DNA of 64,000 nt, taken from NCBI GenBank assembly GCA_963674755.2, contig CAXXVS010000002.1, forward strand, positions 256,001 to 320,000, read 5' to 3'. The DNA is from Desulfobacterales bacterium. Its GTDB lineage: Bacteria > Desulfobacterota > Desulfobacteria > Desulfobacterales > UBA5852. This document shows, piece by piece, positions 1 through 64,000 of the stretch. The translations under genes were made by a program, and so were the position numbers. Numbering within the stretch: the stretch's first letter is position 1; the number at the start of each line of letters is the position of its first letter. The notes beneath the pieces are model-generated. The model saw only the letters and a list, made by a program, of their open reading frames with translations. It did no database searches and was not told the DNA's origin.

Positions 1-316
1 GGGCCAGGGCAATGGACACACAGCAGGTGGGCAGGCCGTGGGCGAAATTGGTGGTCCCGTCGAGGGGATCGATAATCCATTGATAGTCCGAGGCTTCTCC
101 GCTGGCGCCCCCCTCTTCCGAAAGGATGGCGTGGTGCGGGAAATGGGCGCGTATGACCTCGATGATACGCTTCTCAGACCCGAGATCCACCTCGGTTACC
201 AGATCGATATCGCCTTTGTGCCTGATTTCCCGCACACGGTTCAACCGTTCCCGTACATAACGGCCGCCCCGATACGTCGCCGCCAGCGCAACGGCTTTTA
301 AATGATTCAAATCCAT
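1..316 (-). CDS. suhB: Inositol monophosphatase family protein, 5' part (runs off window)
   Basis: Minus-strand translation from ATG at 316 gives MDLNHLK...[11 protein letters not shown]...ILSEE...[17 protein letters not shown], the IMPase signature. Confidence 0.85.
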
Positions 317-379
317 AAGCTCTCCAAACTATCGTAAATATGTTCGGCATGTCAAACCAAAAGGGGGGCTTTCGATCGG

Positions 380-2059
380 TCAGGGCATCGTCGGATCGGC
401 AGGCTGGCGGGTCGGGTCGGGCGGCAGCGCGATACGGCCGTTTTCGAAAAACTGATCCATGGCCCGGATCAGAGGCGCCAGGGTGTCTGTGTCAATGGCG
501 GAGATGGGAATGCCCTGGAGGGCATTGACACGCTGCAAACGGTCCGCCCCACCGAGGCGGTCCTGCTTGTTCAAGACCCGCAGCGTAGGGATATGGGCCA
601 GATCGAGCTCTTCGAGGATGTGTTCCACCGACCGAACCTGATTGCGGTATTGGGGGTGGCTGATATCGATGACGTGCAGCAGCAGGTCGGCGTTTGCCAG
701 TTCTTCCAGGGTGGCGCGAAAGGCGGTCATCAATTCCCGGGGCAGATCTCGGATGAAACCCACGGTATCGGTGATAATGACTTCGGTTTCACGGGGGAAT
801 TTCATCCGGCGACTGGAAGGGTCGAGGGTGGCGAAAAGACGGTTTTCCGCCTTTACCTGGCTGCGTGTCAGGTGGTTGAGCAGGGTGGATTTGCCCGCGT
901 TGGTGTAGCCGATGATCGAGGCCACCGGCAGATGCTGCTTGGTGCGGCGGGCACGCTGCTGTTGGCGCTGCTTTTGAACATCCCGCAGGGCGGCTTCCAG
1001 GCGGTTGATGCGATTTCGGGTGAGGCGGCGATTGAGCTCCAGTTTGGTTTCGCCGGGCCCCCGGCCCCCGATACCGCCGGTCAGGCGGGACATGGCCGTA
1101 TTCTTGGCCACCAGGCGCGGCAGGAGGTATTTCAGCTGGGCCAGTTCCACCTGCAGCCGGCCTTCCCGGGTTTGGGCCTGCTGCGCGAAGATATCCAGGA
1201 TCAGCTGGGTGCGGTCGATGACCTTAAGCTCCACTTGATCGGTGATGGACTTGATCTGTGATGGATTGAGCTCCTGGTCGAAGACCAGCAGGCTGACGTG
1301 ACGCTGCATGGCCATGACGGCCAGCTCGCGCAATTTGCCCGAACCCAGCAATATCCGGGAATCGATGGCGGTGCGTTGCTGCAGAATGGTGTCCACCACT
1401 TCGACTCCGGCCGAGGCGGCCAGATGCTGCAACTCGTCGAGGGATTCCTCGGCCTCGCGACGGGATGCGGTGGTGACGCTGATCAACAGCACACGTTCGT
1501 TCCGGTCGCCAGCATCCCGCAAGGCCTGCTGGTGGGCCATTTCCGCCTCAAGGGCCATGATCGTTTCCAGGCAGTAGCGGTCGGGGTGGTGGGGATCGAT
1601 GGGCGGGAGCAGCTCGTAGGGCTGGGCGTCATTTTCGCCGGGCAGGACATGGGCAGCAAAAATTTGGTCCGGCCGCCCGTCCGAGGTCATCGTAATCGTG
1701 GCCATCATATCGAGGCGCAGCAGCACGAGGTCCGTCAGGTCGTCCTGGGAAAGGGGGTCGTGTTTCAGATGGGTGTGAACGCAGCGAAAGCCGGTCAAAC
1801 GCCCCGGAGCGACCCGCTGGGCGACGAGGCCCGGAATGAAGATCTGGTGGTGATCCCCTATGATGACACAGGCCACTTTGCCCTTGCGGTTGATCAGGAG
1901 GCCCACCTGGCGCCGGATGTCACTGGAAACGCGAACAAGATCCCGCGCCAGCTCCGGGGAAACCAGAACGGCCGGTGACACACGGCGCCCGGTCATCCGT
2001 TCGATCTGCTTGAGTTGGCTGGGCTTGAGCCCGGTCAGATTGCCATAGACGCGTTTCAT
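380..2059 (-). CDS. hflX: Ribosome-splitting GTPase HflX with N-terminal extension
   Basis: GGIGGRGPGETKLE, GYTNAGKSTL, LFATLDP, DTVGFI, NKQD motifs. Confidence 0.95.
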   Translation of the reverse strand: MKRVYGNLTGLKPSQLKQIERMTGRRVSPAVLVSPELARDLVRVSSDIRRQVGLLINRKGKVACVIIGDHHQIFIPGLVAQRVAPGRLTGFRCVHTHLKHDPLSQDDLTDLVLLRLDMMATITMTSDGRPDQIFAAHVLPGENDAQPYELLPPIDPHHPDRYCLETIMALEAEMAHQQALRDAGDRNERVLLISVTTASRREAEESLDELQHLAASAGVEVVDTILQQRTAIDSRILLGSGKLRELAVMAMQRHVSLLVFDQELNPSQIKSITDQVELKVIDRTQLILDIFAQQAQTREGRLQVELAQLKYLLPRLVAKNTAMSRLTGGIGGRGPGETKLELNRRLTRNRINRLEAALRDVQKQRQQQRARRTKQHLPVASIIGYTNAGKSTLLNHLTRSQVKAENRLFATLDPSSRRMKFPRETEVIITDTVGFIRDLPRELMTAFRATLEELANADLLLHVIDISHPQYRNQVRSVEHILEELDLAHIPTLRVLNKQDRLGGADRLQRVNALQGIPISAIDTDTLAPLIRAMDQFFENGRIALPPDPTRQPADPTMP

Positions 2060-2182
2060 GGAAAACGTGTAGGGCCGGCGGAGAAGGATGCCCGGCAGCG
2101 TTCCGTCACGACAGGCAGACGCCGGTTTGCGATGAGGCCGTCGACGATGGCACGTTGTTGGAGACGGGCGTTTTTCACGGCG

Positions 2183-3565
2183 TTAATCGGCTTCGGGAAC
2201 GTACCCATCCCGCACCATGTTCTCGAAACGGGTGGAGGCATGCCTGAAGGCCAGCGATACGTCTCCGGTCGGACCATTGCGGTGTTTGGCGACGATAATT
2301 TCCGCCTTGCCGGCGTTGGGATTGTTTTCGTCGCGGTTGTAGACTTCATCCCGGTAAATAAACATGACCACATCGGCGTCCTGCTCGAGGGCGCCGGATT
2401 CCCGCAAATCCGAAAGTTTGGGGCGCTTGTCGGTGCGCTCTTCAAGCTTGCGGTTGAGCTGGGAGAGCGCCACCACCGGTACTTGCAGCTCCTTGGCCAG
2501 CGCTTTGAGGGAGCGTGATATTTCCGAAATTTCCAGATCCCGCCGTTCGGTATTGCGGCGCCCCTGCATCAATTGCAGGTAGTCTATGATAACCAGTCCC
2601 AGCTTATTGTCCATTTTCAGCCGGCGGGCTTTGGCACGCACATCCAGAGCGGTCAGATCCGGGGAGTCATCGATAAAAATGGGGGCTTCCGAGAGCACGC
2701 TGGCAGCCTGGGTAATGTTGGCCCAGTCCTCGTTGCTGAGAAATCCGCCCCGCAGGCGATGGGAATCCACGCGCGCCTCCGCGCAGAGCATGCGCATGGT
2801 GAGCTGCTCCTTGGACATTTCCAATGAGAACAGGGCCACGGCGTTTTGGGTCTCCACGGCGGTGTTGCGGGCGATATTGAGCGCGAAAGCGGTTTTGCCC
2901 ATGCTGGGGCGGGCCGCTAGAATGATCAGATCCGAAGGCTGAAAGCCCGATGTAAGATAATCCAGGTCGGTGAAGCCGGTGGGCACACCGGTGATCAAGG
3001 TGCGATTGCCCTGGCGTTCTTCGAGCTTGTCGATATTGCCCTCAATTAATGAACTGATGGGGTAGAACGATTTGCGGGATTTGTTCTCGGCGATTTCGAA
3101 AACGGACTGCTCGGCAAAATCCAGGAGTTCGTCCACATTGCCGCGGTCTTCGAAGCAGCGTTGGACAATCTGGTTGGACTTGGCAATCAGGCGGCGGACA
3201 CAGGCCTTGTCGTGGACGATTTTGGCATAGTGGGCGGCATTGACGGCCATGGGGGCCGTATCCACCAGTTTGGCCAGGAAGGTGGCGCCCCCGATTTCTT
3301 CCAGGGCCCCTTTCTCTTTCAGGATATTGGCCAGGGTGACCAGGTCCACCGGTTCGCTGCGGGTGAAAAGATCCGTGATGCCTTCAAAGATGCGCTGATG
3401 GGCCGAGCGGTAAAAATCCTCGGGGGCGAGAATCTCAAGAATATCCAGGAGGGCCGTATTGTCGATCAAAACAGCGCTGAGCAGGGAGGCTTCCGCTTCC
3501 AGATTCTGGGGCGGCAGATGATGAAGGGCCGGGTCTTGTGGGGGCGGCGTGTGGCGCGCGGTCAT
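2183..3565 (-). CDS. dnaB: Replicative DNA helicase (start uncertain; ORF open to 3625)
   Basis: PPQNLEAE, AARPSMGKT, FSLEMS, IDYLQL, DLRESGALEQDAD motifs. Confidence 0.96.
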   Translation of the reverse strand: MTARHTPPPQDPALHHLPPQNLEAEASLLSAVLIDNTALLDILEILAPEDFYRSAHQRIFEGITDLFTRSEPVDLVTLANILKEKGALEEIGGATFLAKLVDTAPMAVNAAHYAKIVHDKACVRRLIAKSNQIVQRCFEDRGNVDELLDFAEQSVFEIAENKSRKSFYPISSLIEGNIDKLEERQGNRTLITGVPTGFTDLDYLTSGFQPSDLIILAARPSMGKTAFALNIARNTAVETQNAVALFSLEMSKEQLTMRMLCAEARVDSHRLRGGFLSNEDWANITQAASVLSEAPIFIDDSPDLTALDVRAKARRLKMDNKLGLVIIDYLQLMQGRRNTERRDLEISEISRSLKALAKELQVPVVALSQLNRKLEERTDKRPKLSDLRESGALEQDADVVMFIYRDEVYNRDENNPNAGKAEIIVAKHRNGPTGDVSLAFRHASTRFENMVRDGYVPEAD

Positions 3566-3692
3566 GAGGTCATGCCTATCATTGGGTTGGGGTCGGCTGG
3601 CGGTGCGGCGACGGTCCATGACCACTGCCGGCCGGTCGGCCAGACAGTGATCACGGACGTGATTCGGATTTTCCGGCTGTAAGCCTTCGGGT

Positions 3693-3843
3693 CCTGTTCA
3701 TAAAAATAATGAGGTCATGCGGGCGCCCAGGCGCCTGCCTGACAAGGCGCGGAACCTAAAGAATATCAGAAATATTATTTGGTTTCGCAACGCCGCCAGG
3801 CAGGATGGAGGGGTGGCCGAATGTCATCATATTTGTGAATAGG
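3693..3843. repeat. ~150-bp intergenic element with imperfect terminal inverted repeats (MITE/REP-like)
   Basis: cctgttcataaaaataatga at the left end vs tcatcatatttgtgaatagg at the right end; internal cctgcctg/caggcagg IR. Confidence 0.6.
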
Positions 3844-3848
3844 GCCAC

Positions 3849-4304
3849 TTAGGCGCTCACTTCTTCCGGTTCCACATGGACCGTAATTTCCGGTTCGACA
3901 CCCCGATAAACCCTGATCGGCACTTTATAGGTGCCGACCGCTTTGATGGGATCGGTCAGGAGGACGATCCGGCGTTCCACCTGAACATCCTGTTTGGCCA
4001 GTGCCTCCACGATGTCGCGCACGGTGACGGAGCCGTAAAGGCGCTCCTCGTCGGCCGTACGAGCCTTGATGGTGCATTCCACGCCCTCCAGGCGCTGGGC
4101 CATTTCCTCCGCCATGCTCTTCTCTTTGGCGATTTGAAGATCGAACTTGGTTTTCTCCTGCTCGAGCATGCGTCGATTCTGGGGTGTGGCCTGGACCGCT
4201 TTGTCCTGCGGGAAGAGGTAATTGCGGGCGTACCCGTCGGCCACCTCCACCTCGCTACCGATAATCCCGAGGGATTCGATGGTTTCCTTCAATATAATTC
4301 GCAT
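3849..4304 (-). CDS. rplI: 50S ribosomal protein L9
   Basis: V.VADGYARNYLFP, LYGSVT motifs; position after rpsR. Confidence 0.97.
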   Translation of the reverse strand: MRIILKETIESLGIIGSEVEVADGYARNYLFPQDKAVQATPQNRRMLEQEKTKFDLQIAKEKSMAEEMAQRLEGVECTIKARTADEERLYGSVTVRDIVEALAKQDVQVERRIVLLTDPIKAVGTYKVPIRVYRGVEPEITVHVEPEEVSA

Positions 4305-4469
4305 AACAGTGTTCCTCCGAAAAACGCCATCGGCCGTATCCGCAACCCGGATGGGACCGGGATGCCGGGGAAGGCGGCTGGCCCGGCGCCGGGTGGCTTG
4401 GGTCTGTTTCCTTATGGTCGCTGCAGTTCCGGCGGTATGGTTACCAATACCGTCCGCGGTTTGCGGCGG

Positions 4470-4736
4470 CTATTTGAAATCAAGGGTTCCCACATAAGGC
4501 AACAGGGCGATCATGCGGGCGCGCTTGATGGCGAGTGTCAACTTGCGCTGATGTTTGGCACAGGCCCCGGAGATTCTGCGGGGAATGATTTTGCCGCGTT
4601 CGGTCGTGAAATTCCGCAATGTCTTGGGTTCCTTGTAATCGATTTCCAGGCTGCGGTCTGCACAGAAACGGCAAACTTTGCGGCGGTGATAAATGCGTCT
4701 TTTACGTTTACGGGGGCGGGGACGAGCTTGTGCCAT
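4470..4736 (-). CDS. rpsR: 30S ribosomal protein S18
   Basis: CRFC...IDYK...[18 protein letters not shown]...AIKRAR..ALLPY. Confidence 0.97.
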
Positions 4737-4737
4737 G

Positions 4738-5217
4738 TTATAGATCCTCCTTCTGGGGTTCGGATTCGGCTGCTTCCGGAGCGGGTTCGGTTTCCGAGGC
4801 CGGTGCCGGCGTTTCTTCTACGGCGGGTTCGGCTTGTGCTGCGGCACCTTCTTCCGCCGCAGGGGGCGTCTCGGATTCCGCCTCTGCCTGGGATTGCATC
4901 ATCGCTTCCTGGATGCGCTCCATATCCGCATCCTCGTCCAGGAGAATCGTCATATATTTCATGACACGGTCATCGATGCGGAACTGTCGTTCCATTTCGC
5001 TGACCAGTTCGCCGCCACCGCAGAAATCAAGGCGGGCATAGTAACCGCGCTGTTTCTTTCTGATTTCGTAGGCCAGCTTGCGGCCCCCCCACTCATCAAT
5101 CTCCACGAGCAGTCCGCCCTTCTGGGGGATCAGTTCGCGAATCTTGTCGAACACGGGCCCGCGCTGTTCTTCGCCGAGGTCCGGATCGACGATGACGATC
5201 GTTTCGTATCTCCGCAT
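4738..5217 (-). CDS. rpsF: 30S ribosomal protein S6 with acidic C-terminal tail
   Basis: [12 protein letters not shown]...[17 protein letters not shown]. Confidence 0.97.
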
Positions 5218-5435
5218 AATGCCTCCTTATGGATGTAAAGCCCCGAAGACGGCCTCCGGAGCAAGGATCAGGGCTGAACGTCGTCAGCCGTTGAAAAATT
5301 TATCTTTCTACTCATTGTATCGGCCGTTTGTCAACAGCGATCTTCATAATCGTTGTCCAAGGCGTCGGTGCGCGTCCTGTAGCCCCATATAAAAAGGGGC
5401 CGATTCCAATGGATATGCCCCATAGATAGCGTTTA

Positions 5436-5474
5436 GGGCGGGCTGTGACGGAATCGAACCTTCAACCTACCGAT
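5436..5474 (-). pseudogene. Degenerate tRNA 3'-half remnant (Lys-like), probable old att scar
   Basis: Minus strand atcggtaggttgaagGTTCGATTCcgtcacagcccgccc has a T-loop and acceptor 3' strand, but a T-stem mismatch, no CCA and no 5' half. Confidence 0.55.
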
Positions 5475-5862
5475 CAGGCGCAGGCCCGGATCGCAGTTCT
5501 TGAGGCTTTAAATTAAATAAGGAATTGAAGGTGCTCCAGACCTACGGTTCCAACGAACATCACTTTTTACTCTGTTTTCCGTCATTTTCCAAGCATTCTT
5601 TGACTAGACCTACCAGACCAAGGGGATTTAGAAAGAGGTGCCGGACGGACACCTATCACATCATTCATCGACGATTACCGTCACGCCGTTCGTTTCAAAC
5701 AGGCCTTTTACCCTGTCAAGATCATGGATGGTTCGCGGTTTTATCCCCAGGCGGCGCTTCTGGTCTGTATTCAAGCTGGCGATCTTGGCCTCTCCCAGGT
5801 TGTTATAGGGCAACAGACAGATTGCATCCCGACCGTTTTGGCAGCCGTTTCCAACCCATCCC

Positions 5863-6303
5863 TCATCGTTTTTTAACGACCAATTCCGGGTAGCCCATCT
5901 CTTCCAGAACCCGGGGAAACCGCTTGAAGGTCGGCTTGACTACCGGTAGCAGCTTGAGCATGGCGGTAATTTTTCCGCCCTGCCTGACCTTGCCCCTGGT
6001 CACCGCGGCGATGGGATTCTCATACCCGTGCCAGAAGCGGTGGGAATGGTCGGCACTCTGCTTGGACCAGACATCCGCTTTCAGCTCGCACGGCCCTATA
6101 TAAAAGGTGCCGTACATGCCCTCTTCGGCCGGCGGGTTTTTAAGATCGATGGTAATTTCACTGTCCGGGTCGGTGTAGATAAACTTGATGATGATGTTCG
6201 CCCGGGACATCTTGGGGCCGATTTTTTCATCCCGCAACACCTGGTCCAGAAAATAGGTGTAAATCTCGTAAAGGTGTTCCTGATCCCGATAATACTCACT
6301 CAT
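5863..6303 (-). CDS. SCP2 sterol/lipid-binding domain protein
   Basis: MSEYY start after RBS; FWHGYENPIAAVTRGKVRQGGKITAMLKL resembles the SCP2 C-terminal pattern. Confidence 0.65.
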   Translation of the reverse strand: MSEYYRDQEHLYEIYTYFLDQVLRDEKIGPKMSRANIIIKFIYTDPDSEITIDLKNPPAEEGMYGTFYIGPCELKADVWSKQSADHSHRFWHGYENPIAAVTRGKVRQGGKITAMLKLLPVVKPTFKRFPRVLEEMGYPELVVKKR

Positions 6304-6314
6304 AGCGATCTCCC

Positions 6315-7475
6315 TTATTTGCGCTGATCGAAGCGCCGTCCGAAAATCATGCTGGCGACCGTCAACTTCAGCATCTGCAGCGTGCCGCCGGCCACGCTCC
6401 AGGCCCGCGCATCGCGTACCATCCGCTCCAGGGGGAATTCCTTCGAGTAACCGTATCCGCCGAATATCTGCATGGCCATGTCCGTAACGTCTTTCACCAT
6501 CTCGTTGGCATAGCATTTCCCTAATGAGGCTTCGTAAATGGACGGCAGCCCCTGGCCAGCCCCGGATGCCGCCCGGTAAACGAGCAGTTTGGCCGCATCC
6601 AGCTTCATGGCCATCTCGGCCATGATGAACTGAATGGCCTGGAATTCACAAATCTCGCGGTCGAAGGCCTGGCGTTGCAGGGCGTAGTTTTTAGCCTCCT
6701 CCATGGCGCCGCCGGCCACCCCGAGGCACATGGCGGCGTTGCCGCAGCGCTCGATATCGAATGTCGTCATGAGGTTGCCGAATTCCCCCCGGTCGATCAC
6801 CAGGTTTGCTTTGGGGATTTTCACGTTGTCGAAAAAGAGGTCGCAGGACGGCATGCCCCGCAGGCCCATGAATTCCTCCTGCTTGCCGAAGGTAAAGCCC
6901 GCCATGCCCTTTTCGGCAATCACGGCGCCAATGGCTTTGTAGCCCGGCTTTTCGCCAAAACGGCAGTATACCAGATAATGGCTGGCATAGCCGCCGCCGG
7001 TAATGAACGCCTTGCGACCGTTGAGCAGAAAGTGATCGCCTTTATCTTCCGCCATCGTCTGCAAAGCGGTGAGATCGGACCCGGCCTCCGGCTCGGTCAT
7101 GCAAACCGAAACGCTGCTTTCACCTTGGCAGACACCCGGGAGGATGGCGGCTTTCTGTTCCGGCGTCCCAAACATATCGATGACCCGCACCGGACCGACA
7201 TTGGACTCGAACACCGGGGCTGCGATCATGGGGCTGTAGCGGGCCAGGGCCTCAATGGCCAGGATGGCCGTCAAGGCACTTTCGCCCGCACCGCCGTATT
7301 CCGGGGAAAGCGTCATCCCCAAAAGCCCCATTTCGGCATAGGTGGGCATCAGGTGGTGGGGGAATTCGCCGGTCCGGTCGATATGGACGGCCAGTTCCTT
7401 GAATTTTTCTCTGCGGGCCATGTCCCGCAGGCTGTCGAGCAACATTTGCTGTTCTTTCGTCAAACTGAAATCCAT
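6315..7475 (-). CDS. Acyl-CoA dehydrogenase
   Basis: CMTEPEAGSD, LNGRKAFITGG, MQIFGGYGY..EFPLERM.RDAR motifs. Confidence 0.95.
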   Translation of the reverse strand: MDFSLTKEQQMLLDSLRDMARREKFKELAVHIDRTGEFPHHLMPTYAEMGLLGMTLSPEYGGAGESALTAILAIEALARYSPMIAAPVFESNVGPVRVIDMFGTPEQKAAILPGVCQGESSVSVCMTEPEAGSDLTALQTMAEDKGDHFLLNGRKAFITGGGYASHYLVYCRFGEKPGYKAIGAVIAEKGMAGFTFGKQEEFMGLRGMPSCDLFFDNVKIPKANLVIDRGEFGNLMTTFDIERCGNAAMCLGVAGGAMEEAKNYALQRQAFDREICEFQAIQFIMAEMAMKLDAAKLLVYRAASGAGQGLPSIYEASLGKCYANEMVKDVTDMAMQIFGGYGYSKEFPLERMVRDARAWSVAGGTLQMLKLTVASMIFGRRFDQRK

Positions 7476-7525
7476 GTAAATCTCCTGTTGCAGCCGTGTA
7501 AAATGTTCAGGGAACGCGCTGTGCT

Positions 7526-8893
7526 TTAGATTTTGTCCAGCAGACGGGTTATGTCGGTAACCTTTTCCAACGCAAGGATCCCGTCAATCACGGCGTCCAA
7601 TTTCTGATCATCCCGGTCACCGGAAAACCGCTTGACCTTGTTTGCCAGGGCGGCCGCATCCAGCGGATCGCGCGGGTCGCCCCGGGGGGCGTCCACCTGC
7701 CGCGCGAGACGGCGCCCATCCTTGAAAAGAATTTCGACCCGGCTGGAAGTTTTCTCCGGGTAGATCCGGTCGAGGGCTTCATCGGTTCGGACCGCTACTT
7801 TGGCGGCCAGGGCCAGGACCGCGGGGTCGCTGATCCGTTTTTCCGTGAGCTGCACGGGGCCGAGTTCGCCATCCGTCAGGCAGGCGGCCACTACGTAGGG
7901 GATTGAAAATTGCGCGGACACAAACGAGCTGCTGGCATCGACGCCTTTGCCCACGGCCAGTTCGGCAATCCCGTAGGTGGATACCGTAATGCTGGCCACC
8001 TGGGCAAGGTCAACGTCTTCAGTGGCGACCAGCTCCAGGGCCGCCTGGGCCGCGCCGTGGGTGTGGCGGCAGGCCGTATAGGGTTTGAAATAGATATCCA
8101 TGACCGAGTAGGTGTCGCCCAAGCCTTCGGTGATCCGTGAAAGGGTTGGATCGGCGGCTGTGGTAATCTTGGCAAACCCGCCGTTCAGAGCCGATCCCTC
8201 GAGCACATAGGGCGCGCCGGTCACCCCGGCCCCGGCCAGTCCGGCGGCCATGATGCCGGCACTGGCCGCCTGTCCGCCCTGGACGATTTTAACGGTATAG
8301 CCGCCCATGAGGTGCTCGGCCATGGACAGCGGCAGCAGGTAGCCCGCATTGCCCAGTGCGTTAAGCAATTGGTCCCCATCCAGGCCTCTGAGCCGAGCCG
8401 CCGCGACGGCCGCCCCATACGTCCCGCAGGTGCCCGTGGGCAGGAAGCCCCCCAGCGTGTGCCAGGGGTGCATGGCCGCGGCCGGCCGATTGGCCGCCTC
8501 ATAACCGGCCACCACCGCCTCGATGACCGCTGTCCCGGCAGCACCGGTCTCCTCGGCTACGGCCAGGGCGGCCGGGATGACCGCCACGCCCGGATGGTTC
8601 CCACCGAAACGCGAGCCGTCCTGGGCCTCAATGGCCTCGGCGGTGGTCCCGTTGATGAAGGCCGCCTGGTGCACATCGGTCTTGAAGCCGCACCCCAGGG
8701 CGGTGATTTTTCCCGGGGCACCCACGGAACGGATATAGCCCGCGATCTTCCGGACCGTTTCAAGTTCCAGGGAGCCGTAAATATTGGCCACATAGTCGAG
8801 GATACAGAGCTTGGCCTTGTGAACCACCTCAGCCGGCAACGTTTCCAGGGTTACATTTGAGCAGAATTCAGCCAATTTGCGCGTATACGTCAT
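7526..8893 (-). CDS. MmgE/PrpD family protein
   Basis: AAFINGT, HPG..VIPAALA, FKPYTACRHTH, AQFSIPYVVA, RGDPRDPL motifs. Confidence 0.92.
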   Translation of the reverse strand: MTYTRKLAEFCSNVTLETLPAEVVHKAKLCILDYVANIYGSLELETVRKIAGYIRSVGAPGKITALGCGFKTDVHQAAFINGTTAEAIEAQDGSRFGGNHPGVAVIPAALAVAEETGAAGTAVIEAVVAGYEAANRPAAAMHPWHTLGGFLPTGTCGTYGAAVAAARLRGLDGDQLLNALGNAGYLLPLSMAEHLMGGYTVKIVQGGQAASAGIMAAGLAGAGVTGAPYVLEGSALNGGFAKITTAADPTLSRITEGLGDTYSVMDIYFKPYTACRHTHGAAQAALELVATEDVDLAQVASITVSTYGIAELAVGKGVDASSSFVSAQFSIPYVVAACLTDGELGPVQLTEKRISDPAVLALAAKVAVRTDEALDRIYPEKTSSRVEILFKDGRRLARQVDAPRGDPRDPLDAAALANKVKRFSGDRDDQKLDAVIDGILALEKVTDITRLLDKI

Positions 8894-8908
8894 TTGCCGG
8901 GCCCTCTT

Positions 8909-9709
8909 TTATACGTATCCTTTTTTTTCATAGATGCGGATCATCCGATGGGGGTCCAAAACTTCCCTCAGCGCCTGCAGCTCTTCCGCTGTGGGGGGTT
9001 CCGTGGGATGGACATCCTCGGCCACTTTCAACTCCCACGGCGTGTTGGCCAGCACTTCCGCAATGGTGCAATCCGGGTGATAGGACGCCAGGTAGGCCTC
9101 CTTGGTCTGCGGATCAAATTTCAGGACGGCCTTGTTGGTGATGATCACCTCCGGACCGGTGTCCGGGGCCATGCCCCATTTCTCCCGGGCGCCGGCGCCG
9201 TCCAGGTAGCCCGGCGTGGTCACGAAATCGACCTTTTCTGCCAGCCGCCGCTTGTCGTGCAGGGTGATGATGAGGGTTTTACGCGCCAGGGCCCCGATGG
9301 GGTTGGCGCCGCCGCTGCCGGGGAGGCGCGCCTGGGGCGAGGCGTAGTCCCCAATGGCCGTTGTGTTGATATTGCCGTATTTGTCCACCTGGCTGCCCGA
9401 GAGAAACCCGACGTCCACCTGGCCGGCCTGCAGCACCATGCCCATGATTTCCACCAGTCCGCCGACCATGGCCGCTCCCGGGTTGAGGCAGGGGTCGCCC
9501 ACCGATAGGGCCGGGCGTTTGGGGCGCGCATCGATCACGCCGGATTCCTGCATCAGGATGGCCGTCGGCGCATGGGTCTGCCGGGCGATGTTGGCCGCCA
9601 TGGTGGGGAATCCGGTCCCCACGATGACCACGTCGCCATCCCGGATGATGCGCGCCCCACAGCATGCCATAAGCTCCGGTTTGATATAATTTTTTACCTT
9701 GTCTGCCAT
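8909..9709 (-). CDS. Family I CoA-transferase beta subunit (GctB-like)
   Basis: VGTGFP, QESG (catalytic Glu), GSQVDKYGNINTT, RLPGSGGA, VDFVTTPG. Confidence 0.92.
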   Translation of the reverse strand: MADKVKNYIKPELMACCGARIIRDGDVVIVGTGFPTMAANIARQTHAPTAILMQESGVIDARPKRPALSVGDPCLNPGAAMVGGLVEIMGMVLQAGQVDVGFLSGSQVDKYGNINTTAIGDYASPQARLPGSGGANPIGALARKTLIITLHDKRRLAEKVDFVTTPGYLDGAGAREKWGMAPDTGPEVIITNKAVLKFDPQTKEAYLASYHPDCTIAEVLANTPWELKVAEDVHPTEPPTAEELQALREVLDPHRMIRIYEKKGYV

Positions 9710-9738
9710 GTCAGGCACCCCGCTCGCGATAAACCCGT

Positions 9739-10674
9739 TCAGTAGCCGTAGTTGACCGGATAGGCGTAGTCGAAAGCCGCCTCCAGATTGCGGAAGGTGG
9801 CATAGCCGAAGCGTTCGATGTAGTGCTGGATGTAGGCACTGCGGTCGGCAATGTCGTACACCCACTCCTTGAGAAACGCGGCCAGTCCCTCTTCGGTATT
9901 CGAAGCCTGCTGGTAGAGATACCCCATGGAGAAATCGACATCGTAAAACCCGGGCGTGTAGGCCGGATGCGCACCATAAGGCTCTTCTACCACCGCCACG
10001 ACTTTGAAAGAGGGCACGATCGTGCGCGAGGGGTCTTTGCCGATGACCTCCCGGCTGACGATCCGCTCGCAGGTTACGATCACTTGCTTGGACGCATTGG
10101 CCCCCACCTGGCAGTCGCCGCCGATGCCCCAGATCTGGGCGTTGCCTTCCTCATCGGCCTGCTGGACATGAATGATGGCCACATCCGGGTTGAGGGCCGG
10201 CACCAGCAGGGTGGGGCGGCCGTCGAAGGGGGATTCGATGATCTTGTACTTGTTGTCCCCCATGAAGGATTTGACGTTTAAAAGGTCGCTGCCCAGCATA
10301 TCCTTGACCGCTACGAAGGGCATGCCCATGGCGCCGGCCTGGAGCATCATGGGCAGGGAGAGGTTGGTGTACTCCTCGACTTCCACCTTGTGGGGAATCC
10401 CCTGCTCGATCGAACGCCGATAACATCGCCCTAGGCCGTAAATGCCAAGGGACAGGAAGGTGGCGAAGAACCGCTTGACCAGTCCCGCACCGATGAGCAT
10501 GTCAAAATCGTCCGCGGCGTTGCTGCGGGCAATGGTGAGGTCGCCGATCTTCTGGCGGATGATTTCGTGGATGGCTGAAAAGGGTGTCCGGCAGATGTAG
10601 CCGCCCAGAAAAAGAAAAGCTCCCGGATGCACGAACTGCTCAACGGCCTCCGCGGTGGTCATCACTTTGGTCAT
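9739..10674 (-). CDS. Family I CoA-transferase alpha subunit (GctA-like)
   Basis: HEIIRQ, AGAMGMPF, LVPALNPDVAIIHVQQADEEGN, PYGAHP. Confidence 0.92.
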   Translation of the reverse strand: MTKVMTTAEAVEQFVHPGAFLFLGGYICRTPFSAIHEIIRQKIGDLTIARSNAADDFDMLIGAGLVKRFFATFLSLGIYGLGRCYRRSIEQGIPHKVEVEEYTNLSLPMMLQAGAMGMPFVAVKDMLGSDLLNVKSFMGDNKYKIIESPFDGRPTLLVPALNPDVAIIHVQQADEEGNAQIWGIGGDCQVGANASKQVIVTCERIVSREVIGKDPSRTIVPSFKVVAVVEEPYGAHPAYTPGFYDVDFSMGYLYQQASNTEEGLAAFLKEWVYDIADRSAYIQHYIERFGYATFRNLEAAFDYAYPVNYGY

Positions 10675-10686
10675 GACAGGTTCTCC

Positions 10687-13068
10687 CTAGACGTCATAAC
10701 TGTGGCGTTGGATAATCTCATCCTGGGCGATATCGCTCAGGTTGACGAAAATGCCCGAATAGCCGCTGATGCGCACCACCAGGTCCCTGTAGCTGTCCGG
10801 ATCGGCCTGGGCCTGTTGCAGGGTCTCGCTGTCCACCATGTTGAACTGCACCTGCAGGCCGCCCTTTTTGAAGTAAGCCCGGATGAGGGTCAGCAGGTGG
10901 CTGCTGTTCACGGCTTTGCCGTCAAAGCGCATATTAAGGTTCAGCCCGTTGTAGACCCGGGTGAGGGGCAGCTTGGTGACCGAATTCATCACGGCGGTCG
11001 GCCCGGACACGGCCCGCCCTTCGCTGGGCGTAATCCCGTTGCCCAGGACCGCCCCGGCATAGCGGCCGTCCGGGGTGGCGCCGGTGAAGGCCCCCATGGA
11101 GATGTGGAACCCCACCGAGAAAATCCCCGGCCAGAACCGGCCATGGCGGAAGTTTTTGTGCTTTTCCAGGGTATCGCAAAAGTGATTCATCACCCGGACG
11201 GCCATGCCGTCCACGGCATCGTCGTCGTTACCGTATTTGGCCACTTTATTCAGGAAGTAGGCCCGGGCCTTCTCCGCATCCATCCAGTCGTCGGACAGCC
11301 ACTCGGCCACCTGGCCCAACGTGTAGCGCCCCTCATCGAACACGGCCGTTTTCAGGGCGTAGAGACTGTCCGCCAGGTTGGAAAAGCCTTGCAGCTGTAC
11401 CCCGGTGGAATTGTAGATGGCCCCGCCGCGGGTCAGATCCAGCCCTTTTTCCAGGGGGCCGTCGATCATGGCCGACGCAAAGGGCGAGGGGACTTTCTCG
11501 GCAATGGCCCGATCCAGGCAGGTAATGCCTTTGACCATCTGGGCGATGAAATGGCGCAGCTGGGCATCGTAGGCCTGCCACAGCGTTTCAAAATCCTTGA
11601 ACTGGGCCGGATCCCCGGTCTTCAGGCCCGATTCGTACCCGAAGATGTTGTCCACCCCGTTGGCCAGGGCAAACTCCAGACACTTGATGCCGCTCAACTG
11701 CACCGCAAAAGTCGAGCCGAAAGTTTTGCCCTGGGCATTGGGTTCCAGGCACCCCACCACACCATAGTCCCGGGCATCTTCCAGGCTGTGCCCCCCGGCC
11801 ACCAGGGATTTGACAATTTGCTCATCATTGAAAAAGTGCAGGAGAACCCCGTCTTTGGCATATTTCACCGCCCGGGCGAAAAACAGGTCAGGGGCCTTGC
11901 CGGACAAGCGGACACCGAAATTGGGCTGAACGGTCCGCACCTGGGCATAGGCATCCAGGGCCAGGGTGCTCAGGGCATTGGTGGCATCGCGCCCCTGCCG
12001 GTCGAGACCGCCCACCACCACATTCTGGGTCGTCTTGCCTTCGGTGCCTTCCCCTCCCGGAATGTAGGCCTCTTCCAGCACATTCCAGATTTCATTGGTT
12101 TTCAGAAACAGCATGGCCAGCAGCTCCCGGGCCTCGCCCGGATCGATGCGGCCGGCGGCCAGATCGGCTTGATAATAGGGCCAGAGGATCTGGTCGATAC
12201 GACCCAGGGATACGGAATTGCCGCCCGATTCGATCTGGGCCACCAGATGAATGAAATAGAGCGCCTGGACCGCTTCATGAAAGGTGCGGGCCGGATGTTC
12301 CGGGACCCGGCGGCAGACGGCGGCCATCTGTTCGAGCTCGGTCCTCCGCCCCGGATCCTTTTCACGCCGGGCCAGTTCGACGGCATGGTCCGCATAGCGC
12401 CGGGCAAAGGTCACCGTGGCCGCCAGTGAACGGATGACGGCATCGTAGAAGAACCCTTTGGTTCCCTGCTGTTCAGCTTGCGGAAGCGCTGCCCGCTTGT
12501 CACGGGCCGCTGCCATGATCCCCGCCAGACCCTGCGCCAGGACCCGGCTGTGATTCATGGTGAAATGGCCGATGCCGTAGGTGATTTCGAGCATGAAGGT
12601 GAAAATGTACTTGTCCATATCCGCCATGACATCATCCGGCAGGGCTTCCTCGAAACCGACTTCCACGCAACGCTCTTCCCAGAAGGGGAGAATGTCTTCG
12701 AGCAGCTCCCTTTTCTCCGCTTCGGTAATCAGGGCCCGCTGCACTTCACGCCGGTCGAAATTTTCGACATCGCCCTCCAGCCAGCGGGCCTTGTTCTCCG
12801 GAAACAGGGGCGCTCCCTTCAACTTGGCGGTGCGGCACCCGACGATACGCTCCTCGGCACGGATGATCACGCTGATGCTGCCAAGGATCTCTTCCAGGGC
12901 CTTGCTCATGCGGGTCAGCGGGTCCCGGTCCCAGTTGGCGCGCATGGCCCGTGTCAGGTAGCGGGCCCGCTCCACGCAAACCTCCTGGGGCGCATCGATG
13001 ATGCGTTGCCTGAGGCGTCCGATGCGGCTATTTGGCGTTCGATCCGGTGTAACGAGTGCGGTTTCCAT
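10687..13068 (-). CDS. Glycyl radical enzyme (PFL2/dehydratase-like), substrate unknown
   Basis: SLGRIDQ, GCLEP thiyl loop, ATPDGR, C-terminal LVVRISGYS glycyl motif; GGAGG RBS before ATG 13068. Confidence 0.93.
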   Translation of the reverse strand: METALVTPDRTPNSRIGRLRQRIIDAPQEVCVERARYLTRAMRANWDRDPLTRMSKALEEILGSISVIIRAEERIVGCRTAKLKGAPLFPENKARWLEGDVENFDRREVQRALITEAEKRELLEDILPFWEERCVEVGFEEALPDDVMADMDKYIFTFMLEITYGIGHFTMNHSRVLAQGLAGIMAAARDKRAALPQAEQQGTKGFFYDAVIRSLAATVTFARRYADHAVELARREKDPGRRTELEQMAAVCRRVPEHPARTFHEAVQALYFIHLVAQIESGGNSVSLGRIDQILWPYYQADLAAGRIDPGEARELLAMLFLKTNEIWNVLEEAYIPGGEGTEGKTTQNVVVGGLDRQGRDATNALSTLALDAYAQVRTVQPNFGVRLSGKAPDLFFARAVKYAKDGVLLHFFNDEQIVKSLVAGGHSLEDARDYGVVGCLEPNAQGKTFGSTFAVQLSGIKCLEFALANGVDNIFGYESGLKTGDPAQFKDFETLWQAYDAQLRHFIAQMVKGITCLDRAIAEKVPSPFASAMIDGPLEKGLDLTRGGAIYNSTGVQLQGFSNLADSLYALKTAVFDEGRYTLGQVAEWLSDDWMDAEKARAYFLNKVAKYGNDDDAVDGMAVRVMNHFCDTLEKHKNFRHGRFWPGIFSVGFHISMGAFTGATPDGRYAGAVLGNGITPSEGRAVSGPTAVMNSVTKLPLTRVYNGLNLNMRFDGKAVNSSHLLTLIRAYFKKGGLQVQFNMVDSETLQQAQADPDSYRDLVVRISGYSGIFVNLSDIAQDEIIQRHSYDV

Positions 13069-13117
13069 GGGGTCCTCCCACATTCCTTGATGAATCCCTG
13101 AGAAGTAAACATTCCGG

Positions 13118-13592
13118 CGGTTTCGTAAAACGTCCGAGATCAAAGCTTGCGGATCTCGAGGAGGGAGGCGTACGTTTCGTACGCCGCACTGACGAGAGAT
13201 TCGCGTAACGCTGATCTTTAGTTTCGATCTAAGCCCTCCACTTCCGGTGGAATACCCGGAGAGGTTCTACCGATCCGGGGTGCTTTTTTATAAGCGGATT
13301 CTTCATTTTCTTGCGCGTGCAAGAAAACGGAAACAAAAGAAAACGCCCGTGTCTCGCTTAACCCTGCGCGTCGTCGACACGTCCGGAGCGCGCGGAAACT
13401 CGCTTCGCTCAGACAGTCCGCGCACTTTTATCCGGCCGCATCGCCGATGCTCGGCGCGGGACAAAGGGAAATTCAAAACCAAAACCTCAAAAACTGTTTT
13501 CAAGCCCCCTTCGAAGGGGCTTCCTGAGGCCTCCCGCTAAGCGGGAGGAGGCGCACTCCCCCTCCCCAGGGGAAGCACGTTTTACGAAACCG
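13118..13592. repeat. Nested non-autonomous repeat element with 16-bp perfect terminal inverted repeats
   Basis: cggtttcgtaaaacgt (13118-13133) vs acgttttacgaaaccg (13577-13592); internal hairpins ggcgtac/gtacgcc and ttttcttgc/gcaagaaaa. Confidence 0.7.
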
Positions 13593-14423
13593 TCACGCCT
13601 TGATATTCATATGGTTGAGCAGAATCATATCCCGGATGCGCTTGGGCAGGATCCAGTTCAGAAATAGAAAAAAAGAACTCATAAAATCCACCTGGTTGTG
13701 GAGTTTGGGCTTGTCCGCCAGCAGCACCTTGACGATTCGATCCGCCGCCTGGGCGGGCGTCGTAGCGTTCTTGATGAGGTCATTGTCACGGTCGATAAAC
13801 CTCCGGGCACGCTCCCGGTAGGGCGAGCCTTCCGGCGGCAGCTTGTGGATCTTGGCCGCAAAGCCGGTGGATACCTGGGCCGGCTCGATGAGCGCCACTT
13901 GCAGGCCGAAAGGCGCGACTTCGTATTGAAGGGCTTCGGCCATGCCTTCGATGGCAAACTTGCTGGCCGTATAAATGGATTCGAAGGGGAAGGGGACCAC
14001 TCCCACCAGGGAAGACATGGCAACCAGTTTGCCGGCCTTTTGCTGCCGCATGGCGGGAATAAACGCCTGGAAGATGGACGCGGCCCCGATCACGTTGATC
14101 TCGAGGCACTTGAGCGCTTTTTCGAGATCGATCTCTTCGAAAGGGCCGAAGAAGCCAATGCCCACATTGGACAAAACCGTGTCCACCCGCCCGAATTTCG
14201 CAAGGACGTCATCCCGAAAGCGCAACACCTCCTCGCGATGCGTAATATCCAGGGCGACGAGGTGGTGTTCGACGCCAAGGCCGTCCAGTTCCTCTCTGAG
14301 GGCCTCCAGTTCGGCGGCATCCAGGTCGAAGCCCGCGATACGGCTGCCGCGCTTGGCCAAACGGAGGGCCACATCGCGGCCCATCCCCTGGGCCAGACCG
14401 GTAATGACGATAACCTGCCCCAT
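13593..14423 (-). CDS. Short-chain dehydrogenase/reductase
   Basis: TGLAQGMG Rossmann motif, YTASK catalytic motif. Confidence 0.93.
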   Translation of the reverse strand: MGQVIVITGLAQGMGRDVALRLAKRGSRIAGFDLDAAELEALREELDGLGVEHHLVALDITHREEVLRFRDDVLAKFGRVDTVLSNVGIGFFGPFEEIDLEKALKCLEINVIGAASIFQAFIPAMRQQKAGKLVAMSSLVGVVPFPFESIYTASKFAIEGMAEALQYEVAPFGLQVALIEPAQVSTGFAAKIHKLPPEGSPYRERARRFIDRDNDLIKNATTPAQAADRIVKVLLADKPKLHNQVDFMSSFFLFLNWILPKRIRDMILLNHMNIKA

Positions 14424-14445
14424 TTTACCCCCTTTTGGAAAACGA

Positions 14446-15429
14446 TCAGTGGGCCTGTCGATACCAGGCGCGCATCTGATTCATGGATACCTTGAAATCG
14501 GGATACGCCAGCCTGAAGCCCGTTGCTTTCAGCTTCGTGGTATCGACGATATAGTCGTCGTACAGGAATGCGGTGGCGTCGTACTCGAGGTCCGGAATTT
14601 TGTCGCACAGGCCGGCGAAAAACCCGCCGATACGGGCCGCTGTCCGCACGACGGACAGCGGCAGGTGCCGGGTCGGCGGACGGGTGCCGAATGTTTTCGC
14701 CGCCAGGGTCAGGGCTTCTTCCAGCGTCGGATTGGTATCTTCGGCCAGGTTGTAGGCTTGGCCACGGGCTTCATCCTGCAGGGAAAGGTGCAGCAGGGCC
14801 CCTGCCACATCTTCCGCCCGGATATTCGCCAATCGCTGACGGCCGCTCCCGGGTATCGCCCCGATGGAACTCGGCCTGGAAAATACTTTCCCGGCCCCGT
14901 CGTTGCAGCGGGGTCCGTATACCGTACAGGGCCGGGCAATCACGGCCGGCAGACCCTCCTCGATCCTGCCGAAAATGACATCTTCGCCATTTTTCTTGCT
15001 CCGCCCATAATCATTGCAGGGTTCGCGCGGGTCGTCCTCCCGGAAAGGGCGGCCGCGGTAGCGGCCGTAGACGCTCGTGGAGGTCACATGAATGAAACTG
15101 TGCACGCCTTTCTCCAGCGCCAGCCCCGACAGGGTTTTCACCCCGTCCACGTTGGTGGGACGCAGCTTTGAATAGGGGGTGGAAAAGTTGCAGATGGCGC
15201 CCAGGTGAAACACACGGTCCACCGGCCCTTCGAAAAGAGCCGGCAGGGTTTCCGGCCGGGTCAGATCAGCCCCGACATATTCGACGCCCAGCCGGTCAAA
15301 AAACGAGGTATCCTTCCGGGGCCGGGAGGTTGCCCGGACCTGAATTCCCGCTTTGACCAGATGTTCAACCAGGTGGCTGCCCATAAAACCGGCCGCACCC
15401 GTTACGAGAGAAATGCCGTCCAAAACCAT
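14446..15429 (-). CDS. NAD-dependent epimerase/dehydratase (extended SDR, 3-beta-HSD-like)
   Basis: LVTGAAGFMG, YGRSK, ARP..VYGP. Confidence 0.9.
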   Translation of the reverse strand: MVLDGISLVTGAAGFMGSHLVEHLVKAGIQVRATSRPRKDTSFFDRLGVEYVGADLTRPETLPALFEGPVDRVFHLGAICNFSTPYSKLRPTNVDGVKTLSGLALEKGVHSFIHVTSTSVYGRYRGRPFREDDPREPCNDYGRSKKNGEDVIFGRIEEGLPAVIARPCTVYGPRCNDGAGKVFSRPSSIGAIPGSGRQRLANIRAEDVAGALLHLSLQDEARGQAYNLAEDTNPTLEEALTLAAKTFGTRPPTRHLPLSVVRTAARIGGFFAGLCDKIPDLEYDATAFLYDDYIVDTTKLKATGFRLAYPDFKVSMNQMRAWYRQAH

Positions 15430-15446
15430 TTTCAATCTCCGCCCAA

Positions 15447-16040
15447 TCAGAAAAGCGCTTCATCTTCGGTCAAGGAAAGACAGGCCTGGTCCTCGTTCTC
15501 CCGTTCCGCCTCCAGCAGCTCCTGACGGGCATGCTTGAGCCAGTCCAGAAACACTTCATTCATACGAACGCCCAGCTCGGCCATGAGCTTTACATAGGTG
15601 CCCCTGTGCTCCCAGCGCTGAAGATTGACATAGCGGCGCGCCAACTGCTTCTCGTAAGCTTTCAGTTGTTCTTCAATCAGTTCACCGGCGCGATCCTTAT
15701 CGCCAAACCCGAAAAATACGAACCGCATTAAAAAGGGGTCGCGCAGGATCATGCTGCCTTCCGGTGATTGGGCCAGCCAACCCCGGAAAGCCTCCTTGCC
15801 GGCCGTGGTGATGGCGTAGCGCTTGCGGGGCGGGCCTTTTTCACCCATGCGGACCTCTTCCTCCATCGAAATAAGGCCCTCGGCCCTCAGCTTTTTAAGG
15901 TTGGGATAGATCTGACCATAGTTGATGGTCCACATGTGACCGAAATGCTCTTCTATCACTTCTTTGATGCGATACCCGTGCAGGTCGCGGTAGTGCAGGA
16001 GCCCCAGTATGGTATATTTGATGGACATTTTCCCCGTCAT
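15447..16040 (-). CDS. PadR family transcriptional regulator (start may be 16028)
   Basis: ILGLL...HGYRIK...GQIYPNLKKL...RKRYAITTAGKE. Confidence 0.92.
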   Translation of the reverse strand: MTGKMSIKYTILGLLHYRDLHGYRIKEVIEEHFGHMWTINYGQIYPNLKKLRAEGLISMEEEVRMGEKGPPRKRYAITTAGKEAFRGWLAQSPEGSMILRDPFLMRFVFFGFGDKDRAGELIEEQLKAYEKQLARRYVNLQRWEHRGTYVKLMAELGVRMNEVFLDWLKHARQELLEAERENEDQACLSLTEDEALF

Positions 16041-16109
16041 TTCCAGCGGGTGCCTTTACCAGGTATCCGCTGACATCATTAGCTTGTTATGGAAGGGGTT
16101 ATTGCAATT

Positions 16110-16160
16110 ATGAATACAATATATTTTCTATATATATATTTTGTATATAATGAGTCAAGA
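16110..16160 (-). promoter_or_regulatory. Probable sigma70 promoter and AT-rich inverted repeat (candidate PadR operator)
   Basis: Minus strand TTGACT ... TATATA; imperfect IR tacaatatat...atattttgta. Confidence 0.4.
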
Positions 16161-16336
16161 GCTTTTAGGGCAAGGTTTGGTATTCAGAGGCTTCCATCTG
16201 AAAGTATTGAGGAGCGCCGCGCGTCAATATACCGTCGACAATGTCATGTGCGACAGTGACAAACACTTCGATTCGGTTCTAATCCGCTGATCATTTGAGC
16301 TCCAAAAAGTCGGATCCAGGGAAAGAGGCTACGAGC

Positions 16337-16753
16337 GTGCTTGAACTTGCGATTGCAATTGCCGCGAAGGTCCACGCGGGAAAAGTGGACAAGGTCGGCG
16401 CGCCCTATATCCTCCACCCCCGTCGTGTGATGCTGAAAATGGAGACTTCCGAAGAGCAGATGGCCGCGGTTCTCCGCGATGTGGTCGAGGACAGCGACAC
16501 GACGCTCGATGATCTCAGAAACGAAGGCCTCGCGGACGCGGTTGTCGATGCGGTCGATGCCGTCACGATACGGTCCGGTGAGTTCTATGATGAATTCGTG
16601 CGGCGGGCAGCGCTCAAGCCAATCGGCAGGCGCGTGAAACTTGCCGACCTGGAGGACAACAGCGACCGGTCACGCATCGCCAATCCGACGGAAGAAAATG
16701 ACGGACGCCTTGCGAAGTACAAGCGCGCTATCCACACCATTCGTCACAACTGA
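16337..16753 (+). CDS. Small HD-domain (p)ppGpp hydrolase-like protein, HD motif altered to RD
   Basis: HAGKVDK.GAPYILHP..V...AAVLRDVVED...VKLADLEDN; the canonical LHD reads LRD. Confidence 0.8.
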   Translation: MLELAIAIAAKVHAGKVDKVGAPYILHPRRVMLKMETSEEQMAAVLRDVVEDSDTTLDDLRNEGLADAVVDAVDAVTIRSGEFYDEFVRRAALKPIGRRVKLADLEDNSDRSRIANPTEENDGRLAKYKRAIHTIRHN

Positions 16754-16790
16754 TTGACATTATGTTGTTTATTTTAGTATCAACGACAAA

Positions 16791-16865
16791 GCATGACAAC
16801 ACCAAACCCGGTGGGAACCGGGGACGTAAAGCCACGGGTCCGAAGGGGATGGCCAGGTTGCTGAC
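16791..16865 (+). promoter_or_regulatory. GEMM-I cyclic dinucleotide riboswitch, A20 (3',3'-cGAMP-type) variant
   Basis: gacaacAccaaacc-cggt-GGGA-accg-gggacgtaaagccacgggtcc...ggatggccaggttgctga matches GEMM-I architecture; TTGACA at 16754. Confidence 0.8.
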
Positions 16866-16876
16866 GGATGGATTAG

Positions 16877-16911
16877 AAACCCGGGACCCGACTGGTCCGC
16901 GGGTTTTTTTT
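16877..16911 (+). terminator. Intrinsic terminator (riboswitch expression platform)
   Basis: aaacccgggacc-cgact-ggtccgcggg followed by T8. Confidence 0.8.
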
Positions 16912-17043
16912 GTGGCATGCGCCTCAACTTCAACCTCGCCTTACAATCTCCCCGACTAAGAAGGGGCGACTGCCGCCGATGCGGCATTGCTTATTGGGCG
17001 AAAAAGTATTCCCCCACTGGTTCAGCTAAGGACTGAAAACACT

Positions 17044-18489
17044 GTGCCCCTCGACTACACCACCCTTGATCTGCTCCGTCGCAACAATCCGGCCTGGCGC
17101 CTGCTGCGGTCGGATCACGCACCGTTGGTGGTCAGCTTTTTCCAGCGGGTATTTGTCGACGCCAATGTGCGGTCGATCTCCCAGGCCGACCTGGTGGAAG
17201 CTCTCGAGGACGAACTGTTCGCCCTGCGGGAGCGCTTGGGGAATGACGCATTCCCCAAGTCGGCCCAGCAATATCTCAACGACTGGGCGGACAACGCAAA
17301 AGGGTGGCTGCGCAAGTTTTATCCCTCCGGGTCGGACGCCCCCCATTTCGACCTGACCCCCTCCACCGAGAAAGCGATTAGCTGGCTGGCGAGCCTGACC
17401 GAGCGCGCCTTTGTGGGAACGGAATCGCGCCTGCTGACCTTGTTCGAACTCCTGCGGCAGATGCGCGAGGGGACCGAGACCGATCCCGACACGCGTATTG
17501 CCGAACTGACCAGGCGGCGTGCCGAGATCGACGCGGACATCGCCAGGGTCGAAGCCGGCGAGGTTCCCGTACTGACCGACACAGCCCTCAAAGACCGTTT
17601 TCAACAGTTCCTCCAGATGGCTCGCGAGCTGCTCGCCGATTTCCGCGAGGTGGAACACAACTTTCGCCTCCTCGATCGCAAGGTCCGTGAGCGCATTGCG
17701 TTGTGGGACGGTACCAAGGGCGCATTGCTCGAAGAGATCATGGGGGAGCGGGATGCCATCGCCGATTCCGACCAGGGCAAGAGTTTTCACGCATTCTGGG
17801 ATTTTCTCATGTCCCAGCGTCGCCAGGAGGAGTTGACCCAACTTTTGGAGGACGTTTTGGATCTTCCGCCGGTGGCCGAGTTGAACCCCGACCCGCGCCT
17901 ACGTCGGGTCCACTACGACTGGCTCGAGGCCGGCGAGGTCACCCAGCGCACGGTGGCGCGTTTGTCCCAGCAGCAGCGGCGGTTTCTCGACGACAAGGCC
18001 TGGCTGGAGAACCGGCGTATCATGGACATCCTGCACGGCATCGAAGCCAAATCCCTGGAGGTCCGCGAAACCGCGCCTTCCGGCGATTTCATGCCGTTGG
18101 ACGACAGCGCGGTCACCGTCGATCTTCCCCTGGAGCGGCCCCTGTTCCGTCCGCCGGTCCGCCCGCAGATTGCCGACGTGGCGCTGGAACCAGGGGAGGG
18201 CGAGGTCGATGCCGCAGCCCTGTTCGCCCAGGTGGTGGTGGACCGGGAAGCGCTCGTGCGGCACCTCCGCCAGGCACTGCAGTCCCGCTCCCAGGTCAGT
18301 CTCGAAGAGCTGGTGGCAGCACGCCCCCTACGCCAGGGCTTGGCGGAGCTGATCGCCTACCTGCAGTTGGCCGGCGAATGGCCCCACGCCGTGGTGGACG
18401 AGCAAACCATTACGCGGATCCAATGGGAAATGGAAGGGGACACGGTGCGGCGGGCTTCCCTGCCACGGATCATCTTTGTGAGGGATTAA
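17044..18489 (+). CDS. jetA: Wadjet JetA (DUF3375)
   Basis: PAWRLLRSDHAPLV.SF...GWLRKFY...FVGTESRL...SDQGKSF.AFWDFL; first of four-gene Wadjet order. Confidence 0.9.
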   Translation: MPLDYTTLDLLRRNNPAWRLLRSDHAPLVVSFFQRVFVDANVRSISQADLVEALEDELFALRERLGNDAFPKSAQQYLNDWADNAKGWLRKFYPSGSDAPHFDLTPSTEKAISWLASLTERAFVGTESRLLTLFELLRQMREGTETDPDTRIAELTRRRAEIDADIARVEAGEVPVLTDTALKDRFQQFLQMARELLADFREVEHNFRLLDRKVRERIALWDGTKGALLEEIMGERDAIADSDQGKSFHAFWDFLMSQRRQEELTQLLEDVLDLPPVAELNPDPRLRRVHYDWLEAGEVTQRTVARLSQQQRRFLDDKAWLENRRIMDILHGIEAKSLEVRETAPSGDFMPLDDSAVTVDLPLERPLFRPPVRPQIADVALEPGEGEVDAAALFAQVVVDREALVRHLRQALQSRSQVSLEELVAARPLRQGLAELIAYLQLAGEWPHAVVDEQTITRIQWEMEGDTVRRASLPRIIFVRD

Positions 18490-18491
18490 AA

Positions 18492-19121
18492 ATGGACGAT
18501 TTGGAACCCGCAGCGCAATCCCCTTCAAACGATCACAACCTCTCGGAGGTGGTTGTCCCCCTGCTCAAGGGCGTGCTCTACATGGCGGACAACCCGGCCC
18601 AGTGGAACGCCCTGCTGGACCTGCAGTTTCGCGTGCGCGACTATGTCGCCGTGCTCGGGCTGGAGCTGATGCTGGACGAGGCCGAAGGCTACGCCTACCT
18701 GCGGTCCTTCCCGGAGGAAGAGGGCCCCGACAGCCTCAAACGGCCGCGGCTGGTGGCCCGCCGGCAACTCTCCTTTCCGGTCAGCCTGCTGTTGGCCCTG
18801 TTGCGCAAGAAGCTGGCGGAGTTCGACGCGCGGGGCGGCGACACCCGCTTGATCCTCACGCGCGAGGAGATCGTGGAACTGATCCGGGTGTATCTGCCCG
18901 AGGGCACCAACGAAACCCGTTTGATCGACCAGGTCGGGACCCACCTGAACAAGGTCGCCGACCTCGGCTTTATCCGCCGCCTGCGGGGCCAGTCCAACAC
19001 GTTCGAGGTCCGCCGCATCCTCAAGGCCTTTGTGGATGCCCAGTGGCTGGCGGAATTCGATCAGCGCCTGGCCGATTACCGGCAGCACCTGACACAGACC
19101 GGGGAGGGGAACGATGGCTGA
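18492..19121 (+). CDS. jetB: Wadjet JetB (DUF4194)
   Basis: [24 protein letters not shown]...[13 protein letters not shown]...[13 protein letters not shown]. Confidence 0.9.
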
Positions 19122-22100
19122 AATCCTGGAACTCTCCTTCGTGGACAACGACCAGCTGGCCGGTTTTCGCCTGCAGCGGTTGGAAGTCTACAACTGGGGG
19201 ACCTTCGACCGGAAGGTGTGGACCCTGCACCTCAACGGCCGTAACGCCCTCCTGACCGGCGACATTGGCTCGGGCAAGTCCACCCTGGTGGATGCCCTCA
19301 CCACGCTGCTGGTGCCCCAGCAGCGCATCACCTACAACAAGGCGGCCGGGGCCGGGGCCCGCGAACGCACCCTGCGCTCATACGTCATGGGCCACTACAA
19401 GTCCGAACGCAACGAGGTCGGCGGCAGCGCCAAACCGGTGGCCCTGCGCGACCCCAACCATTACGCCGTCATCCTGGGGGTGTTCCACAACGCGGGCTAC
19501 CTCAAGACCGTGACCCTGGCCCAGGTCTTCTGGATCAAGGATCTCCAGGGGCAGCCCGCCCGCTTCTACACGGCCTGCGAGCGTGAGCTTTCCATCGCCG
19601 AGGATTTCGCCCAATTCGGAACCGACATCGTCCAGCTGCGCAAGCGCCTGCGGTCTTCAGGCGTCACGGTCTGGGACAGTTTCCCGCCTTACGCGGCCTG
19701 GTTCCGGCGGCGCTTCGGGATCGACAACAACCAGGCCCTGGAGCTCTTCAACCAGACCGTGTCCCTCAAATCCGTGGGCAACCTCACCGATTTCGTGCGC
19801 ACCCACATGCTGGAGCCCTTTGACGTGGCCCCCCGCATCAAGGCCCTGATCGAGCACTTCGACGATCTCAACCAGGCCCACAAGGCGGTCCTCAAGGCCC
19901 GGCAGCAGATCGAGAAGCTCACCCCGCTGGTGGCCGACTGCGATCGTCACGCCGAGCTGGCGGCTTCCGCCGACGAACTGCGGGCCTGCCGGGAAGCTCT
20001 GCAGGCCTGGTTTGCGGGATTGAAATTGGCGTTGCTGGAACAACGGCTGGGCGTCCTGAAGGAAAAGATCGGCCGACACCAGACCAAAATTGAAAGTCTG
20101 TCAGAGCGCAGGCATTCGTTGCAACTCAAAGAACGTCACTTGCGGAAGAACATCACCGAGAACGGCGGTGACCGCATCGAGCGCATCAGAGAGGAAATCC
20201 GCGCCAAGGAAGCCGAGCAACAGCGCAGAAGACGCAAAGCCGACCGCTATGCCGAATTGATCTCAATCCTGGATCTGGTGCCCGCCGAGACAGAAGAGGT
20301 TTTCCTTTCCCACATGCAACGCTGCGACGTCTTGCGCGAGCAAACGGAGCAGCGCGAGGCGCAGCTTCAAAACGACCTGAATGAAAGAAGGGTGGCTTTA
20401 TCCCAAAAGCGCAGCGAGCACGAGCAGCTGCAGGCGGAAATCGCCGGCCTCAAGGCCCGGCGTAGCAACATTGACGAAAAGCAGGTGGCCATGCGCCGCA
20501 TGATCTGCAGCGCCCTCGATCTTCCCGAAGACGACATGCCCTTTGCCGGTGAGCTGATCCAGGTGCGCGAGGAGGAGCGCGACTGGGAGGGGGCCATCGA
20601 GCGCCTGATGCGGAATTTCGGTCTGTCGCTGCTGGTGCCGGACGCGCACTACCCCCGGGTGGCCGCCTGGGTGGACAAAACGCACCTCAAGGGGCGCTTG
20701 GTCTATTTCCGCGTGCGCCCGTCGCGTAAGGCTGCCCCGTCGTCCCTGCGGCCCGATGCCCTGGGCCGTAGGATCGCCGTCAAACCCGATTCGGCTTATT
20801 ACGACTGGCTGGAAGGGGAGATCGCCAAACGCTTCGACGTGGCCTGCTGTGACACCCAGGACCAGTTTCGGCGCGAGACCCGGGCCATCACCCGGGCCGG
20901 CCAGATTAAGATGCCGGGCGAGCGCCACGAAAAGGACGACCGGCACCGGATCGATGACCGCAGCCGCTACGTGTTGGGCTGGAACAACACGGCCAAGATT
21001 GCCGTGCTGGAAAAGAAGGCTCGGCAGCTGGAAAAGCTTATTGGTGAAATGGATGGCCTCATCGCTGAGCGGGAGCGCGAGCAGCAGACCCTCAAGGATC
21101 GTCTGACCACCCTTTTTCAATTGGGCGAGCACCGCGATTTCCGGGAAATGGACTGGCGGTCCCTGGTGGCAGAGATCGCCGACCTGCAGAACGAGAAGCA
21201 GCGCCTGGAGACGGCTTCCGACACCCTGCAGACGCTGAACGCCGAACTCGAAAGGCCGAGAAAGCCGCTGCCGAAAACGAACAGCAGCTCGACCAGGTCA
21301 AGGGTCAGTGCTCCCGGCTGGAGCAGAGAAAAAGCGACACGGAAACCATGTGTCAGGAGGTGCGTGTTGTGCTGGAAGACACCGATCCGGCCCACGAGGC
21401 CTATTTCGAGCGCTTGGCGGCCTTGCGCGAGGAGGCCCTGGACGGACCGGCCCTCACGGTGGAATCCTGCGACCCGGCCGAACGCAAGCTCCGCGACTGG
21501 CTGCAGGCCAAAATCGACGCCGAAGACAAAAAACTCGCCCGGCTGCGCGACAAGATCATCGAGGCCATGCACGGCTTCCGGACCGCCTACCCCCTGGAAA
21601 CCCAGGAGGTCGACGCCGCGGTCGAGGCGGCGGGCGAATACCGGGAAATGCTGCAGCAGCTCAAGGCCGACGACCTGCCGCGCTTCGAGGCGCGCTTCAA
21701 GGAACTGCTCAACGAGAACACCATCCGCGAGGTGGCCAACTTCCAGTCCCAGCTGGCGCGGGAGCGCGAGACCATCAAGGAGCGCATCGCGCACATCAAC
21801 ACCTCGCTCTCCCAGATCGACTACAACCCGGGCCGCTACATCGTGCTGGAGGCGCAGCCCGGCACCGACGCCGACATCCGGGATTTTCAAAGCGAGCTGC
21901 GGGCCTGCACCGAAGGCGCGCTCACCGGTTCGGACGACGCCCAGTACTCCGAGGCCAAGTTCCTGCAGGTGCGCCGGATCATCGAAAAATTCCGCGGCCG
22001 CGAAGGCCAGTCCGAACAGGACCGCCGCTGGACCGCCAAGGTGACCGACGTGCGCAACTGGTTCGTCTTCGCCGCCAGCGAGCGCTGGCGCGAGGACGGC

Positions 22101-22478
22101 AGCGAGTACGAGCACTACACCGACTCGGGCGGCAAGTCCGGCGGGCAGAAGGAGAAGCTGGCCTACACCGTGCTGGCGGCCAGCCTGGCCTACCAGTTCG
22201 GCCTGGAGTGGGGCGAGGTGCGCTCGCGCTCCTTCCGGTTCGTGGCCATCGACGAGGCCTTCGGCCGCGGCTCGGACGAGTCGGCCCACTACGGGCTGCA
22301 GCTTTTCAACCAGTTGAACCTGCAGCTGTTGATCGTCACCCCCCTGCAGAAGATCCACGTCATCGAACCGTACGTTTCCGGCGTGGGGTTCGTACACAGT
22401 GAAGACGGCAAAACCGCCAGCCTGCGCAACCTGACCATCGAAGAGTACCGGGAGGAAAAGCGGAGGCAGCAGACGTGA
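19114..22478 (+). pseudogene. jetC: Wadjet JetC SMC-like ATPase, split by a 1-bp deletion at ~21251-21253 (real or sequencing error)
   Basis: [15 protein letters not shown] (Walker A) in ORF 19114; KSGGQ signature and IDEAF (Walker B) in the frame ending 22478; adding one A restores ELEKAEKAA. Confidence 0.88.
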
Positions 22479-23665
22479 ACTGGACCCGGCCCGGCGACCT
22501 TCGTAAAATGGTTCAACGCCTGTGGGACCGGGGGGCCCTGCTGGCAAGCCTGGCCGGGGGCGAGTCCCTTTTCCCCAAACGGTTGCCGCTCAAGGGGCCT
22601 GCCTCCACCGAACTCACCCAAAACTTTGACGAGGTGCGCCGCTGGATCGCCCAGCTCGACCGCCAGGCCAAGCACTACCGCATCGTTTGGCGCCACGTGA
22701 ACCACCGGGTTCTGGGCGCCAATGACCTGCCGAGTGAAGTCTGGATCGACACCCTGGACGACGCCCTGGCCTTGGTCGACCGGCGCCGGGCGGCCGAACG
22801 GTTTACCGTGTTGGTGGCCGTGACCCAAGAGCGGCTGCCCGATCTCGATCCCTGGCTCCGCAAACGGCCTTTGCGCGCGCTGGCCCTGGCGGACGACTGG
22901 CCTCTCCTGCTCGACATCGTCACCTGGATGCGCCGACACCCCCGTCCAGGTTTGTATCTGCGCCAGGTGGACATCCCCGGCGTCCACAGCAAGTTCATCG
23001 AGGGGCACCGGTCCGTCCTGATGGAGCTGTTCGACCTGGTATTGCCCGAGGAAGTGGTGGACAGGGAGTCCCGCGGCGTGTCTGGGTTCGGCCGGCGCTA
23101 CGGGTTTCAGGACAAGCCGGTGCGGGTGCGGTTTCGTATTCTGGACGACGCTTGCGCGGTCTTTGCCACTGGCACGGACCAGGACATCGCGGTCACCCAC
23201 GACACCTTCGCCGGCCATGATCCGCCGGTCGACACCGTCTTTATCACTGAAAACGAGATCAACTTCCTGGCCTTTCCTCGGGCTGCGGGGTGTATGGTCG
23301 TTTTCGGCGCGGGCTACGGGTTCGACATGTTATCCCGGGCCCGCTGGTTGCACGACCGGCGCCTCTTTTACTGGGGCGACATCGACACCCACGGGTTCGC
23401 CATCCTCGATCAACTGCGCGGTCAATTCCCACATGCCCGGTCTTTCCTCATGGACCGTGATACCCTCATGGCCCACAAGAGCCTCTGGGGGCGAGAACCG
23501 CGACAGGAAACCCAGGATCTGCCGCGGTTGGACCGCGAGGAGCAAGCGCTGTTTGACGATCTCCGCTACAACCGATTGACCGACCAATTGCGGTTCGAAC
23601 AGGAAAGGGTGGGGTTTGACTGGGTCAAAAACAGGGTGGCGGATTTGACCGGAATTCCTTCGTGA
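22475..23665 (+). CDS. jetD: Wadjet JetD Toprim nuclease (DUF3322+DUF2220)
   Basis: YLRQVDIPGVHSKFIE, FITENEINF, YWGDIDTHGF, RFEQE. Confidence 0.92.
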   Translation: MNWTRPGDLRKMVQRLWDRGALLASLAGGESLFPKRLPLKGPASTELTQNFDEVRRWIAQLDRQAKHYRIVWRHVNHRVLGANDLPSEVWIDTLDDALALVDRRRAAERFTVLVAVTQERLPDLDPWLRKRPLRALALADDWPLLLDIVTWMRRHPRPGLYLRQVDIPGVHSKFIEGHRSVLMELFDLVLPEEVVDRESRGVSGFGRRYGFQDKPVRVRFRILDDACAVFATGTDQDIAVTHDTFAGHDPPVDTVFITENEINFLAFPRAAGCMVVFGAGYGFDMLSRARWLHDRRLFYWGDIDTHGFAILDQLRGQFPHARSFLMDRDTLMAHKSLWGREPRQETQDLPRLDREEQALFDDLRYNRLTDQLRFEQERVGFDWVKNRVADLTGIPS

Positions 23666-23832
23666 TCTTCGTGGTGAGCGCTTTTGCATCAAAATAAGCA
23701 CGCGCCTTACCGAAAATTCCATTCATTAAAATGAACCAAAGTTGACATGTAATTCTGTAAATAATATGGTAAAGACCATTATAGTGATCCAAAATTGTTG
23801 GAATCTATGTTTATGGTACCATAAAGTGAACT

Positions 23833-25119
23833 ATGAAGTGTACGATCCAAATATTTCTTGACGACCGTTGGCAAACGGCCGCGGTGTTCGAGCCTGATCC
23901 GCAGACCCTGGACCGCGGCATTGCCGGAGGGGGGCGGCTGCAATACGACACCGACTATGCCATCGGCCATTTGGGTGAGAAAGCTGCTGAGTTGGTGCCC
24001 GGGCAACAGGTCGGCTTCGAACTGTTCCGGTTCGACCAATGGCCGCCGTTCCTGGTCGATGTGATGCCCTCGGGTGCCGGACGCCGGGCCTGGCTCCGGC
24101 GTATGCAGGTGGAAAGGGACGGCCCGCACGCGGATTGGCACTTGCTCACCCGGGGCGCCGGCAGTCCGCCGGGCCATCTGCGGATTGCCGAAGCGGTCCA
24201 GCCGCCGCCTCCGGACCATTTCAAAATCGGGTTTCCCCGCCGGGACATCGTCGAACAAGCGGAACGGTTCCTGGATTACGCCGAAGAACGGGGGGCTCAT
24301 GTGGCCGGGGCCTCCAGCGTGCAGGGGGAGGCGCCCAAGTATTTACTGGTCGAGGACCACGCCGGCATGTTTCACGCCGAGGGCGCGCTGACGGACGACA
24401 GGATCAAGGCTTTCTGGCTGGTCAAATTTCCCCGCGGGCGTCGCAGCGAGGCGCGCAACGAACAGGTCCTGCGCAACGAGGCGGCCTATCTGGAAGTGGC
24501 CCGCCACTTCGGCATTCGCACCGCAAGCCCTCTGCGATACGAACACGGGGCGCTTTTCGTGCCGCGCTTCGACCGGCGGGTGGCGGACGGCCGCGTGGAA
24601 CGCCTGGGTATGCACAGCCTATATGCCGTGGCCGGCCAATCGGGCTATGGCGCGGCGGTGTCCAATGACACCTTCTGCCGTGCCCTCGCAGCGGTCGCCA
24701 CCGATCCTGCCCGGGAATTACGGGAGTATATCCGCCGCGACATCCTCAACCTGGCCCTGCGCAACACCGACAACCACGGCCGCAATTCGGCCGTTCTGCG
24801 AAGCGGTGACCAGATCGCCCTTTCCCCTCTATTCGATTTTGCGCCGATGTTCCTGGACCCGGAGGGGATCGGCCGTGTCAGCCGCTGGGAAGACGAAGAA
24901 CCCGGCCGCCAGCCGGATTGGCGGGCTGTCATCGAAAAATTCGAAGATATTCTCCCGCCTGCGGATGCGATGCTGTGGTTGGCCGGATTAGGGGCGAAGG
25001 TTCGCCACCTTCCCGCAGCGATGCGGGATTGCCGGGTCGACGAGGATATCATCGAACGGCTTTCCCGCTGGATCGGGGAAGTGGCCGCCGGACTGATCGA
25101 TGCCGGACGCCGGGTTTAG
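23833..25119 (+). CDS. hipA: HipA-family kinase toxin
   Basis: SSVQGEAPK, WLVKFP, LFVPRFDR, NTDNHGRN, LSPLFDF. Confidence 0.9.
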   Translation: MKCTIQIFLDDRWQTAAVFEPDPQTLDRGIAGGGRLQYDTDYAIGHLGEKAAELVPGQQVGFELFRFDQWPPFLVDVMPSGAGRRAWLRRMQVERDGPHADWHLLTRGAGSPPGHLRIAEAVQPPPPDHFKIGFPRRDIVEQAERFLDYAEERGAHVAGASSVQGEAPKYLLVEDHAGMFHAEGALTDDRIKAFWLVKFPRGRRSEARNEQVLRNEAAYLEVARHFGIRTASPLRYEHGALFVPRFDRRVADGRVERLGMHSLYAVAGQSGYGAAVSNDTFCRALAAVATDPARELREYIRRDILNLALRNTDNHGRNSAVLRSGDQIALSPLFDFAPMFLDPEGIGRVSRWEDEEPGRQPDWRAVIEKFEDILPPADAMLWLAGLGAKVRHLPAAMRDCRVDEDIIERLSRWIGEVAAGLIDAGRRV

Positions 25120-25136
25120 AAAGACAGGTCGTCATC

Positions 25137-25433
25137 ATGAAACGCCCATCACCGGACGAAATGACCCGCATGAAGGAGAACCTCTATCGCGACCTCGCCC
25201 GAGGTGCCGTCGATATCCGGGAGGCCTCGCGCCGCATGCGCCGGATCCTGGGAATGAGCCAGAAAGATTACGCCCGCAAAGTGGCTGGGATCGCGCCCCG
25301 CATCCTGGCCGAGTTTGAAAACGGCTCCGGCAATCCCACCCTGGCCACCCTGGAGAAGATCGCCACCCCTTTCGGGCTGAAGGTCACCTTCCTGCCACCC
25401 GCGTCCTGGCGAATGGAAAAAACGGATGGTTGA
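25137..25433 (+). CDS. XRE/HipB-like HTH antitoxin (downstream of the toxin)
   Basis: MRRILGMSQKDYA...LAEFENGSGNPTLATLEKIA.PFGL. Confidence 0.85.
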   Translation: MKRPSPDEMTRMKENLYRDLARGAVDIREASRRMRRILGMSQKDYARKVAGIAPRILAEFENGSGNPTLATLEKIATPFGLKVTFLPPASWRMEKTDG

Positions 25434-25455
25434 GGCGCTTTGTGTGCGGTTGGTT

Positions 25456-25552
25456 GGCCACCAAGTGGCCGTTGGTCGTGACAACCTTCGTCCCGCAAAG
25501 CGGGACAACCCACGCCCCGGGAAACGAGGCAACCTGCGCCGGCGCAGCCGGC
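25456..25552. repeat. Multi-hairpin array, copy A
   Basis: ggccac/gtggcc, gtcccgc/gcgggac, gccccg/cgaggc, gccggc/gccggc stems with short A/C-rich linkers; homologous to 26115-26260. Confidence 0.7.
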
Positions 25553-25657
25553 ATGTAGATGGCTGCGGCCGCATCGGATCAAATTGACAACGGTTATCGA
25601 TTTGAAATACTTTAGGCATCGAAGGTAATCGGGCACTAATTGAGAGGCAATCGTGTC

Positions 25658-25954
25658 ATGGCACAGATTGACATTCCCAGAGAGCAAATTGCCGATTTCT
25701 GCCGGCGGAACCGCATTCGTCGACTGGCACTGTTCGGCTCGGTGCTGCACGGGAACGCCGGCGCTGACAGCGATGTGGACGTGCTGGTCGAGTTCGAGCC
25801 CGGTGTGCGCGTCGGTCTCAGGTTTTTCGACATTCAAGAAGAGTTGTCCGACCTCTTCGGCCGCAAGGTCGATTTAAACACGCCCAATTTCCTAAGCCGT
25901 TATTTCCGCGATCAGGTGCTGAAAGAAGCCGAGGATCTCTATGCCCACGCCTGA
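25658..25954 (+). CDS. MNT nucleotidyltransferase antitoxin (MntA-like)
   Basis: LALFGSVLHG...SDVDVLVEF...LFGRKVDL. Confidence 0.9.
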   Translation: MAQIDIPREQIADFCRRNRIRRLALFGSVLHGNAGADSDVDVLVEFEPGVRVGLRFFDIQEELSDLFGRKVDLNTPNFLSRYFRDQVLKEAEDLYAHA

Positions 25955-26067
25955 GGAATCGACTCATCCACGGCTATGACGCTGTGGATTTTGGCATTCT
26001 CTGGGATATCCTCAAATATGACCTGCCTCCTCTCATCCAGCGACTGGATGAGATCCTGCAGTCCTAA
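25941..26067 (+). pseudogene. HEPN (DUF86/HepT) toxin remnant with large internal deletion
   Basis: ATG overlapping the MNT end, then out-of-frame LRNRLIHGYDAVDFGILWDILKYDLPPL (R-X4-H motif). Confidence 0.8.
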
Positions 26068-26114
26068 AAATTGATCCGGTCCCTGTGGGTTGGACGCTCC
26101 GCACCCGCAAGTAT

Positions 26115-26260
26115 GGGCACTCCGTGCCCGTTGGTCGTAACAACCAACGTCCCGCGTCGCGGGACCACAAACGCTCGCAAAGCGAGCACACTTACGCCAG
26201 CGCAGCTGGTAAACCCACCCCCCGCACTGCGGGGCAAACCCACGTCCCGTTTAGCGGGAC
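26115..26260. repeat. Multi-hairpin array, copy B
   Basis: Consecutive 6-7 bp stems with mostly 3-nt loops at ~23-nt period, linkers such as aaacccac. Confidence 0.7.
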
Positions 26261-26751
26261 ATCTTTTAAATCATTGGACTTTTCCGATAATTTATGGGAA
26301 AAAATCCTCAAGTTTTTCGGCGTAGGCACCGATTCCCTTGTGGTTTCGCATGTTGAATTTGTCGGCAGGCTGCAGCAGCCTGCCGACCCGTATCCTGCCG
26401 ACTCGCAGGAACCTCCTTGAGTCCTATTCATGACGCCAGCGGTTCAATCAAAATTGGATCACTCTCGCTCACGCCATCAAGGCCCCAAGTGGTCTTTCCC
26501 GCCTCATCCCGCGCCTATAACAACAAAGCTAAACCAAAAACCAGATCCTCACCCAAAGACACAGGGAATCTGGGACAGCCTTTAGCGAGAAAGTTCTGGG
26601 ATATTGCGATGGTTAAGGTTCAGGCAAATGGATTGACATAAAAACATAGACGTCCCTCTTCTTGGCCCCTCTTCTTGGCCAAGAATAACCCGTTAGGCTC
26701 CTTTGACGATGTCGGCAAAATATAACTGGGAACTGGAATTAAAAAGCGTTT

Positions 26752-27956
26752 ATGCAACAAGACGTCTCGGAAAAACCACAACGCGCGAACGGACTTAAAG
26801 CGCAGCTGTTCCTCATCCTTTTCCCGACATCGATTTTTTTCCTCAACTTTCTGTCGCGGATCATCCTCGCACCGCTATTGCCAACCGTCGAACTGGATCT
26901 TGGCATCAGCCACGGCGCGGCCGGTTCGCTTTTTCTCTTAATCTCGGTCGGATATTTCGCGGCTCTATTGGCATCCGGTTTTGTTTCGGCCCGTTTTCTT
27001 CATCGACGGACCATTGTGCTTTCGACCGTATCTTTGGGGGTCGCCTTTATCTCACCGCGTTCAGCCATGGGCTTTTCGGAATGCGGATCGGCATGATCCT
27101 CCTGGGAATGGCCGCGGGCCTCTATCTCCCTTCGGGAATAGCGTCGATTACCCACTTGGTTGACGTCCGGCACTGGGGAAAGGCGCTGGCCATCCATGAA
27201 ATGGCCCCCAACCTGGCCTTCGTGGCGGCGCCCCTGCTTGCAGAGTTCATGCTGGGATGGATTTCGTGGCGGAATGTCCTGATCGTCCTCGGCAGCCTGA
27301 CGGTGGCGGCATCGATCGCTTTTTCCAGGTTCGGTCAGGGGGGCGACTTTCCGGGCCGCGCTCCCGGATTCGGGGCCTGCAGAACGCTTTTCAAACTGCC
27401 GGCCTTTTGGATCATGACGGTGCTTTTTATGCTGGGAATCAGCTCCACTTTGGGAATCTACACGATGCTGCCGCTTTTTCTGGTAACGACGCACGGCATG
27501 GATCACAGCCTGGCAAACGAACTCATCGGCCTGTCCCGCGTGCTGAGCATCGCCATGGTCCTGCTGGCCGGCGTTGTCAACGATCGATTGGGGCCCAAAC
27601 GCACCTTGATGGCGGTATTGCTTTTGTCCGGCACGATGACGATCCTGCTCGGATTAGTGACGAAGTCCTGGGTGGTTCTCATTGTTTTCCTGCAGCCTCT
27701 CATGGCCGTTAGCTTTTTCCCGCCCGCTTTTGCGCTTCTGTCTGCCGTCGGTCCACCCGATGTGCGCAATGTTAGCGTTTCACTGGCCGTGCCAGCGGGG
27801 TTTATGGTCGGTGGCGGCGTCATGCCGCTGTTTATCGGCTTTATGGGCGACAGGGGATGCTTTCCCGGCGGCATTGTCATCGTGGGGGGCTTGATTTTGG
27901 CCGGTGCCTTTCTGTCCGCATTTCTAAAGTCTCACCAGGAAAACGGGGGGCACTAA
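26752..27956 (+). pseudogene. MFS transporter split by a 1-bp deletion near 27050
   Basis: Hydrophobic MFS halves in ORFs 26752 and 27081 (NDRLGPK motif); atc-ctc reads atctc. Confidence 0.8.
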
Positions 27957-28085
27957 TCTTCCGGCGCCTGGCACAGTCAACGATCAGGACCATCTGCCTG
28001 CCCATCCGCTCAATTCGTACAAGCCGGAGCAGCCGCTAAGGGCAAGCGGACAAACGAAAACGCCGAGGAAGTTATCGAATTCACG

Positions 28086-28562
28086 GTGCCGTGGCTCGAG
28101 GGGCGCTGCACCAATGAGGGATCCTTTGTATGGCTTTCTGACAATGTGGGCAGTCCAATCAATGTGGACACAGGTTGTAAGAGTGCCCCTTCGAATGCAT
28201 CCGAGGACGAGTTGGATATCGAGCTATATCACCACGAGTACGGCGATTTTCAGCGCCTGAAAAGGAAGAAGTGGCATTGGCAGTTTCTGGCGTCGGGTGA
28301 GGTCACATGGAACATGGCCAGTACGACTTACTCTACTTTTTACATCGGCAGCACCCGTGACAACCGGTTCTGGTCGCTGCAGGACCTTTCCCACAACCGG
28401 AAGATCGTCGCCATTGCCGAGGTGAACAACTTTCAGTCGCTCCACGTCCCCGAGATCGCCCTGGCGTTGCTGAGGACCTATTCCGGCGGCGACGATTTTC
28501 TGATTCGACAGATGACAGAGTTCGGCAAAATACCATTCCCGATTCCAGGTATGGGACACTGA
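28086..28562 (+). CDS. Hypothetical protein
   Basis: 158-aa ORF, no recognised motif, start uncertain. Confidence 0.4.
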   Translation: MPWLEGRCTNEGSFVWLSDNVGSPINVDTGCKSAPSNASEDELDIELYHHEYGDFQRLKRKKWHWQFLASGEVTWNMASTTYSTFYIGSTRDNRFWSLQDLSHNRKIVAIAEVNNFQSLHVPEIALALLRTYSGGDDFLIRQMTEFGKIPFPIPGMGH

Positions 28563-28818
28563 TGAGCGCTGATGAACACGGATAAAACCGAAAGTTTATG
28601 AGGCTTCGCCTAAACGGCCAACGGCCTACAGCCTAACCCCCTTTTTAGCCACGGATGGACACAGATACACACGGATACCCTTAGATAAGCGTACAGATCC
28701 AGAATCGAGTACCCAGGAACCAGCATCCAGCAACGCACGAAACTAAACTTAGGGTTACGAAGAATGCGTCATCGTTCAACCACTTGCACAAAACTAAACC
28801 ATCGGTTACTATTTGTGC

Positions 28819-29400
28819 ATGAGCGATTCAACCAAAAAGCCAAACTGGGATCTCCTGTTTGAGACGGCGAACGCCCAAGAGGGCTACTTCACCACCAGGC
28901 AAGCTGCCGAGGCAGGTTTCTCGTCGCAGCTGCTTCTCAAGCACATCCGCGCGGGTCGCGTCACACGTACACGCCGGGGCATCTATAGGCTCGTCCACTT
29001 CCCTGCGGGTGAGCACGAAGAACTGGTCGTCGCTTGGCTCTGGTCGGACAGGGCCGGCGTCGTTTCGCACCAGACCGCGCTGTCGCTCCACGGGCTCTCG
29101 GACGTGCTGCCGGCGCATGTCCATCTGACCCTGCCGCGAGCTTGGCAAAGCCGCCGACTCAGGATTCCTGACGGGGTCGTGGTCCACCATGCTGACGTGC
29201 CATCGAACGACCGGTCCTGGTTCGGCGCGGTGCCGACCACCAACCCGCGCCGCACGCTGAACGACTGCGCTCACGAGGAACTGTCGCCCGATCTGCTGCG
29301 CCAAGCAGCTCAGCAAGCCATTCGTCGGGGCCTCGTTACCACGGCAGAGATCGGCGAGGTCGAAGAGGCGCTGCGCGTTTTCGGAGGGTTCGGCATATGA
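28819..29400 (+). CDS. abiEi: Type IV TA antitoxin AbiEi family
   Basis: QEGYFTTRQA..AG...RGIYRL...VVSHQTAL.LHGL...VPTTNP.RTL.D. Confidence 0.85.
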   Translation: MSDSTKKPNWDLLFETANAQEGYFTTRQAAEAGFSSQLLLKHIRAGRVTRTRRGIYRLVHFPAGEHEELVVAWLWSDRAGVVSHQTALSLHGLSDVLPAHVHLTLPRAWQSRRLRIPDGVVVHHADVPSNDRSWFGAVPTTNPRRTLNDCAHEELSPDLLRQAAQQAIRRGLVTTAEIGEVEEALRVFGGFGI

Positions 29401-30314
29401 CGACCCGCACCTATTCTTCACCCGCGGCCTTCAAACAGGCGCTTGAACAGCGCCTACGCTCGGCGACAAATACGGGTGTAGAGTTCGCCCGCAAGCGGCA
29501 GCTGCTCGTGTTTGATCGCTTCCTCGCGCGTATCGTCGCCACGCTCGGTGACACCGCCACACTTAAAGGTGGGCTCGTGCTGGAGCTTCGCCTCAAGCGG
29601 GCGCGCACCACGAAGGACGTCGACCTGAGGTTGATGGACTTTCAGGGTGGCATCCTTGAGAGGTTGCAGGAAGCGGGCAGACAAGACCTCGGCGACTTCA
29701 TGACCTTCGAGGTCGGCCCGGACAACGAACACCCGGAGATTGTGAACGATGGGTTGCAGTACGATGGCCTTCGATTCCGTGCTGAGTGCCGGCTCGCCGG
29801 GAAGGTATACGGCCAGCCCTTCGGCGTTGACGTTGCGTTTGGTGATCCGATCCTTGGAGAGCCCGAGGTGGTGGTGGCGGAAGACGTGTTGGCGTTCGCC
29901 GGCATCGCGCCACCCAGACTGCGCCTGTACCCGGTTGAGTCCCACATCGCCGAAAAGCTGCATGCGTACACCATGCCCCGCAGTCGTCCCAATTCGCGGG
30001 TGAAGGATCTACCGGACATCGCCTTATTGGCCTCCGTGCGTGACATCGACAGCATGACATTGCGCACCGCCATCGAACGGACGTTCAAACACCGGGCGAC
30101 ACACCCAGTGCCAGCGTCGGCGCCCGCGCCTTCGGAAGCTTGGGCGCCTGTCTATGCTCGAATGGCAGCGAACGACAGGCTCAAGTGGCAGACACTGGAT
30201 GAGCTGACCCGGGCCGTTCAAACTTTTCTCGACCCGCTGCTCGCTGGGGAGATCGGGAAATGGGAAGCGGAGGCGTGGGCCTGGTCCGCCGTTCAGGCGA
30301 ACAATCCGAAATAA
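29397..30314 (+). CDS. abiEii: Type IV TA toxin AbiEii nucleotidyltransferase
   Basis: LKGG..L.LR...ARTTKDVD, AEKLHA, SRVKDLPD; ATGA overlap with abiEi. Confidence 0.9.
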   Translation: MTTRTYSSPAAFKQALEQRLRSATNTGVEFARKRQLLVFDRFLARIVATLGDTATLKGGLVLELRLKRARTTKDVDLRLMDFQGGILERLQEAGRQDLGDFMTFEVGPDNEHPEIVNDGLQYDGLRFRAECRLAGKVYGQPFGVDVAFGDPILGEPEVVVAEDVLAFAGIAPPRLRLYPVESHIAEKLHAYTMPRSRPNSRVKDLPDIALLASVRDIDSMTLRTAIERTFKHRATHPVPASAPAPSEAWAPVYARMAANDRLKWQTLDELTRAVQTFLDPLLAGEIGKWEAEAWAWSAVQANNPK

Positions 30315-30630
30315 TGACGAGTTGCACAGCTTGTCCAAAAAACTCTTGGAGCTTTGAGCGGGCGCCTATTTTGACGCCTATTTGATGGGCATTATGTAAG
30401 AACCCCTAAATCTCAATTTGTCCTCATCTGACAAACCGAAGTGTTAGCCTCATGGATGCACTTATCAAAGGCTTGGAGGCGCGTGGCTTTAAAGTGGGGC
30501 TGAAAGAACAATTGGTTGAAGTCCAGATCCACGGCAAATCTTTGAGATTCGGTCTCAGCGAGAACCTCGAGACCAGAAAAGGGAACCGGAAAACGACAAT
30601 CTGGAAGCCAAACAACATTTAAACAACGTA

Positions 30631-30662
30631 AAAGGGGTTACCGAAAATCGGTAACCCCTTTT
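30631..30662 (-). terminator. Hairpin/terminator downstream of the duplicated tRNA 3' end
   Basis: aaaggggttacc-gaaaatc-ggtaacccctttt. Confidence 0.7.
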
Positions 30663-30677
30663 AATTATTAAAAATTT

Positions 30678-30732
30678 ATGGTGCCGAAGGCCGGACTTGA
30701 ACCGGCACGGGCGTAGCCCACTACCCCCTCAA
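30678..30732 (-). repeat. att site: 55-bp direct repeat of the tRNA-Leu 3' half
   Basis: Identical to 53128-53182 (atggtgccgaagg...ccccctcaa). Confidence 0.95.
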
Positions 30733-31070
30733 TGTATTTATTTGTTGTGATAACAGACAAATACACACACTAAGCGACACAAATATATAGAAAATTGCGA
30801 TTAGCCGTTATGCCTTTTTTTATCTAATTTTACCTTTGTTCCCGCCATTCTGGTTGCAAAATGGTAGCAACCACACCCCCCTTCAAGACGATTACCCAAT
30901 AGTCTCATAATTCAGCCGACCTTCGTTAGTGAAAAATACAAAAACCCCTTAAACATTCCAGAGACTAAATCAAGAATGTTTGCCCGTTGATGTAGAAAAT
31001 ACAGGAACTTACATTGCCTTCAGACCCTAACCGCTCTATTTCTACTAATCCTAAATCAGGAGGCAATAAC

Positions 31071-31253
31071 ATGAAGAGATTTTTAACCGTTGACGAATTG
31101 GCAAGAGAACTCCAGGTGCCGAAAAGTTGGGTTTATTCGCGAACCCGCATTAAAGGACCTGACCAAATTCCTCATCTCCGTTGCGGAAAATATTGTCGGT
31201 TCGATTTCGAAGAAGTGCTGGCTTGGCTGCAGCAGAACCAAGGAACGGAATAA
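31071..31253 (+). CDS. Excisionase / HTH_17 DNA-binding protein
   Basis: FLTVDELARELQVPKSWVY...IPHLRCGKYCRFD.EEVLAWL; AGGAGG RBS. Confidence 0.85.
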   Translation: MKRFLTVDELARELQVPKSWVYSRTRIKGPDQIPHLRCGKYCRFDFEEVLAWLQQNQGTE

Positions 31254-31268
31254 TGAGGAGGGTAGCCA

Positions 31269-33023
31269 ATGGATAATCCAAACAACAATCACACAGGAAA
31301 GGACAAGGACAAAGGAAACGTCATCAAGTTCCCAGGCAAGGAGGCCCCGAAGCCTATGGCCGAGGAGTCTGGTGACTTCCCTCCCGAAGAGCAGCCGGCA
31401 GAGGCTCCAATGCCAGCAGAGCCGGAAACGTCCCACCAAACATTACCCGCTCCGCACCTTATCACTAAGGTCAAGGCCGAGGACCTCCTTCCCCTCGCCC
31501 TGGAGCAAGTCAAGCTGTTCCACACGGCGGACCGGGGTGTCTTTGCCGATGTCATGATGGGAGGCGTACAAAAGACCCTGATGCTCGGCACCAAGGACAC
31601 CGCAGAATGGATTGAAGAACTTTCCTACCGGGCCTTCGGGATGACTCCCAGCCGTCAGGTCTTTAAAACGGTAAACCGGCTGCTGCGAGCCAAAGCTCTC
31701 TTCGAGGGACCCGAGCGGTCGGTCCATCTCAGATACGCCGCTCACGGTGGATGCATCTACATCGACCTTGCAAATGAACAGTGGGAGCAGGTCGAGATTT
31801 CCGAGGCCGGCAGGCGAATCATTTCCGCCCACGAATCCCCGGTGCGGTTCCGCAGAGAGCAGGGCATGGCGGCCATGTGCTATCCCGCCGAGAATGGGAG
31901 CTTCGAACCCCTGCGGAGCATCCTCAACCTGGACAGCGAAGCCGATTTCATCCTGATGGTCAGCTGGCTCATCGGGGCCATGAACCCCAAGGGACCTTTC
32001 CCGATAATGGTTCTGGTCGGAGAACAGGGCTCCTCGAAAAGCACCACCGCCAAGATGCTAAAGGGTCTCACCGACCCCGCAACAATCGGCTTAGTGGCCC
32101 TGCCCAAATGCGAACGGGACCTTGCCATCGCAGCCCAGCGAACCTGGACGCTGCCCTACGACAACCTGTCCAAGATAACGGACGGCATGTCGGACGCCTT
32201 TTGCAGGCTGGCCACAGGGGGCGGATTCAGGACCCGGACGCTTTACACCAACGAAGATGAAATGATGTTCAGTTCGGTGCGGCCGCTCATCATGAACGGC
32301 ATCTCCGACTTCGTAACCCGCCAGGACCTGGCGGACCGGTCAATCCTCATCAACCTGCCGTCCATCCCGGAGCATAGGCGTCTGCCGGAAAAGGCCCTGT
32401 ACGAACGCTGGCGGGAAGCACGGCCCCTGATATTCGGGGCCATCTGTGACGCCCTGTCCACGTCGCTTCGCAATCTCCCCCATGTACAGCTGCCGACCTA
32501 CCCCCGAATGGCGGACTTCGCCCAACTCATCGTCGCGGCCGAGCCGGTCCTGCCCTGGAAAAGCGGAGCCTTCCTGCAGGCCTACTTCGAGAACCGGGAA
32601 AAGATGATTGACGTCGCCCTTGAGGCCGACGAGGTCGCCACCGCCGTGATCGCCCTGGTCGAGCAAACCGTTAGCGGCGAATGGATGGGGACCGCAACGG
32701 AGCTCAGGGACGCCCTCGACACCGTCGTGGATGAACGGACCCGCCGACTCCGCTCCTGGCCCAAGTGGCCCAACATGGTGTCCAACCGCGTGCGGCGGTG
32801 TGCAACCTTCCTGCGGTCCAAGGGCATTCACTACGAGCGGGGGAAGTCCGGCAACCGCTACATCGTGCTTCGAAAGATGGACGATGGGACCGCCCAGACC
32901 GTCCCAACCGTCCGTCCTGAGCCTAAACCACCACTGACAGAGGCAGCTGATCCAGTCGACACGGGCATCAGCATCCCAGTAACCGACAACGAAGACGATG
33001 ACTTCGAGGAGGGCGAAATTTGA
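31269..33023 (+). CDS. Replication ATPase/helicase-like protein (MGE primase-helicase C-terminal type)
   Basis: GEQGSSKST Walker A, YDN Walker B-like, LATGGGF.TRTLY, MNGI, DLADRS. Confidence 0.75.
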   Translation: MDNPNNNHTGKDKDKGNVIKFPGKEAPKPMAEESGDFPPEEQPAEAPMPAEPETSHQTLPAPHLITKVKAEDLLPLALEQVKLFHTADRGVFADVMMGGVQKTLMLGTKDTAEWIEELSYRAFGMTPSRQVFKTVNRLLRAKALFEGPERSVHLRYAAHGGCIYIDLANEQWEQVEISEAGRRIISAHESPVRFRREQGMAAMCYPAENGSFEPLRSILNLDSEADFILMVSWLIGAMNPKGPFPIMVLVGEQGSSKSTTAKMLKGLTDPATIGLVALPKCERDLAIAAQRTWTLPYDNLSKITDGMSDAFCRLATGGGFRTRTLYTNEDEMMFSSVRPLIMNGISDFVTRQDLADRSILINLPSIPEHRRLPEKALYERWREARPLIFGAICDALSTSLRNLPHVQLPTYPRMADFAQLIVAAEPVLPWKSGAFLQAYFENREKMIDVALEADEVATAVIALVEQTVSGEWMGTATELRDALDTVVDERTRRLRSWPKWPNMVSNRVRRCATFLRSKGIHYERGKSGNRYIVLRKMDDGTAQTVPTVRPEPKPPLTEAADPVDTGISIPVTDNEDDDFEEGEI

Positions 33024-34894
33024 TGGAAACGAAAAACCTGATAGAGGACTTGAAAGCCAGGGGCATCCATCTGTACCGCGAAGGCGATAATCTCAAGTGG
33101 CGGGCTCAGAAAGGAGCGATAACCAACGACCTGATAGCCTCGATGAAAAAGCACAAGCAGGAATTGCTGACGCTGTTGAACGCTTCGGAAACACAACCAG
33201 CGGAAGTCGCCAAAGGATGGAAAGCAAGATTCGCGGACAGCCGCCTCCAGTTCATCCGGGGGGATTTCTACCCCTGGTGTGCGGCGAATCTCAAAGCGGA
33301 TAGTGTCGATCTCATTCTCACCGACCCGCCATACCCCAAGAAATACCGCTACATCTGGGATCAATTGGGCGAAGTGGCGGCCCGAGTCCTGAAGCCAGGA
33401 GGGATTCTGGCGACCTATTCGGGCCTCTACCACTTGCCTTACGTGCTCGACGCCTTGGGTAAGCATCTGACTTACTGTTGGACGATAGCCCTTCGGCACG
33501 GCGGTAAAACGCAGTTGGTCTTTGCCAGGAATGTCATCAGCACCTATAAGCCGATCCTTGTCTACCAGAAGGGTAGCCGTAAAAAATTCGAAAATGCCAT
33601 AACAGACACGATCACCAATGACCGTAAGGATAAAAAATATCACAAGTGGGGTCAGGGAGAAGATGGGGTCAAAAAGCTGATGGAGATGTTTTCCAATCCC
33701 GGTGATTTGGTCTTGGACCCATTTGCCGGGGGCGGAACTACTCTTGCCGTGGCAAGTGCCATAGGCCGCAGGTGCATCGGCATCGAAATCGCTGATAACC
33801 ATTATGACATAGCCAATAAAAGAGTACGGAACCAGGTGCTTCTATCTCACCGAGAAGGAGCGATAACGAACAACCCCAAGACGAAACCTAAAGTGGTGGC
33901 AAAAAACAGAAGATCCGAAATCGATACGAAGGGAAGGGGCTCAGCCATCATCAAGGACGATAGCGGTGTCGAGCATAAAGCCACAACCTCTCTAATCATC
34001 TCTGCCAGCCGCAAGACGGATATCCCTGCCCATTTCACCAAAAACTTCATGGATCGGCTTCGGCGAGGGTACCTGAAGGTGACCTTCCCGAAGACACGGT
34101 ACATTTCCTTCGAGGATACCCGCCTGATTGTTTTCTGGACCAAAAACCCGCAGCCGCTGCTTGGATACCTGGATGAAATTGATGCTATGAGGATAAACTA
34201 CTATTTCCAATTCACCCTTGACGACTACGAAGACGAAGGATTGGAGCCGAATCTCCCGTCCCTTCGAAAACGAATTGAAACCTTTAGAGCTCTTTCGGAA
34301 AAGGTTGGCAAAGAAAGGACTATATGGCGGTTTGACCCTTTGATTTTAACCGACACGATATCGCCCGCTAAAATAATCCGGAAAGCCGGTCGGTTAATGA
34401 AACGTCTTCATCCCTACACCGAGAAACTCGTGATCAGCTTCCTTAAGGCCAGCAAACATAAGAAAGTCGAAAGGAGCCTTACCAAGGCGGGGATTAGATA
34501 CAGGGACTTTTCGGCAGGTGAGATAGCATATATCGCCGACGAATTGGGGCGAATGGGCAAACAACATGGCGTTCAAGTGATGGCCTGCTCAGAAAGTATG
34601 GATCTGGCCCAATATGGAATCGGCCGCAACAAGTGTATTGATGACGCCTTGGTTCGGAAGCTGTTTGGCCATGACAAGGATCTCATGGCCTTCGCCAACT
34701 GCGGGAAAATCCGAAAGGATACGGGGCAGCGTCCGTTGTGTGGGTGTATTCCGAGTCTGGATATTGGAACCTATGACACATGCCGGCACTTCTGCACTTA
34801 CTGCTACGCGAATCATTCGGAAATCGCCGTTGAAAACAAAATCAATCGGATTTCCGGTGAAGATGATTTGCTGGTGCCTGACGCAATGGATTAG
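33020..34894 (+). CDS. Fusion: TubC_N-like domain + N6A/N4C DNA methyltransferase + DUF1848 (Fe-S/radical SAM-related)
   Basis: LKARGIHLYREGDNLKWRA.KG; DLILTDPPY ... VLDPFAGGGTT; IISASRKTDIPA, VFWTKNP, WRFDP, DIGTYDTCRHFCTYCYAN. Confidence 0.8.
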   Translation: MMETKNLIEDLKARGIHLYREGDNLKWRAQKGAITNDLIASMKKHKQELLTLLNASETQPAEVAKGWKARFADSRLQFIRGDFYPWCAANLKADSVDLILTDPPYPKKYRYIWDQLGEVAARVLKPGGILATYSGLYHLPYVLDALGKHLTYCWTIALRHGGKTQLVFARNVISTYKPILVYQKGSRKKFENAITDTITNDRKDKKYHKWGQGEDGVKKLMEMFSNPGDLVLDPFAGGGTTLAVASAIGRRCIGIEIADNHYDIANKRVRNQVLLSHREGAITNNPKTKPKVVAKNRRSEIDTKGRGSAIIKDDSGVEHKATTSLIISASRKTDIPAHFTKNFMDRLRRGYLKVTFPKTRYISFEDTRLIVFWTKNPQPLLGYLDEIDAMRINYYFQFTLDDYEDEGLEPNLPSLRKRIETFRALSEKVGKERTIWRFDPLILTDTISPAKIIRKAGRLMKRLHPYTEKLVISFLKASKHKKVERSLTKAGIRYRDFSAGEIAYIADELGRMGKQHGVQVMACSESMDLAQYGIGRNKCIDDALVRKLFGHDKDLMAFANCGKIRKDTGQRPLCGCIPSLDIGTYDTCRHFCTYCYANHSEIAVENKINRISGEDDLLVPDAMD

Positions 34895-34921
34895 GCCCGT
34901 GTCGGCTTGAAACAGGAGCAG

Positions 34922-35651
34922 ATGGATATGACCACCTACCAAGACCTAAAATCAGCCGATTACCTGCAAGGCATCCTTGCCTTTGCCGAACGGCTGCTAA
35001 AGCTGAAATTCGCGAGATGGGGCGACGGGAAGTATGCCGCCCACTGCCCCTTCCACGCCGATACCAAAGACAGCTTCAGGGTCTATGTGAACGACAAGGG
35101 GGAAGTATGCTTCCACTGTTTTGGGGCCTGTCGGGCGGAATGGGATATCTATGACCTGATTATGCTCAGATTTAAATGCCCTTTCCGTGATGCCCACTGC
35201 GGCTGAACTTGGTGTAAAGGATTTCCAGCCATACCAAAGCGGTTACGAGGAAGCATCTGAACCGGAGGAACCTGATGACCCGGTGTCATTCCTGCCACCG
35301 CCACCCATGGACGAAAATGTCCGCGAAGCCCTCTCGGATGCAGCGGATTTTTACAATCACATTTTGCAACAGAACGCAGACCGGTTTCCTAAGGTGATGG
35401 GATACCTTGGCCGGCGTGGCATCAGGACCGAAATTATTGACCGCTTTCAGATCGGTTATGCCCCGGCATTGGGAGACAAGCATTACGCGGGACGAGCCCT
35501 AAAGGAAACCGACGCAACCATTGCCGGCTGGCTATCGACCTCCCGTCAGACCATCAGTAAGTACAAGACCTACCTGCATAGACTGGGTTACTTGAATATT
35601 GATACCAGTACCAGGGTCCAGAAGCTTTCCGTTCAGTTCTCCCCCAAGTAA
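34922..35651 (+). pseudogene. Degenerate CHC2 zinc-finger/DnaG-like primase (frameshifted, internally deleted)
   Basis: CPFHAD..SF.V...FHCFGAC; second frame AADFYN..L...YLGRRGI..EIIDRFQIGYAP, then no Toprim domain. Confidence 0.7.
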
Positions 35652-36081
35652 TCCGTCCCTATCACCATACCTCAGCATACCGTCCCACCGGTAAAGCCCG
35701 TGCACCGGCATTCTTTATAGGGGAAATATTAGGGTAAAAATGGCTTGTATTGATTATGATGCCAGTTAGATAGAGCGATCTTTGACGAATTTTTCTGTAA
35801 ACTGCGAAATGTTTTCAGGGTCAATTTAGACGGTCTGGACGATTTGGACGATGAATTGATAGACGTCAATTTCCCTTGCCACAGTCATTGAAACCACAGA
35901 GATTTCGAGTATAGTCTCTAATAGTTTTCAATAAAATACCGATAACCTGCAAAAGAATCGTTAGGAGTTGTTTTATTCTCGGCAGGAGATGCTTCTTGCA
36001 TCGTGAGATATTGAACGCAGTCGAATTTCTTGAAATCACCTGGACAAAGTTTGGAAAATTATTGTTGTGAGAGGAGGCAAA

Positions 36082-36396
36082 ATGTCTCGAAGCAAAGTAA
36101 TCACCTCAGTTTTAGTTATTTTTGTAGTTGCTGTTGTTGGATTCTTAGGTTTTGATTGGTACGCCATTAATAAAAAGATGAATGAGAATCCGTATGTAGA
36201 GCAAATGTATTCCTGGACTGATGAAAATGGCGAGGAACATTTCACCAATACCCAACCGCCGCTTGGAGCAAAAAATGTAGTTCTAATGGAGGGGTCCGCT
36301 TATGTTCGGCCTCCAATGGTAATTATCCTTAAGAACAAGGCTATAGCGATATTCGAAAATGGCCAGAATCTTTGGAGTAACTATTTTGGTGATTAA
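36082..36396 (+). CDS. Membrane-anchored DUF4124-like protein
   Basis: N-terminal TM, then MYSWTDENGEEHFTNTQPP. Confidence 0.7.
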   Translation: MSRSKVITSVLVIFVVAVVGFLGFDWYAINKKMNENPYVEQMYSWTDENGEEHFTNTQPPLGAKNVVLMEGSAYVRPPMVIILKNKAIAIFENGQNLWSNYFGD

Positions 36397-36417
36397 GAAA
36401 TCCTAAACGTTTTAGGT

Positions 36418-36723
36418 GTGCTTGCGGTGCTGGGTGGTGCCAATAACTACCATGAGCTTGAAGTTGCCGGCGACGTCCTGATCGCTGCAGAGCAATCCTT
36501 GTCCAAGAATTTCGGCCAGCATGCATCTGTTAGCCTTGGAGGCTTCGATGCTCACGGACTCATTGAAAGGGAAAAGTGGTCCTCTATAGCCGGCATAGCT
36601 GTCGGCATCCTGCTCGCGATTATCGGCACCATGATGCTCAGGAGCACTACCCCACAGATCGTCTATTCATATGATCGTGATATTGAGGAAGAGCCGCTGG
36701 AGGAGCGGAGGTTCAGGCTCTGA
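36418..36723 (+). CDS. Hypothetical membrane protein
   Basis: ORF with one hydrophobic segment; start uncertain. Confidence 0.45.
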   Translation: MLAVLGGANNYHELEVAGDVLIAAEQSLSKNFGQHASVSLGGFDAHGLIEREKWSSIAGIAVGILLAIIGTMMLRSTTPQIVYSYDRDIEEEPLEERRFRL

Positions 36724-37069
36724 CCAATCTTTCTGTGCTGAAAATTTCCAAGCCGGCGGTGAAAAATCGTTAGATCCGCCAGAGTGAGTGTAACAGGCAC
36801 CCACTCTACTGTAATTACAGTCTGCCCGAAAAAGTGTCACAAAACGCCTAAAAGTGTAAAACAAAAGTAATTACAGGGGGATAGATATTGCACTTTGAGA
36901 GGTGAAGTGACCGCGATACGTTGCGGCGACTGTGACTGGAAATAGGGTGAAACACATCGGAAACCTACCTGAAATACCCCAAAAATCAAGCAATACAGGA
37001 GCCCGATCATCGAAAGGTGGCCGGGCTTTTTGCTTTTAGGAATCAATAGCAACAGGAAAGAAGCAAGCC

Positions 37070-37198
37070 ATGATGAAGGTCAATTTGAGCGGTGATTACG
37101 AGGGAAAGTACAGGATTTCGGTGAGCGAGTGGGTGTTGGGCATCCTGAACTTGGTGCTGCTGGCGGCATTGGTGCTGTATCAACAATTTTCAGATTAA
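37070..37198 (+). CDS. 42-aa single-TM peptide, paralog 1
   Basis: MMKVNLSGDYEGKYRISVSEWVLGILNLVLLAALVLYQQFSD; homologous to 38485-38613. Confidence 0.65.
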   Translation: MMKVNLSGDYEGKYRISVSEWVLGILNLVLLAALVLYQQFSD

Positions 37199-37483
37199 AA
37201 TCAGCCAGAACCAGATTCCCCATATCCAACCATCCAGTATCATTGACATTCAATTCTTATATGGTGTAATTCTCGTAATCTCATCCATCGATCGGGCTTT
37301 TCTGTCAGGCATAGCGATCAGTCGTATCCCATCATCAGACGTCAACCTTTTGCGGATGTGTAACGGCTTAAATTCGAAATCACCAACAGAACCTACATGG
37401 TAAACTGAAGACACCATAGTAGACTTTGTCACATTTGAAACATATTGGAGTAAATCGATAATATAACCAAGGAGGCCAAAAGA

Positions 37484-37843
37484 ATGAGAAAAACAGCTAT
37501 TTTAACGCTACTTGCAGGATCAATGTTAATGGTTTTTTTTATTACTTCTGCTTTTGGAGCTACAACTCGAGTCATCGAGAATGAAAAACAAAAAAGATAT
37601 ACTTCCCAAAAAATGCCCCCAACATCTTTGGTCCAAAAAAACTTTGAAATGATGAAAAATAGTGGTGTTTATACCAAAAATATCAAGGTTTTTGGCCTAT
37701 CACCAGACAATGAAAATTATGCATTAATTATAGCATCCGGTGGAAAATGGGATGAATACTACTACGTTAGACGTACTACGGATGATTTTTGGGTAATTAG
37801 GGTTGGAAGTAGTACATTGTTCTGGGTTATTGTTGACAACTAA
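37484..37843 (+). CDS. Secreted hypothetical protein
   Basis: AGGAGG RBS, signal peptide MRKTAILTLL...SAFG. Confidence 0.7.
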   Translation: MRKTAILTLLAGSMLMVFFITSAFGATTRVIENEKQKRYTSQKMPPTSLVQKNFEMMKNSGVYTKNIKVFGLSPDNENYALIIASGGKWDEYYYVRRTTDDFWVIRVGSSTLFWVIVDN

Positions 37844-38033
37844 TTATTCTAAATTTTTACCGAAAGGCAGGTTAATGGGCACGAATTGAATAGTGGATTC
37901 CATTGTAGCAGATCGTCTTTTTCTGAGTTCTGTTTCTTTAGGTCCCGTAGCTTCAAATTTACATGGCAAATTTTATATAAGTGAACAGCCTATCAGAATA
38001 TGGCTCTCTGGCCGCCCATTTTTGATCAACATC

Positions 38034-38283
38034 CAACGTGCCCTTGAATCAGCCTGTCATGATCCTTGCTACGCTTCTGACATAATCCAAAGTTGATTGA
38101 TCTGACAGAGCTAATAGTAGCGGTGGCATTAGCAACATTATGATACTTTTACCCGCCGGCCGAAAATTTACAGATATGGCTGGACGCACCATCCAATAAT
38201 CCCGCGTATATAATCAGAGCAAGGATCACACCAAGCTTCTCATGTGTCCATCCTCAGCACTTTACCAATGATGCCATAACGGC
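38034..38283. repeat. Long rod-hairpin non-coding repeat, copy A (with ~70-bp insertion)
   Basis: tgatccttgct/agcaaggatca arms; colinear with 42115-42293. Confidence 0.75.
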
Positions 38284-38484
38284 CCCCTCCTGGCTGAACA
38301 CCGCACACTATTCTATCGATCACTATGTGTCGAGGGAGCCCGTTGCATTGAACCAACTAAAAATGAACACCCTACTCTATAGAATATCAATAGGGTAGCC
38401 TGTCCAAATTTTGAAGCCCGATCATCGAAAGGTGGTCGGGCTTTTTGTGTTCTGAAATCAATAGCAACAAGAAAGGAGCAAGCC

Positions 38485-38613
38485 ATGATGAAGGTTAATT
38501 TGATTGGAGGCTACTATAGTAAGTATAGGATTTCGATGATCGAGTGGTTCCTAATCGTCCTGAATCTTGTGCTACTGGTGCTGGCATTGTTTTGCAAATT
38601 CTGCAATAATTAA
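38485..38613 (+). CDS. 42-aa single-TM peptide, paralog 2
   Basis: MMKVNLIGGYYSKYRISMIEWFLIVLNLVLLVLALFCKFCNN after AAGGAG RBS. Confidence 0.65.
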   Translation: MMKVNLIGGYYSKYRISMIEWFLIVLNLVLLVLALFCKFCNN

Positions 38614-38693
38614 AGCAAGATTTGTTAATAGTTGTTGTTTATAGATTGGGATACGATTTCGAAGCGTTGAATTCTTAATGAGGACATGAACTT

Positions 38694-39482
38694 ATGGCTG
38701 ACAAATTGCCTCAGGCAATCTACGGCGACGAATCAGGATTCACAGGCAATAATTTATTGAACAAAACACAACCTTTTTTTTCATATGCTACAGTAGCAGG
38801 AGAAAAGGAAGAATTTAAGGACTTTGTCTCAAAGATAATTGCCGATTACAATGTCCAAGGAGGTGAACTAAAATCAAGCAAGTTGCTTAAATATAATAAG
38901 GGGCGAAAAGCAATTACAGAAATTCTAAAAAAATTTTCAAATGATGCACTCGTCTCGATATTTCATAAAAAATATTCTTTAGCCTCGAAATTTTTTGAAT
39001 ATATATTTGAACCACCCTTAGCCGAAAAAAACTCGTTATTTTATCGTATCAATTTTCATAGATTTATTGCAAATATTCTTTACGTCTGGTTTTCTGCAAA
39101 CGTGGCATACGCAGAAGATATTTTCGAAGAGTTTGAATCTGCAATGAGGTCTCTTGATGATAAAGAATTTAATGTCCTGACAACTGATATTGCGTTGCCA
39201 GATGTTGATCCAATAATTGAAGAAATAAGAACTTTCGCAAAACTAAATAAGCCTATAATCAAAGAGGAGTTAGAATCATTAAAAAATATCGGATCTGCCA
39301 AATGGATTTTAGAGTTATCTGATACGGCTCTATTTCATCAACTTGCTGAATGGGGTCAAAAATTTGAACAAATAGAGGTGTTTTGCGATGCTTCCAAGCC
39401 GATTGACAGTATGAAAGAAGTTTTAAATGTGATGATTGATAGAAAAGATAAAAAGTTTATCGATGCATTTGGCTATCCATGA
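38694..39482 (+). CDS. DUF3800-like protein, probably C-terminally truncated
   Basis: IYGDESG.TG.NL...QPFF, ELKSS motif; no terminal QxAD motif. Confidence 0.65.
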   Translation: MADKLPQAIYGDESGFTGNNLLNKTQPFFSYATVAGEKEEFKDFVSKIIADYNVQGGELKSSKLLKYNKGRKAITEILKKFSNDALVSIFHKKYSLASKFFEYIFEPPLAEKNSLFYRINFHRFIANILYVWFSANVAYAEDIFEEFESAMRSLDDKEFNVLTTDIALPDVDPIIEEIRTFAKLNKPIIKEELESLKNIGSAKWILELSDTALFHQLAEWGQKFEQIEVFCDASKPIDSMKEVLNVMIDRKDKKFIDAFGYP

Positions 39483-39583
39483 GGAGCTGCACCAGAGCCT
39501 CCATATAGACCTCATTGGCCATCAGGAGCTCTTTGAAGCTAACCAGTTCGTCGTCGTTTAGTTTTGTTGCCATTGTGTTCCTG

Positions 39584-39961
39584 TTAGTCATCTTTAGATA
39601 TTTTATCTATAAGATCTTTGGCACCGTCAACTTTCCATTCTCGTTCGATTAAGTTTTTGGTATATTCTTTACCATACATAGCTACCATTTCTTTCAATAT
39701 CATTGTCGCCTTCTCAAGTATCTCGTCCTTTCGAAGACCTTGATGCAAATGGTATATTTGAGCTTGTTCTTTAGATATGATGCCATTACGAATTAGAGCG
39801 TCCTCATCAGTCTCTTCCTCATCTCTGAACTCATCAAATGGTCTCTGCATCTTCCTCGGAGCTGGAGAAACAAAGTAACCAGTACCGTCCTCCAGCTCCT
39901 CGATCAGTATCCAGCCTTTACCTGTATCTTTATGGATGTACACGTCCATTTTATATTCCAC
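39584..39961 (-). CDS. Hypothetical protein
   Basis: 125-aa ORF with protein-like composition. Confidence 0.55.
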   Translation of the reverse strand: MEYKMDVYIHKDTGKGWILIEELEDGTGYFVSPAPRKMQRPFDEFRDEEETDEDALIRNGIISKEQAQIYHLHQGLRKDEILEKATMILKEMVAMYGKEYTKNLIEREWKVDGAKDLIDKISKDD

Positions 39962-40143
39962 CCGTATAAGAACTTATTTGCACATTTTATCTAATATTGG
40001 ACCCACTCCAGGCATAGTGGGTGAACTATCATCACCTAACAAGCCTGTACTTGACCGGCAGATGGGCTATTCGGCCTGTAGAGATAAAACGAAGTGTTCC
40101 GAGTGTTCCTTTTCCACTGAAATCGATGAAAGGAGGTGATTCC

Positions 40144-40353
40144 ATGCTTCAGCCACATAAAGCCGTCCATGTTATGCGGCGGATCTGCATGATCTGTGGA
40201 ACCACCCTCAATCTCAGAGTGATGTCCAACGACGCCGGCTATTACATCGGCTTCTATTGCCTTCAGTGTGGCCCTTACAGCCGTGAGAGCTGCTATTATT
40301 CCTGCCGTGAGGAGGCCCTGAACGCCCTGAACACTGGCTCTTGGAGTTGCTGA
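40144..40353 (+). CDS. Small CxxC...CxxC zinc-finger protein, paralog 1
   Basis: AGGAGGT RBS; CMIC...SNDAGYYIGFYCLQCGPYSRES. Confidence 0.75.
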   Translation: MLQPHKAVHVMRRICMICGTTLNLRVMSNDAGYYIGFYCLQCGPYSRESCYYSCREEALNALNTGSWSC

Positions 40354-40508
40354 ATTTAATCGATTTGATTGACTGCATTCTGATTATCTTGATTTTTCGA
40401 ATAATTTTTGCTGTCTTTATTTTGGGATATGACATAGTGCGTTTGATAATACCGTGATTCCATGATGATCAGACATAAAATCTTATTGGTTTCTAAGGAG
40501 GAGCCTCC

Positions 40509-41642
40509 ATGAGTTTACCTCCAGATTCAACACTTGATGACGTAAAGGTTCGTATCGTACAGTCCATCAAAAATCCAAACGTTGGCAAAAGAGAACAAGT
40601 TGTCCTCAAAGAGGGGCCTCGTGCTTTCAGACTCGCTACTCTTTTTGAGATCATGAAACCAGAGACCGGTGAGCTACATCACTACACACTGAAAATCGAT
40701 AGTATCGATCGGAAAAAAGCGGGCTGGTTTTACAAACCAGAAAAATCTGTATCACTTGAAGGAAAGGAGACTAATGATGAAATTGAGCGGCTTTTCCTCT
40801 TTCTGCGTGCTCATTTAGAAGGGAAACTATCTGATGCAACTGGTGAACTTCATATCATCAGATCGGAAGAATACGAGAAACTTGAGAGACTAATCGATTT
40901 AATCCCAAACCTATCCTCGCCTGACATGGTTGAACTCGTCAAACTTATTCTTCCTCGCATCGAAGATGCAAGTTCATATTTACCAAAATTTATCGAAACA
41001 TTCGAAAACACTAATTCCGAAACCTTAGAACATGTTGCTGTCGCTGCGTGTTTTGTAAAACACAAGCAGGCATACGAAAATCTTAAACTGCTTGTAGAAT
41101 CTGAAAAATGTATTGAAAATGATTTCCAGAGTTTGCTCGCAGCCAATCCCTGGATGTTTGGAAGTGAATACAGCGAACTTCTTGATAGACGAGCCTGGAC
41201 CCGTGATGACAGTTTGGATTTCATGCTTCGACGCACAGCGGACAACTATTTAGAAATAGTTGAGATAAAAACGCCATTCAAAGAGCCATTGTTTATTTAT
41301 GATAAGTCACATGACTCCTACTATCCATCCTCCAAGTTATCGTCTGTACTTGGGCAGGTTATGCGATATATTGCTGAAATTGAGCGTGACCGTGATTCTA
41401 TATTAAGTAAGGACAAATGCGATACCCTTAAAATTAGAGCACGAATAATTATCGGCTCCGACGGTCCTGAAGGCCATCAAGAGGCACTGCGAAACTTTAA
41501 TTCACATCTGCATCGAATTGAAGTGATAACATTTAACCAGCTTATCAGAATTGCCGGTAGAGTACTTAGTGTATTTGAAGAAGGGGCTCTTAGCGAAGAT
41601 AGCTGTTCACCAAAATTCGAGGAGGACGACATACCTTTCTAA
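40509..41642 (+). CDS. sduA: Shedu anti-phage nuclease (DUF4263)
   Basis: E.DFQSLL..NPWMFG..Y, DFMLR, IVEIKTP, QVMRYI, IIIG, IEVITFNQL. Confidence 0.8.
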   Translation: MSLPPDSTLDDVKVRIVQSIKNPNVGKREQVVLKEGPRAFRLATLFEIMKPETGELHHYTLKIDSIDRKKAGWFYKPEKSVSLEGKETNDEIERLFLFLRAHLEGKLSDATGELHIIRSEEYEKLERLIDLIPNLSSPDMVELVKLILPRIEDASSYLPKFIETFENTNSETLEHVAVAACFVKHKQAYENLKLLVESEKCIENDFQSLLAANPWMFGSEYSELLDRRAWTRDDSLDFMLRRTADNYLEIVEIKTPFKEPLFIYDKSHDSYYPSSKLSSVLGQVMRYIAEIERDRDSILSKDKCDTLKIRARIIIGSDGPEGHQEALRNFNSHLHRIEVITFNQLIRIAGRVLSVFEEGALSEDSCSPKFEEDDIPF

Positions 41643-41754
41643 AAGTCTTTTTTGATTCATCATTAACCAAATTATAATAGTAATATCGATTTTTTTGGGC
41701 GTTCTGCCATCAAGGCAGTACGCTCTTTTTACTTATAGAAAGGAGGACACCGAC

Positions 41755-41895
41755 ATGGACCAATTATCAGAGGACGAGTTCCTGTTTATCTGGGAGCCAG
41801 TATTGGGACCAGACGAAGCTTGGTCCGAATACTGCGATTATTGCCTGTATTGTGGCATAGACGAAATAGATTTCGATGAAGATGAGGAGGACTGA
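41755..41895 (+). CDS. 46-aa highly acidic protein
   Basis: AGGAGG RBS; MDQLSEDEFLFIWEP..., no Lys/Arg. Confidence 0.6.
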   Translation: MDQLSEDEFLFIWEPVLGPDEAWSEYCDYCLYCGIDEIDFDEDEED

Positions 41896-41897
41896 CA

Positions 41898-42032
41898 ATG
41901 TGTGATTTTGATTCCGAGGATTTTCTGTTGGGTTATTTGATTGGTTCTGAACGCGAGGAGGAGATTCCTGATGAGCCGGAGCTGTATAATCCATTCTACG
42001 AGCCGGCCCCAGGTGAGGAAGAGGATGAATAA
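41898..42032 (+). CDS. 44-aa highly acidic protein
   Basis: MCDFDSEDFLLGYLIGSEREEEIPDEPELYNPFYEPAPGEEEDE; GAGG upstream. Confidence 0.55.
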   Translation: MCDFDSEDFLLGYLIGSEREEEIPDEPELYNPFYEPAPGEEEDE

Positions 42033-42114
42033 TTTTTTCCGCCGGCGAAGGATTTATTTTACCCTCAAAGAACAGATGCCCAGTTCTCCTACCGATTTTA
42101 TTTTTGTCAGTCCC

Positions 42115-42293
42115 GAACGTACCCACCAATCGCCTGTCATGATCCTTGCTTTGCTTCTTACATAATCGAAACTTGAATATCCGACAGAGCTTCGCTCCAT
42201 CCGATATTCCCGATTATGTAATCAGACGCAAGTATCCCGCCAGGCTCCCGCCGTACTCAGTCATCACCGCTTTGCCATTGATGGCCTAACCGC
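42115..42293. repeat. Long rod-hairpin non-coding repeat, copy B
   Basis: Nested IRs gcctg/caggc, ttacataatcg/cgattatgtaa, gaatatc/gatattc, gagc-ttc-gctc apex. Confidence 0.75.
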
Positions 42294-42494
42294 AACAGCA
42301 AATAGCATAGCAACGCCCTTCCATCGTTGTCATCGATTTCTAATTCCGACCAAGTGTGTGTTTGTGGGTACCAGTATGGTGAATATGAGGCATTCCGTCT
42401 CTGATTTTTTATAGGGGGGGGGCATACCCCCATCTATTCCCAAAGGCCTCGGCTAACAGCCGGGGCCATTTTTGTATGGAAAGGAGGTGACAAC

Positions 42495-42707
42495 ATGGCC
42501 CTGCCCACAGAGGACATCATCAACGATGCCCGCAGGGAATGTATGAGCTGCGGCACAGCCCTCAACATCAAAGTGCTTTCCAATGACGCTGGCTCATACA
42601 TCGGCTTCGTATGCCCGCAGTGTGGCCCTTATAGCCGTGAAAGTCGATATTACCCCAGTCGAAAGGATGCCCAGACAGCCTTGAATCTGGGGCATTGGAA
42701 TTGCTGA
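42495..42707 (+). CDS. Small zinc-finger protein, paralog 2
   Basis: CMSC...SNDAGSYIGFVCPQCGPYSRES. Confidence 0.75.
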   Translation: MALPTEDIINDARRECMSCGTALNIKVLSNDAGSYIGFVCPQCGPYSRESRYYPSRKDAQTALNLGHWNC

Positions 42708-42795
42708 CTATTCACCTGTTCGCATCATCAACGAGAAAGCCTGGCTCTGTCGGTCGGGCTTTCGTGTTTCTGGACTCAAAGAAAGGAGAATCATC

Positions 42796-43596
42796 ATGAC
42801 ACCGAAAGTGCGAGAAACCCTGGACAAGATCATTGACCGCTTCAAGAGCGGGGATATCCCTGAAGCAGTTGCCTACACGATGTTCCCTATCCCAGACCTG
42901 CCATCAACACGATGGAGCCTGTTGAACCGGACCTTGATGTTTCTGTCGGGCACGATGGATGCCAGAGGTATCCGGCAATGGAATCAAGCAAACCGTTACG
43001 TGAAGAAGGGAACGAAGGCGATCTATATCCTGGTTCCTTACTTTCGCAAAGTTGACGATGACGGCACAGAACAGCAGGTCATATCGGGATTCGGTGCGAA
43101 ACCGGTATTCCGTGTGGAGGACACCAAGGGTGAACCCTTGGATTATCAGAGCATGGAGCTACCGGACCTACCGTTGATCGAACGGGCAGAGGAATGGGGC
43201 ATTTCTGTGAAAGCGGCCCCAGGCAATTACCGCTATTACGGCTATTATTCATGGGATCGTAAGGAAATCGCCATCGCTACCAGTCAGGAATGTGTCTTTT
43301 TTCACGAGTTGGCTCATTCAGCTCATCACATTATCAAGGGTAATCTCAAGCCCGGCCAAGATCCGTTTCAGGAAATCGTAGCCGAGCTTTCAGCCCAGGC
43401 CCTTGCCCTAATGGTAGGGAAATCCGCAGAGGACACCACCGGCAACGGCTACCGCTATATTGGACGCTACGCCGAGAAGGCCGGCATGGGTGTTCACGCC
43501 GCCTGTCTCAAGGTGATGGGTGATACCGAGAAGGTACTGAACCTAATTCTCAATGGTGACACAAGAGGGAAAGAAGATGCCCAGAAGGCCGCGTGA
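42796..43596 (+). CDS. ArdC-like ssDNA-binding antirestriction protein with HExxH metallopeptidase domain
   Basis: WSLLN..L...RGIRQWN..NRYVKKG.KAI.IL.P...VF.VEDT.G; FFHELAH; EIVAELSA. Confidence 0.75.
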   Translation: MTPKVRETLDKIIDRFKSGDIPEAVAYTMFPIPDLPSTRWSLLNRTLMFLSGTMDARGIRQWNQANRYVKKGTKAIYILVPYFRKVDDDGTEQQVISGFGAKPVFRVEDTKGEPLDYQSMELPDLPLIERAEEWGISVKAAPGNYRYYGYYSWDRKEIAIATSQECVFFHELAHSAHHIIKGNLKPGQDPFQEIVAELSAQALALMVGKSAEDTTGNGYRYIGRYAEKAGMGVHAACLKVMGDTEKVLNLILNGDTRGKEDAQKAA

Positions 43597-43723
43597 GGCT
43601 TTCTGATTGGACGCTATTTGGGACTTCCTTGTCGAGGAATAGCAGTTATTGGATTGAATGTTGGGGCTCCCTACCGGCTTCTTATGGGCCGAGGGAGCCT
43701 TTTTTATTTGAAAGGAGAAGTAA

Positions 43724-43894
43724 ATGAAAATCGTATGTGGGTGGTGTGGTGCCGGTATGGGAGAGAAAGAATGTTCTGGTCCCGACAACGGTCTGGTCAG
43801 TCATAGCATCTGCGAACGGTGCCGTAAGGATGCCATGGCCGAGTTGGAAGGTAAAGGTGCCGACCGAGAAAAAAACGGGATCTGCTTTGCCTGA
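43724..43894 (+). CDS. 56-aa zinc-finger protein (CxWC...SHSICxxC)
   Basis: AAGGAG RBS; MKIVCGWCG...SHSICERC. Confidence 0.65.
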   Translation: MKIVCGWCGAGMGEKECSGPDNGLVSHSICERCRKDAMAELEGKGADREKNGICFA

Positions 43895-43979
43895 AAACGA
43901 CTGAATAGAGCCTGTATCAAACAATAACAAGCCCTGCTGGATTCAATCCGGCGGGGCTTTTGTGTTTCTGGAGGATGCT

Positions 43980-44171
43980 ATGACCAAGGAAGCAGAAGCG
44001 AAATACGAGGAATCCGAGAGTTTGCGGAAATTATTGGATAAGAATCTTACTGGCCGGAAATTTCGTTTGGACTGCGGCCACCATGTGACCTTCGGCCACA
44101 ATCTGGGAAACGACATCACGATATACAACGGTAAACGGTTCGAAATCATTTGTTCGCTCTGCGGACACTAA
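43980..44171 (+). CDS. Small Cys/His protein (CGHH...CxxC)
   Basis: GGAGG RBS; LDCGHHVT...IICSLCGH. Confidence 0.65.
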   Translation: MTKEAEAKYEESESLRKLLDKNLTGRKFRLDCGHHVTFGHNLGNDITIYNGKRFEIICSLCGH

Positions 44172-44242
44172 AACTCAAATGGACACCATAGGCTATTCAA
44201 TCCTAATAGGCTACGGTGTCCAAGTTACCAAGGAGGCTGACT

Positions 44243-44434
44243 ATGTGTGACGATTTCATGGATGACTTTGACGATCCTTGCAAGGATAGCGGCTGGGATG
44301 GCCTGGAATGGCAGGACTGGATGATTGTCGGGCCTTTATCAGAGGACAAAGTCAGAGAAAAGCGAGAGCGAGATAGGGTTGAACGCGAGATGATTGGCGA
44401 TGACGATTACTGGGGCCTCATTAACAAGCCATGA
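44243..44434 (+). CDS. Small acidic hypothetical protein
   Basis: AGGAGG RBS; MCDDFMDDFDD... Confidence 0.6.
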   Translation: MCDDFMDDFDDPCKDSGWDGLEWQDWMIVGPLSEDKVREKRERDRVEREMIGDDDYWGLINKP

Positions 44435-44532
44435 TATCCTTCGCCCTGACCGTCCGCATCGACCAAAAAAGAACCCCGCTACCAAATGGTAACGGGGCCT
44501 TCCCTCCTAAAGCGAAGCCTCAATGCCTGCTA

Positions 44533-45258
44533 CTATTTCTTTAACAGCTTTTTGCGGCCCATTCCGGCTAAACCGACAAGCCCTAAACCCATAAGGACGA
44601 TTGTGGAAGGTTCGGGGACTGGAGTAGAATCATACATTTGAAATGCTAAATCATGCATAAACGTCCCAGTCCAATTTACTGGTGTACCAACATTGCTTTG
44701 TCTACTATAGTGAGTGTCATCAAAACCATCATCAATACTTCTAAGCCAAACCCAATGATCTGTTAGGTCGTTTGGCGTGGCTGAGTTATTTACGATCGAT
44801 AATAAATATAATGTATTTGAATTTAGAACCACTGGGTCCAATACTGAAAAGTATTCAAAATTGGTAGAATTTTGAGTAACTGCCTGCCTGCTTACTGACT
44901 GGGGTTGATAACTGTAAAATGGGTTTGTATCCGGGATTCCATTATTAAGGTCAAAAATATTAATAGTGAAGTCATTTTCCTTATACAGATCACCACCAAC
45001 ATTAAATCCCCACCATCTGATGCTCGCAAGTGTGGAGTTGCTTGACAACTCGAACGTGTCTCCAGCTTGTACATACCAAGTATAGCCGTCTTTCGTGTAG
45101 GCGTCATAGTCGCTAGACATACCACTATTTTCAAGTTCCGCACCATTATCAAAAATAATTGTAGAAAATGCGACTCCTGTATTGCATAAAATGAAAGTTA
45201 AAGAAGCTACTAGAGAAAATAAGCAAACGTTTAGCCATTTCTTTTTTCCATATTCCAT
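44533..45258 (-). CDS. PEP-CTERM surface protein
   Basis: Signal peptide; C-terminal VPEPSTIVLMGLGLVGLAGMGRKK. Confidence 0.9.
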   Translation of the reverse strand: MEYGKKKWLNVCLFSLVASLTFILCNTGVAFSTIIFDNGAELENSGMSSDYDAYTKDGYTWYVQAGDTFELSSNSTLASIRWWGFNVGGDLYKENDFTINIFDLNNGIPDTNPFYSYQPQSVSRQAVTQNSTNFEYFSVLDPVVLNSNTLYLLSIVNNSATPNDLTDHWVWLRSIDDGFDDTHYSRQSNVGTPVNWTGTFMHDLAFQMYDSTPVPEPSTIVLMGLGLVGLAGMGRKKLLKK

Positions 45259-45444
45259 CTAAGTCCTCCTTTCTATGATAATATATAACGTATCACTAGT
45301 GTCTGGCTAAAATGTTTTTAAAATTGCCAAAAGTTGCTGTAATTAAACATAAAAGCATCACTTTCTAGTGGGCAACCTCTTGATTTCGAAACGATAGCCC
45401 CATAAATTACTTCGCAGAGCGAAATTGTGAGGGGAGGATATCCA

Positions 45445-45540
45445 AGGCAACTCGGCTTTCTCCCATAGGTCCGTGGCTATCGCACCTGAGATGCTCGTGG
45501 TTTTCCGTCCCCTCCTCACAGCAGGTTTGGCTTCTTCTTG
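45445..45540 (-). promoter_or_regulatory. GEMM-I riboswitch-like element (G20, c-di-GMP type), atypical P3
   Basis: Minus strand aaGccaaacctgct-gtga-ggaggggacggaaaaccacg...agccgagttgcc upstream of the PEP-CTERM gene. Confidence 0.65.
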
Positions 45541-45567
45541 CTCAAGAAATATTGTATGGAAACAGCT

Positions 45568-47604
45568 TTACTGCTTGATTCTTTTCCGGCCATAACCTGC
45601 CAAACCCACAAGACCTAAACCCATGAGAAGGATGGTAGAAGGTTCTGGAACTGGGGCTGTGCTGTTATTGCCCAGGTATTCAAAATTTCCCGCATAGAAA
45701 CTCGCATTCGCATCGCCTACACTGTTCAGAGTTAAGAAGAATCCATTTGCCATACCAGCATAATCTGAGATGTCTATTAATGCAGTAAGCAGGGTACCTT
45801 CAAGGAAATCGCTAATTACCATTGACCATAGCAGGTCGCTGCCAAAGTGAGCTGTTATCCAGTCGCCATCTCCCCCATTTTCAACCATCCAATCAAATGC
45901 AAGCCATTCGGCTTCGAGAGGTGTTTCTAAAAAGAATTTAAGCGAAACTGGTGATGCCTCCTCAAGCAAAAAACCATTAAATGTGTATGTATCATAGCCT
46001 GGCAAGCTTGCCACCTCAATTGCCGTGCCTATAGCATTCTCATATTCAGCACTTACAGGAACTGCCCATTGACTTCCACCGGCATTTGAAAAATCATCTC
46101 CAGGTCGATCATCGTAGGTGGTGAGAAGAGGAGTAATCCAATCATCAAATTCGTGATTGTAAGGCCAAATATCCAAGCCTATCGGATTCGTATCAGCATC
46201 GTCGCCATGTAGAATTAGATCGGGATAGAATTTTTTTGCTACATTTGTATGCCAATAGTCAACAGCTTGATCTAATCCAGAACCATCTAATGGCTCACCA
46301 TAGGCTTCAACAACATCTGGTGTTAAAATACTATTCAGGCCATAATAGTTGTCTAAATAGTCTACGTTGTTCGAAAGGTTGTTTATAAACCAGTCAGAGT
46401 CTAGACCTGGTGCGAAATTTACTCCAAGTACAATTGGGGCGTCAGTTGGGGCATCAAGGGTAGTGAATTGAACAGTGCCGTAATTTTCCATAAAACCTAT
46501 ATCTTCTAAATATCTTGTCGCCAAACCATTCACTACGGTTCCATAACTATGCCCAATAAAATGAAGATCTTGTTCATAGTCATCTCCCAAAATAGTACTT
46601 AAAGCATTGCCTAGTAGAACCCCAGCAGAATCTGCATTGTTTCGAGCTTGCCGTGATCCTACAATCAATAACTCGTCATCGACGGGGATACTACCAGTGC
46701 TCATTCCGCCAGTGTAGGCTCCTTCCCACTCAAAAGCGATGATGTTTGCTTTTAATGAGGCATTTTCAGCAAAAAGCCGATCTCCAATGGCAAGGATAAT
46801 GTTCTCTTGGCTAACCGGCATATCTTGGTTTTCAAATCCATCCCAAGTAAGAGCATCTAAATAATCTTTATCATTTTGCCATCCATGAGTAACAATATAG
46901 GTCGGTGCATTTGGGTCAAATTTATCCTGTTCGCGTTCACCGGTTGTGTTATCGACAAAATAGGTGGTTGTTCGAGAAGAAAGTCCCGGGTTAGTTAATT
47001 GATCTCCAACTAGAAACGGCATATCAGCCTCTACACCTGGCGTTGCAGAGCCAAAAGTTATATTATCGAAGCCAATTTGATTTACGGTTCCGCCAAAATC
47101 TATTGATCTAGCCGTACCGGAAATCGGGACACCTACATTAATAAAAGGACTGAAGGCTCCATTTGGATCGCCACCATCTGACGGGGTAACCGGCAAGGAA
47201 ATATTGCTAAGGACATTACCAGTTGCATTGAGACCGTCATAAACAACTATTGATCCGGGAGTATTAACCGCACTATACGAAAAAGAAAAACCCGTATTAA
47301 ATCCAGCTGGTGAATTAAGGACTGCTGATCCCTCCAAAAAATACATAACGGTGTCTGGACTCGGCTCACCACCAAAATTGCCTGTTCCCCCAGCATCGGC
47401 ATCGATGATAGCTAAAGCGTTGGATCCAAAACTTATGTCATAATCAGTGCCTGGCCCGCTTCCAAAACTACCTGTACCACCGTTATAATATTCTAAAATT
47501 TGTTCTTGATCTTGAAGACCTTCAAAATCCAAAACAGTAGCCGATTGAACAGTTCCAAACCATAAAAATACAGCAAGTAAAGGCATTAAATATTTCATTC
47601 CCAT
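45568..47604 (-). CDS. PEP-CTERM protein with alpha/beta-hydrolase (lipase-like) domain
   Basis: Signal peptide, IVTHGW, HFIGHSYG nucleophile elbow, TTLDAP, C-terminal VPEPST...RKR. Confidence 0.85.
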   Translation of the reverse strand: MGMKYLMPLLAVFLWFGTVQSATVLDFEGLQDQEQILEYYNGGTGSFGSGPGTDYDISFGSNALAIIDADAGGTGNFGGEPSPDTVMYFLEGSAVLNSPAGFNTGFSFSYSAVNTPGSIVVYDGLNATGNVLSNISLPVTPSDGGDPNGAFSPFINVGVPISGTARSIDFGGTVNQIGFDNITFGSATPGVEADMPFLVGDQLTNPGLSSRTTTYFVDNTTGEREQDKFDPNAPTYIVTHGWQNDKDYLDALTWDGFENQDMPVSQENIILAIGDRLFAENASLKANIIAFEWEGAYTGGMSTGSIPVDDELLIVGSRQARNNADSAGVLLGNALSTILGDDYEQDLHFIGHSYGTVVNGLATRYLEDIGFMENYGTVQFTTLDAPTDAPIVLGVNFAPGLDSDWFINNLSNNVDYLDNYYGLNSILTPDVVEAYGEPLDGSGLDQAVDYWHTNVAKKFYPDLILHGDDADTNPIGLDIWPYNHEFDDWITPLLTTYDDRPGDDFSNAGGSQWAVPVSAEYENAIGTAIEVASLPGYDTYTFNGFLLEEASPVSLKFFLETPLEAEWLAFDWMVENGGDGDWITAHFGSDLLWSMVISDFLEGTLLTALIDISDYAGMANGFFLTLNSVGDANASFYAGNFEYLGNNSTAPVPEPSTILLMGLGLVGLAGYGRKRIKQ

Positions 47605-48157
47605 AATTCTCCTTTCAATATGAATTCGATAAAAATCCAAATATCAAGAACAAGACGCATAAGAATAGCCGCTTGGACATTAGACCTCCTACTGGTGGGG
47701 TAATTGGGATTTGTAGCTTGTGAATGCCGACAACAAGCATTCATGAAATGCCATCAGTTTTGAATTTTCGCCGGCAGAGAGCCATTGCGGCCCAAGGTAG
47801 GATTCTCTGGTGTACTCTGCAAAAAATGAGCCGTATTTAGTAAGTGTTATCGTTTTCAGAATTCGGAAATTATCATGGCAGGATAATCACCATCTAAATA
47901 TTTTTGCCATGCCTAATTATGAATTCAGTTTCACAATCATTCTTGCCCTGATGGGTACTTGGTTACCCATTATGGTCCAAGTTTCCGTGTTATCCTACGG
48001 ACCTATCGCCCACACCGTCCCCATCGTCTAACCTTATAAAATTTTGAGTTCTGTTTGAGCTGGCCTCAGAGGAAGCCAGGCCCCCACCTGAATTAGCTAA
48101 CCTCCTTACCAGTAAGGGATCACCTGTCCCAGAAATCAAATTCCAGGGAGGTTAGAA

Positions 48158-48436
48158 ATGAAGCATCCTACTTACAGCATTGGTGATGTCGCCAATATGA
48201 CCGGCGTCACCCGAAAACAAATCCGTAATTGGGAATCCAGGGGCTACATTCCCGAAGCGGATCGCGTCGTATCAGGCAGTCGTGCCTACCGCAGGTTTTC
48301 CCTGCATCAGATTGAATTGATTGCCGGTATCAAGGCCCTTCTTGATAAGGGTTATACTTTGCCCGCCGCCGCCAAAACCGCCTCAACCTGCAACCTTCAG
48401 CCAAGAAAGGAATCCATGCCAGGCGGTATTGATTAG
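48158..48436 (+). CDS. MerR-family HTH regulator
   Basis: YSIGDVA.MTGVT.KQIRNWESRG.I...YRRFS. Confidence 0.85.
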   Translation: MKHPTYSIGDVANMTGVTRKQIRNWESRGYIPEADRVVSGSRAYRRFSLHQIELIAGIKALLDKGYTLPAAAKTASTCNLQPRKESMPGGID

Positions 48437-49056
48437 TGGTCTTCGAAAATGAAGTGCTGGTGGAATCATACCGGCTGATTTACCGATTCATCTATCAAGG
48501 CGGCAAAATCTGGATGAACGGAGCTATTCAGAAGCGGGTGAAGTGGCTGTATCACAAATATGGAATGACCCGTAAAGAGGTCATTGAATACATCAAATGG
48601 AAATACAAGGGACAGCAGAAGCACCGGAAGTTCAACCCCGAGAAATCGTGCCTGGAAACCTACGTCCTGAATTTCACCTATTTCACCTTGTTGTCCCTGG
48701 TCCGTCAGTGCAAAAAACACGATATCGGCAACGAAAAGGAAATCTTATTCTCGGATTTGGTCGATCACGAACCGATAAAAAAGACTGGTGCTTCCCTTGA
48801 TCCTTATGAAAGGCAGGCTATTGAAGGGCTTATTGACCAGGAAAATCCCGAGGACGTCCTGATCGGAAGTGAGCTGATGGAGTTGGCCAGGAGCCACATC
48901 GGCAAGGACGACCTGGCCGTGATCATCGGATTACGGGATAAAAGTGCTGAGGCAAGGAGGCTTGGCCTAAATTACGACACCTACCGGAAACGGCTGCAAC
49001 GTAAACTGAGCCGGTTCAGATCCCTTCTCAATGATGCCGGCTACGACATCGATTAA
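48436..49056 (+). CDS. Hypothetical protein with C-terminal HTH (sigma-like)
   Basis: FNPEKS.LETYV; C-terminal AEARRLGLNYDTYRKRLQR. Confidence 0.6.
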   Translation: MVFENEVLVESYRLIYRFIYQGGKIWMNGAIQKRVKWLYHKYGMTRKEVIEYIKWKYKGQQKHRKFNPEKSCLETYVLNFTYFTLLSLVRQCKKHDIGNEKEILFSDLVDHEPIKKTGASLDPYERQAIEGLIDQENPEDVLIGSELMELARSHIGKDDLAVIIGLRDKSAEARRLGLNYDTYRKRLQRKLSRFRSLLNDAGYDID

Positions 49057-49614
49057 ACCTCCAAGCACGAAGGGCTCACCACGTGGCGAGCCCTTCCTCC
49101 CCTTGTACCTGATCCTAACCCATAGCTTCAGCAAGCATCCATCAAAAATGCCTGTTTCGTCCACCGCCGGTCCAGTGCATTATTCCTGCTAAAGCATCCC
49201 TCGGACTTCCGAAAGCCGGGCAGTCACCATCCATATTTCTGTTACAGCATGAACTCTCTCAAGATAATTGGCCCTGACGAAGGGCACACCTGCTTTGTGG
49301 AATAGACCTTACAGTCTACTACGCCGGCCTATCGGCCGGTTCCGACGCCTTGGCTCTGTCGGGAGTGATTTCCTGCCAAGGCGACGGAAAACTTGCTTTT
49401 TTAGAGAATTAACGGAATCCTGTGCACCGCCCCACTATCGAACCGTTCTTTAGGATGAACCATACAGAACAATTCTCAAGTGTACCGGTTTTCTATACCC
49501 TCTATTAGTATATATCGTCTCCGAAAACCGGTTTTGGGACAAACTTTTTGAAAAAAAGTGAAAAAAATGCAATTTTTTATGAAAAATTCTTTGAATTAGC
49601 CCGAAAGGAATCCC

Positions 49615-49791
49615 ATGAACGACGATTCGCCCCCTCTCACCTGCTCCGACGATACCCAACAGATCACGGTCCAACTGCCATGCCGATTGGTCCAAAGAAT
49701 TGAGCGATACGCTAAAAACCACAATAATTCGGTCGCCGGCGTAGTGATCGAAGCACTGGATACATACCTACGGGGGGGCAAGGCAGATTGA
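49615..49791 (+). CDS. Ribbon-helix-helix-like small regulator (58 aa)
   Basis: QITVQLPCRLVQRIERYA...SVAGVVIEALDTYL; AAGGA RBS. Confidence 0.65.
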   Translation: MNDDSPPLTCSDDTQQITVQLPCRLVQRIERYAKNHNNSVAGVVIEALDTYLRGGKAD

Positions 49792-50093
49792 ACGGATGTA
49801 AACTGCGGGAAGGACGGTGGACGATTTGGACGATAGTTATGGCGATTTTAAAAACAACCTATCGGTGACCTTGACGAATCCTTTAGGGATAATGGACATA
49901 TGATCACCGGTTTTGTAGCGTGTCGCCTGACCACAATATGTAGAGTTTAGCCAATTCGAGGATCATGACCTGTAATCCCAAGTTTTGGCAGGCTCGTTTG
50001 AGGTTGTCGATAAGAGTTTTATCGATCGTCCCGCGGCATTGATGATACAAACTATTATTGTATTTTTGTGATTTGGCACATTTGAAAGACGAT

Positions 50094-50966
50094 ATGGAAT
50101 CACAAATAGATCTTGAAGATGCCAAAAACGAGGTCCTGCGAAAGATTGGACGAAACATGCTCCTTTTCCAGCAGATGGAAAAGTTGCTCAAGTTTTTAAT
50201 AGTCAATGGGAAAATAGCAGGTTACACCGACGAATTAAAATCGAAACAAGAGCAACGGGCCGCGACAATAAATAAAAAGACCATGGGACTGTTGGTTGGA
50301 GATTACATTGAAGGCACCTTCTCTGATATTGAAAACATTCCGCAAGCACCCAGAGACTTGAAGGGGGTATATATTACTTTTGGATTAAGTGTGGATGTTG
50401 ATGCCGTCTACTACGAAAACAAAAAGAAAATTCTTGCTGAAATTGTTGCGGATCGCAATGAGTTAATTCATGATCTATTCCCAAGCTATGATCTGACCTC
50501 AATTGAGGGCTGCCGGGAAATCGAGGAGCATCTTGATCAACAACGTGAAAAACTCCTTCCAGAATTAAATGAAATACAAACTTTAATTGAAACCTTGGTC
50601 GAGACAAAGAAATTATTTTCCGATTTTCTAAATTCTGACAAAGGGAAAAGACGTTTTTATTCACCGCAGCGTGGAGGCCGTATTTTATACTATCTTGGCG
50701 AAATAGCAGCTCAGGTTGTTAGACCTGATGGCTGGACACCACTGAGTGTAGCCGGTCAAATATTATGGAGTCAAAAGCCTGAAGAAATAACCGATGTATT
50801 TAAAAAATATGGTCATAAGACACTTAAGGGACTGATTTTGGCAACTGAGATATTTGAAATAAAAGAAGAGCCTACGAAGAAGGGGGGTCTTCAGGTTCTT
50901 TACAGACTAAAACCCGGTTGGACATTTGATATGGTAAAAGATGGAAACAAAGAACTACCAGGGTAG
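50094..50966 (+). CDS. OST-HTH/LOTUS domain-containing protein
   Basis: KIGRNMLLFQQME..LK...RNELIH; C-terminal DGWT.LS.AG..L...KKYGHKTLK.LI. Confidence 0.7.
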   Translation: MESQIDLEDAKNEVLRKIGRNMLLFQQMEKLLKFLIVNGKIAGYTDELKSKQEQRAATINKKTMGLLVGDYIEGTFSDIENIPQAPRDLKGVYITFGLSVDVDAVYYENKKKILAEIVADRNELIHDLFPSYDLTSIEGCREIEEHLDQQREKLLPELNEIQTLIETLVETKKLFSDFLNSDKGKRRFYSPQRGGRILYYLGEIAAQVVRPDGWTPLSVAGQILWSQKPEEITDVFKKYGHKTLKGLILATEIFEIKEEPTKKGGLQVLYRLKPGWTFDMVKDGNKELPG

Positions 50967-51234
50967 CGGTGGTGTATCTGAAGTTTGACTATCTCCAACT
51001 AATCCTATTTGTCCTTTGCATTTTGATTTGATGTGTATAGTGTAATATACGGAAAACAGAAAAGCTGAAGGCCAAACAAAATATTTAGTGGATGGTCCTT
51101 TTGCATAGCATCCAATCTACAAAATCGTAATCCAAATCGCCCCCACCGTCCCCATCGTCCAACCCACTAAACTTTTTGAGCAATATGCCGATTTATGTTA
51201 ATCGGTTAGGAAAGACTGCTACTGAGGGGGCTAC

Positions 51235-51753
51235 ATGTCTGATCAAGAAAAGTGGATCTACGGTGAGTTGCTGATGAAGCGGTGGGATGTTAGTCGAGCT
51301 ACCCTCGCGTATTTTGTAAAAGAAGGATTTCCTGCATATGGTGAGGAGGGTAGGGTTGTTTATGAGAGCGGGCCGGACGATACATCGTTGGATTGGGTCG
51401 ATCGGTACCGATACAAACTCTCAGATGTTGAGAATTATGAAGCCGCCAACCCACATCTTTTCGGAGCATCGAATTCTGATACGAAAATGGAGCAAGCCGG
51501 CATGGATGCTAAAGAGAAACGTGAATTCGGGCAATTAAAGCGTGAAAAGGAAAAATGGGACGCTTCTATTCAGGCTGCTTTGCTGGTCGGCATGTTTGTC
51601 CAGGAAAAGAACCAAGTTCTCAAACGCAAAGACGTAAAGGATCAACTGTATAAGATTGATTCTACTTTGCCTGATACCGCGTTTGAAAAAATCTGGAAAG
51701 CGATTCCGAGTCAATATCGTCATAAAGGAGGTCGCACGAAAGACGACACATAG
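51235..51753 (+). CDS. Hypothetical protein (possible DNA-binding regulator upstream of int)
   Basis: GAGG RBS; ELLMKRWDVS HTH-like start; C-terminal KGGRTK. Confidence 0.65.
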   Translation: MSDQEKWIYGELLMKRWDVSRATLAYFVKEGFPAYGEEGRVVYESGPDDTSLDWVDRYRYKLSDVENYEAANPHLFGASNSDTKMEQAGMDAKEKREFGQLKREKEKWDASIQAALLVGMFVQEKNQVLKRKDVKDQLYKIDSTLPDTAFEKIWKAIPSQYRHKGGRTKDDT

Positions 51754-51968
51754 TTTAGGCACCATCACCAATTGATATTTCCTTCAAATCCCTTCCAGTA
51801 TTTCATTCTGTAAGACCCAACCCCTTTTTTTAAAATCCATAAAGCACTTCCAGCAAAACATTCTCGTTTCTTTCCCATGAATGTTTCAGGGCTATCTATG
51901 TCCTGAAATTTCGTTAAGTTTTTCTCCAGAGAAATTCCAATAACCATTTTACAGGAGGACTATTACCT

Positions 51969-53045
51969 ATGGCATGTATTGCTAAAAGAAGAGGCCGCTA
52001 CGTTATTGATTTCTACGACAACCAAGGAAAACGGAGGTGGAAAACCCTGCCGCAAGGAACAACAAAAAAGAAAGCCAGGGAGGTTCTCAGGGATATCGAG
52101 GACCAATTGTCGAAAGGGACGTATCTGACCGACAAAAAGATACCCACCTTTAAAGAGGTCGCGGAGGATTGGCTCGTTTACAAAAAGCCGAACGTAAGGG
52201 CTTCCACTTGGTCAGTTTATGAAGGCCACGTTCGCAATCATTTTAATGATGTTGCTGACATTAAGGTGAACCGCATCACTGTCACCAAGGTTGAGCATTT
52301 TTTAGCTGACCGGCAAAACGAGAAAATGAACCTCGGTACGCTTCGAAAAATTATGATCAGCTTTGGCCAGATCATGGCCTACGCGGTGCGTCACAAATAC
52401 ATCCATCATAACCCCGTTCGCGAGATAGAACGTCCACGAGGCAACGGGAACATCGACACCATTAAGATCCGAGTCCTGAACCCTGCGGAAATTCAACGCA
52501 TGCTCGACGCTGTTGAGGACCTTCGGCATCTGACCCTTTTCCGGTTGGCTGTTATGAGTGGAGCTCGGCAGGGCGAGCTTCTTGGGCTCAAATGGTCTGA
52601 CGTCCTTTGGGACAGCAAGCAAATTCATATCCAGAGGACTTTCAACAATGGCGGTTGGTACGAGCCCAAGTCCGCCTCGTCGAACCGACGCATTGATTTA
52701 GGACCAGCGATGATGGCCGAATTGAAACGTTGGAAAAAGGAATGCCCCAAGAGCAAGCTTAATTTGGTTTTTCCTAACACCGTTGGCAATGTGATGTGCG
52801 ACAGCAGCATGCTGCGAAAACACTTTCATCCTGCATTGAAGGCCGCGAACCTCCCCAGAATAAGGTTCCATGACCTCAGACATACCTATGCAAGCCTGCT
52901 GATAGAGCAGGGGGAAAATATCAAATACATTCAGACCCAACTCGGGCATTCCAGTCCGTCGGTCACTCTGGATGTCTATGCCCACCTTTTGAAGCCATCC
53001 AATCAACAGGCGGCCCGACGTCTCGAAAAATCCATTTTTTCGTAG
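51969..53045 (+). CDS. int: Tyrosine recombinase / site-specific integrase
   Basis: SGARQGELLGLKW, FHDLRHTYAS, LGHSS..VTLDVYAH; adjacent to att. Confidence 0.95.
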   Translation: MACIAKRRGRYVIDFYDNQGKRRWKTLPQGTTKKKAREVLRDIEDQLSKGTYLTDKKIPTFKEVAEDWLVYKKPNVRASTWSVYEGHVRNHFNDVADIKVNRITVTKVEHFLADRQNEKMNLGTLRKIMISFGQIMAYAVRHKYIHHNPVREIERPRGNGNIDTIKIRVLNPAEIQRMLDAVEDLRHLTLFRLAVMSGARQGELLGLKWSDVLWDSKQIHIQRTFNNGGWYEPKSASSNRRIDLGPAMMAELKRWKKECPKSKLNLVFPNTVGNVMCDSSMLRKHFHPALKAANLPRIRFHDLRHTYASLLIEQGENIKYIQTQLGHSSPSVTLDVYAHLLKPSNQQAARRLEKSIFS

Positions 53046-53085
53046 GCGGTAGCAAAATGGTAGCAGGGAAGGGGAGGCGGAAAAG

Positions 53086-53117
53086 AAAAGGGGTTACGCG
53101 ATGTGGCGTAACCCCTT
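53086..53117 (-). terminator. Terminator downstream of tRNA-Leu
   Basis: aaggggttacgc/gcgtaacccctt stem, U-tract on minus strand. Confidence 0.75.
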
Positions 53118-53128
53118 GATATTATTAA

Positions 53129-53215
53129 TGGTGCCGAAGGCCGGACTTGAACCGGCACGGGCGTAGCCCACTACCCCCTCAAGATAGCGTGTCTACCAAA
53201 TTCCACCACTTCGGC
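53129..53215 (-). tRNA. tRNA-Leu(GAG)
   Basis: GCCGAAGTGGTGGAATTTGGTAGACACGCTATC-TTGAGGG-GGTAG...GGTTCAAGTCC...GGCACCA; long variable arm. Confidence 0.97.
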
Positions 53216-53236
53216 ACGAAAATCGTTGTATCCAAG

Positions 53237-53611
53237 TTATTTGCTGTCCGCTGGTGCCGGCGCCGGCGAAGGAGCGGCGGGGGCAGACGATTGTTCCGCA
53301 CCCTTGTTGTCGGCACCGGATGGGGCTGGCGTCGACTGCTCCACCGGTGCCGGGACATTCTCCATGATCGTGCTGGTATTTTGATTGCCGGACATGTAGG
53401 CCAGCGTCAGGGAGGTCAGCATGAATACCACGGCCGCCACAGTAGTGGCTTTGCTCAGGAAAGTGCTGGCACCCGTACTGCCGAACAGGGTCTGGCTGGA
53501 ACCGCCGCCGAAAGCGGCTCCCATGTCGGCCCCCTTGCCGGTCTGCAACAGAACGATCATGATCAGCGCGATACAGACAATAATGTGCAAAACGATAACG
53601 AGTATGGACAT
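53237..53611 (-). CDS. secG: Preprotein translocase subunit SecG
   Basis: VLLQTGKGADMGAAFGGG.SQTLFGS.GA.TFL. Confidence 0.95.
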   Translation of the reverse strand: MSILVIVLHIIVCIALIMIVLLQTGKGADMGAAFGGGSSQTLFGSTGASTFLSKATTVAAVVFMLTSLTLAYMSGNQNTSTIMENVPAPVEQSTPAPSGADNKGAEQSSAPAAPSPAPAPADSK

Positions 53612-53628
53612 AATTTATTTCAATGCTC

Positions 53629-54390
53629 TCATGCGCCGAAATGGATGATTTCGGCAAAGGTATCGGGTTTCAGACTGGCGCCGCCCACGAGTGCGCCATC
53701 GATATCCGGCATGGCCATGAGATCCTTGGCGTTGCTTGGTTTGACGCTGCCACCGTAAAGAATTCGGATACTGTCGGCCAACTCGCCGCCCAGAGACTGC
53801 GCCAGGTGATCGCGAATAACGGCATGCGCTTCCTGGGCCTGCTCCTTGGTGGCGGTTTTGCCGGTGCCGATGGCCCAGACCGGCTCGTAGGCCACGACGA
53901 GTTCTTGCGGCCCGCGCAAAGACACTCCTTCTAACCCCAATCGAACCTGTTTGTCAAGAACGGAAAACGTCTCTCCCGCTTCGCGTTGAGATTCGGTTTC
54001 GCCGATACAAACTACCGGTATGATGGACGATTTGAGGGCTGCTTTGATCTTGCGGTTGACGCCCTCGTCGCTCTCGCCGAAGTACTGGCGTCTTTCCGAA
54101 TGACCGATCAATGCATGGGAGCAGCCGACGGCCGTAAGCATGCCCGGCGAAATCTCACCGGTAAAAGCGCCTTCCGCCTCCCAATAGAGATTCTGGGCGC
54201 CCAAGGCGATGGGGGAGGACTGCAGCACGCGCGCGACTGGCGCCAGGGCGGTAAAAGGCGGGGCGATCATGACGTCGACGGCGGGATCCGGGCCGACCAA
54301 CGTAACCAGTCGGGCCGCGGTTTCCTCTGCCTCGGGACCGGTTTTATACATTTTCCAATTACCGGCAATCAAGGGTTTGCGCAGTGGCAT
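53629..54390 (-). CDS. tpiA: Triosephosphate isomerase
   Basis: IAGNWKM, GHSERR, AYEPVWAIGTG, YGGSV, LVGGASL. Confidence 0.97.
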   Translation of the reverse strand: MPLRKPLIAGNWKMYKTGPEAEETAARLVTLVGPDPAVDVMIAPPFTALAPVARVLQSSPIALGAQNLYWEAEGAFTGEISPGMLTAVGCSHALIGHSERRQYFGESDEGVNRKIKAALKSSIIPVVCIGETESQREAGETFSVLDKQVRLGLEGVSLRGPQELVVAYEPVWAIGTGKTATKEQAQEAHAVIRDHLAQSLGGELADSIRILYGGSVKPSNAKDLMAMPDIDGALVGGASLKPDTFAEIIHFGA

Positions 54391-54449
54391 GGAGTATCTC
54401 CTCTTGTCCAATGAGTTGGCTGATCCCAACGTAAAACCGTGATCTCACC

Positions 54450-55454
54450 CTAAAGCTGACTTCCCACCAGGGCCGCCAGATCGACCATCCGATGCGAGTA
54501 GCCGCTTTCATTGTCATACCACGCCAACACCTTGACCAGGTTATCGATCACATGGGTGGTGGGGGCGTCGACGATGGAAGAAAGCGCCGATCCGTTGTAA
54601 TCGGTGGAAACCAGAGGGACTTCACTGTATCCCATGATCCCGGCAAGGGTGGTTTGGGAGGCGGCATTCAGGGCCTCGTTGACATCCGAAACGGTAATGC
54701 CACTTTTATCAACGGACACCACGAGATCTACAATGGAGACATTCGGGGTGGGGACACGGATGGCCAAACCGTTGAGCTTTCCCTCCAGTTCAGGAATCAC
54801 CAGGGCTACGGCCCGGGCCGCACCCGTGGTGGTGGGAATCATCGAAAGGGCGGCGGCCCGTGCGCGACGCAGATCTTTGTGAGGAAAATCAAGCAGGCGC
54901 TGATCACCGGTGTAGGAATGGATCGTTGTCATCAGACCGTTGTGGATACCGAAATTTTCCATCAGCACCTTGGCCACAGGCGCCAGACAGTTGGTGGTGC
55001 AGGAGGCATTGGAAATGATGTGATGCTGCTTGGGGTCGTACTGGCTCGAATTGACCCCCATGACGATGGTGGCGTCCGGGTCTTTGGCCGGAGCGGAGAT
55101 GATGACTTTCCGGGCACCGGCACTCAAGTGCTTGGCCGCGCTTTCCCGATCGCGAAAAAGCCCTGTGCATTCCGCGGCAATGTCGATCCCGCGGCTTTTC
55201 CAAGGCAATTGAGCCGGATCCTTGATGGCGGTAACCGCAATCGAGCGGCCATCGACGATGATTTCGTTTTCGGCGTACGCGACTTCAGCATCCAGTTTGC
55301 CGTGCACCGAATCATAGGTCAACAGATGGGCCATGGTGGCCGGATCGGTAAGATCATTGATGGCGACCACTTCCACATCGGGGTGATTGAGGGCCGATCG
55401 GAAAACGATACGCCCGATGCGGCCGAAACCGTTGATTGCCAGTTTTATACTCAT
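54450..55454 (-). CDS. gap: Glyceraldehyde-3-phosphate dehydrogenase, type I
   Basis: INGFGRIGR, ASCTTNCL, WYDNE. Confidence 0.97.
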   Translation of the reverse strand: MSIKLAINGFGRIGRIVFRSALNHPDVEVVAINDLTDPATMAHLLTYDSVHGKLDAEVAYAENEIIVDGRSIAVTAIKDPAQLPWKSRGIDIAAECTGLFRDRESAAKHLSAGARKVIISAPAKDPDATIVMGVNSSQYDPKQHHIISNASCTTNCLAPVAKVLMENFGIHNGLMTTIHSYTGDQRLLDFPHKDLRRARAAALSMIPTTTGAARAVALVIPELEGKLNGLAIRVPTPNVSIVDLVVSVDKSGITVSDVNEALNAASQTTLAGIMGYSEVPLVSTDYNGSALSSIVDAPTTHVIDNLVKVLAWYDNESGYSHRMVDLAALVGSQL

Positions 55455-55927
55455 GACTCCTCCTTGAGGCGTTTGGACATGACCAGGGCATCTTCCCCGG
55501 TTTTGGGATAGTAGTTCGGACGAATACCGATGGTTTGGAAACCCGCTTTGCTGTAAAAACCGACCGCCGCCCGATTGGACGGCCGTACTTCCAAGAGGAT
55601 CTGAGCGGCGTGGCGTTGCACGGCTTCCCGTTGCGCCGCTTGCAAAAGCAAGGTTGCCATGCCGTGTTTTCGCCAGTGCGGATCCACGGCAAGTTTCATG
55701 ATGTGCATTTCATCCATCAGAAAGCGGACCAGAATATAGCCTGCGACCGTGGTCTGCTTTTCGCTCGTTGCGGCCACTCTGGCGACGCGCTGCCAGCCAT
55801 CGGCGACGCCCAGCTCTCCGACGATGGCCAAGGGTTGCCATGGCTGGGCAAACGAAGCGCTTTCAATCGCACAAATATTTTCGATGTCCTCGATGCAGGC
55901 CGGCGCTAGAAACACGGTCGCGGTCAA
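55451..55927 (-). CDS. rimI: Ribosomal protein S18-alanine N-acetyltransferase
   Basis: LAVDP.WR..G, LEVRPSN..A..FY...GF...G.R.NYY...EDALVM. Confidence 0.88.
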   Translation of the reverse strand: MTATVFLAPACIEDIENICAIESASFAQPWQPLAIVGELGVADGWQRVARVAATSEKQTTVAGYILVRFLMDEMHIMKLAVDPHWRKHGMATLLLQAAQREAVQRHAAQILLEVRPSNRAAVGFYSKAGFQTIGIRPNYYPKTGEDALVMSKRLKEES

Positions 55928-56340
55928 TGCCCTCGTTTATTGCCCTTGAGAATACTGCTGGCCAGGGAAATACTGCGTTTGCCAAAGGATTCCAGGAAGG
56001 TCGCCAAATCGCCCAGGTCTTTTTCCTGGCGCGCGCTCGTCGCCTTGATCAGGATGGGCAGGTTGACACCCGATATGACTTCAATCTTGCCTTCCTCGAG
56101 GAAAGAATAGCTCAAATTGGAAGGCGTGCCGCCGAACATGTCCGTCAGAATGAGCACGCCTTGGGGTTGGCGCACTTTTTTTATAGCGCTGTCGATTTTG
56201 CCCCTTAATTTTTCGGCGTTCTCCTTAAGGTCGACCGAAACGGCAACGGTTGCTTCGGGTTTGCTGCCGAGAATAAACTCGGCCGCTTCGATGAGGGCGG
56301 CTCCCAGTTGGCTGTGCGTGACGATGACGATTCCTACCAT
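55924..56340 (-). CDS. PTS mannose/fructose-type IIA component
   Basis: GIVIVTH, LILTDMFGGTPSN, VISGVNLP. Confidence 0.92.
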   Translation of the reverse strand: MVGIVIVTHSQLGAALIEAAEFILGSKPEATVAVSVDLKENAEKLRGKIDSAIKKVRQPQGVLILTDMFGGTPSNLSYSFLEEGKIEVISGVNLPILIKATSARQEKDLGDLATFLESFGKRSISLASSILKGNKRGH

Positions 56341-56549
56341 AATATTCCTGAATCAGAAGAGTGAGACGTTAGGGGTATCGGGCTTTGCCGCGGCAAAACG
56401 TGCCGACGATCTTTTACGCAAGCCTCAAACAATCTAATATAATACGCAATCGTCCGGTGACAACCTCGACCGTTCAGTCCGGTCTCAACCGGCCGATGCG
56501 GTGGCCAAGCCTTGCGCGGCGGCCGACAACGGCTATGGTCAGGGGACGG

Positions 56550-57461
56550 CTACAATGAGGTCGATGATGGTTTCGCATCGAAAGAAGGCAATTCGGCCGA
56601 CTGGCGCTTGATATCGCGGTGCGATATTTCCACCTCCATCCCATGGTTGCGGATGTGTTCGAAGACGGCGCGTGCTATGGCCACTGATCGGTGGTGGCCC
56701 CCGGTGCAGCCGATGGTAATGGTCAGATAGGCTTTGCCTTCTTTTTCATAGAGCGGAATGAGGTAATCCAGCAGATTGAGATATTTTTCTAAAAAAAGCT
56801 GGCTGTTCGGATCGGCCATAACAAAGTCGCGCACCCGTGTGGACTCGCCATCCAAGGCTTTCAGATCCGGCAGGAAGTAAGGGTTGGCTATAAATCGGAC
56901 GTCGACCATCAAATCAGCATGCTCCGGGACGCCGTATTTAAAGCCAAACGACATGACATGGATCTGCATGTGGGCCAGATCCCGATGGTGAATCATGTCG
57001 CGAATGACATTTTTTAAGTCATGCACCGTGAGGCCGGTGGTGTTGATGAGCTGGTCGGCGGACATGCGAAGAGGGGCCAGCGCTTCCCTTTCTTTCTGGA
57101 TGCCGTCGAGCAGACTCTTCCCGCGGCCCAAGGGGTGGTAGCGTCGCGTCTGGCTATAGCGGTTCAGGAGATCCTTTTCCGTCGCTTCCAGGAAGATGAT
57201 CTCCAGTCGGTAACCATCCGCCTTGAGGGCTTCGAAAATGCCGGCATATTGATCGATAAACCCCTTTTCCCGGGCATCCATGACAAATGCCAACCCGGCA
57301 ATGTCAGCATTGTGCCGCAACGGCAGTTCGAGGAATTTGGGCAACAGGGAGACCGGCATGTTATCGACACAATAGAAGCCGGCATCTTCCATCACGTCGA
57401 TCGCCGTGCTCTTGCCCGATCCCGAGAGACCCGTAATAATAAAGATTTTTTTTCCAGTCAC
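56550..57461 (-). CDS. rapZ: RNase adapter RapZ
   Basis: ITGLSGSGKS, YCVDN.P, SFGFKYG, DVRF..NP, GCTGG.HRSV. Confidence 0.94.
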   Translation of the reverse strand: MTGKKIFIITGLSGSGKSTAIDVMEDAGFYCVDNMPVSLLPKFLELPLRHNADIAGLAFVMDAREKGFIDQYAGIFEALKADGYRLEIIFLEATEKDLLNRYSQTRRYHPLGRGKSLLDGIQKEREALAPLRMSADQLINTTGLTVHDLKNVIRDMIHHRDLAHMQIHVMSFGFKYGVPEHADLMVDVRFIANPYFLPDLKALDGESTRVRDFVMADPNSQLFLEKYLNLLDYLIPLYEKEGKAYLTITIGCTGGHHRSVAIARAVFEHIRNHGMEVEISHRDIKRQSAELPSFDAKPSSTSL

Positions 57462-57620
57462 AGTGATCCTGTAGCGCCGGAAGGTAGCGGCCGCGATTAT
57501 ATCAAGGCCCTGCGGTCGCCCGCTTCGTGTCTTTCGCGATACCCTGAACGGCGATCTGTCCACATGCCGGGGTGTGATACGTATTGTCGGCCGACGGCTA
57601 TACGAGTGTCAAGATGGCGT

Positions 57621-58079
57621 TTAGAAGTCTTCGTCTTCTTCTTTGATGATGGTGTAGATTTCTTCTTTTGTCGCTGCGGACAATAATTTTTCTTTGAATG
57701 GATCGTTTTTAAGAATACGTGATATGCGGGCCAGCACTTTCAAGTGCAGACCGGTGGAATTTTCAGGGGTCAACAAGAGGAAAAAAATACGGGTCGGCTT
57801 GCCGTCCATGGATTCAAAGTCAACCCCCGTCCGGCTCAATCCAAAACCGAGCGCCAGTTTTTGCAGCTGTTTCAGTTTGCCGTGCGGTATGCCGATACCA
57901 CCGCCAATACCGGTACTTCCCAGACGTTCGCGTTCCATCAGGACCCGGATGATTTCATCGCGGCTGATCCCAGTGGCTTCCGCCACCGGTGCGGCCAATT
58001 CTTCCAGAATGCCTTTTTTGTCGCCCGACTTGAGATCGGCGCAAATCGCTTGGCGGTCGAGAACGTCAAGAATTTTCAT
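57621..58079 (-). CDS. ptsN: PTS IIA nitrogen-regulatory protein
   Basis: ERERLGSTGIG.GIGIPH, HLKVLARISR. Confidence 0.9.
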   Translation of the reverse strand: MKILDVLDRQAICADLKSGDKKGILEELAAPVAEATGISRDEIIRVLMERERLGSTGIGGGIGIPHGKLKQLQKLALGFGLSRTGVDFESMDGKPTRIFFLLLTPENSTGLHLKVLARISRILKNDPFKEKLLSAATKEEIYTIIKEEDEDF

Positions 58080-58206
58080 GGTGTTGTATCGAGTTCCCTA
58101 AAGGGAGCAACACAGCAGACCGCCGCTACGCTTAGGTGAAGCAGTTTAACACCTGTCGTTGGTTGCCAACGGCGGCTGCGTGTTTGAAGATTAAGGGCCG
58201 CAAGCC

Positions 58207-58734
58207 TCAAATCTGGGGCTGAATCAAGCCCAAATCACCGTCATTGCGACGGTAGAGAACATTAATCTGGTCTGTCCGGGCGTTGGTGAAAACCAGAAAG
58301 TTCTCGGTTGTCAGACCCATCTGGAGAATGGCTTCATCAACATCCATGGGTTTGTATTCGATTTGGGTGACTTTTACTTCTTGTGCGCTATCATCCTCCA
58401 CCGCAGCCGGCATTCCGGCCAGCTTGGCTTTAACACGCGCCTTGGCGCGGCGCTCGCGGACTTTTTCCTTGCCCTTTTTGATCTGTTTCTCCAGCTTGTC
58501 CAAGACCATATCAATGGCGGAATACATGTCTTCGGTTTCTTCTTTGCCATTGATCTGCATTCGGTCGCCGGAGACGCTTATCTCGGCAATGTGCCTGAAT
58601 TTTTCGACCTTGAGGACCACATTGGCTTCCGCCGGGTTGTCGAGCAAACGGTCAAAGCGGTCCAGCTTTTCCATGACATAGCTTTTGAGGTGATCGGAGG
58701 AGTCGATATTCTTGAACGTTACGGATGTTTGCAT
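58207..58734 (-). CDS. hpf: Ribosome hibernation promoting factor (long HPF)
   Basis: DMYSAID.V.DKLEKQ; KPMDVDEAILQM...VLYRR.DG..GLI. Confidence 0.93.
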   Translation of the reverse strand: MQTSVTFKNIDSSDHLKSYVMEKLDRFDRLLDNPAEANVVLKVEKFRHIAEISVSGDRMQINGKEETEDMYSAIDMVLDKLEKQIKKGKEKVRERRAKARVKAKLAGMPAAVEDDSAQEVKVTQIEYKPMDVDEAILQMGLTTENFLVFTNARTDQINVLYRRNDGDLGLIQPQI

Positions 58735-58745
58735 ATATGTCCTCC

Positions 58746-60182
58746 TTAAATCTGTTTGCGTTTGTTGGAAGGCAGGACACCAAGGATCTCACGGTATTTG
58801 GCGACCGTTCGACGCGCGATATTGATATTCGCCTCCTTTAGCAGTTTGGCAATTTTATCGTCGCTATACGGTTTGCGCGGGTTTTCGTTGGCAATGATAT
58901 CTTTGATTTTTTGCTGTACGCTGGCCGAAGCGATCTCGCCGCCGTGACTTTTCCGGATCGAACTGTTGAAGAAGTATTTAAGTTCAAAGAGGCCTTGCGG
59001 GGTATAGGCATACTTGTTGGTGGTGACCCGTGAAATGGTCGATTCATGCATTTCGATATCCTGGGCCACGTCCCTGAGCACCATGGGCCTAAGGTGGGCG
59101 ATACCCATTTCGAAAAAGGGGCGCTGATATCGCAAGATGCTTTCCATGACCTTGTAGATCGTTTTTTGCCGCTGGTGAATACTCTTGATGAGCCAAGCGG
59201 CCGAACGCATTTTATCCTGGATGAAACTCTCCGCGTCTCCGGGCAGTTTTTCTCCTTTGGATAAGGACTTTTTATAGAGCGAATTGACTCTCAGTTTGGG
59301 CATGCCGTCATCGTTGAGCACAACCACAAAGTCGTTATCCACTTTATAGACATAAATATCCGGAACGATATACTGCGGCGTTTCATCGCTGAATTGCCGG
59401 CCCGGACGGGGTTCGAGGCTGCGGATGATGTTGACGGCCGCCAGGACATCGTCATATTTTACTTTGAGGGCCCGGCTGATGGCTTTATAATTTTTATTTT
59501 CGAGATGATTGAGATGGTGGTTGACAATCGCGATTACCAGAGGACTGTCGATGCCCAGATGACGGGCCTGGATCTGCAGACATTCGCTGAGGTTGCGCGC
59601 TGCGATGCCGATCGGGTCGAACGTGTGCATCAGAGCTAAGATGTTTTCAACATGCTCGACGGAGACTTGGGCCGTGGCAGCGATATTGTCCACGGATACG
59701 TCCAGATACCCATCTTTGTTGAGGTTGCCGATGATCAGGCTGCCGATTTCACGGTCCTGATCACCCGGCAGACTCATGGCCAACTGCCAGATGAGGTGGT
59801 CGTAAAGCGATTCTTTTTTGGAGACGAACGCTTCGTAACGCGGGGCGTCGCGATTTTCCGACTCGTAGCTGGTGCGCCCCACCGAGTTGTATTCATCCAG
59901 GTAGTTGCTCCAGTCGATATCGTCGGAGATCTTTTCTTCGACCGTGACTTCCTTTGCCGCCGGCTCGCCTTCATACGTGTTTTCCGCCGCCGCTTCTTCT
60001 GTCCGCTCTTCAGGAAGCGTCTCCTGGATCTCTTCCAGGGCGGGATTTTCCTCCAGCTCCTGGTTGATGGTTTCCATAAGCTCCAGCCGCGATAATTGAA
60101 GGAGTTTAATCGCCATCTGGAGCTGTGGCGTCATGATGAGTTGCTGGGTGAGCTTCAGCTGCTGTCTGAGTTCGAGTGCCAT
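58746..60182 (-). CDS. rpoN: RNA polymerase sigma-54 factor
   Basis: LQMAIKLLQLS, MHESTISR, ARRTVAKYR RpoN box. Confidence 0.97.
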   Translation of the reverse strand: MALELRQQLKLTQQLIMTPQLQMAIKLLQLSRLELMETINQELEENPALEEIQETLPEERTEEAAAENTYEGEPAAKEVTVEEKISDDIDWSNYLDEYNSVGRTSYESENRDAPRYEAFVSKKESLYDHLIWQLAMSLPGDQDREIGSLIIGNLNKDGYLDVSVDNIAATAQVSVEHVENILALMHTFDPIGIAARNLSECLQIQARHLGIDSPLVIAIVNHHLNHLENKNYKAISRALKVKYDDVLAAVNIIRSLEPRPGRQFSDETPQYIVPDIYVYKVDNDFVVVLNDDGMPKLRVNSLYKKSLSKGEKLPGDAESFIQDKMRSAAWLIKSIHQRQKTIYKVMESILRYQRPFFEMGIAHLRPMVLRDVAQDIEMHESTISRVTTNKYAYTPQGLFELKYFFNSSIRKSHGGEIASASVQQKIKDIIANENPRKPYSDDKIAKLLKEANINIARRTVAKYREILGVLPSNKRKQI

Positions 60183-60183
60183 A

Positions 60184-60906
60184 CTATAAGCGGAATTCGT
60201 CCCCCAAATAAATTTTGCGCGCCGTTTTACTATCGATAATCTTGGCCGGCGGTCCGGATTCGATCACCTGGCCGTTGTTGAGAATATAGGCGCGATCGCA
60301 AACTCCCAAGGTTTCTCTGACATTGTGATCTGATATTAAAACACCAATATCGCGATCCCGCAAGTGTTTGATAATATTTTTAATGTCAATAACAGCCAAC
60401 GGGTCGATCCCGGCGAACGGTTCATCCAGCAGGATGAAGGCCGGGTTGGTCGCCAGGGTGCGTGAAATTTCCAGGCGTCGTTTTTCGCCGCCCGAAAGGA
60501 CAGCGGCTCTTTGGCGTGCCAGACGGGCGATTCCGAGTTCCTCCAACAGCATATCCGCACGCTGGTTCATTTCACGCCGTTTCAGGGGAAGGGTTTCTAA
60601 AATGACCATGAGGTTGTCGCGCACGGTCAATTTGCGAAAAACCGACGTTTCCTGAGGGAGATATCCGATTCCCTTACGGGCCCGGATATACATGGGATCC
60701 AGGGTGACGTCCTCTTCATCAATACGCACCGTCCCCCCATCCGGCGTTACCATTCCCACTGTGAGATAGAAGGTGGTGGTTTTGCCCGCCCCGTTGGGGC
60801 CCAGCAGGCCCACCACCACGCCACTCTCTACGGACATACTTACATCGTTAACGACTTTTCGTCCACTGTAGTTTTTTTTCAGATTTTCGATCGCCAGTAT
60901 GGCCAT
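60184..60906 (-). CDS. lptB: LPS export ABC transporter ATPase
   Basis: GPNGAGKTT, YLPQE.SVFR, LSGGE, LLDEPFAGIDP. Confidence 0.95.
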   Translation of the reverse strand: MAILAIENLKKNYSGRKVVNDVSMSVESGVVVGLLGPNGAGKTTTFYLTVGMVTPDGGTVRIDEEDVTLDPMYIRARKGIGYLPQETSVFRKLTVRDNLMVILETLPLKRREMNQRADMLLEELGIARLARQRAAVLSGGEKRRLEISRTLATNPAFILLDEPFAGIDPLAVIDIKNIIKHLRDRDIGVLISDHNVRETLGVCDRAYILNNGQVIESGPPAKIIDSKTARKIYLGDEFRL

Positions 60907-60966
60907 AGTGTCGCTTCTAACACCCAAATCGCGGCGGACCGCTTGCGCAACGTTGCATGGCTAGCC

Positions 60967-61551
60967 TCATTTAGAGGTACTGTCGTTGCCGGGGAAAATA
61001 TCCACCTCTACGCGGCCGGGGCGGTCTCCCTCAACAGTAATACTGTCCTGGGTCCTGTAAAGGGTGATCTTGGAGCCGCGAATCGTGTTTTTCCCGTCAA
61101 TGATCGTTGCATTTTCACCCATCAGCGTCAGGGTTCCCTTTTCCGCCGAATAGAGTGCCCGTGCGGATTTGGCCGTCCGACCGTCAAAAAGGATGACAAC
61201 GTGGCCTTCGGCCTCGATGTCGCGAATGCGCGAGGCACCATCCGGGGATGCCCCCTGACCGCCGCCGTTATTTTTGTACCAGACCTTGAGGCGTTCGGAA
61301 GTAATCTCCGTCGATCCCTGGATCACTTTCACGTTTCCCTTGAACAGAAAAGTTTGGTTGCGGTTGTCTACCTCCAGCGTATCGGAGGTGATCTTGATCG
61401 GCTCTTTGTTGTCCAAGGGGGTTGTCAGCGGACGCTCCTGGGCCGGGGAGGTTCCCGTGAGCAGCATTACCAGAAGGAAGGCCCCCGGCAGCAAGGCATA
61501 GCGTGCAACGCGTCTAAAAAAGTGGTGTGTCGTATCCACGTAAAACCCCAT
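60967..61551 (-). CDS. lptA: LPS transport periplasmic protein LptA/OstA
   Basis: PIKITSD.LE...F.GNVKVIQG...IEAEGHV; upstream of lptB. Confidence 0.85.
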   Translation of the reverse strand: MGFYVDTTHHFFRRVARYALLPGAFLLVMLLTGTSPAQERPLTTPLDNKEPIKITSDTLEVDNRNQTFLFKGNVKVIQGSTEITSERLKVWYKNNGGGQGASPDGASRIRDIEAEGHVVILFDGRTAKSARALYSAEKGTLTLMGENATIIDGKNTIRGSKITLYRTQDSITVEGDRPGRVEVDIFPGNDSTSK

Positions 61552-62092
61552 TTACGGCGCCCTGCAGCAGGGCGGTTTCCGATGCGAGATCGACCGACAT
61601 TCGGTCGGCGTGCAATTCGATGCCCCGCCCGGTGATCGTCACCGGCACGGGAATGTCGATTTTCCGGTGGCCGTTGTCGTACCGAATTTCCTGGGTCGCG
61701 AGTTTGTAATCGGCTTCCTCGACCGTGACGTCACCGGAAATCGTAATATTATTCGTATCGGTCTTGAGACGACCCTCTCGACCTTTTACCACTGCTTCCC
61801 GGTTGTTTTCCAGAAAGAAAATGACCCGCACATCGTTAAAGAGGGCCTCTTTGGTGTCGTCGCGGTAGTTGGCGGAGGCGGCCTCCAAACTCCATTCCTT
61901 GCGACCGTCCTTAACGGAGGTGTGCCGGATTTGGCCGATGGCGATATCCGTCCCCTCAGGGATGGCTTCCACCAGTTTGGCCGGATTGTCCGAAAACTCC
62001 CGGTACTTTATGAAAACGGTGACCAGCAAGCCGAACATCAAGACAATGCCGATCACGAGAATTCTGATCAATGTCCGTTTGGTAAACAACAT
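61514..62092 (-). CDS. lptC: LPS export protein LptC
   Basis: N-terminal TM, G.KEW.LEA..A, beta-jellyroll-like pattern; synteny with lptAB. Confidence 0.8.
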   Translation of the reverse strand: MLFTKRTLIRILVIGIVLMFGLLVTVFIKYREFSDNPAKLVEAIPEGTDIAIGQIRHTSVKDGRKEWSLEAASANYRDDTKEALFNDVRVIFFLENNREAVVKGREGRLKTDTNNITISGDVTVEEADYKLATQEIRYDNGHRKIDIPVPVTITGRGIELHADRMSVDLASETALLQGAVNGVLRGYDTPLF

Positions 62093-62417
62093 AACCCCGT
62101 TACGGCCCGGTCGATGGTCGCGGTGGCATCGGGATGCGCACGCATGGTCGAGAAACGGCAGGGGGCGCTTCCAAGCCGCAGTCCTTAATATCATATTCCC
62201 GCAGGGAAGGGGGGCCAGGGTTTCGATGGCACCGGATGATGGCTTACCCGAGCAATTTTCCCGTGGCGCACAACCCCCTGCGGGGGGCCGAAAAGCAGTC
62301 GAGGCTCATTTAGCGCGGGGTTCGGCAAAAGTCAAGAATCGAAACTTTGCCTTGATTATCGATACGTTACCTGTTAGCCTTACGCCTTGATTTTAACCCT
62401 CAAAGAGTGAGAACGAC

Positions 62418-63812
62418 GTGAAATCGAAACGGAAATTCACATTGCGCTGGGCGCTTTTGGCGCTGCTCCTGGTGCCGGTGATTGTATTGGGATTTGTTCT
62501 GATGGTGCGGTTGGAAGGCCATGCCCCACAAGTGACGCATAACATGACAACCCCGTTTGTGGGGGCGCCGCGGGAAATTCTCCTGGATATTGCGGAGCGG
62601 GGCAGCGGCTTGCAAAGCATTCAGGTGTTCGTTTCACAGAATGGACGCGAAACCCTGCTGGAGGATGTCCACTTCAAGGGGTCCATGCTATGGGCCGGCA
62701 GCGGGGTGACCTCCCATCATCTTGCCTTCATCCTCGACCCCCGGGCGTTGTCCCTTAAGGAGGGGGATGCCCAGATGCGCATCGAAGTCCGTGATTTTTC
62801 TTGGCGCAACTGGTGGCACGGCAATCTGACGGTGGAAGACCTGCCGCTGGTGGTCGACACCCAGGCCCCCCAAATCGAAGTGCTCAGCCGGTTGCATTAT
62901 GTCAACCAGGGCGGCAGCGGGGTCGTGGTCTACCGGTTATCGGAGACTTGCCCCACCCACGGGATCATGGTGGGGGACCACTTTTACCCGGGGTCTCCGG
63001 CTGGCGGCAAGGATCCCCAACGGATGATCGCTTTTTTTGCGGTGCCCTACGATCAGGGGACAGGTACACCCGTTCGTGCAACGGCGACCGATCTGGCGGG
63101 CAATCAGACCCAGATGGGGTTCCATTGTCGCATCCGCGGCAAATCCTTTCGACAGGATGTTCTCAACATCTCCGCCGACTTCATCCGGGATAAAATGCTG
63201 CCGCTCCTGGTGGCCGAGGGAGGAGGGGACGCCAACGAAACCGATCTGCAAAAAATCTTTTTGGCCGTTAATCGCACCATGCGGCAGGCCAACTACGAAA
63301 CCCTGACCCGGCTGGGGCGCCAGTCCGTACCCGAACGGATGTGGGAAGGAAGGTTTATGCGCCTGCCCAAAGCAGCCAATCGGGCCCAGTTTGCGGATCA
63401 CCGCGTTTACCGGTTCAACGGCGCCGAGATCGATCGCCAGGTGCATCTGGGGGCCGATTTGGCCTCCATCGAGCAGGCGCCGGTTCCGGCCGCCAACAAC
63501 GGACGGGTGGTGTTCGCGGATAAGGTGGGAATTTACGGCAACACGGTCGTTCTCGATCACGGCTTGGGGTTGTTCAGTCTTTACTCCCATCTGAGTTCCA
63601 TCGCTGTGAAAGCGGGGGACCAGGTGAAGAAGGGCGCCATCATCGCCCACACCGGTGCTACCGGCCTGGCGGCCGGGGATCACCTGCATTTCGGCATGAT
63701 GGTCCACGACACCTTCGTCAATCCGGTCGAATGGTGGGATGATCACTGGATCAAGGACAATATCCTCGCCAAATTAAAGCTGGCAGGAGATGCCGGCGGA
63801 GAGCAAAACTAG
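62418..63812 (+). CDS. M23 family metallopeptidase
   Basis: HLGAD, YGNTVVLDHG, YSHL, G.TG.A.GDHLHF. Confidence 0.92.
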   Translation: MKSKRKFTLRWALLALLLVPVIVLGFVLMVRLEGHAPQVTHNMTTPFVGAPREILLDIAERGSGLQSIQVFVSQNGRETLLEDVHFKGSMLWAGSGVTSHHLAFILDPRALSLKEGDAQMRIEVRDFSWRNWWHGNLTVEDLPLVVDTQAPQIEVLSRLHYVNQGGSGVVVYRLSETCPTHGIMVGDHFYPGSPAGGKDPQRMIAFFAVPYDQGTGTPVRATATDLAGNQTQMGFHCRIRGKSFRQDVLNISADFIRDKMLPLLVAEGGGDANETDLQKIFLAVNRTMRQANYETLTRLGRQSVPERMWEGRFMRLPKAANRAQFADHRVYRFNGAEIDRQVHLGADLASIEQAPVPAANNGRVVFADKVGIYGNTVVLDHGLGLFSLYSHLSSIAVKAGDQVKKGAIIAHTGATGLAAGDHLHFGMMVHDTFVNPVEWWDDHWIKDNILAKLKLAGDAGGEQN

Positions 63813-64000
63813 GGCGGCCCTGGCGGCTGACGCCCATCCGGATCACAACGCCGCCGCGCTTTTCTGCCGCGGGAAAGCACAAGGCGGATACGAGGAGCGT
63901 TGGCCGTGGATATTTTATTTAGTGCCTATCCAGAGATGGCATCTTTTGGCCCCTGGCCCGCCGCCGGTGGACCAAATCCACCTTTGGCAGACAAGCTGGC

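What the first reader, a model, noticed from the sequence alone, without database searches (positions are those of the whole stretch)
16754..23665. Wadjet anti-plasmid operon placed behind a 3',3'-cGAMP-type riboswitch
Seen: a perfect TTGACA (16754), a GEMM-I aptamer (16791-16865), an intrinsic terminator (16877-16911), then jetA ~130 nt later on the same strand. The aptamer reads gacaacAccaaacc, i.e. A at the position equivalent to Vc2 G20. Known: A20 GEMM-I variants in Geobacter-type deltaproteobacteria prefer 3',3'-cGAMP, which is also a CBASS messenger. Seen: the terminator 5' arm (ggacccg) is complementary to the aptamer P3 strand (cgggtcc). Inference: ligand-stabilised P3 would free the terminator, giving an OFF switch, so a cyclic dinucleotide could gate plasmid immunity. 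I know of no riboswitch-controlled Wadjet. Caveats: one P2-base pair is mismatched (gacgT), and jetC is frameshifted as written.
Basis: partly seen in the sequence, partly recalled or inferred. Interest (0 to 1): 0.8.

Follow-up and report, generated by a model that had tools for sequence, protein, structure and literature searches.

The report
Riboswitch leader on a Wadjet operon
In one small group of related bacteria, a plasmid-destroying defence operon (Wadjet) sits behind an RNA switch that most likely shuts it off when the lifestyle signal c-di-GMP is high, but this strain's copy of the switch is damaged rather than a clean sensor of the immune-type signal cGAMP.

Summary
The anatomy is real: promoter-like site, GEMM-I aptamer (Rfam 45.2 bits), intrinsic terminator, then type I jetABCD. 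The link is not chance. Among distinct jetA loci at 80% identity or more, 7 of 9 (three genera) carry this leader; below 80%, 0 of 86 do.

The cGAMP reading is not supported. All 5 readable orthologues have G20, the c-di-GMP type. This strain's A20 comes with two pair-breaking changes and one new wobble. Family aptamers match G20 62 times and A20 3 times, and a published G20A mutant is bispecific. A Hypr-like GGDEF in the genome keeps cGAMP possible; no CBASS cyclase was found.

An OFF-switch antiterminator can form in all 6 readable copies, without formal covariation. The aptamer core diverges half as fast as its surroundings, but only 2 of 6 copies are intact. The jetC frameshift recurs in two runs; a 99.6%-identical strain lacks it.

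Best reading: an ancestral c-di-GMP OFF switch on Wadjet, desensitised in several lineages including this one. My searches found no riboswitch-controlled Wadjet in print or in earlier scan notes. Nothing is shown experimentally.

The parts
16295..16753 (+). HD-domain ORF upstream, damaged (HD motif reads RD, no ATG at the homologous start); its stop abuts the -35 box. Not a fixed part of the cassette
   Evidence: Pfam HD_4 weak, below cut-off; compared with the intact L092 copy and a genome paralogue; upstream DNA differs among relatives
16754..16783 (+). Probable promoter: -35 TTGACA (16754-16759), -10 TATCAA (16778-16783)
   Evidence: present in 6 of 6 full-length leaders; same motif type upstream of 6 of 18 own GEMM-I; not called by the generic scan; no transcript data
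16791..16865 (+). GEMM-I aptamer with A20 (16801), A47 (16828), C92 (16861); private changes at 16801, 16827, 16850, 16855
   Evidence: Rfam RF01051 45.2 bits; alignment of 6 orthologues
16835..16841 (+).
   Evidence: 6-7 contiguous pairs possible in 6 of 6 copies, in one of two registers; no compensatory pair in the MAFFT register
16854..16859 (+). Aptamer 3' strand; inner antiterminator partner of AACCCG (16878-16883), with one mismatch in this strain
   Evidence: 5-6 of 6 pairs in 6 of 6 copies; same layout in own-genome paralogue L011
16877..16911 (+). Intrinsic terminator with 8-T tail
   Evidence: outer stem 92.9% of cells paired in 6 copies
16930..16959 (+). Degenerate remnant of a possible internal promoter (TTGACC-N18-(G/T)ATTAA-like in relatives; TCAACC...GACTAA here)
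   Evidence: regex hit in 5 of 6 relatives' leaders, not in the window; weak -10, function untested
17044..18489 (+). jetA (MukF-like), GTG start behind AAGGA
   Evidence: PADLOC JetA1 E 1.5e-224, Pfam DUF3375; 23 synonymous vs 4 non-synonymous private changes
18492..19121 (+). jetB (MukE-like)
   Evidence: PADLOC JetB1 E 2e-93, DUF4194 (scanned inside the longer ORF 17703-19121)
19114..22478 (+). jetC SMC ATPase, broken by a 1-nt deletion near 21250; Walker A in the first half, signature and Walker B in the second
   Evidence: unbroken JetC frame in 4 of 4 relatives examined
22475..23665 (+). jetD Toprim nuclease with Glu and DxD motifs
   Evidence: PADLOC JetD1 E 1e-152; PDB hits MksG 8b7f, JetD 8q72 and 7til; motifs

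Best explanation
An ancestor of this clade of Wadjet operons acquired a promoter-GEMM-I-terminator leader of a kind common in this family, and the unit has been inherited together. In its intact form (G20; L092, G014) it works like the C. difficile Cd1 OFF switch. Without ligand, the P3 5' strand and the aptamer 3' strand pair with the terminator's 5' arm as a nested 11-12 bp antiterminator, and jetABCD is transcribed. With c-di-GMP bound, P3 is locked, the terminator forms and Wadjet is shut off. In 4 of 6 readable copies, this window included, mostly lineage-specific uncompensated changes weaken the aptamer but leave the antiterminator formable, so the switch is desensitised. A20 is one of those changes, not a cGAMP specialisation. 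This strain also lost JetC very recently. Shown: anatomy, co-inheritance, G20 in all orthologues, conservation levels. Inferred: transcription from the promoter, ligand identity, OFF polarity, and any physiological effect.
For: Leader in 7 of 9 distinct jetA loci at >=80% identity and 0 of 86 below; no convincing hit in 11 further order-level upstream stretches (best E 0.2). In G014 homology starts at the -35 box and upstream DNA differs. G20 in 5 of 5 readable orthologues. Family pattern counts G20 62, A20 3. Own GEMM-I: 16 of 18 G20. Aptamer core p-distance 0.114 vs 0.234 for the spacer and 0.274 for jetA fourfold sites; 16 of 61 vs 70 of 132 variable columns, Fisher p 0.0006, kin not independent. 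L092 branch 0 core changes vs 5.4 expected. P2 is 100% paired. Locking the aptamer raises P(terminator stem) from 0.55-0.66 to 0.98-1.0 in the two intact copies. Locking costs 3.3-5.7 kcal/mol there but 11.3 in the window. At least 13 GGDEF domains have the canonical Asp. Cd1 architecture as described in PMC9262584.
Against: No compensatory change in aptamer or antiterminator in the automatic alignment; covariation is not above shuffles. Only 2 of 6 aptamers are intact, which also fits a passenger. One close locus (L138, 92% identity over 119 aa) and G015 (82%) lack the leader. A weak internal promoter motif sits downstream of the terminator in 5 of 6 relatives. In the window the full-length RNA forms the terminator with P 1.0 whether or not the aptamer is locked, so this copy may be stuck OFF rather than ON. 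jetA on the window branch shows no relaxed selection (23 syn, 4 nonsyn), so the aptamer changes are not simply general decay and could be retuning. No RNA data were laid.
Confidence: 0.55

Rival explanations
1. Passenger or bypass: the operon captured a riboswitch-bearing promoter, but jetABCD is expressed from an internal promoter or by constitutive read-through, and the aptamer is slowly decaying without controlling defence.
For: 4 of 6 aptamers have broken pairs; window branch 4 core changes vs 7.2 expected under neutrality, P 0.15. TTGACC-N18-(G/T)ATTAA-like motif about 115 nt before jetA in 5 of 6 relatives. A 147-nt repeat element is tolerated in the G001 leader. Precedent: second promoters downstream of cdi1_4 and cdi1_5 drive C. 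difficile antitoxin RNAs (PMC6563280).
Against: Aptamer core conserved at about half the rate of the spacer; L092 and G014 aptamers intact although the window differs from each at about 21% of fourfold sites. Terminator outer stem and T tail kept in all 7 leaders. The internal -10 is poor in most copies.
Confidence: 0.27
2. One reading: this strain's G20A retunes the switch to 3',3'-cGAMP (or to both ligands) made by a Hypr GGDEF, so cGAMP gates Wadjet.
For: A20 with A47 and C92 intact. A genome GGDEF (C3:919276) has Ser at the GacA-348 position and AGDEF, its best PDB hit is GacA 6d9m, and the signature recurs in 10 of 11 family loci inspected. One other own aptamer (L013) is an otherwise well-formed A20. 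jetA stayed under purifying selection on this branch.
Against: A20 is private and comes with C21.U46 and a P3 C.A mismatch. The family is 62:3 for G20. G20A is only bispecific in Vc2. The Hypr-like enzyme has Val where GacA has substrate-binding Asn339. No CD-NTase found. jetC is broken in this strain.
Confidence: 0.1
3. Different switch logic or an orphan leader: the terminator mainly ends the transcript of a lost GEMM gene, or ligand acts as an ON switch through a fold not modelled here, and jetA is a downstream neighbour that was co-inherited.
For: P2 5' strand and terminator 5' arm are identical 8-mers, so many alternative folds exist. Other own GEMM-I with an identifiable downstream ORF precede secreted or envelope-type proteins (my reading).
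Against: No locus was found with this leader in front of another gene. The aptamer 3' strand does not overlap the terminator, unlike the ON-type own paralogue L010.
Confidence: 0.08

Closest known systems
GEMM-I (c-di-GMP-I, RF01051) OFF switch Cd1 of C. difficile
   Same: Same aptamer class. Separate downstream terminator whose 5' arm can pair with an aptamer strand, so aptamer and terminator coexist and compete with an antiterminator (PMC9262584, passages).
   Different: Controls a defence operon, not flagellar genes; weak P1; 4 of 6 copies have broken pairs; untested.
GEMM-Ib cGAMP riboswitches of Geobacter (Gs1761, Gm0970, pilM) and Vc2 G20A
   Same: A at position 20; a Hypr-like synthase gene is in the genome.
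   Different: A20 is a private change with a broken pair next to the pocket; orthologues are G20; A20 aptamers are 3 of 65 pattern matches in this family.
Type I Wadjet JetABCD (E. coli 8q72, JetD 7til, MksG 8b7f)
   Same: Gene order, PADLOC JetA1-D1 matches, SMC and Toprim motifs.
   Different: Riboswitch leader; jetC frameshifted in this strain.
c-di-GMP riboswitch-associated type I toxin-antitoxin modules of C. difficile prophages (cdi1_4/RCd11, cdi1_5/RCd12)
   Same: GEMM-I riboswitch ahead of a genome-conflict module on mobile DNA (PMC6563280, passages).
   Different: There the riboswitch precedes an antitoxin RNA and internal promoters bypass it; here it precedes a four-gene anti-plasmid operon.

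Membership tests
c-di-GMP-I / GEMM-I (RF01051) | Covariance-model score above gathering | tested here: met
   45.2 vs 35 bits
c-di-GMP-I / GEMM-I (RF01051) | P2 with GNRA loop and P3 correctly paired | tested here: inconclusive
   Upper P2 (6 bp) intact with GGGA loop; 2 of 18 core pairs non-canonical (C21.U46, P3 C.A); L092 and G014 have 0 of 18
c-di-GMP-I / GEMM-I (RF01051) | Pocket G20, A47, C92 | tested here: not met
   Window A20, A47, C92; all 5 readable orthologues G20, A47, C92 (residue roles from PMC5888326; numbering mapped by me through the Rfam alignment)
c-di-GMP-I / GEMM-I (RF01051) | Binds c-di-GMP and changes termination | not testable with these tools
   folding models only
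GEMM-Ib cGAMP riboswitch | A at position 20 | tested here: met
   A16801, also read in contigs of runs X1 and X5
GEMM-Ib cGAMP riboswitch | A20 conserved in orthologues on an intact scaffold | tested here: not met
   0 of 5 readable orthologues; adjacent pair broken
GEMM-Ib cGAMP riboswitch | Host makes 3',3'-cGAMP (Hypr GGDEF or CD-NTase) | tested here: inconclusive
   Ser348-type AGDEF protein present but with Asn339 to Val; no CD-NTase found with 4 profiles, 2 of them with silent controls
GEMM-Ib cGAMP riboswitch | Selective cGAMP binding | not testable with these tools
   needs in-line probing or ITC
c-di-GMP-I-GGC variant (RF03167) | G at position 47 (read from the Rfam consensus line; meaning of the name recalled) | tested here: not met
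   Best-scoring clan model for the orthologues, but all 6 have A47
Type I Wadjet | jetA-jetB-jetC-jetD in one operon with type I profiles | tested here: met
   PADLOC
Type I Wadjet | Intact SMC ATPase JetC | tested here: not met
   Frameshift near 21250 in this strain; intact in the X3 strain and 4 of 4 relatives
Type I Wadjet | JetD Toprim Glu and DxD | tested here: met
   TENEIN at 258 and WGDID at 300 (catalytic roles from my own knowledge)
Type I Wadjet | Restricts circular plasmids | not testable with these tools
   no assay

The most novel reading that the evidence does not exclude
Wadjet plasmid immunity in this clade is gated by a cyclic-dinucleotide riboswitch, and lineages are retuning it: c-di-GMP in the G20 copies, and in this strain 3',3'-cGAMP from the family's Hypr-like GGDEF. 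Defence would be switched by a lifestyle signal and could be rewired between second messengers by one base. (The c-di-GMP half alone is the best explanation, at about 0.55.)
Probability: 0.1. Interest if true: 0.85.

Novelty: new variant of a known kind. Interest (0 to 1): 0.56.

Why it matters
My searches turned up no description of how Wadjet expression is controlled. A riboswitch would be a direct, protein-free link from c-di-GMP, the usual sessile or biofilm signal, to an anti-plasmid machine, and an OFF switch would open a window for plasmid uptake in that state. The leader is under 300 nt, and intact and damaged natural alleles exist side by side, so the idea can be tested cheaply in vitro. 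The limits: the clade is narrow (7 loci, the 4 genome loci in one family) and most copies of the switch are weakened.

Tried and rejected
CBASS link: SMODS, NF041078, NF041117 and PF21654 gave no match in G000 (97% complete); the controls for NF041078 and PF21654 were silent, so absence is not shown.

My first GGDEF regex found 13 canonical enzymes and missed the Hypr-like one; reading all 21 Pfam hits found it.

Frameshift as assembly error: rejected. General decay of the operon: not supported by jetA, although the upstream HD gene is damaged.

Formal covariation of the antiterminator: none. Two compensatory changes appear in L094 only if its G-run is shifted one base from the MAFFT register, so they are not counted.

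Leader outside this family: 0 viral contigs. No plasmid match to the leader; 30 plasmid records match jetA only. 3 of 401 class genomes match, all in the family. L203 and L204 hold no GEMM-I.

G013's aptamer has an assembly gap and lacks its 5' end, so position 20 cannot be read. It was dropped from the 6-sequence analyses but counted as carrying the leader. L040/L140, L039/L142 and L094/L132 were each counted once; 15 of 125 loci with under 300 nt upstream were dropped.

The X3 allele at 16801 could not be read because the table was cut. Kellenberger 2015 (PMC4418906) is not held. A recalled link between DdmABC and c-di-GMP was not confirmed by the search listing and is not used.
Full report
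OBSERVATION. Rfam finds one match at gathering score in the window, c-di-GMP-I RF01051 at 16791-16865, 45.2 bits. A hairpin with an 8-T tail follows at 16877-16911 (-20.8 kcal/mol, z -3.1). jetA starts 132 nt later. PADLOC assigns JetA1 (17044-18489), JetB1 (18492-19121), JetC1 in two halves (19114-22478) and JetD1 (22475-23665). This is the only jet operon that tblastn finds in the genome. The generic scan did not call the TTGACA site a promoter. However, the site is kept in 6 of 6 full-length leaders, and the same motif type precedes 6 of 18 own GEMM-I aptamers against about 0.01 expected per 125 nt.

THE FRAMESHIFT. It is a 1-nt deletion near 21250 relative to four relatives with an unbroken JetC frame. 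Contigs of runs X1 and X5 carry it. A contig of run X3, from another study, with 22 differences over 5.4 kb, has the extra base. X1 may be the window's source, so it is not independent. The break is therefore real and very recent.

IS THE JUXTAPOSITION INHERITED? I gathered 125 jetA loci. Of these, 110 have at least 300 nt upstream, and 95 are distinct. At 80% protein identity or more, 7 of 9 carry the leader: the window, G001 (same genus), G013 and G014 (two other genera), and metagenome loci L092, L130 and L094/L132. L138 and G015 do not. Below 80%, 0 of 86 carry it, and 11 more order-level upstream stretches gave no convincing hit (best E 0.2). In the family, 4 of 16 other genomes matched the jetA start. 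The closest named records are titled Desulfobacteraceae MAGs. Upstream DNA differs among loci, and in G014 homology starts at the -35 box, so promoter, aptamer, terminator and operon travel as a unit. The cassette sits at the tRNA-Leu/secG integration hotspot in G000, G001 and G013. I found the leader in front of no other gene.

WHICH LIGAND? All 5 readable orthologues have G20. L092, whose jetA groups with the window's (support 0.98), differs from the window at only four core positions, all private to the window: G20A, G46U (breaks C21-G46), a C-to-U wobble, and a G-to-A that makes a C.A mismatch in P3. Own-genome aptamers are G20 in 16 of 18. Family pattern counts are 62 for G20 and 3 for A20 over 17 genomes. 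In Vc2, G20A binds c-di-GMP at 53 nM and cGAMP at 120 nM, and a natural A20 switch (Cbe 1-2) prefers c-di-GMP (PMC6140456; abstract, first of 7 parts and 12 of 25 passages seen). So A20 does not by itself mean cGAMP.

Against my reading: the genome encodes a PAS-like GGDEF with Ser at the GacA-348 position and AGDEF. Its best PDB hit is GacA (6d9m), and the signature recurs in 10 of 11 family loci inspected. It has Val where GacA has Asn339 (signature from PMC6456294, 10 passages). One other own aptamer, L013, is a well-formed A20. At least 13 GGDEFs are canonical. No CD-NTase was found (two controls silent).

MECHANISM (inferred). Locking the aptamer raises the probability of the terminator's outer stem from 0.66 and 0.55 to 0.98 and 1.0 in L092 and G014, from 0.16 to 0.94 in G001, and from 0.51 to 0.99 in L130. 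In L094 it goes only from 0.0 to 0.14. In the window it is 1.0 either way. This matches the Cd1 OFF layout (PMC9262584, 12 of 19 passages). These are equilibrium models of a kinetic switch. No pair shows a two-sided change in the automatic alignment, and the covariation scores equal those of shuffles. Locking the aptamer costs 3.3-5.7 kcal/mol in intact copies and 11.3 in the window, so this copy probably responds poorly; whether it is stuck ON or OFF is undecided.

SELECTION. The aptamer core diverges at 0.114 per site against 0.234 for the spacer and 0.274 for jetA fourfold sites. The L092 branch has 0 core changes against 5.4 expected (P 0.004); the window branch has 4 against 7.2 (P 0.15) (rough estimate, kin not independent). 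Of 18 core pairs, broken pairs number 0, 0, 2, 2, 3 and 4 in L092, G014, window, L130, G001 and L094. jetA on the window branch has 23 synonymous and 4 non-synonymous private changes, so the operon was not decaying while the aptamer changed. This fits repeated loss of sensitivity, and it leaves retuning open. A weak second promoter motif about 115 nt before jetA in 5 of 6 relatives, degenerate here, is the main rival.

COMPARISON WITH WHAT IS KNOWN. It works like a Cd1-type GEMM-I OFF switch. It is a GEMM-I member by score. It fails GEMM-Ib on conservation and scaffold. The operon is type I Wadjet, broken in this strain.

Literature searches: Wadjet+riboswitch held 3 papers, 2 listed; in PMC12287153 the 3 passages concern a synthetic theophylline switch. 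DUF3375+riboswitch gave 0. Wadjet+c-di-GMP gave 5 listings; PMC12375680, 8 passages, shows no link. JetABCD regulation gave 1 unrelated listing. riboswitch+MksBEF+plasmid held 3, 2 listed, with no such case in the listings. Searches were seen as listings. PMC8835794 (7 passages) and PMC5888326 (12 of 16 passages) were read for background. The nearest precedent is the c-di-GMP riboswitch-associated type I TA pairs of C. difficile prophages, where internal promoters bypass the switch (PMC6563280, 4 passages). Subscription papers, Kellenberger 2015 (not held) and their supplementary riboswitch-gene tables were not seen and might list such a locus. Earlier scan notes held no riboswitch-Wadjet case, and none changed my reading.

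VERDICT. Real and apparently undescribed: a cyclic-dinucleotide riboswitch leader inherited with a Wadjet operon. It is most likely a c-di-GMP OFF switch, often desensitised. The cGAMP and CBASS framing is unlikely (about 0.1). New variant of a known kind; interest 0.56.

Noticed in passing
window 30674-53182: 22.4-kb element integrated at tRNA-Leu(GAG) next to secG, bounded by a 59-nt direct repeat (98% identical), with an integrase-like ORF at 51969-53045 (named from its sequence, not scanned) and low GC. The jet cassette lies outside it.
   Followed up: partly
window 45443-45541 (-): Second, sub-threshold GEMM-I aptamer (33 bits, G20, long P3) inside that element, upstream of a 241-aa ORF with a signal-peptide-like start.
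   Followed up: partly
G000:C3:919276-919746 (L179): GGDEF with the Hypr signature (Ser348 equivalent, AGDEF) but Asn339 to Val; the VD...GHLxGS form is conserved across the family. A candidate cGAMP synthase subfamily outside Geobacter.
   Followed up: partly
L013 (G000:C1:333200-333284), L205, L207: Three well-formed A20 GEMM-I aptamers in the family; better cGAMP-switch candidates than the jet copy.
   Followed up: partly
window 16295-16753: HD-domain gene with the HD motif changed to RD; an 85%-identical intact paralogue lies near C2:1286000.
   Followed up: yes
window 23833-30314: HipA-like kinase ORF right after jetD (shared with G001), a split MFS gene (26752-27956) and an AbiEi/AbiEii type IV TA pair (28813-30314): a small defence island.
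   Followed up: no
L088 (G001) jet leader: A 147-nt repeat element is inserted between the terminator and jetA; it has 7 related copies in G000.
   Followed up: partly
window 19114-21250: The first half of JetC is only about 84% identical to G001 and G014 while the second half is about 94%, hinting at a mosaic or faster change.
   Followed up: no
L089 (G013) jet leader: The aptamer there resembles the A20 aptamer at G013:C266 (L207) in P2 and P3 but has an N gap and lacks the 5' pocket strand: either an aptamer swap or a mis-scaffold.
   Followed up: partly
L138: jetA 92% identical over 119 aa with no riboswitch; the leader keeps only a short CCCCGATTAAG piece next to the ribosome site, as if the leader had been replaced.
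   Followed up: no
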